Source: Kineococcus radiotolerans SRS30216 = ATCC BAA-149
Lineage (GTDB): Bacteria; Actinomycetota; Actinomycetes; Actinomycetales; Kineococcaceae
NCBI RefSeq assembly: GCF_000017305.1
Contig: NC_009664.2
Coordinates: 600,001-632,000 of the forward strand
Length of the DNA: 32,000 nucleotides
Direction of reading: 5' to 3'
The notes under the pieces are model-generated. The model saw only the letters and a list, made by a program, of their open reading frames with translations, was not told where the DNA came from and made no database searches. Positions 1 to 32,000 of the stretch are shown piece by piece (position 1 is the stretch's first letter; the number at the start of each line of letters is the position of its first letter). A program made the translations under genes and the position numbers.

Positions 1-283
1 CGGCGGACTGCGGCATCCACCCCCCGTCGGCGGCGACGACGAACACCGCCACCGGCACCGGGCCCACCCCGGCGAGCATCGTCGGGACGAACCGCTCGTG
101 CCCGGGGACGTCGACGAAGGCGACCGGCCCGGCGCCCGGCAGGTCCGTCCAGGCGAACCCCAGGTCGATGGTCAGCCCGCGCCGCTTCTCCTCCGCGTAG
201 CGGTCCGGGTCGCGGCCGGTGAGGGCGCGCACGAGGGTGGACTTGCCGTGGTCGACGTGGCCCGCGGTCGCGACGACGTGCAT
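1..283 (-). CDS. selB: Selenocysteine-specific translation elongation factor SelB, N-terminal fragment (the gene runs off the left edge)
   Basis: Minus-strand translation from the ATG at 283-281 reads [23 protein letters not shown]...[10 protein letters not shown], with GTPase G1 and G3 motifs. The start overlaps the selA stop (TGATG). It sits directly downstream of selA and tRNA-Sec. Confidence 0.85.
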
Positions 284-1590
284 CAGGACACCGCCGCCGC
301 GACGGCCCCGACCAGCGCGCCGTCGGCCCCGGCGGGGACGCACCGCAGGTCCAGCAGGGTCCGGCCCCCCTCGACGCGGCCCACCACGGCGGGGTCGCCC
401 CGCCGCAGCGCCTCCGCCAGGTGCGGGGGCAGGGACACCACCCACGACGCCAGTTCCACCCCGGGGGCCCCGCCGCCGCCGACGACGGCCCGCGACGGCT
501 CCACCCGCGCGTCGACCCCCGCGTCCGCGAGGGCGGCCGCGACCTCCCCGCACCGGCGCCGCAGCTCCGCCGGGTCGGCGTGGACGGCGTCCACCGTCGG
601 GTTGGCCGCCGCGCGCAGGGTCGCCTCCAGCGCGGCGAGGGTGAGCTTGTCCACGCGCAGCGCCCGGGCCAGGGGGTGCCGGCGCAGGCGCTCGACGAGT
701 TCCGCCCGCCCCAGCAGCAACCCCGCCTGCGGGCCGCCGAGGAGCTTGTCCCCCGACGCCGTCACGAGGTCGGCGCCGGCGACGAGGACGGAGTGCGCGT
801 CGGGTTCCTCCGGCAGCAGCGGGTCCGGGGCGAGCAGCCCCGAGCCGGTGTCCACGACGACCGGGACCCCCAGACCGGTCAGCTCCCCGGCCTGCACGCC
901 CGCGGTGAACCCGGTGACGACGAAGTTGGAGGGGTGGACCTTGAGGACGAAGCCCGTCCGCTCCCCGACCGCCGCCGCGTAGTCGGCGAGCGTCGTGCGG
1001 TTCGTGGTGCCGACCTCGCGCAGCCGCGCGCCGGTGGACTCCAGCAGGTCCGGCAGCCGGAACCCGTCGCCGATCTCGACGAGCTCCCCGCGGCTGACGA
1101 CGATCTCGCGCCCGGCCGCCAGCGCGGTCGCGGCGAGGACCAGGGCCGCCGCCCCGTTGTTCACGACGTGCACGCCGCCCGCGGCGGGCACCGCCGCGGC
1201 CAGGGCGGCCATCGCGCCCCGCCCGCGCCGCGCCCGCCGCCCGGTGGCGAGGTCCATCTCCACGTCGGTGGCCCCGGCCGCGGTGACGACCGCCTCGACC
1301 GCGGCCGGGGACAGCTGGGCCCGGCCGAGGTTGGTGTGCAGGACGGCGCCGGTGGCGTTGAGGACCCGCCGCAGCGTGGTCCCGGCGGGGGGCAGGGAGG
1401 CGAGGACGAGGTCGACGACGTCGCCGGGGGCCGCCTCGCCGTCGCGGACCCGCTGCTGCGCGACCCGGACGGCGTCCTTGACCGCGTCGCGACCGCGGGT
1501 GCGCACGTCCTCGGCCAGGCGGGGGTCGGCGAGGACGGCGTCGGTGCGGGGGACCGAGCGGCGCACGTCCGGCGCGGGGTTGCGGGGCAC
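283..1590 (-). CDS. selA: L-seryl-tRNA(Sec) selenium transferase (selenocysteine synthase)
   Basis: 435-aa ORF with typical SelA sequence ([50 protein letters not shown] with the PLP lysine). GTG start at 1590. The stop is coupled to the selB start. Confidence 0.9.
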
Positions 1591-1616
1591 GGGGCCAGAA
1601 CCTACCCCGGCGTGCG

Positions 1617-1712
1617 TGGCGGAGGCGGATGGGAATCGAACCCACCTGACCGAGGTGCTCGGTCACGTCGGTGTTGAAGACCGCGGGGGCCACCAGGCAC
1701 CCGTACGCCTCC
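1617..1712 (-). tRNA. selC: tRNA-Sec (anticodon UCA)
   Basis: The reverse complement is GGAGGCGTACGGGTGCCTGGTGGCCCCCGCGGTCTTCAACACCGACGTGACCGAGCACCTCGGTCAGGTGGGTTCGATTCCCATCCGCCTCCGCCA (96 nt). It has a CUUCAAC anticodon loop, a long variable arm (TGACCGAG/CTCGGTCA), a GGTTCGATTCC T-loop, about 13 bp of acceptor plus T stacking, and an encoded CCA. It lies between selA and selD. Confidence 0.9.
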
Positions 1713-1766
1713 CCGGCAGCACGCGTGCCCACCCTGCCACACCGCGACCGCCGCGGCGGTCATACC

Positions 1767-2768
1767 GTGGCCGCCGTGACGGCGACGGAGCGGACGACCC
1801 GACTGACGCAGTACGCCCACGGCGGCGGCTGCGCCTGCAAGATCCCCCCCGGCGAGCTGGAGCGGATGGTCGCCGGCCTCACCGGTCCCCCCGGCGAGGA
1901 CCTGCTGGTCGGGGTCGGCGACGACGCGGCGGTCGTGCGCATCGACGGGGACCGGGCGGTCATCGCCACCGCGGACTTCTTCACCCCCGTCGTCGACGAC
2001 GCGTACACCTTCGGCCGGATCGCGGCGACGAACGCGCTGTCCGACGTCTACGCCATGGGCGGGACCCCGCTGGTGGCGGTGAACCTGCTCGGCTGGCCCC
2101 GCGACGTCCTGTCCCCGGAACTGGCCCGGGAGGTCCTGCGCGGGGGCGCCGACGCGGCGGCGGCGGCCGGGTGCCACCTCGGCGGTGGCCACAGCATCGA
2201 CGACCCCGAACCCAAGTACGGCATGGCCGTCACCGGCCTCGCCGACCCGGCCCGGCTGCTGCGCGGGGACGCCGCCGTCGCCGGGGTCCCCCTGACGCTG
2301 ACCAAGCCCCTCGGCCTGGGGGTCCTCAACAACCGGCACAAGGCGACCGGGGAGGTGTTCGAGGAGGCGGTCGCGGTGATGACGACCCTCAACGCCGACG
2401 CCTCCCGGGCCGCGCTCGCCGCCGGGGTGCGCTGCGCCACCGACGTCACCGGTTTCGGCCTGCTCGGGCACCTGCACGAGGTGGCCCGCGCCAGCGGCGT
2501 CACCGCCGTCGTGGACGCCGCGGCCGTCCCCTACCTGGAGGGGGCCCGGCGTTCGCTGGCGGAGGGTTTCGTCCCCGGCGGCAGCCGCCGCAACCTGGAG
2601 TGGGTCCGCCCGCACCTGGAGGCGTCCGGGATCGGCGAGGAGGAGCTGATCCTCCTCGCCGACGCCCAGACCTCCGGGGGGCTGCTGGTCGCCGGGGAGG
2701 TCCCCGGCTACCCGGTGGTCGGGGAGGTCGTCCCCGCCCGCGACGGCGTCACGCTCGTGGTGCGCTGA
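1767..2768 (+). CDS. selD: Selenide, water dikinase (selenophosphate synthetase), Cys-type
   Basis: Translation contains RLTQYAHGGGCACKIPPGEL, ADFFTPVVDD and ALSDVYAMGG (PurM-like SelD fold). The active-site position is a TGC Cys, not UGA. The track start at 1671 would overlap tRNA-Sec, so GTG 1767 (or 1776) is preferred. Confidence 0.88.
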   Translation: MAAVTATERTTRLTQYAHGGGCACKIPPGELERMVAGLTGPPGEDLLVGVGDDAAVVRIDGDRAVIATADFFTPVVDDAYTFGRIAATNALSDVYAMGGTPLVAVNLLGWPRDVLSPELAREVLRGGADAAAAAGCHLGGGHSIDDPEPKYGMAVTGLADPARLLRGDAAVAGVPLTLTKPLGLGVLNNRHKATGEVFEEAVAVMTTLNADASRAALAAGVRCATDVTGFGLLGHLHEVARASGVTAVVDAAAVPYLEGARRSLAEGFVPGGSRRNLEWVRPHLEASGIGEEELILLADAQTSGGLLVAGEVPGYPVVGEVVPARDGVTLVVR

Positions 2769-2809
2769 GGCTCCGGACCTCGCGCTCAGCAGGACCCCGT
2801 CGGGACGGG

Positions 2810-2860
2810 GAACGGCACCGGGCCCGGTCTGCGCGAGCAGACCGGGGCCCGGTGCCGTTC
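2810..2860. terminator. Bidirectional hairpin terminator between convergent selD and the MCP gene
   Basis: The 22-nt arm gaacggcaccgggcccggtctg (2810-2831) pairs with cagaccggggcccggtgccgttc (2838-2860). There is one bulge and a 6-nt loop. Confidence 0.6.
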
Positions 2861-2864
2861 GTGC

Positions 2865-2909
2865 GGGGTTCAGCCGCGGGGGTTCAGCCGCAGGGGGTTC
2901 AGCCGCGGG
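2865..2909. repeat. Tandem repeat, 3 copies of a 14-15 nt unit GGGTTCAGCCGC(G/A)GG spanning the MCP stop codon
   Basis: The motif ttcagccgc occurs three times, with its TCA at 2870, 2884 and 2899. On the minus strand each copy carries GGCTGA, i.e. Gly-stop. Confidence 0.8.
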
Positions 2910-4536
2910 GCAGGGTGAAGGAGCCCACCAGCTCGTTCAGCTCCACCGCCGCGCGCGAGACCTCACCAGCGGTGGTCGCGGTGTGCGTGGCGCCGGCGGT
3001 GGTCTGGTCCGAGGCGGCGGCGATGCCGGAGATGTTCGTGGCGATCTCCTGGCTGCCGGTGGAGACCTCGGTGACGTTGCGGACCATCTCGGAGGTCGTG
3101 GCGGACTGTTCCTCCACCGCCGCGGCGATGGTGGACTGCAACCCGTCGATGCGGGCGATGACCTCGGTGATCTCCGCGATCGCCCCCGCCGCCGCCGCCG
3201 CATCAGCCTGCGTGGAACCCACCTTCGTGATGATCTCCTCCGTCGCCCGCGCGGTCTGCTGCGCCAGTTCCTTCACCTCACCGGCCACCACCGCGAAGCC
3301 CTTGCCCATCTCCCCCGCCCGGGCGGCTTCGATGGTCGCGTTCAGGGCCAGCAGGTTGGTCTGCTCGGCGATGGAGGTGATGAGCTTGACGACCTCACCG
3401 ATCTCCCGGGAGGAGGCGGAGAGGCGTTCGAGGGTGTCCCCCGCCGCCCCCGCCGCCGCCACCGCCGAAGCCGCGGTCGAGGACGCCTCGGCGGTGGAGG
3501 AGGCGATCTCCCGGATCGCCGAGGACATCTCATCCCCGGCGGCGGCGACGGTGCCGATGTTGGCGGAGATCTCCTCAGTCGCCGCGGAGACGACCTGGGC
3601 CTGGGTGGCGGCCTCCTCGGCACCGGAGGACAGCTGGGTGGCGACGGTGGTCAGCTCCTCGCTGGAGGCGGCCAGGGTGGAGGCGTTGCCGGCGATGCGG
3701 CGCACGGTGTCGGTGAGGCGGTCCATGGTGGCGTCCAGGGCGGTGGCGAGCTGACCGACCTCGTCGCGGGTGGTGATGCCCACGCGCTGGTCCAGGCGAC
3801 CGGAGGCGAGGCCCTCGACGACGGTGAGGACGCGAGCCAGCGGACGGGCGATGGAGCGGGCGACCACCAGGGTGAGCGCGACGGCGACGAGCAGACCGAA
3901 CGCGGTGATCGCCAGGTCGAGGTTGCGACCGTTGCGGTAGGTGGCCTCGGCCTGCTCGGCTGCGGCCGCGGCCTGGGCGTCCTCGAGCTCGTCCAGCGCG
4001 GTGAGGGCGTCGCTGACGGCGTCGAACGCCGGGTCCAGCCGCTCCTCCTCCACCTGCACGATCCGGGGGGCGTCGCCGGTGCGGCTGACCGGCAGCAGCT
4101 CGTCCTCGACGACCGTGCGCAGCTCGGTGTAGGCGCCCTCGAAGTCCTGGCGGGCCTGCTCCTCCTGAGCGGTGGCGGCCGCGTCGGCGGTGTACTGGGC
4201 CCAGACCTCGTCGCTCTGCTCCAGGAACCCCTGGATCTCCCGCTCCCGCGTGTCCATGGCGGCGCCGTCCAGCGCGAGGGCGTGGCGGAGGACGGTGCTG
4301 CGGACCTCGTTCACCGTGCCGTCCACCTGGGCGAGCCGGCTGGCGGGGATGAGGTTGCGCTCGTAGATGCCGCCGCCGGCGTCGTCGACCGCGCTCAGGG
4401 CGCCGATGCCGACCCAGCCGGAGACGACCATGGCGGCCCCGGCGGCGGCGGCCACGCAGGCGACCTTGCCGGCCACGGGGAGGTCGGCGAACCGACGGGA
4501 GCGCCCGCCGTCACGTCGCGGATCGTCGATGCTCAC
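2899..4536 (-). CDS. Methyl-accepting chemotaxis protein (TM, helical sensor domain, TM, HAMP, signalling domain)
   Basis: Highly conserved MCP signalling hairpin ([42 protein letters not shown]) and a HAMP-like segment ([27 protein letters not shown]). GTG 4536 is preceded by GAGGGGGAA. The ATG at 4611 is an alternative start, but it lies inside hairpins and has poorer codon bias. Confidence 0.88.
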
Positions 4537-4599
4537 GTGTCGGTTCCCCCTCGGCGCGAGGACGTCACCAGGCTCCAGCGGAGCGGTTGGCGTCCTCGT

Positions 4600-4666
4600 C
4601 CCCGTCCCCATCGGCAGGGGGACGGGGCGGCTTGAGGGGGCCCCGCGGCCACCGCTCGCGGGGCCC
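4600..4666 (-). terminator. Two consecutive GC-rich hairpins downstream of the FNT gene
   Basis: ccccgtcccc (4600-4609) pairs with ggggacgggg (4618-4627). gggccccgcg (4638-4647) pairs with cgcggggccc (4657-4666). No U-tract was seen. Confidence 0.4.
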
Positions 4667-4698
4667 GGGGCGGGCCCGTCGGCGTCGGCGGGCGCGAC

Positions 4699-5568
4699 CT
4701 AGTGGCGGGGTGCGCCCGCGGTCCCGGCCCCGTCCGAGGCGGCCGGGGCCGCGGCCGGGGCGGTGTCCCGGCCGCTGTGCTCGGTGCCCTTGAGGTAGAG
4801 GAACCAGTAGGCGAGGGCGACGAAGACCCCGCCGCCGACGGCGTTGCCCAGGGCGGCGAAGACCCAGTTGCCGACGATGTTCCCCCAGCCGATGCCGGGG
4901 ACCCCGGCCCACTGCGCGGCGGGGAGGAAGAACATGTTCGCCACGACGTGGTCGAAGCCGAGGGCGACGAAGGCGGTGATGGGGAAGAAGATGGCCAGCA
5001 CCTTGCCGGCGACGTCCTCGGCGGCCAGCGCCATCCACACGCCCAGGCACACCAGCCAGTTGCACCCGATGGCGCGCAGGAAGATCGTCGCGTCGTCCTC
5101 GGTGACGGCCTTCGTGGTCGCGATCGCGGCCAGCCGGGTGAAGGACGGGGAACCCTCCGGCCCGATCACCCCGGTCTGCACGGCGAGGAGGTAGGCGACG
5201 AACAACGCCCCGACGAGGTTCCCGAGCAGGACGAACGTCCAGTTCCGGGCCAGGAGCCCGAGGCTCACCTTCCGGCTCAGCAGGGCGATCGGCACCAGGG
5301 CCATGTTCCCCGTCAGCAGCTCGGAGCCGGCCACGATGACCAGCACGAGACCCATGCTGAACACCGCCCCAGTGAGCAGGGTGGTGACCCCGCCCCAGAT
5401 CGCGGGGTCCAGGCCCGCGGTCACGTCGACGGCGAGCAGCCCGGCGAACGCGATGTAGGCCCCGGCGAGGAAACCCCCGACGAGCATCTTCGGGATCGGG
5501 AGGTGGGCCTTCTTGATGCCGCTGGCGACCGCCGCGACGGCGATCTGGTCCGGCGTCTTGTACGCCAT
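4699..5568 (-). CDS. focA: Formate/nitrite transporter family channel (FocA-like)
   Basis: The 289-aa product starts MAYKTPDQIAVAAVASGIKKAHLP. It carries FNT signatures (GSELLTGN, IGCNWLVCLGVW, GFDHVVANMFF). GAGGAG RBS upstream of ATG 5568. It is the last gene of the fdh operon. Confidence 0.88.
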   Translation of the reverse strand: MAYKTPDQIAVAAVASGIKKAHLPIPKMLVGGFLAGAYIAFAGLLAVDVTAGLDPAIWGGVTTLLTGAVFSMGLVLVIVAGSELLTGNMALVPIALLSRKVSLGLLARNWTFVLLGNLVGALFVAYLLAVQTGVIGPEGSPSFTRLAAIATTKAVTEDDATIFLRAIGCNWLVCLGVWMALAAEDVAGKVLAIFFPITAFVALGFDHVVANMFFLPAAQWAGVPGIGWGNIVGNWVFAALGNAVGGGVFVALAYWFLYLKGTEHSGRDTAPAAAPAASDGAGTAGAPRH

Positions 5569-5584
5569 GGGGTGCTCCTCGGGA

Positions 5585-6697
5585 TCAGGAGGCCCGTTCG
5601 CGGGCCTCCAGCCGTTCCCGCTGGGGAACGACGACGTACTTGGGGTCCTTCGTGGAGGCGACACCGGCCTCGAAGACCGCCATGCGGGTCAGGAACGACC
5701 CGGCGAGCAGGCTCGCCCCCGCCGCGGCGGCGGCCACCCGGGACCGCCGTCCCAGCACCGCGCCGACGGCGCCCAGGGCGGTGAGGGCCCGGGCGGCCTT
5801 GAGGAACTTCCCGGGCCGCCCGAGGTGGAAGGGTTCGCTGACCAGCCCGTGCGCGGTCTCCATGCGGTGCGCGGCAGCGAGTTCCACGGTGGCACCGATG
5901 ACGGCCAGGCGCGAGGCGGGACCGGTCTGGGAGACCGGGGCGAGCACGAGCGCGGCCCCCGCCCCGGAGGCCAGGGCGCTGCCGCTGAAGACGAACGGGA
6001 GTTCCCGGAACGGTTCGTGCCAGCTCGGCACGGCGGTGTCGGCGAACAGGACGGCGGTGTAGGTGGCCAGCAGGGGCGCGGTGAGCGCGGCTCCCGCCCC
6101 GAGGACGTGCCCCAGCGGTCCCGCGACCTTCCGCGCCAGCCCCAGCACGCCGCGCTCCGGCAGCAGTGGCGCCGCCTCGAACACCGCCGCCGCCCCGGCC
6201 AGCGGGCCGTACGCGGTGAGGATCCAGGTCCCCACCGACATGGGGGAGGTGGGTTTCGCCACCCGCAGCATGTTGTAGAAGCGCTCGGGGCGGCCGAGGT
6301 CGATGATGAGGAAGTAGGCGCTGGCGCCCACGGCCCCCAGCGAGGTGATCCGCAGCGCGCGGCGCGCCGCGACGTCACCGCGGGCGGTGGCCACCGCGGC
6401 CAGCATCGAGGAGCCGGCCGCCAGCCCCCCGCTGAACAGGTAGTAGGCGATGTCGTGGGTCCACACCGGGGGTTTGAGGACGGCCCGCCCGTAGTAGGAG
6501 CGGAACTCCGCGTCGGGCACGACGGCGTTGACGTCGCCGCGCCGCCCCTTGCGCTTCTCCCGCTTGCCCATCTCGGCGCTGAACATCCGCGCGGCCTGCC
6601 CGCCGATGGGGTCGGTGCCGGGCACGTGCTCGAAACCGGGCTGACCGGGCTGGTGCGGGGTCTGCTGCGAGGGCTTCGGAGCCGGGTCCGGGCTCAT
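5585..6697 (-). CDS. NrfD/PsrC-family polytopic membrane subunit of formate dehydrogenase
   Basis: 370-aa product with multiple TM helices (YYLFSGGLAAGSS, FLIIDLGRPERFYNMLR, PMSVGTWIL) typical of NrfD-type quinone-interacting anchors. Its ATG (6697-6695) overlaps the fdhB stop (ATGA). Confidence 0.8.
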   Translation of the reverse strand: MSPDPAPKPSQQTPHQPGQPGFEHVPGTDPIGGQAARMFSAEMGKREKRKGRRGDVNAVVPDAEFRSYYGRAVLKPPVWTHDIAYYLFSGGLAAGSSMLAAVATARGDVAARRALRITSLGAVGASAYFLIIDLGRPERFYNMLRVAKPTSPMSVGTWILTAYGPLAGAAAVFEAAPLLPERGVLGLARKVAGPLGHVLGAGAALTAPLLATYTAVLFADTAVPSWHEPFRELPFVFSGSALASGAGAALVLAPVSQTGPASRLAVIGATVELAAAHRMETAHGLVSEPFHLGRPGKFLKAARALTALGAVGAVLGRRSRVAAAAAGASLLAGSFLTRMAVFEAGVASTKDPKYVVVPQRERLEARERAS

Positions 6698-7824
6698 CGC
6701 CGCCCCACCGCCGCGGCGAGGACGCCGAGGACCATGAAGCCCGCCGCGGCCGCCATGTGCTTGTACATCGAGGGCAGGTCGCGGGTGGTGACGACCGGGT
6801 CCGGCGGCAGGCCGTAGACCTCGGGCTCGTCGAGGAGGAGGAAGAACGCGCCGTCCCCGCCGACCCCGTCCTCGGGGTTCTCCCCGTAGAGGCGGGCCTC
6901 GGTGACGCCGACGTCGTGCAGCTGCTGCCGACGGCGCTCGGCGCGTTCGCGCAGCTCGTCGAGGTCGCCGAACTGGATGGACTCCGTGGGGCAGGCCTTG
7001 GCGCAGGCCGGGGTCTGGTCGTCGCCGAGGCGGTCGTAGCAGAGGGTGCACTTCCACGCCCGGCCGTCGGACTCGCGCTTGTCGATGACCCCGTAGGGGC
7101 AGGCCGAGACGCAGTAGCCGCAGCCGTTGCAGACGTCCTGCTGCACGACGACGGTGCCGAACTCCGTGCGGAACAGCGCCCCCGTGGGGCACACGTCGAG
7201 GCAGGCGGCGTGCGTGCAGTGCTTGCAGACGTTGGACATCATCAGCCAGCGGACGTCCTGCCGCCCGTCGCGGTCGGGCAGCGGCGCGGGCGCCAGCATC
7301 CCCGGCATGCCGAGGAACTGCCCGCCGCTCCCCTGCCCCGCCGGGGCCGACGCCGGGGCGGCCGCCGGAGCCGCGGCGGCCGGGGCGCTGCCGCACCCGC
7401 CGCCGCACCCCCCGCCGCCTCCGCCGCCCGTGAGGTTCTCGTGCGCCCGCTCGGCCACCGGGTGCCCGCCCTCGACGGCGGTGCCGAGGCGAGAGGCCTC
7501 GGCGAAGGCGTCGAAGCCGGCCGCGACCGCGTCCTGCTGGACCCGGTCCACCGCCGGGCGCGACTGCTCGATGAACGCGACCGCGCGCCAGGAGTCCGCC
7601 CCCAGGCCGCCGGTGTTGTCGTAGGACATGCCGAGCAGGTCGATGCCGTCCTCGGGGACGGCGTTCCACTCCTTGCAGGCGACCTCGCAGGCCTTGCAGC
7701 CGATGCACACGGAGGTGTCGGTGAAGAAGCCCTTGCGCGGGGGCGGGGAGTCGTACCCCGCGTCGCGCGCCGGGTCGTCGAGGCGGCCGTAGAGGCTGCT
7801 CCCGAGGTTGTCCAGGGTGACCAT
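6694..7824 (-). CDS. fdhB: Formate dehydrogenase iron-sulfur (4x[4Fe-4S]) beta subunit with C-terminal TM anchor
   Basis: Starts MVTLDNLGSS. Cys cluster motifs are CIGCKACEVACKEWN, CKHCTHAACLDVCP, CNGCGYCVSACP and CTLCYDR...CAKACP. Hydrophobic C-terminal tail AAAAGFMVLGVLAAAV. The ATG at 7824 overlaps the fdhA stop (TGATG). Confidence 0.88.
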   Translation of the reverse strand: MVTLDNLGSSLYGRLDDPARDAGYDSPPPRKGFFTDTSVCIGCKACEVACKEWNAVPEDGIDLLGMSYDNTGGLGADSWRAVAFIEQSRPAVDRVQQDAVAAGFDAFAEASRLGTAVEGGHPVAERAHENLTGGGGGGGCGGGCGSAPAAAAPAAAPASAPAGQGSGGQFLGMPGMLAPAPLPDRDGRQDVRWLMMSNVCKHCTHAACLDVCPTGALFRTEFGTVVVQQDVCNGCGYCVSACPYGVIDKRESDGRAWKCTLCYDRLGDDQTPACAKACPTESIQFGDLDELRERAERRRQQLHDVGVTEARLYGENPEDGVGGDGAFFLLLDEPEVYGLPPDPVVTTRDLPSMYKHMAAAAGFMVLGVLAAAVGRR

Positions 7825-10800
7825 CAGTCGGCCCTCCGGTCGAGCCCGCGAGCGGGGTGGGCGTCCAGGACCGCCGGTTCGACGTCCTGCTGGGGGTGCT
7901 CGGGGCTGGACCGGACGTCGTGGCGGACGCTGAGCACCCGGTCGATCTCGTCGTCGTCGTGCCCGTCCCCGACGTGGTCGTCGCCGCCCTGGGCGAGGTC
8001 GGTGCGCTCCTGCCCGTCGCGGGCGATGAGGTCGGCGGTCACCGCGACCGCACCGGAGGCCATGGTGACCCCGCCGCGGACGCGGTACTCGTCGATGAGC
8101 GCGAGCATCGCCGCACCCCGCGGCCGCCGTCCCGGCAGCACGTCGCACGTCCCGGCCTTGAACTCCTGGATGTGCACGTTCGGGTCCAGCGTGAGGTGCA
8201 TGAGGTCGTTGACGACGTCGCCGGTGGTCAGGCCGCCCTGGCCCCAGTGGTAGGGCAGCCAGATCTGGTGGACGAGCTGGTTCTGGACCTTCAGCGGGGC
8301 GAGGCGGTCGGTGACCAGGACCCGCGCCTCGACGATCGCGCGGGCCGTGACCACGTGCGCCCACCCGAGGTGCTCCAGCCCGCGCATGCGGGCCAGTTCC
8401 GGGGAGACCTCCATGAACAGCGCCGGCTGGAGCTCGGCGAGGTAGGGCAGGTACCGGCTCATGCCCCCGGCGGTGTGGTGCTCGGTGAGCCGGGAGGTGA
8501 TCCAGACGTAGGGGAACACCTGGCTGCCGAGCTCCGGCGGCGAGGGGTGCACCTCGTTGAGGTGGTTGGTGTAGACCTCGCGGGCCGGGTTGGCCTGCTG
8601 GGTGTAGACCGCGTTGCGGAACGGCGACTCGGCCGGCTCGTAGTGCGCCGGCAGCGGGCCGTCGACGACGCCCTTCGGCGCGTACAGCCAGCCCTTGCCG
8701 TCGCTCTGCATGATGAATGGGTCGTCACCGGCGATGGCCGCGACCCCCGTGGCCCCCTCCGGCGGGCGGTACGACGGGGGTTTCGTCGCCTCGAAGTCGG
8801 CGATGTCGTCCCCGACCCAGCGCTGCGCCTCCTCGTCCCACCACACCAGCGCCTTGCGCTCGCTCCAGGGCCGGCCCTCGGGGTCGGCTGAGGCGCGGTT
8901 GTAGAGCATGCGCCGGTTCATCGGCCAGGCCCAGCCCCACTCGGGGGCGTGCAGGGACTGCTCGCGGCCCGGCTTGCGCCGCGCCGCCTGGTTGACGTCG
9001 TCGGCGTAGACGCCGGAGTAGATCCAGCACCCGCTGGAGGTGGACCCGTCGGCCTTCAGCGCCGTGTACCCCGGCAGCAGGCCCTCGGGCCCGTAGCCGT
9101 TGATCTCCTTCAGGACGTCCTCGGAGCTGGGTTCCCGCTCCTCCCCGTGCAGGGGGTAGTCCCAGGCCAGCTTCAGCAGGAGCTGGTCGCGGGGGTCGGT
9201 GGACCCCGCCAGCTTCTCCCGCATCCGGCGGCCCAGGTGGTAGAAGAACCACAGCTCGCTGGTGGCGTCGCCCGGGGGGTTGACCGCCTTCTCCCGCCAC
9301 TGCAGCAGGCGCTGGGTCTGGGTGAAGGTGCCCTCCTTCTCCACGTGGGAGGCGGCGGGCAGGAAGAACACCTCGGTGCGGCACTGCTCGGGGACGATCT
9401 CGCCGGTCTCGACCTCGGGCGCGTCCTTCCAGAAGGTCGCGCTCTCGATCATCACCAGGTCGCGCACGACCATCCAGTCGAGGTTGGCCATGCCCAGGCG
9501 CTGGGCGCGACCGTTGGCGGAGCCGACGGCGGGGTTCTGGCCCAGCAGGAAGTACCCGAAGATCTTCCCGCCCTCGATCATGTCCATGACCTGGCTGTAG
9601 GTGCCGTGGTCACCGCTGATCTTGGGGAGCTCGTCGAAGAGGTAGTCGTTCTCCGCCGTCGCCTCGTCGCCGAAGTAGGCCTTGAGCAGGCTCACCGTGT
9701 AGGCGTCGGCGTTGGCCCAGAAGCCCTTCTGCGCCGGACCCTTGATGGAGTCGATGTAGCCCGCGAGGTCGGGGTGCCGCTCCACGTGCGGCATCTGCAG
9801 GTAGCCGGGCAGCAGGTTGTACAGCGTGGGGATGTCGGTCGAGCCCTGGATGGAGGCGTGCCCGCGCAGGGCCATCACCCCGCCGCCCGGGCGGCCCATG
9901 TTCCCCAGCAGGAGCTGGAGGATCGCCCCGGCGCGGATGTACTGCACACCCGTGCCGCGCTGGGTCCAGCCCACGCTGTAGACGAGGGCGCCGGTCTTCT
10001 CCCGGCCGGAGTTGGAGATCCAGGCCTCGGCGAGCTCCTCGAAGAGGTCGGTCGGGATGCCGCAGACGTCGGCGACCATCTCCGGGGTGTAGCGGGCGAA
10101 GTGCCGCTTCAACACCTGGTAGACGCACCGCGGGTCCTGCAGGGTCTCGTCTCGCTGGATGGAGCGGTGCTCCACCGCCGCGCCCCCGGCCCCGAGGGAG
10201 TGCCCGGACTCGCTGTCGCTGGACTCGGCGGTCTCCTCCTCCTCGTCCCCGTGCTGCTCCGTCCCGGCGTACTGCCAGGACTTCGTGTCGTAGGAGTTGG
10301 TCTCGTGGTCGAAGCCGGAGAACAGCCCGTCGAGGTCGTCGGTGTCCTGGAAGTCCTCGCTGATCAGGTGCGAGGCGTTGGTGTAGGCCACCACGTACTC
10401 GCGGAAGTCGCGCTCCTGGGTCAGCACGCGGTTGATGATCGCCCCGAGCAGGACGATGTCCGTGCCGGTGCGGATCGGGACGTGGGTGTCCGCGAGCGCG
10501 CTGGTGCGGGTGAAGCGGGGGTCGACGTGGAAGACCTTCGCGCCGCGCGCCTTGGCCTCCATCACCCACTGGAACCCGACCGGGTGGCACTCGGCCATGT
10601 TCGAGCCCTGGATGACGATGACGTCGGCGTTGCTCAGGTCCTGCAGGTCACCGGTGGCTCCACCGCGACCGAACGAGGCACCCAGACCGGGCACCGTGGC
10701 GGAGTGTCAAATGCGGGCCTGGTTCTCGACCTGGATCGCGCCCATGGCCGTGAACAGCTTCTTGATGAGGTAGTTCTCCTCGTTGTCCAGCGTCGCACCG

Positions 10801-11276
10801 CCGAGGCTGGCGATCCCCATGGTGCGGTTGAGCCGGCGGCCGAGCTCGTCGTGGTCCTGCCAGCCGCGTCGGCGGGCGTCGATCACCCGGTCGGTGATCA
10901 TGTCCATCGCGGTGTCGAGGTCCAGGTCGGACCACTCGGTCGCGTAGGGGGCGCGGTAGCGGATGCGGGTGGCGCGGGAGTCGCCGTTGACCAGCTGCTC
11001 GCTGGCGGAGCCCTTGGGGCACAGCCGCCCGCGCGAGTGCGGGGAGTCCGGGTCGCCCTCGATCTGGACGACCTTCTCGTCCTTGACGTACACGCGCTGA
11101 CCGCAGCCGACGGCGCAGTAGGGGCACACCGACTTCGCGACCCGGTCCGCGGTGGCGGTGCGCGGGGTCAGCGACTTGGAGCGCGCGGACTGCGTCGCCG
11201 CGCCGCGCCCCAGGGGGTCGTCGCCGGTCAGCTGCCGGTAGACCGGCCAGCCCTCGAGGAACGTCTTGATGCCCAC
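7824..11276 (-). CDS. fdhA: Formate dehydrogenase catalytic alpha subunit (molybdopterin, FDH-N type), selenoprotein with in-frame UGA at 10709-10707
   Basis: ORF-track pieces 10707..11426 and 7824..10694 share one frame and read ...AIQVENQARI-U-HSATVPGLGASFGRGGATGDL. This matches the E. coli FdnG/FdhF ARV-U-HGP...FGRGAM context. N-terminal Fe-S motif CPYCAVGCG. The start is uncertain: GTG 11276 (VGIKTFLEGWPVYRQL) is preferred over ATG 11342. Confidence 0.9.
10658..10706 (-). promoter_or_regulatory. Bacterial SECIS element immediately 3' of the fdhA UGA
   Basis: The mRNA reads UGACACUCCGCCACGGUGCCCGGUCUGGGUGCC. The apical hairpin GGUGCCC/GGGUGCC (10695-10677) has loop GGUCU. G22 G23 U24 C25 counted from the U of UGA sit at the same positions as in the E. 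coli fdhF SECIS (UGACACGGCCCAUCGGUUGCAGGUCUGCACC, from memory). An outer stem CUCCGCCACG/CGCGGUGGAG extends the structure. Confidence 0.8.
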
Positions 11277-11340
11277 GGCGGGACCATACGCCCCTCGTCT
11301 CGGGATGCGCGCGGTGACGCGACGTACCAGCGTGTCCGCC

Positions 11341-12183
11341 ATGACAGTCCCCACCATCCTGCTCAACGACGGTCGCGAGATCCCGCAGCTCGGCTTCGGC
11401 GTCTTCCAGATCGAACCCGGCGACACCGCCCAGGCCGTGAAGACCGCCCTGGACCTCGGCTACCGCCACATCGACACCGCGCAGATGTACGGCAACGAGG
11501 CCGAGGTGGCCCAGGGCATCGCCGACTCCGGCGTGCCCCGCGACGAGATCTGGGTGACCAGCAAGCTCAACAACGGCTTCCACGAGCCCGACGCGGCGCG
11601 GAAGGCGGTCGACGACTCCGTCGAGAAGCTGCGCGGCCCCATCGACCTCTACCTCATCCACTGGCCCCTGCCCACCCTCTACGGCGGCGACTTCGTCTCC
11701 ACCTGGAAGGTGCTGGAGGAGGCCCGCGCGGCGGGGAAGCTGCGCTCGATCGGGGTGTCGAACTTCCAGGTGAACCACCTGCAGCGCCTGGCGCAGGAGG
11801 CCACCGTGGTGCCGGCCGTGAACCAGATCGAGGTGCACCCCTACTTCGGCAACGAGGAGGTGCGCCGCCACTGCGGCGAGCACCAGATCGGCGTCGAGGC
11901 GTGGTCGCCCATCGCGCAGGGCAAGGTGCTCGACGACCCGACCGTCACGGCCGTGGCGAACCGCCTGGGCAAGTCCCCCGCCCAGGTCGTGCTGCGCTGG
12001 CACGTCGAGCGCGGCGACATCGTCTTCCCCAAGTCGGTGACGCCCTCGCGCATGGAGGAGAACTTCGCGCTGTTCGACTTCGAGCTGACCGAGGAGGACC
12101 TGGCGCTGATCTCGGCGCTGGACAAGGGCGAGGCGGGTCGCACCGGCCCGAACCCGGACACCTTCGACTACGTGCCCAGCTGA
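11341..12183 (+). CDS. Aldo-keto reductase (2,5-diketo-D-gluconate reductase-like)
   Basis: The 280-aa product starts MTVPTILLNDGREIPQLGFGVFQ. AKR catalytic context is present (HIDTAQMYGNE, SKL, LYLIHWP) plus the C-terminal IVFPKSVTPSRMEEN motif. Confidence 0.9.
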   Translation: MTVPTILLNDGREIPQLGFGVFQIEPGDTAQAVKTALDLGYRHIDTAQMYGNEAEVAQGIADSGVPRDEIWVTSKLNNGFHEPDAARKAVDDSVEKLRGPIDLYLIHWPLPTLYGGDFVSTWKVLEEARAAGKLRSIGVSNFQVNHLQRLAQEATVVPAVNQIEVHPYFGNEEVRRHCGEHQIGVEAWSPIAQGKVLDDPTVTAVANRLGKSPAQVVLRWHVERGDIVFPKSVTPSRMEENFALFDFELTEEDLALISALDKGEAGRTGPNPDTFDYVPS

Positions 12184-12213
12184 CCCCGGCGGCGGGGCTC
12201 CCCGCCACCACGG

Positions 12214-12255
12214 CCCCGGACGGCCGTCGCGCTGCGGCGCGGCGGCCGTCCGGGG
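12214..12255. terminator. Bidirectional hairpin terminator (about 19-bp stem, tetraloop)
   Basis: ccccggacggccg (12214-12226) is the perfect complement of cggccgtccgggg (12243-12255). The stem extends inward (tcgcgc/gcgcgg) to loop tgcg. It lies between the AKR stop (12183) and the frame-B stop at 12310. Confidence 0.6.
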
Positions 12256-12309
12256 CGTCCGCGGAGGGCCGCGCCGTCCGGCTCCCGGGGAGGGAGCTGG
12301 GCGGGGGGG

Positions 12310-12752
12310 TCAGACGGACTCGCGGACCAGGTGCACGACCCGGGGCAGGACGTCGCGGGCGTGGTCCACGGTGGCGTCCGCCGCGGCCACAGCGGCCACA
12401 GCGGCCACAGCGAGGCGAGCACCGCCAGCAGCCAGGCGAGGGCCACGAACGTCCACCCCAGCCACGCCCGGTACGTGGCGGAGGCCAGGGCCAGGAAGGC
12501 GGCCGACCCGAGCAGCCCCAGGACGACGACGACCGCGGCCGCGACGGCCGGGACGTCGAGCAGGGGCTCCAGGCTCGCCGCCGCTCCCAGCAGCGCGAGC
12601 ACCGGTCCGAGGACGAGGACGACGGTGGCCACGACGAGAACGGTCCCGATCCCGGCGCGCACCAGGCGGGGCCGTCGTCCTCCCGCCCACGCGCGCGACC
12701 GGCCGGACCGGGAGGAGGGACGGAGCCCGGTGGGGCGCAGGGTGCGGATCAC
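12310..12752 (-). CDS. Asp23-cluster membrane protein (about 3 TM helices, AmaP/DUF-like) with an apparent -1 frame switch near 12380-12412
   Basis: GTG 12752 overlaps the Asp23 stop (GTGA). This frame encodes Arg-rich N-terminus plus TM helices (GIGTVLVVATVVLVLGPVLALLGAA, VPAVAAAVVVVLGLLGSAAFLAL, GWTFVALAWLLAVLASLWPLWPLWP). After the repeat, protein-like coding (ADATVDHARDVLPRVVHLVRESV*) continues in another frame and stops at 12310. The span is 443 nt, not a multiple of 3. A gene caller would probably report 12168..12752 instead. Confidence 0.5.
12385..12411. repeat. Perfect 9-bp tandem repeat GGCCACAGC x3
   Basis: Read directly at 12385-12393, 12394-12402 and 12403-12411. It encodes LWPLWPLWP in the upstream coding frame. 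Confidence 0.9.
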
Positions 12753-13234
12753 GGTTCCCCCCCCGCGGGCCCCGCCGGGGTCGCGGGACGCTCGACCCCG
12801 GACACCGCCAGGTGCACCTCGCTCACCTCGAGGTCGGTCATCCGCCGGACGGCGGCGGCGACCTCGGCGCGCACCCGGTCGGCCAGGGCCGCGACCGGGG
12901 TGCCGTACTCGACGGTGACGTCGAGGTCGACGGCGACCCGGCGGCACCCCACCGCGACGCGCACACCGGGCTCGGGCACCGTCTCGGGGACGGGGCGGCG
13001 CGCGACGGCGGCGGGCCGGGCGGTCGCGTCCCCGAGGGAGTGCACCCCCGGGACCGCGGCGGCGGCGAGCGCCACGATCCGGGCCACGACGGCGTCGGTC
13101 GTGGTGACCGCGCCGCGTGCGGCGGCGGGTTCCCGGGGGTCCCCGGCGCTGGGGGTCCCCCCGGCCCCGGGGGCGCCCGCGGCGGGTGTCCCGGGCTCGG
13201 GAGCGGTGGCGGGACGGTCGGGCTCGTCGGTCAC
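12749..13234 (-). CDS. Asp23/Gls24-family envelope stress protein
   Basis: Core sequence TTDAVVARIVALAAAAVPGVHSLG...VAVDLDVTVEYGTPVAALADRVRAEVAAAVRRMTDLEVSEVHLAV is typical of Asp23. GTG 13234 is preceded by GGGAGGAA; the track start at 13249 is the alternative. Confidence 0.8.
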   Translation of the reverse strand: MTDEPDRPATAPEPGTPAAGAPGAGGTPSAGDPREPAAARGAVTTTDAVVARIVALAAAAVPGVHSLGDATARPAAVARRPVPETVPEPGVRVAVGCRRVAVDLDVTVEYGTPVAALADRVRAEVAAAVRRMTDLEVSEVHLAVSGVERPATPAGPAGGEP

Positions 13235-13342
13235 GGGTTCCTCCCTCACGGGCCCGGCCGCGGGGTGCGGCCGGGCGTCGACGGACGAGGGGTTGGAGCA
13301 ACCCGTCCCCCGATCCTCACGCGCCGGGCGCTGTGGCGTGGA

Positions 13343-13867
13343 TCACAGCCGCGCTCTCGTGACGTCCCCGACGTGCACGTGCACCCGCGGCGCCGGACCC
13401 TCCGCGCCGACCGGGCCCAGCAGGCCCTCCACGGCCGTGGCGGTGAGGTCGAGGACGGTGCCGGCGACGGCGAGCACCGGTGTCCCGAACACCACCGCGA
13501 TCTGCACGGTGAGCACGTCGAGGCGGTCCTGGGCGTTGGTGGTGCAGCGGACGGCGGTGACCTCGACGCCGGGCACGGCGGCCAGCGCGGCCCGGACGCG
13601 GGCCACCAGCACGTCGCCGGCGACGACGTACTCCCCGCCGGGGTGCCGGGCCCGCAGGGGCGCGGAGGGCCGGTAGACCCGGCGGGCGTGGTCGAGGAGG
13701 TCGGCGCGCAGCGCCCGCCACCCGGAGGGGGTGTGCAGCCGCAGCGCGTCGGTGGCCCGGGCCAGGACGTGGAGCCCCCGCTCCGGGGCGGCCACGTCCC
13801 CCGGAGCCACCGGGGACGTGGGGTCCGGTGCGGGGGCTCGCGCCGCGTCGTCGGGTGTCGTCGTCAC
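13343..13867 (-). CDS. Asp23-like domain protein with a Pro/Ala-rich N-terminus
   Basis: 174 aa. The C-terminal half (VVAGDVLVARVRAALAAVPGVEVTAVRC...LTVQIAVVFGTPVLAVAGTVLDLTATAVEGLLG...VHVHVGDV) follows the Asp23 pattern. GTG 13867 overlaps the sigma-factor stop (GTGA). Confidence 0.6.
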   Translation of the reverse strand: MTTTPDDAARAPAPDPTSPVAPGDVAAPERGLHVLARATDALRLHTPSGWRALRADLLDHARRVYRPSAPLRARHPGGEYVVAGDVLVARVRAALAAVPGVEVTAVRCTTNAQDRLDVLTVQIAVVFGTPVLAVAGTVLDLTATAVEGLLGPVGAEGPAPRVHVHVGDVTRARL

Positions 13868-14583
13868 CGCCAGTCCTCCAGGGTCGTGGCCAGGGTGGTG
13901 CGGGACCGTTCGAGCAGCCCCCGCACCGCGGTGGGGCTGGTGCTCAGCACGGCGGCGATCTCCTCGTAGCTGAGGCCCTCGACCTCGCGCAGCAGCCAGG
14001 CGGAGCGCTGGCGCGGGGGCAGCAACTGCAGGGCCACCTCAAGGGCCTGGCGCAGGGCGGTCTCCACGCTCGACCGTTCCGGGTCCTCGCGCAAGTCGCG
14101 CAACCGGTCCTGCACCTCCTCCACCGGGACGTGGGGGCGGCTGCCGGACGCCGGCCAGCGGCGCAGCCGGGCGAACGCGGCGTGCCGGGCCAGGGTGAAC
14201 AGCCAGGTCCGCAGGGACGCGTCCCCGCGGAAGGCGGGCAGCCCGCGCCAGGCGGCCAGGAACGCGTCCTGCACGCAGTCCTCCACGTCGGAACCGGACA
14301 GCAGGTTGCGGGCGTAGCGCATCAACGCCGGGCCGTGGCGGTCCACGATGCGGGCGAAGGCGTCGCGGTCGCCCATCGCCGCCCACCGGGCGAGCGACGC
14401 GTCCGGAGCCTCGTCCGGGGTGTCGGGAAACCCCGCGGGAACGTCGGCCGGAACCTCCCCGGGAAACTCCGGGGAACCGTCGGGAACCGCATCGGCGGCA
14501 CCGGTTCCCGGAACGCGCGCGGAGCCCGCCGTCGCGCGGCGGTGAGGGTCCCGCTCACCACCCGTGTCCACATCCGCTGTCAC
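13864..14583 (-). CDS. ECF-type RNA polymerase sigma-70 factor with an N-terminal extension of about 60 aa
   Basis: Region 2 (DRDAFARIVDRHGPALMRYARNLL...DVEDCVQDAFLAAWRGLPAFRG...LRTWLFTLARH) and region 4 (LPPRQRSAWLLREVEGLSYEEIAAVLSTSPTAVRGLLERSR) are both present. The only in-frame starts upstream of region 2 are GTG 14583 and GTG 14571. ATG 14376 would truncate the conserved SLARWAA-GD lead-in. Confidence 0.85.
   Translation of the reverse strand: MTADVDTGGERDPHRRATAGSARVPGTGAADAVPDGSPEFPGEVPADVPAGFPDTPDEAPDASLARWAAMGDRDAFARIVDRHGPALMRYARNLLSGSDVEDCVQDAFLAAWRGLPAFRGDASLRTWLFTLARHAAFARLRRWPASGSRPHVPVEEVQDRLRDLREDPERSSVETALRQALEVALQLLPPRQRSAWLLREVEGLSYEEIAAVLSTSPTAVRGLLERSRTTLATTLEDWR
14413..14516. 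repeat. Degenerate tandem repeat of about 12 nt carrying GGGAA(C/A)/GTTCCC motifs inside the sigma N-terminal extension
   Basis: On the plus strand, GGGAAA/GGGAAC/CGGAAC start at 14425, 14437, 14449, 14461, 14472, 14482 and 14509, with an inverted GTTCCC at 14504. On the minus strand this encodes the (F/V)Px(E/D/G) repeat SPEFPGEVPADVPAGFPDTP using unusual T-ending codons. Confidence 0.7.
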
Positions 14584-14836
14584 GACGCGTGCTCCATCGC
14601 ATTGTCCGTCAAGTCATCGGGCTGAATGTCAGCACATTTCCGAAGCAATAGCACGTTCAACTATCCGGTCGTGAGAACCGTAAGAACGTTCCCGGGATTC
14701 GGTGACGGGTCCCACCGGGGAACCACCTCGACGAACGCCGCGAACGGGTTTCCGCGTGTTCCCCGCGTTACGGGACGGTCACCCCCGTCGCCGTCCGCGC
14801 CGCGGGGAACCACTGCTCTCCGCACGGGAACGGCGC

Positions 14837-14850
14837 GTGACGCACGTCAC
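14837..14850. promoter_or_regulatory. Candidate operator: palindrome GTGACG-CA-CGTCAC within direct repeats GGCGCGTGACG (14832-14842 and 14858-14868)
   Basis: Read directly from the sequence. It lies about 100 bp upstream of the Asp23 start in a 378-bp divergent intergenic region. No function has been demonstrated. Confidence 0.3.
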
Positions 14851-14961
14851 ACGACCGGGCGCGTGACGATCCGTCCCGTTCCCGCTCCAACCCCCCGTGA
14901 GAGCGAGGATCCGGCTGCAGCAGAGCGGTCGGGCGCCTCACCGGAGGATCCAGGAGGAACC

Positions 14962-15468
14962 GTGACCGACACCACCACCCGCACCGCGGCCACCGGCAGC
15001 GTTCCGGGCCGCACCGCCGGAAACGTCGACAGCCGGGTTCCCGAGCGTCAGCGGAACTCCGCCACCGGTTCGGGTCTGGTCACCGATCACGGCGGCACCA
15101 CCATCGCCGACACCGTCGTCTCCAAGATCGCCGGGATCGCGGCCCGCGACGTGTCTGGCGTCCACGCCCTCGGCGGCGGCGCCGCCCGTGCCGTCGGAAC
15201 CCTGCGCGAACGCATCCCCGGCGGCCGGGTGAACCACGCCCAGGGCGTCTCGGTCGAGGTGGGGGAACGGCAGACCGCCATCGACATCGAACTCGTCGCC
15301 CGGTACGGCGCCCCCATCGACCACCTCGCCACCGCGGTGCGGCGCAACGTCATTGCCTCGGTCGAGCGCATGACGGGCCTGGAGGTCACCGAGGTCAACC
15401 TCGAGGTCTCCGACGTCCACCTCCCGGAGGACGACCAGGACGAGAGGACGGCCCCGCGGGTGCGGTGA
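14962..15468 (+). CDS. Asp23/Gls24-family envelope stress protein
   Basis: The 168-aa product contains TTIADTVVSKIAGIAARDVSGVHALGG...VSVEVGERQTAIDIELVARYGAPIDHLATAVRRNVIASVERMTGLEVTEVNLEVSDVHL. GTG 14962 is preceded by CAGGAGGAA. Confidence 0.88.
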   Translation: MTDTTTRTAATGSVPGRTAGNVDSRVPERQRNSATGSGLVTDHGGTTIADTVVSKIAGIAARDVSGVHALGGGAARAVGTLRERIPGGRVNHAQGVSVEVGERQTAIDIELVARYGAPIDHLATAVRRNVIASVERMTGLEVTEVNLEVSDVHLPEDDQDERTAPRVR

Positions 15469-15600
15469 CGAACCGGTGATGCCCCGCTCCGGTCGCCGGC
15501 CCCCCGCCGGCGGCCCGGGCGGTGGTGGCGGACGCCCGGCGGTCGAACAGCCGGCCGACGGGACGACCGCCGCCGTCCCGGGTGTCCCGGGCCGCACGGC

Positions 15601-15633
15601 GGTGACCGGGCGGGTCGCTCCCGCCCGGTCACC
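15601..15633. terminator. Hairpin between convergent Asp23 and a hypothetical gene
   Basis: ggtgaccgggcggg (15601-15614) pairs with cccgcccggtcacc (15620-15633), with loop tcgct. Confidence 0.45.
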
Positions 15634-15712
15634 GTGCCCCGCCTCGACCCCGAGGAGTTTCTCGTCGTGTCGTCCACGACCCGTCGGCCGATGCGTGCGG
15701 GCCCCTACCGGC

Positions 15713-16057
15713 TCAGCGCGCGGTGGCCGGCCCGCCCGCGGGCGCCACGACGCGGGCACCGACGAGGTCCCGGTCGGTCCCGATCAGCACCGCGGCCAGG
15801 GCGGCGGCCCCCCCGGGGTCGGTGAAGACCCCCCAGCGCGAGGCGACCTCGCCGCGGTCGTCGACGAGCTCGACGTCGCACTCCCGCCCCGGCCCGGAGC
15901 GGTCGAGGTGGACGCGGACGGCGGGCAGCGAGCGCGGGGGCACGGGGAGCACCACCACGAGCCCGTTCCCGTCGCGCACGTACAACCGCGGGTGCGAGGT
16001 GGGGGTGTCCTGCAGGGCCACGTCCAGCGGCCCCCGTCCGATGCGCTGCTTCGCCAC
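15713..16057 (-). CDS. Hypothetical protein (114 aa)
   Basis: GTG 16057 is preceded by GGGAGGAG at good spacing, and codon bias is good. The product reads VAKQRIGRGPLDVALQDTPTSHPRLYVRDGNGLVVVLPV...; no family was recognised. Confidence 0.55.
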   Translation of the reverse strand: MAKQRIGRGPLDVALQDTPTSHPRLYVRDGNGLVVVLPVPPRSLPAVRVHLDRSGPGRECDVELVDDRGEVASRWGVFTDPGGAAALAAVLIGTDRDLVGARVVAPAGGPATAR

Positions 16058-16172
16058 GGCGTGCTCCTCCCGACCGGGCCCGCGACGTCGCGGGCCCGGG
16101 GACGACGCTGGCACCGGGACCGGGGAACACCCGGGGCGCCACCTGGGAGTCCCTGGGCGCGGGGGCGGCGCG

Positions 16173-17444
16173 TCAGCCGGGGCCCGGCGCCCCGGCCCGC
16201 TCCCGCACCGCCGCGCGCACGATCCCCGTCGCCGCCTCGGCGACGTCGAGGTCGGTGCCGGCCCACAGCCGCTCCACCCAGGGCCCGGCGAAGAGGCCGA
16301 CCAGGGTGGGCGTCCCGTCGGCGGGCGTGGCGTCCAGCCACTCGCTGACCTCCCCCGCCCGCGGCCCGTGGACGCGGTAGTACCCCGAGGGGTGCCGCGG
16401 CCAGAACCCCCGCTCGAAGCGCAGCACCACCTTCTCCACCCGCCCCGCCCCCAGCCGCGACAGGGCGGCGCGGTGCGCGGCCGGCAGCGGGGGGACGAAC
16501 TCCACCGCGCCGCCGGCCAGGACCGGGACCGGGACGGTCACGACGACGGCGTCGACGGAGCAGCGGTGGCCGTCGCCGACCAGGGTCACCGCGTCCGCAG
16601 TCGTCTCCACCCGGCGCACCGGCCGCCCCAGCCGCACGTCGAGCCCGCGGGTCAGGTGCCGCACCAGCAGGCCGTACGAGCCGACGATCCACCGGTCGCC
16701 CTCCCCCACCCCCGCCTCCACGCCGTGGCGGGCGCTCAGCCACGACAGGGACGCTCCCGCGTCCAGGACCACCTCCGCGTCGACGAAGCGGCGCACCTCC
16801 TGCCGCGTCCACGGCTGCGGGGAGCGCAGCCACCGCGCCACGACGTGGCCGAGGGAGGTGCCCGGCGCCGCGGCCGCCGTGCGCCGCTCCAGCTCCCGGC
16901 GCAGCCGCGCGGCGTCGGGGGCGGCGACCGGCGGGCCGAGCACCAGGGGGTCGGTGAAGTCGGTGGCGACGGTCCGCAGCCCGATCCCCTCGCCCACCCG
17001 GGCCAGGACGTTGTCGTCGTACTGCTGCAGCCAGTTGGCGCCCAGGTCGAAGGAGCCGCCGCCCACCTCCACCGGCGCGGCGCGCCCGCCGGTGCGCTCG
17101 CGGGCCTCCCACACCTGCACCCGCGCCCCGCCCTCGACGAGCCGGCGCGCGGCGGCGAGCCCGGCGAAGCCGGCGCCCACGACGGCGACCCGGGTGAACC
17201 CCCGTCCCAGGGCCCAGTCGGCGGCCGCGACGCCCTGCTCGTGGGCGCCGTGGGTCATGCCCGCCCGGGTGGGGTGGGTCGCCTCACCGGCGATGCGCAG
17301 CCGGCCCGCCACGGGTGAGCCCAGCCGGACCCGGTCGGCGGGCGAGCCGTGGCGGCCGATGAGGCTCCAGGAGCCCCGCGACCACGGGTCCTGCCCCCAG
17401 CGCGAGACCGCGGAGGCGAACGGGCGGGTGGGCACGGCCGTCAC
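16173..17444 (-). CDS. FAD-dependent amine oxidase (PF01593-like), apparently circularly permuted
   Basis: 423 aa. Residues about 14-79 (SRWGQDPWSRGSWS...GRLRIAGEATHPTRAGMTHGAHEQGVAAADWAL) match the usual C-terminal FAD segment. They are followed by the N-terminal Rossmann motif RVAVVGAGFAGLAAARRLVEGGARVQVWEARERTGGR and the substrate domain. GTG 17444 lies 12 nt after the hydrolase stop. Confidence 0.8.
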   Translation of the reverse strand: MTAVPTRPFASAVSRWGQDPWSRGSWSLIGRHGSPADRVRLGSPVAGRLRIAGEATHPTRAGMTHGAHEQGVAAADWALGRGFTRVAVVGAGFAGLAAARRLVEGGARVQVWEARERTGGRAAPVEVGGGSFDLGANWLQQYDDNVLARVGEGIGLRTVATDFTDPLVLGPPVAAPDAARLRRELERRTAAAAPGTSLGHVVARWLRSPQPWTRQEVRRFVDAEVVLDAGASLSWLSARHGVEAGVGEGDRWIVGSYGLLVRHLTRGLDVRLGRPVRRVETTADAVTLVGDGHRCSVDAVVVTVPVPVLAGGAVEFVPPLPAAHRAALSRLGAGRVEKVVLRFERGFWPRHPSGYYRVHGPRAGEVSEWLDATPADGTPTLVGLFAGPWVERLWAGTDLDVAEAATGIVRAAVRERAGAPGPG

Positions 17445-17455
17445 CGCGGGCCCCT

Positions 17456-18634
17456 TCAGGCGTCCTCCCGCAGCGTGGTGGAGACGAACCGGCGCACGGC
17501 GGTCTCCCAGCGCTGCGGGTCCACGTTCCACTCCCGGGTGTGGCCGGCGGTGGAGCTCGGCACGTAGGTCACCAGGTCCGGCCGGGCCTGCGCGAGCCGG
17601 CGCGAGGGGCCGTCGGGGACGTAGTCGTCGGCGTCGGAGTGCAGCAGCAGCACCGGCAGGACGAGTTCCCCGGCGCGGCGCACCCAGTCCATGGGGCGCA
17701 GGTCCAGCGGCCCCTCGACCCCCACCAGCCGGCGGCCCAGCGGGTGGGCCAGCAGCCGCAACCCGTAGCGCCCCAGCCGGACCGGGATCCGGCGGCGACG
17801 GGCCTGGTGGTCCAGCACGTCGTACCAGTCGAGCACCGGGCCGTCGAGGACGAGGGCGGCGACCCGCCCGGCCAGCGGGGAGCGCGCCACCAGCTGCAGC
17901 AGGATCGCCCCGCCCATGGACCAGCCGACGAGCAGCACCCGGCGGGCGCCGGAGTCCAGCGCGTGCTGGACCACGGCCTCGACGTCGCGCCACTCGGTGT
18001 CGCCCAGGCCGTAGCGGCCCGCGGCCACCGCGGGCGCGTCGGCGTCGTTGCGGTAGCTCGGCACCAGGCACGGGATCCCCAGCTCGTGCAACACCGGCAG
18101 CGCGCGCAGCGCCTCCTCCCGCGTCGCGCCGCGGCCGTGGACGAGGACCGCCCACACCCCGCCGGGGACCGCGCCGGGCGCCGCCGCGGGGACGGACCAG
18201 CAGGGCAGCTCCCCGACCTCGCCGCTCACGGCGAGGTCGTCGTGGGCGAGGCCGAGCGCCGCCGTGGGGTTCCCGGCGTAGTAGTACTGGTTCCACCGCG
18301 CCGCCCCGGGGCGCGGCACCCCGGCGTCCACCCCGAGCAGCTCCCGGGTGACGCGCCCGTCGGTGACGTCGAGGACGTCACCGACGCGGAAGTGCCCGGC
18401 CCCGCCGTCGGTCCAGACCCCGTAGCGGCCCGGGACGACGGTGTCGGCGGTCTCGGTGAGCACCACCCGGCGCGGCCCGACCTGCAGCACCTCCAGGTCG
18501 TCGGGCTTGTCCCGGCGCGGGGTCACCACGGCGCGGGCGAAGCCGACGGCGACCCCGGTGAGGGCCGCCCCGGTGAGCGCCGCCGTCACCGTCGCGGTGG
18601 CCGCGGCCAGGGAGGCCACCCGGCGCCCCCTCAC
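17456..18634 (-). CDS. Alpha/beta-hydrolase-fold protein with an N-terminal membrane anchor
   Basis: Nucleophile elbow VLLVGWSMGGA, acid LLLHSDADDYVP and His STAGHTREW are present. N-terminal hydrophobic stretch ASLAAATATVTAALTGAALTGVAVGFA. GTG 18634 overlaps the upstream stop (GTGA). Confidence 0.8.
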   Translation of the reverse strand: MRGRRVASLAAATATVTAALTGAALTGVAVGFARAVVTPRRDKPDDLEVLQVGPRRVVLTETADTVVPGRYGVWTDGGAGHFRVGDVLDVTDGRVTRELLGVDAGVPRPGAARWNQYYYAGNPTAALGLAHDDLAVSGEVGELPCWSVPAAAPGAVPGGVWAVLVHGRGATREEALRALPVLHELGIPCLVPSYRNDADAPAVAAGRYGLGDTEWRDVEAVVQHALDSGARRVLLVGWSMGGAILLQLVARSPLAGRVAALVLDGPVLDWYDVLDHQARRRRIPVRLGRYGLRLLAHPLGRRLVGVEGPLDLRPMDWVRRAGELVLPVLLLHSDADDYVPDGPSRRLAQARPDLVTYVPSSTAGHTREWNVDPQRWETAVRRFVSTTLREDA

Positions 18635-19068
18635 CGGCCCGCCCGCCAGGCGGCGCGGACCAGCGGCAGTTGCAGCGGCAGCCGGGCGAGGGCGAGCGCC
18701 CGGCGCCGGGAGCCGGGCGGGGAGTCCAGGGCCATCTTCACGTTCGCCGGCCACACGGCGAGCAGGAACACCGCGGCCGCCCCGCCGGCGGCGCGACGGG
18801 TGGCGGGGACCGCCAGCCCGGCGGCCAGGGCGAGCTCGGCGAGGCCCGAGGCGAGGGTCCAGGTGCGGGGGCGGCCGGGCAGGGAGCGGGGCACGATCGC
18901 GTCGAAGCCCACGGGGCGGGCCAGGTGGGCGACCCCGGCGGCGGCGAGGAGCGCCGCCGTCGGCCGCCACCGCCCCCGTCCCTGCCCGCGTCCCCGCCCC
19001 TGCCCGCGCCGCGGGTGCGGCCCGCCGGTCCCGCGCCCGTCCGCGCGGCTGAGCCCTCGCCCGATCAC
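18631..19068 (-). CDS. Small DoxX-like integral membrane protein with an Arg/Gly-rich N-terminus
   Basis: The C-terminal part (AALLAAAGVAHLARPVGFDAIVPRSLPGRPRTWTLASGLAELALAAGLAVPATRRAAGGAAAVFLLAVWPANVKMAL) resembles the DoxX_2 family from memory. The start (GTG 19068) is uncertain. Confidence 0.55.
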   Translation of the reverse strand: MIGRGLSRADGRGTGGPHPRRGQGRGRGQGRGRWRPTAALLAAAGVAHLARPVGFDAIVPRSLPGRPRTWTLASGLAELALAAGLAVPATRRAAGGAAAVFLLAVWPANVKMALDSPPGSRRRALALARLPLQLPLVRAAWRAGR

Positions 19069-19128
19069 ACCGGCGATCCTGCCCGACGCCCCGGCGCCGC
19101 GTCCGCACGCCCCCGCTAGGGTCGGCGG

Positions 19129-19653
19129 GTGGATCCGAGCGCACCCGTGGACAGCTGGACCGTCGTCGTCCTCACCGAGGAGGCGTTCGGCGACGTCGAC
19201 GCCCGCAACGTGGCCGGCCTGCACGCCGACGCCCGGGCCGCCGGGGCCGAGGTGCGCCACCTGGTCCTGGTGCCCGTCGAGACCGGCCGCAGCCTGCTGG
19301 CCGGGGTCTTGGACCACCTGAGCCTGGGCGAGGTGCGCGCGGCGCTGGACGAGGTCCGCCACGGCCACCCCGACCCGTCCCGGGCCCGCGCCGAGGCCGA
19401 GGCGGCGCTGGCCGCGACCCTGGCGGCGCTGCGGGACCTGGGGCTGAGCGCCGAGGGCCGCACCACGGAGGGGGACCCGCTGCCGGCGGTGCGCGAGGCC
19501 CTCGCCACCGGCGCCGACGTCCGCGAGCTCGTCGTGGTGACCCGCCCGCACGCCGTGGAGGACACCTTCCACACCGACTGGGCCTCCCGGGCCCGCGACG
19601 CCCTCGGGGTGCCCGTCCTGCACGTCTACGCGGGCACCACCCGCCTCGGCTGA
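19129..19653 (+). CDS. Conserved hypothetical protein (USP-like alpha/beta pattern)
   Basis: 174-aa ORF with good codon bias and alternating beta-alpha pattern (WTVVVLTEE...[10 protein letters not shown]...[12 protein letters not shown]...VPVLHVYAG). The start is GTG 19129 or GTG 19147. Confidence 0.6.
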
Positions 19654-19693
19654 GGACCGGAACACCCGCCGGGGCCGGGGGGTTGGACGTGGC

Positions 19694-20143
19694 ATGACCG
19701 CAGACACGCCGCAGACCAGCCAGGGCCCGAGCACGAAAACCTACAACGTCACCAAGACCGACGCGGAGTGGCGCGCTGAACTGGACCCGATGGCCTACCA
19801 CGTGCTGCGTCAGGCCGGGACCGAGCGCCCCTTCACCGGCGAGTACGAGGACACCACCACCGAGGGCGTCTACGCCTGCCGCGCCTGCGGTGCGGAGCTG
19901 TTCACCAGCGCCGAGAAGTTCGCCTCGCACTGCGGGTGGCCGTCGTTCTTCGACCCCAAGGACTCCGCCGCGGTGGAGCTCCTCGTCGACGACAGCCTGG
20001 GGATGCGCCGCACCGAGGTGCGCTGCGCGAACTGCGGCTCCCACCTCGGCCACGTGTTCGAGGGCGAGGGCTACCCGACCCCCACCGACCAGCGGTACTG
20101 CATCAACTCGGTCAGCCTGAGCCTGCGGCCCACCTCGGCCTGA
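19694..20143 (+). CDS. msrB: Peptide-methionine (R)-S-oxide reductase
   Basis: Contains RPFTGEY, the zinc CxxC pairs ([21 protein letters not shown]), GWPSF and the catalytic RYCINS (TGC Cys codon). Confidence 0.92.
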
Positions 20144-20208
20144 TCGCGCCCCGGGCCCCCGGCGCAGCGCGGATGCGCCCGCCCGGGGGCCCGGGCACAG
20201 TGGGGGCC

Positions 20209-20565
20209 ATGAGCGAGCCGTACTCCGAGACCTACCAGCCCATCGACCCCGAGCTGGACCCCCTGGCCGACCCGGACCTGCGGCAGGCCGACTCGTCCAT
20301 CCCGCAGGAGGACGACGAGGACGGCGGCGACCTGCGCGACCTGCAGACGGACACCCTCCTCTCCGACAGCGACGACGACACCTACGACGCCACGCGGCGG
20401 GTGAGCCGGGCGACGGAGGAGCTGATGCGCGACGACGTCGACCCGGACAACGAGACCATCGAGGAGCGCCTCCAGCAGGAGGAGCCCGACGAGTCCGGCG
20501 GCTCCGGGCACGTGGGGGGCGACCACGTCGCGGCCGCCGACACCGAGGACCCCGAGCGGATCTGA
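20209..20565 (+). CDS. Highly acidic small protein (DUF5709-like)
   Basis: 118-aa product starting MSEPYSETYQPIDPELDPLADPDLRQ, very Asp/Glu-rich. ATG 20209 is in frame with track ORF 19936..20565. Confidence 0.65.
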   Translation: MSEPYSETYQPIDPELDPLADPDLRQADSSIPQEDDEDGGDLRDLQTDTLLSDSDDDTYDATRRVSRATEELMRDDVDPDNETIEERLQQEEPDESGGSGHVGGDHVAAADTEDPERI

Positions 20566-20582
20566 GCCCTCCCGGGACGTCG

Positions 20583-20635
20583 CGCACGCGCGAGAGCCGC
20601 TGCCCCCGTCGGGGACAGCGGCTCTCGCGCGTGCG
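20583..20635. terminator. Bidirectional hairpin terminator (perfect 20-bp arms)
   Basis: cgcacgcgcgagagccgctg (20583-20602) is the perfect complement of cagcggctctcgcgcgtgcg (20616-20635), with an inner cccc/gggg extension. It lies between the convergent acidic-protein gene and hemQ. Confidence 0.65.
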
Positions 20636-20649
20636 GGGTACGGCCGTTC

Positions 20650-21381
20650 TCAGGGCAGGGCGTCGACGAGGTCGGCCAGCGCCACCCGGGGACCGGTGAA
20701 GAACGGCACCTCCTCGCGCACGTGGCGCCGGGCCTCGGTGTCGCGCAGGTCGCGCATGAGGTCGACGATGCGGTGCAGCTCGTCGGCCTCGAAGGCGAGG
20801 ATCCACTCGTAGTCGCCCAGCGAGAACGCGGAGACGGTGTTGGCGCGGACGTCCTCGTAGGGGCGGGCCTTGAGGCCGTGGTCGCGCAGCATCTTCCGGC
20901 GCTCGTCGTCGGGCAGCAGGTACCACTCGTAGGAGCGGACGAAGGGGTAGACGGACACGTAGTCGCGGGCCCGCTCCCCGGACAGGAACGCCGGCACGTG
21001 GCCGCGGTTGAACTCCGCGGGCCGGTGCAGGCCCACGACCGACCAGACCGGCACCAGGTGCCGGCCCAGCCGCGTCCGGCGCAGCCGGCGGTAGGCCTCC
21101 TGGACGAGCTCGACGGTCGGCGCGTGCCACCAGAACATGAGGTCGGCGTCGGCGCGCAGGCCGGCGACGTCGTAGGACCCGCGCACGACCAGGCCCCGGC
21201 CGGTGAGCTCGTCGAGCAGGTCCTGGACCTCGCGGGTCAGGTCCGTGCGCTCGCCCTCGCCCAGGGGGCTCTCCACGGCGAAGACCGACCACATCGCGTA
21301 GGCGATGGTGCTGTTGATCTCGTCGACGCTGGGGGCCGGTGGCTGCTGCTCGGGGGACGGTTCGGTGTGCTGCTCGGTCAT
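20650..21381 (-). CDS. hemQ: Coproheme decarboxylase / hydrogen-peroxide-dependent heme synthase (chlorite-dismutase family)
   Basis: 243-aa product with [25 protein letters not shown] and [22 protein letters not shown]. Its ATG (21381-21379) overlaps the hemY stop (ATGA). Confidence 0.88.
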
Positions 21382-22826
21382 GCCCGCATCCTCCCCCAGG
21401 CCGGTGCGAGCTCCGCACGCACCTGCGCCGCCGCGCGCCGGGCGGCCCCGACGCAGGCCGGGATCCCGACCCCGTCCAGGACCGAGCCGCAGACGGCGAG
21501 CCGGCCCGCGGCCCCGACGGCCGCGCGCAGCCGCTCGACCCGGTCGAGGTGGCCCACGGCGTACTGCGGCAGGCCGTCCACCCAGCGCACCACGGCGTGC
21601 TCGACCGGGTGCAGGTCGCGTCCCAGCAGCCGGGAGGCGTCGGCGGTGGCCCAGCGCACCACGTCGGCGTCCTCGGCCCCCAGGGCCTCGGTCTCCCCCG
21701 CGCGTCCCAGCGAGACGCGGAGCACGGCGGTGCCCCCGGGCCGGTCCCCGCGCTGGTCCCCGACCCAGTCCCACTTGTTCCCCGACAGCGTCAGCGCCTT
21801 GGCGCGCAGGCCCTCCACCGCGGCGACGGCGGGCGGGACGAGCAGCCCCGAACCGGTCAGCCCGGACAGCTCCCCCGCCGGGACGGCGAGCGCGGCGATG
21901 ACCACGCTCGCGGTCTCGACCCCGCGCAGCTCGGCCGCGGCGGCGGGGACGGGTTCGGCCAGCAGCCGCGCCGCGGCGGGGGCGGGCACGGCGACGACGA
22001 CGGCGTCGGCGTGGCGGGAGCAGCGGGCGGTGTCGACGAGCCAGCCGTCGGGGCGGCGCTCCAGGCGGGTGACGGGGGTGGAGGTGGCGACCACGGCGCC
22101 GCGCTCGCGCAGCCGCTCGGCGAGGGTCCGCGGGAGGGTGGCCAGGCCGCCGCGCAGGCCCGCGAAGACGGGGGCGCTGGAGGCGGCGGGGGGTTCGGCG
22201 ATGGCGTGCAGGAGGGAACCGCCGCGCACGGCGTGCTGCCACAGGGCGGGGACGGTGGCGCGCAGGGACAGCTGCGCGGCGTGGCCGGCGTACACCCCGC
22301 CGAGGAGGGGTTCGACGAGGCGGTCGACGACGGCCTGCCCGACGCGGGCGGCGACGTAGTCGGCGACGGCGACGTCCTCGGTCAGCGGCGGGGCGGGCAG
22401 GTCCGGTTCGGCGCGCACGCGGGCCACCTCCGCGGGGGCGAGGAACCCCTCCACCGCGTCGGCGGAGCGCGGGACCCCCATGAGGGTGCCTGAGGGCAGC
22501 GGGTCGAGGCGGCCGGGGGAACGGACGCTCGCGCGGGCGGTGGCGGGGTGGACGAGGGCGTCGGCGAGACCGGCGTCGCGGACCAGGTCCACGCCCTCGG
22601 GGCGGCGGGCGAGCATCGACTCGGCGCCGACGTCGAGGACGACCCCGCCGACCTCGGCGCGCTGCAGGACGCCCCCGACGACGTCGGCGGCCTCGAGGAC
22701 CTCGACGGTGAACTCCCCGGAGCGGGTGAGCTCCCACGCGGCGGTGAGGCCGGAGATCCCGGCCCCCACGACGACCACGTGCGGGAGGGCGCGGGGGCGG
22801 GGCGGGGCGGGGGTCAGCTCCGCCAC
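21378..22826 (-). CDS. hemY: Protoporphyrinogen/coproporphyrinogen III oxidase (FAD)
   Basis: 482 aa with the N-terminal Rossmann motif [18 protein letters not shown]...[10 protein letters not shown]. It sits between hemE and hemQ, as in the coproporphyrin-dependent pathway of Actinobacteria. Confidence 0.85.
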
Positions 22827-23878
22827 GCGTGGACCTCCTCCACGACCCGGGCCAGGACGGCGGGGTCCGCGGTGGGCGGGACGCCGTGGCCGAGGTTCAC
22901 GACGTGCCCGCCCCCGGCGCGCTCGCCCTCGGCGAGGATCCGGTGCAGGTCCGCGCGCAGGACGTCCCAGGGGGCGAAGAGCAGGGCGGGGTCGAGGTTG
23001 CCCTGGACGGCGACGGGGCGTCCCGCGCCGGCCGCGCCGCGGGCGGCGCCGACGTCGAGGGGGACGCGGAAGTCCACGCCGAGGACGTCGACGCCGCCGT
23101 CGACGGCGGCCATCGCGCCGAGCAGCTCCCCGGTGCCGGTGCCGAAGTGCGTGCGCGGCACCCCCAGGTCGGACACCGCGGCCAGCGCGGCCGAGGAGTG
23201 CGGGGCGACGAGGCGCTCGTAGTCAGCCAGCGGCAGCGCGCCCACCCAGGAGTCGAAGAGCTGGACCGCGGAGGCGCCGGCGAGGACCTGGGCGCGCAGG
23301 AAGGTGCCGGCGATCTGGGCCAGGCGGGCGGCGAGGTCGTGCCACAGCTGCGGGTCGGCGTGCATCAGCGCTTTGGTGCGCAGCAGGTCCCGGGAGGGGC
23401 CGCCCTCGACGAGGTAGCTGGCGAGGGTGAAGGGGGCCCCGGCGAAGCCGATGAGCGGGACCCCGTCGCCGATGCCGGCGAGCTGCGCGGTGGTGAGCGC
23501 GACGGCGTCGGTGACGTGCTGGAGGGCGTCCAGGGACAGCTCCGGCAGGCGGTCGAGGTCGGCGCGGGTGCGGAAGGGCTCGGCGATGACGGGACCGGTG
23601 CCCGCGACGATCTCGACGCCGACGCCGGCGGCCTCGAGGGGGACCACGATGTCGGAGTAGAAGACCGCGGCGTCGACGTCGTAGCGGCGCACGGGCTGCA
23701 GGGTGATCTCCGCGACGAGCTCGGGGATCCGGCAGGACTCCAGCATCGTCGTGCCCGCCCGCGCCTCGCGGTACTCCGGCAGCGAGCGGCCGGCCTGGCG
23801 CATGAACCAGACGGGGGTGCGGCGCGGGGTGGTGCCCCCGCGGGCGGCGTGGAGGTAGGCGGAGTTCTCGAGGGGCAC
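22814..23878 (-). CDS. hemE: Uroporphyrinogen decarboxylase
   Basis: Contains [53 protein letters not shown] and VNLGHGV. GTG 23878 gives a canonical 354 aa. The track ORF extends upstream into non-homologous sequence. Confidence 0.9.
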
Positions 23879-23942
23879 GCGCCGATGCTCCCACGGCGTG
23901 GCTGACGCCCCCGCGGGGTCGGGGGTGCCTAGGCTCCCTGGC

Positions 23943-24524
23943 GTGAGCGCGCACCGGACCCCGGGAGCGCCCGGGGCTCCGCCGGCCTTCGAGGCCGCGG
24001 TGGCCGCGGTGCGCGCCGTCCGCCTGCGCTCGGAGATCGTGCTGAGCGAGGTCCCGGCGCCGGCGCGCATCGCGCCGTTCGCGGTGGCCGTGGCCGGGGA
24101 CGTGGTCGTCGACGGCGACGAGCTGGCGACCGGCCGCTTCATCCTGCTGCACGACCCGTCCCGGCCCGCGGAGTGGGGCGGGGACTTCCGGGTCGTCACC
24201 TACGCGCGCGCCGACCTCGAGGCGGAGCTGGGCGGGGACCCGATGCTGGGCCAGGTCGGCTGGTCGTGGCTGGAGGAGGGGCTGGCCACCAGCGGGGCCC
24301 TGGCCACCGGGGTGGGGGGCACCGTGACGCGGGTGCTGTCGGAGGGCTACGGCGCGCTGGCCGGGCGCCCGGCGTCGGTCGACGTGGAGCTGCGCGCCTC
24401 CTGGACCCCGGCCGACCCGGCCGACATCGCGGCGCACCTGCACGCGTGGGGCGTCCTGGTGTGCACGGTGGCGGGCCTGCCGCCGCTGCCCGAGGGCGTC
24501 CTGCCGATCGGCCGCACCCGCTGA
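23943..24524 (+). CDS. DUF3000-like conserved actinobacterial protein
   Basis: Contains PAFEAAVAAVRAVRLRSEIVLSEVPAPARIAPFAVAV...GRFILLHDP...FRVVTYARA. It is divergent from hemE, as in mycobacteria. The start is GTG 23943 or GTG 23898. Confidence 0.7.
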   Translation: MSAHRTPGAPGAPPAFEAAVAAVRAVRLRSEIVLSEVPAPARIAPFAVAVAGDVVVDGDELATGRFILLHDPSRPAEWGGDFRVVTYARADLEAELGGDPMLGQVGWSWLEEGLATSGALATGVGGTVTRVLSEGYGALAGRPASVDVELRASWTPADPADIAAHLHAWGVLVCTVAGLPPLPEGVLPIGRTR

Positions 24525-24676
24525 GGCGCAGCGGGTCCGGCACCACCCCGCGGGACCCGGCGGCCAGGAAGGTCGGTCGCGAACGTTCAAGGCGGGCCCC
24601 CGACGGGCCGATCACCTCCTCAGTAATCGAGGCGCACCGCAGTGGGCGGGCGCCGATCGCCTGCAGGAGGACGACG

Positions 24677-25279
24677 GTGACCGCACTGGTCGAACGCCCC
24701 GGGATGGCCGTCCCGTCCCGGCTCGGCCGCTTCGCGGCCCTGGTCGCGGTGGCGGACCCCGCCGTCCGCGAATCCGTGACCCGCACCCTGCGCATGCTGG
24801 GTGCGATCAACGTGGAGCACGCCACCAGCGTCGCCCAGGCCCGCGCGATGGCCCGCACCGGCCCGCGGGCCCTGTTCATCGCCGACGCCGGCCTGCCCGA
24901 CGGCTCCGGCGCCCAGCTGGTCTCGGAGCTGCGCGCGGCGGGCTGGAACCGCTGCGTGGTGCTCTCGTCCAACGCCGACCCGTTCGCGGTCCGCGGGGCG
25001 GTCGCGGCCGGGGTGCGCTGCTACCTGGTGACGACGCGCCCCGAGGGCGTCGGGTTCGAGGGCCGCGGCGGCGAGAACGGCGTGGACTCGCTGTCCGAGC
25101 GCGAGATCGAGGTGCTCCAGCACGTCGCCGACGGCCGCTCCAACAAGGACACCGGGGCGGCGCTGGGCCTGTCCGCGCTGACGGTGAAGAGCCACCTGGC
25201 CCGCATCGCCCGCAAGCTCGGCACCGGCGACCGCGCCGAGATGGTCGCCATCACCCTGCGGGCCGGCGTCATCCAGTGA
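24677..25279 (+). CDS. LuxR/NarL-family response regulator with an atypical receiver domain
   Basis: C-terminal HTH (LSEREIEVLQHVADGRSNKDTGAALGLSALTVKSHLARIARKLG). The receiver has the phospho-Asp context LFIADAGLPDGSG, but AD replaces DD and YLVT replaces YLxK. GTG 24677 is preceded by CAGGAGGA. Confidence 0.85.
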   Translation: MTALVERPGMAVPSRLGRFAALVAVADPAVRESVTRTLRMLGAINVEHATSVAQARAMARTGPRALFIADAGLPDGSGAQLVSELRAAGWNRCVVLSSNADPFAVRGAVAAGVRCYLVTTRPEGVGFEGRGGENGVDSLSEREIEVLQHVADGRSNKDTGAALGLSALTVKSHLARIARKLGTGDRAEMVAITLRAGVIQ

Positions 25280-25309
25280 CGCCGCGCTGACGCCGCGCTG
25301 ACGTCGCGC
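25277..25309. repeat. 11-nt tandem repeat TGACGCCGCGC x3 starting at the response-regulator stop codon
   Basis: Units at 25277-25287 and 25288-25298 are identical. The unit at 25299-25309 has one mismatch. The three TGAs fall in three different frames. Confidence 0.85.
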
Positions 25310-25366
25310 CGACCGCGCCGGGCACGCCCCGGCCGGGCCGCACCACCGGTCACGTACGGTGGTGCG

Positions 25367-26650
25367 GTGACGAACGCGCCGACGCAGCAGCAGGAGCAGG
25401 AACAGGCCGAGCCTGAGCTCCCCATGCTCTCGGCCCCCGCCGACGGCCTGCCGCCCGTGGTGGCCGACGAGGCCGCCCTGGCGCGCACCGTCGCCGCGTT
25501 CGCCGCCGGCACCGGTCCCGTCGCCGTCGACGCCGAGCGCGCCTCGGGCTACCGCTACGGCCAGCGCGCGTTCCTCGTCCAGCTGCGCCGCGAGGGGGCC
25601 GGGACGGCGCTGATCGACCCCGACGCCCTCCCCGACCTCTCCTCCCTCGGCGCGGTCCTCGCCGACGCGGAGTGGGTGCTGCACGCCGCCAACCAGGACC
25701 TCCCGTGCCTGGCCGAGGTGGGCATGCGCCCCACCCGCCTCTTCGACACCGAGCTCGGTTCCCGCATCGCGGGGCTGCCGCGGGTCGGGCTCGGCGCGGT
25801 CGTGGAGGAGCTGCTCGGGCTGCGCCTGGCCAAGGAGCACTCCGCGGTGGACTGGTCCACGCGCCCGCTGCCCGAGCCGTGGCTGACCTACGCCGCCCTC
25901 GACGTGGAGGTCCTCGTCCAGGTGCGCGACGCCCTCGCCGAGCGCCTCGCCGCGCAGGGGAAGCTGGAGTGGGCCCTGGAGGAGTTCGCGGCCGTCGCCG
26001 ACGCCCCGGCTCCGGTGCCCCCGGCCGAACCGTGGCGGCGCGTCTCGGGTCTGCACGCGGTGCGCTCGCGCCGGCAGCTCGCCGTGGTGCGGGCGCTGTG
26101 GCAGGCCCGCGACGAGGAGGCCCGCCGGCGCGACACCTCCCCCGGGCGGCTGCTGCCGGACTCCGCGATCGTCGCCGCCGCCCGCGCCACCCCCCGCACC
26201 CCCCAGGCGCTGGCCTCGACGTCGGGGTTCACCGGGCGGGCGGCGAAGTCGAAGCTGCAGACGTGGGCCGACGCGGTGGCCGCGGCCCTCGCCCTGCCCG
26301 AGGCCGACCTGCCCGCGCACACCCCCCGCGGCGACGGGCCGCCCCCGCCGCGGGCCTGGGCGGCCAAGGACCCCCTCGCCGCCGCCCGCCTGGGCGCGGC
26401 GCGGGCCGCGGTCACCGCGCTGGCCGAGGAGCACGGGCTGCCGGTGGAGAACCTCCTGCAGCCCGACGCGCTGCGGCGGGTGGCGTGGGCTCCCCCGCAG
26501 CCGCTGGAGGCCGAGGGGGTGCGGGCCGCGCTGGCCGCGCGGGGGGCCCGCCCCTGGCAGCTGGACCTCGTGGCCGCCCCGGTGGCCGCCGCGATGGCGC
26601 AGGCCCGGGTCACCGAGGCGGACCCCGGCCCGGCGCCGGTCGAGGACTGA
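25367..26650 (+). CDS. rnd: Ribonuclease D (DEDD 3'-5' exonuclease plus HRDC domain)
   Basis: Contains VAVDAERASGYRYGQRAFLVQL, HAANQDLPCL and YAALDVEVLVQVRDAL (ExoI-III motifs), plus an HRDC-like C-terminal half. Confidence 0.85.
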   Translation: MTNAPTQQQEQEQAEPELPMLSAPADGLPPVVADEAALARTVAAFAAGTGPVAVDAERASGYRYGQRAFLVQLRREGAGTALIDPDALPDLSSLGAVLADAEWVLHAANQDLPCLAEVGMRPTRLFDTELGSRIAGLPRVGLGAVVEELLGLRLAKEHSAVDWSTRPLPEPWLTYAALDVEVLVQVRDALAERLAAQGKLEWALEEFAAVADAPAPVPPAEPWRRVSGLHAVRSRRQLAVVRALWQARDEEARRRDTSPGRLLPDSAIVAAARATPRTPQALASTSGFTGRAAKSKLQTWADAVAAALALPEADLPAHTPRGDGPPPPRAWAAKDPLAAARLGAARAAVTALAEEHGLPVENLLQPDALRRVAWAPPQPLEAEGVRAALAARGARPWQLDLVAAPVAAAMAQARVTEADPGPAPVED

Positions 26651-26744
26651 GCCGACACCGCTCCGCTTGCCGCCGGGCCGTGCCTGCGTCAAGGTCGTAC
26701 CCCGCCACGACGAGGTGGTGCGGCCGAACTCGACGGAGGTGGAC

Positions 26745-27164
26745 GTGGAACGTCTCACCCTGCACGACCAGCTCTCCGCGGCCGCCATGGCCCGGCACTG
26801 GGTCTGCGACCACTGCCCCGAGCAGCACCTGCCCGCGGCCCGGCGCTGGATCGCGGAGCTGCTGACCAGCGAGCTCGTCGTCAACGCCCTCGCCCACGGC
26901 CGCGGGCCGGTGGTGCTGTCGCTGACCCACGACGAGGAGGGCATCCTCGTGGGGATCTCCGACTCCGACGAGCGGGTCCCCACCCTGCGCGCGCAGTCCC
27001 CGGGGGCCACCGCCGGGCGGGGGATCGCGCTGGTGGACGCGCTGGCCACCACCTGGGGCGTCTACGGCAGCGACGGCAGCCGCACCGACGCGGACACGGG
27101 GGGCTGGCCCCGCCCGCAGGAGTCCGGCGGCAAGACCGTCTGGTTCCACCTCGCCACCGGCTGA
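26745..27164 (+). CDS. ATP-binding protein of the HATPase_c_2 / RsbW-like anti-sigma serine kinase type
   Basis: Contains SELVVNALAHG (N-box), LVGISDSD and GRGIALVDALATTWG. GTG 26745 is preceded by ACGGAGG. The track start at 26667 is less likely. Confidence 0.65.
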   Translation: MERLTLHDQLSAAAMARHWVCDHCPEQHLPAARRWIAELLTSELVVNALAHGRGPVVLSLTHDEEGILVGISDSDERVPTLRAQSPGATAGRGIALVDALATTWGVYGSDGSRTDADTGGWPRPQESGGKTVWFHLATG

Positions 27165-27220
27165 CCCGTCCGGGGGACGCCGGGACGTGCGCCGGAGCGC
27201 TCTCGCCTACGGTCGGCCAC

Positions 27221-28054
27221 GTGAGCCCCGAACAGCCGCCCCCCGTCCGGGCCCTCCTGCGACGCAGCGTGCTCGCGACCAGCGTGCTGGACGACCTCGA
27301 CGTCGACCTCGACGACGACGGGGTCCGGCTGCCCGGGTGCAGCCCGCTGGAGTGGTCCGACCTGGCCCGCACGGCCGCCGGGGCGGACGAGGACGTCGCC
27401 CGGCTGCGGGTGGGCGAGCTGCTGCACGCCCACCGGGAGCTGCACCGCGACGGGGCCCGCACCGTGCCGCTGGCGATCCCGGTCGGCGCGGACCGCCACC
27501 CCGCCTACGGGTGGCCCCACGTCCCCCAGCTCGGGGGCGCGCTGGACCTCGGGCTGGGGGTCGTCGTCCGGACCGGGACCGGTGACCGCGCCCGGGAGCG
27601 GACCGTGCCGGTCCCCGTCGGCTCCGCCCGCGCCACGGGCCGCTCGCCCCGGCTGGGCGAGGTCGACCTCGCCCGGCTGGAGGACATCGGCGCCCTGGTG
27701 GCGCGCCGCCTCGTCCGCGACGCGGGCAGCCGCGGGCTGGGCGCCGGCGACGGCGTCCTGCGTCCCGTCGCCGGGTGCGACGTCCCGACCCTGCTGGCCT
27801 CGGCGACCCTGCGCGAGCACCTGGTCGCCGGACCCGACCGGACGGTGGGGAACGTGCTGCGCGCGATCGCCGTGCCCGACCGCACGCGCGGCTGGTTCGA
27901 CCTGACCCGCATCGACCCCGCCTACGTGGGGGCGGCCTGGATGGCCACCGACGCGGCGGACCGCGGCTTCCGCCGGCCGGTGCTGGTGACCCGCTCGGAG
28001 GTGGCGCTCGCGCCGACCTCGCCGCGGCTGGTGGAGGACGTGCTCGCCGACTGA
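27221..28054 (+). CDS. Hypothetical protein (277 aa)
   Basis: Long ORF with consistent G/C-ending codons and non-repetitive composition. GTG start at 27221. No family was recognised. Confidence 0.6.
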   Translation: MSPEQPPPVRALLRRSVLATSVLDDLDVDLDDDGVRLPGCSPLEWSDLARTAAGADEDVARLRVGELLHAHRELHRDGARTVPLAIPVGADRHPAYGWPHVPQLGGALDLGLGVVVRTGTGDRARERTVPVPVGSARATGRSPRLGEVDLARLEDIGALVARRLVRDAGSRGLGAGDGVLRPVAGCDVPTLLASATLREHLVAGPDRTVGNVLRAIAVPDRTRGWFDLTRIDPAYVGAAWMATDAADRGFRRPVLVTRSEVALAPTSPRLVEDVLAD

Positions 28055-28176
28055 ACCCCCGTGCGGGAGGCTGCGGTCGTGGTCCCGACCCGCGGTGCCG
28101 TCCGCCCGCCGTCCGCCGCCGTGCCCGCCGCCCTCCCCGCGGGGGCGCTCCCCGCGAGGGGTCCGGGGGCCCGGCG

Positions 28177-28572
28177 GTGAGCGCCGAGGAGGTCCTCGCC
28201 GCCGCGCGCGCGGGGCTGGACCGGCTGACGCCGCAGCGGTTGCGGGCCGAGCAGGAGGCGGGGGCGCTCGTCGTCGACACCCGCACCCCCGCCCACCGGG
28301 CCGCGCAGGGCGAGTTCCCCGGGGCGCTGGTCATCGACCGGACCGTCCTGGAGTGGCGCCTGGACCCCACCGGCCCGCACCGGATCCCGGAGGCGACCGG
28401 TCCGGACCTGCGGGTCGTCGTGGTGTGCCGGCACGGCTACAGCTCCAGCCTCGCCGCGGCGTCGCTGCGGGCGGTGGGCCTGTCCCGGGCCACCGACCTG
28501 GTGGGCGGGGTGGAGGCGTGGATCGCCGCCGGGTTCCCCGTCCACCGCGGCCCGGTGGACCTGCGGGAGTGA
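28177..28572 (+). CDS. Single-domain rhodanese-like sulfurtransferase
   Basis: Contains ALVVDTRTPAHRAAQGEFPGAL, the active-site loop VVVCRHGYSSS and GGVEAW. GTG 28177 is in frame with track ORF 27775..28572. Confidence 0.8.
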   Translation: MSAEEVLAAARAGLDRLTPQRLRAEQEAGALVVDTRTPAHRAAQGEFPGALVIDRTVLEWRLDPTGPHRIPEATGPDLRVVVVCRHGYSSSLAAASLRAVGLSRATDLVGGVEAWIAAGFPVHRGPVDLRE

Positions 28573-28585
28573 GCGCGCGGGCGGC

Positions 28586-30517
28586 CTAGCGCGGGGGCAC
28601 CGCGGCGGAGGGCCCCGGGCGCTCCGGCTGACCCGTGCGGGCCACCGCCTCGACCAGGGCGCGGGCCACGTCCTGCGGGGCCAGGCCCGCCTCGTCGAGG
28701 AGGGCGTCGCGGGCCCCGACGTCGAGGAACCGCTGCGGCAGGGCGAAGCCGTGCACCGGGGTGGCGTCGTCGCGCTCGCGCAGGCCGGCGGCCAGCGCCC
28801 ACCCGACCCCGCCGACCTCGCCCCCGTCCTCGAGGACGGCGACGTGGCGGTGGCTGCGGGCGAGGTCCACCAGCGCCTCGTCCACGGGCACCACCCAGCG
28901 TGGGTCGACGACGGTGACCCCGACGCCGTGGGCGCGCAGGCGGGCGGCGACGTCGAGGGCGCGGGTCACCAGGGCGCCGACGGCGACGAGGAGGACGTCG
29001 TCGCCCTGCGCCCAGGCCGGGCCCTCCAGGACGTCGGCGTGCCCGGTGCGGGCGATCGCAGGGATCGCCGCGGGGACCTTCCCCTTGCTGAAGCGCAGCA
29101 CGGTGGGGGCGTCGTCGACGTCGACGGCCTCGCGCAGCTCCGCGCGCAGGGTGGCGGCGTCGCGCGGGGCGGCCAGGCGCAGGCCGGGCACGAGCCGGCA
29201 CAGCCCGAGGTCCCACACCCCGTGGTGGCTGGGGCCGTCGGGCCCGGTGACCCCGGCGCGGTCGAGGACGAGGGTGACCCCGGCCCGGTGCAGGCCCACG
29301 TCGAGCAGGAGCTGGTCGAAGGCGCGGTTGAGGAAGGTGGCGTAGACGGCGACGACGGGGTGCAGCCCGCCGGCGGCCATGCCGGCGGCGGAGGTGACGG
29401 CGTGCTGCTCGGCGATGCCGACGTCGAAGACGCGCTCGGGGTGGGCCCGGGCGAAGGGTTCCAGGCCCACGGGGGCGCGCATGGCGGCGGTGACGCCCAC
29501 GACGTCGGGGCGCTCGTCGGCGATGGCGAGGACCTCGTCGGCGAAGACGCTGGTCCACGACGAGCCGGACGTGGCCTGCGCCTCCCCCGTCTCGGGGTCG
29601 ATGACCCCCACGGCGTGGAAGCGGTCGGCGTCGTCGGCCAGGGCGGGCTGGTAGCCGCGGCCCTTCTGGGTGATGACGTGGACGATGACGGGCCCGCCGA
29701 AGGAGCGCGCGCGGCGCAGGGCGTGCTCGACGGCCTCGGTGTCGTGCCCGTCGACGGGCCCGACGTACTTCAGGCCGAGGTCCTCGAACAGCCCCTGCGG
29801 GGCGACGATGTCCTTGAGGCCCTTCTTCACCCCGTGCAGCGTCGCGTGGGCCAGCCGGCCGGGGGTCCCGCCGCGCTTGAGGGACTGCTTGCCCCAGTCC
29901 AGGAGCTTCTCGTACTCGCGGGTGGTGCGCAGGGTCGCGAGGTGGGAGGCCATGCCGCCGGTGGTGGGGGCGTAGGAGCGCTCGTTGTCGTTGACGACGA
30001 CGATGACCGGGCGCTGGGCGTCGGCGATGTTGTTCAGCGCCTCCCAGGCCATGCCGCCGGTCAGCGCGCCGTCGCCGATGACGGCCACGACGCGGCGCCC
30101 GTGCTCGCCCTGGCTCTCCCCGCGCAGCTCGAAGGCCTTGGCCAGGCCGTCGGCCCAGGACAGCGAGGTGGAGGCGTGGGAGTTCTCCACCACGTCGTGC
30201 TCGCTCTCGGCGCGCGAGGGGTACCCGGCCAGCCCGCCGGCCTCGCGCAGCCGGGAGAAGTCCTGCCGGCCGGTGAGGAGCTTGTGCACGTAGCTCTGGT
30301 GCCCGGTGTCGAGGACCAGCCGGTCGCGGGGGGAGTCGAAGACGCGGTGCAGCGCGATGGTCAGCTCGACGACGCCGAGGTTGGGCCCCAGGTGCCCGCC
30401 GGTGCGGCTGACCGCGTCGACGAGGAAGGCGCGGACCTCCTCGGCGAGGGCGGGCAGCTCCTCGGCGGGCAGGGACTTGAGGTCCTGGGGCCCCTTGATG
30501 GTCTCGAGCAGCCCCAT
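28586..30517 (-). CDS. dxs: 1-deoxy-D-xylulose-5-phosphate synthase
   Basis: Starts [16 protein letters not shown]. Contains [44 protein letters not shown] and [14 protein letters not shown] 30517 is preceded by AGGAGG. Confidence 0.93.
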
Positions 30518-30644
30518 GCGGGGTGGCCTCCTGGGTCGCGGGGTCGGGCAGGACGTCGTGGTGGGTCGGACGGGGCGAGTGTAGGAGCCGCGCCGGGGCC
30601 CGGGGCCGCAGACCGCCCGTGCGGGCGAAGCGTTCACGGGCGGC

Positions 30645-31025
30645 TCACATCCGGGGCACGAACCGGCGCCCGCGCACGGCCTGCTCCAGCAGGTCCACCG
30701 CCCGGGCCAGCCGGCGCAGCCGCAGCTCCTCGCGGTCGAGGACGTCGAAGAGCCGGGGGGCGACCTCGGGGGGCAGCTCCTGCGACAGGTCCCGGCGGGC
30801 GGTGCTGCGGGCCGCGCGCAGGGCCTCCTGCTGGGCCCGGACGTGGTGGGCGACCAGCCAGGCCAGCAGCAGCGGGTGGTGGCGCACCACGGCGTAGGAG
30901 CGGAACTCCGGGGGCGCCTGGTCCAGCAGCCAGGTCACCGCGTCGGCCTGCCACTCCCCCGCGCCCGGGGGCGGCACCTCCTGGGGCCACCCCGGCGGGC
31001 CGTGCCGCGGCCGTGGTTCGAACAC
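30645..31025 (-). CDS. Hypothetical protein (126 aa)
   Basis: GTG 31025 is preceded by GTAGGA. The helical C-terminal half reads [36 protein letters not shown].... A hairpin (30613-30621 with 30635-30643) follows the stop. Confidence 0.5.
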
Positions 31026-31051
31026 GGGTTCGATCCTACGGCGCCGGGGCG

Positions 31052-31177
31052 TCAGGGGCTGACGGCGCTGACGACCTCCCGGGTCGTGCTCACGTGGGAG
31101 GTCACCTCGGCGGCGGGCACCGCGGCGACGAGGCAGGCGACGGCGCCGAGGCCGGCGAGGGCGAGGGCGAATCTCAT
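31052..31177 (-). CDS. Candidate 41-aa signal-peptide/TM microprotein (below the ORF-track cutoff)
   Basis: ATG 31177 to TGA 31052 encodes MRFALALAGLGAVACLVAAVPAAEVTSHVSTTREVVSAVSP. Nearly all codons end in G/C. The RBS is weak. Confidence 0.3.
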   Translation of the reverse strand: MRFALALAGLGAVACLVAAVPAAEVTSHVSTTREVVSAVSP

Positions 31178-31335
31178 GGCGGGCACCCCGGGGGGTCGGA
31201 CGGGACGGGACCCCCTGGTGATCGGCCGCGACGGCGGCGGGGCTGAGCCCGTTCACCGTCGCGGCCGACCGCCGTCACGCAGCGTCGACCCGTCCCGCCC
31301 GGACGGGTCAGGGACGGGCCGGGGGCGTCACCCCC

Positions 31336-32000
31336 TCAGCGGAGGAGGGGGTCCAGCCGCAGGTGGTCGGCCTCGATGCGGTCCGCGCGCTGCAGGTCCT
31401 CCTCGAAGTCGACCTCGACGACGTCGAACCTGGACACGTCCACGGGGGCGACGTGCAGGCCGCGGCGGGCGATGGCCGTCTCCAGGCCCCGCTCGAAGTA
31501 GTCGTCGTCGGCGCAGGCGCGCAGCTCCTCGACGAGGACCGCCTTGTCACGGGAGGAGACGTGGTTGATGCCGACCGCCTCCCCGAGGCCGCCGCGCACC
31601 GTCTTGGACAGCTCCCGCACGAAGCCCTCGGCGTCGACGGTGTACTTGACCTCCTCCTCGGCGACGGAGGCGGTGTTCACGCAGACGAACGTCTCGTCGC
31701 GGTCCAGCCACGGCTGGACGTGGCGCAGGATGCGCGGGTCGAAGACCACGTCGCCGTTCATCCACAGCACGCCCCCGGGGTGGGAGGTCTCCAGGGCGCG
31801 CAGCAGGCTCTTGGAGGTGTTCGTGGAGTCGAACCGCTCGTTGTAGACGAAGCGCAGGTCCGGGTGGGCCTCCATGACGACGGTGGCCTTGAACCCGACG
31901 ACGACGGTGACGCGCACCTCCGCCGACAGCGCGGAGCGCAGGTGGTCCACCTGCTGGCGCATGATCGTGCGCCCGTCGCGCAGCACGGTCTGGGACTTCG
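31336..32000 (-). CDS. NTP-transferase-domain protein (LicC/phosphocholine cytidylyltransferase-like), N-terminus beyond the right edge
   Basis: Contains YNERFDSTNTSKSLLRALE...GGVLWMNGDVVFDP and GEAVGINHVS, typical of the small sugar/alcohol-phosphate nucleotidyltransferase family. The ORF is open to the window end. Confidence 0.65.
   Translation of the reverse strand, partial: KSQTVLRDGRTIMRQQVDHLRSALSAEVRVTVVVGFKATVVMEAHPDLRFVYNERFDSTNTSKSLLRALETSHPGGVLWMNGDVVFDPRILRHVQPWLDRDETFVCVNTASVAEEEVKYTVDAEGFVRELSKTVRGGLGEAVGINHVSSRDKAVLVEELRACADDDYFERGLETAIARRGLHVAPVDVSRFDVVEVDFEEDLQRADRIEADHLRLDPLLR

What the first reader, a model, noticed from the sequence alone, without database searches (positions are those of the whole stretch)
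16173..17444. Circularly permuted flavin amine oxidase
Seen in sequence: the 423-aa ORF opens with VTAVPTRPFASAVSRWGQDPWSRGSWSLIGRHGSPADRVRLGSPVAGRLRIAGEATHPTRAGMTHGAHEQGVAAADWAL. That is the signature extreme C-terminal FAD-binding segment of PF01593 amine oxidases. For comparison, human MAO-B from memory reads W..EQYSGGCY...RIYFAGTETA..WSGYMEGAVEAGERAA. It is followed within about 5 residues by the canonical N-terminal beta-alpha-beta motif RVAVVGAGFAGLAAARRLVEGGARVQVWEARERTGGR. The ORF then stops (...GIVRAAVRERAGAPGPG*) exactly where canonical enzymes continue into the W..DP..GSYS segment. The frame is uninterrupted and G/C-ending codon bias is uniform across the junction (about 17195-17210). 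The GTG start sits 12 nt after the upstream hydrolase stop. Inference: this looks like an expressed permuted protein, consistent with a tandem duplication trimmed at both ends, rather than a broken gene. In this fold the N- and C-terminal segments pack together in the FAD domain, so a permutation is structurally plausible. I do not know of a described permuted member of this family.
Basis: partly seen in the sequence, partly recalled or inferred. Interest (0 to 1): 0.7.

Follow-up and report, generated by a model that had tools for sequence, protein, structure and literature searches.

The report
Naturally circularly permuted flavin amine oxidase
This Kineococcus gene encodes a flavin amine oxidase whose usual last segment comes first in the chain; it is an intact member of a widespread, conserved family with this rearranged order that I could not find described in the literature.

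Summary
The minus-strand ORF 16173-17444 (423 aa; Kineococcus radiotolerans A6W8E0) matches Pfam PF01593 in swapped order. Residues 7-76 match profile positions 371-440 and residues 93-414 match positions 1-366. Moving the first 84 residues to the end in silico gives one collinear match to positions 1-440.

It is not an artefact or a remnant. About 190 protein clusters, and 71 species genomes, share the same order down to about 40% identity. They come from Micromonosporaceae, Kineosporiaceae, Acidimicrobiia, proteobacterial MAGs and eukaryote-like contigs. All FAD-binding motifs and the catalytic-type lysine K338 are conserved. AlphaFold gives one confident globule (pLDDT 93, pTM 0.91) whose core matches LSD2, LSD1 and maize polyamine oxidase.

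A second permuted group carries Tat/lipoprotein-type leaders and is about 50% identical to canonical-order relatives. One such pair puts the cut exactly between "...LRTxYG" and "VPDP...W".

No solved structure has this order, and seven full-text searches found no paper describing it. The substrate is unknown. The query's clade has replaced the active-site His and an aromatic residue. Whether the permutation arose once or several times is unresolved.

Verdict: real, a new variant of a known enzyme kind, moderately interesting.

The parts
16173..17444 (-). Complete coding sequence of the permuted flavin amine oxidase (423 aa plus stop codon at 16173-16175). Identical to K. radiotolerans ABS03079.1 / WP_011981782.1 / UniProt A6W8E0.
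17217..17426 (-). aa 7-76: the segment that is C-terminal in canonical enzymes. It contains W..DP..GSWS, the GEAT loop and the final FAD-domain helix.
   Evidence: Matches PF01593 positions 371-440 of 443 at E 4.7e-9. Aligns to LSD2 chain residues 703-770. pLDDT is 85-98.
17277..17288 (-). GEAT motif (G53 E54 A55 T56), the C-terminal-type FAD-contact motif.
   Evidence: G53, E54 and T56 are invariant in 41 family members.
17193..17216 (-). aa 77-84 (ALGRGFTR): the junction joining the old C-terminal helix to Rossmann strand beta1.
   Evidence: pLDDT is 98 across the junction. GE-to-GxGxxG spacing is 37 aa in 17 of 27 clade members.
17082..17192 (-). aa 85-121: Rossmann beta-alpha-beta with GxGxxG (G90-G95 at 17160-17177) and the EARxRxGGR motif.
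   Evidence: PF13450 at aa 88-145, E 4.3e-15. V88, G90, G92, A94, G95, R115, R117, G119, G120 and R121 are invariant.
16203..17168 (-). aa 93-414: the core equivalent to PF01593 positions 1-366 (rest of the FAD domain plus the substrate domain). The chain ends where canonical enzymes re-enter the FAD domain.
17022..17042 (-). GANWLQQ (aa 135-141), the signature of the query's clade. Q140 and Q141 replace the His-Gly of 'WIHG' found in canonical relatives.
16431..16433 (-). K338 in GRVEKVVLRF, the lysine conserved across the polyamine oxidase/LSD clade.
   Evidence: Invariant in alignment A1. Aligned to LSD2 'IEKIALQF'. Lys in 28/29, 38/40 and 71/74 proteins of the three groups.
17451..17455 (-). 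RBS-like AGGGG, 6 nt upstream of the GTG start and directly after the stop codon of the upstream ORF.
   Evidence: Read from the sequence.
17456..19144 (-). Upstream alpha/beta-hydrolase ORF, possibly co-transcribed. The pairing is not conserved in other genomes.
   Evidence: PF00561 and PF12146 match at aa 333-448. No shared synteny was found.

Best explanation
The gene encodes an intact FAD-dependent amine oxidase-type enzyme of the polyamine oxidase/LSD clade with a natural circular permutation.

**How the chain runs.** It starts with the segment that normally ends these enzymes: a beta strand, the W..DP..GSWS turn, the GEAT FAD-contact loop and the last FAD-domain helix. An eight-residue junction (aa 77-84) then leads straight into the Rossmann GxGxxG beta-alpha-beta. 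The chain ends after the helix that in canonical enzymes precedes re-entry into the FAD domain. The new termini therefore sit at the canonical crossover from the substrate domain back to the FAD domain.

**Status of each step.**
- Shown: the permuted order, its conservation across many lineages, and retention of all FAD motifs and of the lysine K338.
- Inferred: the first 80 residues occupy the canonical C-terminal position in three dimensions.
- Inferred: the protein binds FAD and oxidises a C-N bond of a still unknown, probably cationic, amine by hydride transfer to flavin N5, with reoxidation by O2.
- Inferred: the order arose by tandem duplication or fusion followed by loss of both outer ends.

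**Localisation and active site.** The query's clade has no export leader, so it is probably cytoplasmic. Its active site is remodelled: Gln-Gln replaces His-Gly, and Arg/Gln replaces an aromatic residue. Its substrate may therefore differ from that of classical polyamine oxidases.
For: **Swapped alignment.** The order is swapped against Pfam and against LSD2.

**Conservation.** Homologues from 100% down to 44% identity all begin ..AVSRW.DPWSRGSWS..GEATHP..HGA.. followed by V.VVGAG. 71 species loci are collinear with the query. Of 267 collected proteins, 186 are permuted and 75 canonical.

**A clean permuted/canonical pair.** P0159 (permuted) and P0157 (canonical) share 48% identity over the core (134-477 against 40-381). 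The swapped segment (51-125 against 384-458) is 64% identical.

**Structure.** The AlphaFold model has pLDDT 93.1 and pTM 0.91, with the junction at pLDDT 98. Foldseek finds LSD2 at E 7e-21 with TMq 0.68 over about 366 columns, and maize polyamine oxidase at TMq 0.66. This is what a sequential aligner should give when 84 of 423 residues cannot be aligned in order.

**Coding integrity.** GC3 is uniform and there is no remnant second copy of the segment in the window.

**Junction.** The spacing at the junction equals the canonical C-terminal tail plus strand beta1.
Against: - No experiment shows expression, FAD binding or activity.
- The three-dimensional placement of the first 80 residues could not be measured.
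- In the query's clade the His of 'WIHG' and the aromatic residue aligned to the LSD2 Phe are replaced. Classical polyamine oxidase chemistry is therefore not guaranteed.
- No tandem-duplicated intermediate was found in related bacteria.
Confidence: 0.85

Rival explanations
1. The locus is a misassembly, or a rearranged and decaying remnant of a normal amine oxidase gene.
For: Only the unusual order itself.
Against: - An identical protein occurs on 5 contigs, including the 4.76 Mb chromosome.
- The same order is found in 71 species genomes from several phyla.
- Functional motifs are invariant.
- GC3 is uniform and no leftover segment lies downstream.
Confidence: 0.01
2. Translation really starts at the Rossmann motif. 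The upstream 80 codons are untranslated or form a separate small product, so the enzyme is simply truncated.
For: GTG codons exist near residue 86. The reading frame is open far upstream, to 18296.
Against: - The first 80 residues are conserved as protein, with invariant W16, P20, G24, G53, E54, T56 and H65.
- Homologues start 9-33 residues before the conserved Trp and never at the Rossmann motif.
- Without this segment the enzyme would lack an FAD-contact motif that is essential in this family.
- An RBS-like AGGGG precedes the GTG at 17444.
Confidence: 0.02
3. The protein is permuted and folded but is not an amine oxidase in the classical sense. It could be a dehydrogenase using another electron acceptor, an enzyme acting on a non-polyamine substrate, or a binding protein.
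For: - In clade A the 'WIHG' His is Gln in 26 of 29 proteins.
- The position aligned to the LSD2 Phe is Gln, Arg or Met instead of the Tyr, His or Phe seen in canonical relatives.
- No NCBIfam equivalog reaches its cutoff.
- No informative conserved neighbours were found.
Against: - The lysine K338 and all FAD motifs are retained.
- The closest sequence and structure relatives are all amine oxidases or demethylases.
- Many invariant polar and acidic residues lie outside the FAD motifs, which points to a specific active site.
Confidence: 0.12

Closest known systems
Polyamine oxidase / spermine oxidase / LSD1-LSD2 clade of flavin amine oxidases (PF01593). Solved examples are 4HSU and 4GU0 (LSD2), 2Z5U (LSD1), 1B37 (maize PAO), 7OXL (SMOX) and 1RSG (Fms1).
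   Same: - Same fold for the 340-residue core (Foldseek E 7e-21 to 2e-17).
- Best sequence hits in the PDB (E 1e-58 with the family profile).
- Same GxGxxG, RxGGR and GEAT FAD motifs and the same conserved lysine.
   Different: - The segment order is circularly permuted, whereas every solved relative has the Rossmann motif first.
- The query's clade has Gln-Gln instead of His-Gly after the conserved Trp, and lacks the aromatic residue near the flavin.
- It has no SWIRM, Tower or membrane-anchor additions.
Uncharacterised canonical-order bacterial 'flavin monoamine oxidase family' proteins, mostly with Tat/lipoprotein leaders (for example P0157 and P0353; Chloroflexota and others).
   Same: 36-41% identical to the query. 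Up to about 50% identical to the second permuted group. They share the same motifs and the same length.
   Different: Canonical order. Most carry an export leader in front of the Rossmann motif.
Natural circular permutations in other enzyme families, as generally described for DNA methyltransferases, transaldolases and saposin/swaposin (from my own knowledge).
   Same: The same kind of event: homologous proteins with cyclically shifted segment order, usually explained by duplication, fusion and end loss.
   Different: A different fold. I found no report of such a permutation for a flavin amine oxidase.

Membership tests
Flavin-containing amine oxidoreductase (Pfam PF01593) | Score above the Pfam gathering threshold | tested here: met
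   159.6 bits against a cutoff of 19.8.
Flavin-containing amine oxidoreductase (Pfam PF01593) | Dinucleotide-binding beta-alpha-beta with GxGxxG, followed by the E..RxGGR motif | tested here: met
   aa 85-121. PF13450 matches at E 4.3e-15. Residues are invariant in 41 sequences.
Flavin-containing amine oxidoreductase (Pfam PF01593) | Second FAD-contact segment (W..DP..GSYS ... GE-x-T ... helix) | tested here: met
   Present at aa 7-76, matching profile positions 371-440 at E 4.7e-9. It lies at the N-terminus rather than the C-terminus.
Flavin-containing amine oxidoreductase (Pfam PF01593) | Collinear segment order, with the Rossmann motif first and the GE-x-T segment last | tested here: not met
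   Two stretches in swapped order. A single stretch results only after in-silico de-permutation.
Flavin-containing amine oxidoreductase (Pfam PF01593) | Two-domain amine oxidase fold | tested here: met
   The model has pLDDT 93 and pTM 0.91. The core matches LSD2, LSD1 and PAO with probability 1.00. Placement of the first 80 residues was not measured directly.
Flavin-containing amine oxidoreductase (Pfam PF01593) | Binds FAD and oxidises an amine | not testable with these tools
   Needs purified protein.
Polyamine oxidase / LSD clade | Conserved lysine near flavin N5. It corresponds to LSD1 K661 and maize PAO K300; that numbering is from memory. | tested here: met
   K338 is invariant. It aligns to the Lys of LSD2 'IEKIALQF'. 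It is Lys in 137 of 143 proteins compared.
Polyamine oxidase / LSD clade | His in the G-A-x-W-I-H-G motif. It corresponds to PAOX H64, SMOX H82 and Fms1 H67; that numbering is from memory. | tested here: not met
   Q140 in the query. The position is Gln in 26 of 29 clade-A proteins and His in 63 of 74 canonical relatives.
Polyamine oxidase / LSD clade | Aromatic residue flanking the flavin in the GE-x-T...HGA segment. It is Phe in LSD2, and Tyr761 in LSD1 from memory. | tested here: not met
   R60 in the query. Clade A has Q14, R5 and M3 at this position. Canonical relatives have Y37, H20 and F9.

The most novel reading that the evidence does not exclude
This would be the first recognised natural circular permutation in the flavin amine oxidase (MAO/PAO/LSD) superfamily. 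The permutation may have arisen more than once. The query's cytoplasmic clade A and a Tat-exported clade B are not recovered as one group, and clade B is closer to canonical enzymes than to clade A. With its remodelled active site, clade A may also catalyse a reaction not yet known for this fold.
Probability: 0.3. Interest if true: 0.7.

Novelty: new variant of a known kind. Interest (0 to 1): 0.55.

Why it matters
The N-terminal Rossmann beta-alpha-beta motif is treated as a fixed landmark of FAD amine oxidases such as MAO, LSD1 and polyamine oxidases. Here a large natural family starts with the 'last' segment instead, and canonical-order relatives are only about 50% identical. This offers three things:

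- **A natural test of chain connectivity.** It can show how connectivity affects folding, FAD insertion and Tat export in this fold.
- **Tolerated cut and fusion sites.** These are useful for engineering these enzymes as biosensors, split enzymes or domain insertions.
- **A warning for annotation.** Pipelines that assume collinearity may split such proteins into two partial domain hits or flag them as fragments.

The query's clade is also an uncharacterised, strongly conserved enzyme family with an altered active site, and is worth a substrate screen.

Tried and rejected
**Local rearrangement.** I checked whether the permutation came from rearrangement with the second PF01593 gene in the window (21378-22826, minus strand). 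That gene is a distantly related protoporphyrinogen oxidase next to hemE, so it is not the source.

**Lost C-terminal segment.** I looked for a leftover C-terminal segment downstream or elsewhere in the window and found none.

**Function from gene neighbourhood.** Five loci were inspected by hand, and ORFs were clustered across about 75 loci. There is no family-wide neighbour. Only local synteny appears within Actinoplanes, plus a DUF3422 gene upstream in six alphaproteobacterial loci.

**One origin or several.** I built a neighbour-joining tree with 300 bootstraps on de-permuted HMM match columns.
- Clade A is solid (299/300).
- Strict monophyly of all permuted proteins is never recovered (0/300).
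- A loose A+B grouping appears in 62/300 replicates.
- The sister of clade A is mostly permuted in 57% of replicates.
- A scan for residues shared by A and B against canonical proteins found none, while B and canonical proteins share 20 against A.

This remains unresolved and I make no claim of multiple origins.

**Literature.** Seven searches returned nothing relevant. Subscription-only papers are not covered.

Full report
**1. What is in the window**

The same frame stays open upstream to 18296, but that stretch overlaps the alpha/beta-hydrolase ORF 17456-19144 read in another frame.

The GTG at 17442-17444 follows the hydrolase TGA (17456-17458) after the 11-nt spacer AGGGGCCCGCG, which begins with an RBS-like AGGGG. 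A second GTG lies three codons downstream. It is used in the 420-aa annotation of another K. radiotolerans strain.

The window has 76% G+C. GC3 of the ORF is 0.93-1.00 in every 40-codon block, including the first two blocks and the junction.

The protein is identical to Kineococcus radiotolerans ABS03079.1 / WP_011981782.1 / UniProt A6W8E0. It is annotated only as 'FAD-dependent oxidoreductase / amine oxidase'.

**2. Is the order really permuted?**

Yes, on three lines of evidence.

- **Pfam, whole protein.** PF01593 matches in two stretches, the larger being aa 93-414 against profile positions 1-366 of 443.
- **Pfam, parts.** The first 84 residues alone match profile positions 371-440 at aa 7-76 (E 4.7e-9). 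When those 84 residues are moved to the C-terminus in silico, the match becomes a single stretch covering positions 1-440, and the score rises from 159.6 to 169.2 bits.
- **A solved structure.** Against LSD2, query 72-148 aligns to chain 323-402, query 247-414 to 522-696, and query 8-75 to 703-770.

No second copy of the C-terminal-type segment exists downstream or anywhere else in the window. A frameshifted normal C-terminus is therefore excluded.

**3. Is it a real gene?**

The first homology search returned 237 proteins. The 120 listed run from 100% to 44% identity, mostly with more than 90% collinear coverage.

Every sequence I read begins ..AVSRW.DPWSRGSWS...GEATHP..GMTHGA.EQG...W...G..V.VVGAG. 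Each ends soon after ...GPW...LW.G.D..VA.

In a 41-sequence alignment the invariant residues include:
- the GxGxxG and RxRxGGR motifs (V88, G90, G92, A94, G95, R115, R117, G119-R121);
- the GE-x-T motif (G53, E54, T56);
- H65, and the lysine K338 in GRVEKVVLRF;
- many residues outside the FAD motifs (N137, W138, Q140, Q141, E243, D250, W252, W348, E368, D371, W389, W394).

A scan of one genome per species found 71 loci, nearly all collinear with the query from residue 1-14 to about 380-420 (three are partial matches). They lie in Micromonosporaceae (Actinoplanes, Catenuloplanes, Catellatospora, Luedemannella, Winogradskya and others), Kineosporia, Acidimicrobiia MAGs, and alpha- and gammaproteobacterial MAGs.

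A misassembly or a decaying remnant is excluded.

**4. Structure**

AlphaFold2 with the family alignment gives mean pLDDT 93.1 and pTM 0.91. The first 80 residues score 85-98 after the first ten, and the junction scores 98.

The predicted secondary-structure order of the first 80 residues is strand, strand, helix, strand, long helix, followed directly by Rossmann strand beta1 at aa 85-89. This is the pattern expected of the canonical C-terminal segment. That expectation comes from my knowledge of the fold, not from a measurement.

Foldseek against the PDB finds LSD2 (4HSU, E 6.9e-21, TMq 0.68, 366 columns), LSD1 and maize polyamine oxidase (1B37, TMq 0.66). A sequential aligner cannot align 84 of the 423 residues, so TMq is capped near 0.8.

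No solved structure has the permuted order. With the family profile, every PDB hit starts matching at profile position about 80 at its own Rossmann motif.

**5. The family is larger than the query's clade**

*Counts.* A profile search of 1.84 billion cluster representatives listed a mixture of single-stretch and two-stretch matches among its best 150. I split the profile into an 'N segment' (aa 5-80) and a 'core' (aa 85-415). On that basis, 186 of the 267 proteins collected to that point have the order N-core (permuted) and 75 have core-N (canonical). Five are fragments. One, P0141 (1449 aa), is three canonical units joined head to tail.

*A close permuted/canonical pair.* P0159 (permuted) against P0157 (canonical) shows 48% identity over the core (134-477 against 40-381) and 64% over the swapped segment (51-125 against 384-458). 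P0159 ends '...AMAVLRTIYG' exactly where P0157 continues '...AMAVLRTVYGRSVPDPTGVVVTRW'. P0159's swapped segment, which follows its export leader, begins 'VPDPEAWTITRW'. The query's own N-terminus, VTAVPTRPFASAVSRW, starts at the same motif.

*Two permuted groups.*
- **Clade A** contains the query and has 29 representatives. Its signatures are GANWLQQ, GSWS and GEATHP. It has no leader peptide, with a median of 14 residues before the conserved Trp.
- **Group B** has 40 representatives. It keeps the canonical-type signatures GASWIHG and GSYS. Most members carry twin-arginine plus lipobox-like leaders, as do most canonical relatives. Group B is found mainly in Acidimicrobiia MAGs. Its canonical look-alikes at about 47-50% identity come from Chloroflexota and others, and all carry only generic names.

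*Eukaryote-like members.* Clade A also includes eukaryote-like proteins with low-complexity insertions (P0149, P0134, P0143, P0138). One contig has 44% G+C and a UME-domain neighbour. It encodes the whole permuted protein in one frame.

**6. One origin or several?**

I built a neighbour-joining tree on 410 de-permuted match columns for 143 proteins.

- Clade A is recovered in 299 of 300 bootstraps and sits on a long branch.
- Group B is embedded among canonical proteins on very short internal branches.
- All permuted proteins never form one strict group (0/300).
- A loose A+B grouping appears in 62/300 replicates.
- The sister of clade A is mostly permuted in 57% of replicates.
- No alignment column is shared by A and B against canonical proteins. 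Twenty are shared by B and canonical proteins against A.

The data fit either two independent permutations or one permutation followed by fast divergence of clade A. I leave this open.

**7. How it arose (inferred)**

The spacing from the GE(AT) motif to GxGxxG is 37 residues in most of clade A and 38-39 in most of group B. Canonical proteins have 29-34 residues from GE(AT) to their C-terminus, plus about 6 residues of strand beta1 before GxGxxG.

The old C-terminus is therefore joined almost directly to the old N-terminus, as expected from fusion of tandem copies followed by loss of the outer parts. Head-to-tail fused units do occur in nature (P0141), though in an unrelated animal-like sequence that may be a gene-model fusion. 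No tandem pair was seen next to two related bacterial genes.

**8. What it probably does**

The nearest characterised relatives by sequence and fold are LSD2, LSD1, spermine oxidase, Fms1, maize PAO and PAOX. All FAD motifs and the clade's conserved lysine are kept. The most likely activity is therefore FAD-dependent oxidation of a C-N bond in an amine. This is inferred.

Clade A has nonetheless changed two positions that are typical of polyamine oxidases.
- The His-Gly after the conserved Trp is Gln-Gln: Gln in 26 and 25 of 29 clade-A proteins, against His in 63 and Gly in 64 of 74 canonical relatives.
- The position aligned to the LSD2 Phe (LSD1 Tyr761, from memory) is Arg60 in the query and mostly Gln in the clade. 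Canonical relatives have Tyr, His or Phe there.

The substrate is therefore open.

Gene neighbourhoods give no family-wide clue. In Kineococcus the gene may be translationally coupled to the upstream hydrolase, but that pairing is not conserved.

**9. Novelty**

Seven full-text searches combined circular permutation with amine oxidase, polyamine oxidase, flavoenzyme, FAD or Rossmann, or used the organism name. None returned anything relevant. NCBIfam has no specific model, and no permuted structure is in the PDB. Subscription-only literature is not covered, so an existing description cannot be excluded.

I rate this a new variant of a known kind: a known enzyme fold and chemistry with a previously unremarked natural change of chain connectivity, present in a sizeable family.

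**10. Verdict**

The feature is real and conserved. It is moderately interesting for protein evolution and flavoenzyme engineering. Function and the number of origins remain to be established.

Noticed in passing
window 21378-22826 (-) and 22814-24199 (-): A second, canonical-order PF01593 gene in the same window is a protoporphyrinogen oxidase (TIGR00562, 203.9 bits). It overlaps the start of hemE (uroporphyrinogen decarboxylase) by 13 nt. It is only distantly related to the permuted gene.
   Followed up: yes
window 17456-19144 (-): The alpha/beta-hydrolase ORF upstream is 562 codons long, but Pfam matches only aa 333-448. The first part is Arg/Pro/Gly-rich and the real start is unclear. Its stop lies 11 nt before the oxidase start.
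   Followed up: partly
P0144-P0261 (group B); e.g. P0159 residues 1-50: A second group of permuted amine oxidases, mainly from Acidimicrobiia MAGs, carries twin-arginine plus lipobox-like leaders in front of the swapped segment. Canonical relatives carry similar leaders in front of the Rossmann motif.
   Followed up: partly
L076 7818-9461 (+); proteins P0149, P0134, P0143, P0138: Eukaryote-like members of the query's clade have long Asn/Gln/Thr-rich insertions. Contig L076 has 44% G+C and a UME-domain gene nearby. The called gene model P0143 is truncated at its N-terminus, but the full permuted protein is encoded in one frame.
   Followed up: partly
P0141 (1449 aa): An animal-like protein, or fused gene model, made of three canonical amine oxidase units head to tail. 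It illustrates the kind of intermediate from which a permuted reading window could be cut.
   Followed up: no
P0046, P0051, P0040, P0027, P0062 (Actinoplanes and metagenomes), after the motif TDFxxPL (query residue ~168): Some close homologues carry 50-200 aa Pro/Thr/Gly/Ser-rich low-complexity insertions at one surface position of the substrate domain.
   Followed up: no
L050 1670-2977 (+) and the same position in L052, L053, L055 and two more loci: In alphaproteobacterial (Anderseniella-like) MAGs a DUF3422 protein gene (E 3e-160) ends about 24 nt before the permuted oxidase gene. This is the only recurrent neighbour outside Actinoplanes.
   Followed up: partly
L080 6394-7863 (+): In one Acidimicrobiales genome a PLP-dependent decarboxylase gene (PF00282) lies directly downstream of a group-B permuted oxidase. 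This hints at a decarboxylase-to-amine-to-oxidase pairing, but it is a single case.
   Followed up: no
window 12749-15468: A cluster of two Asp23-family genes (12749-13249 on the minus strand, 14626-15468 on the plus strand) and an ECF-type sigma factor (13864-14583 on the minus strand). MsrB (SelR) lies at 19694-20143 on the plus strand. This is ordinary context.
   Followed up: no
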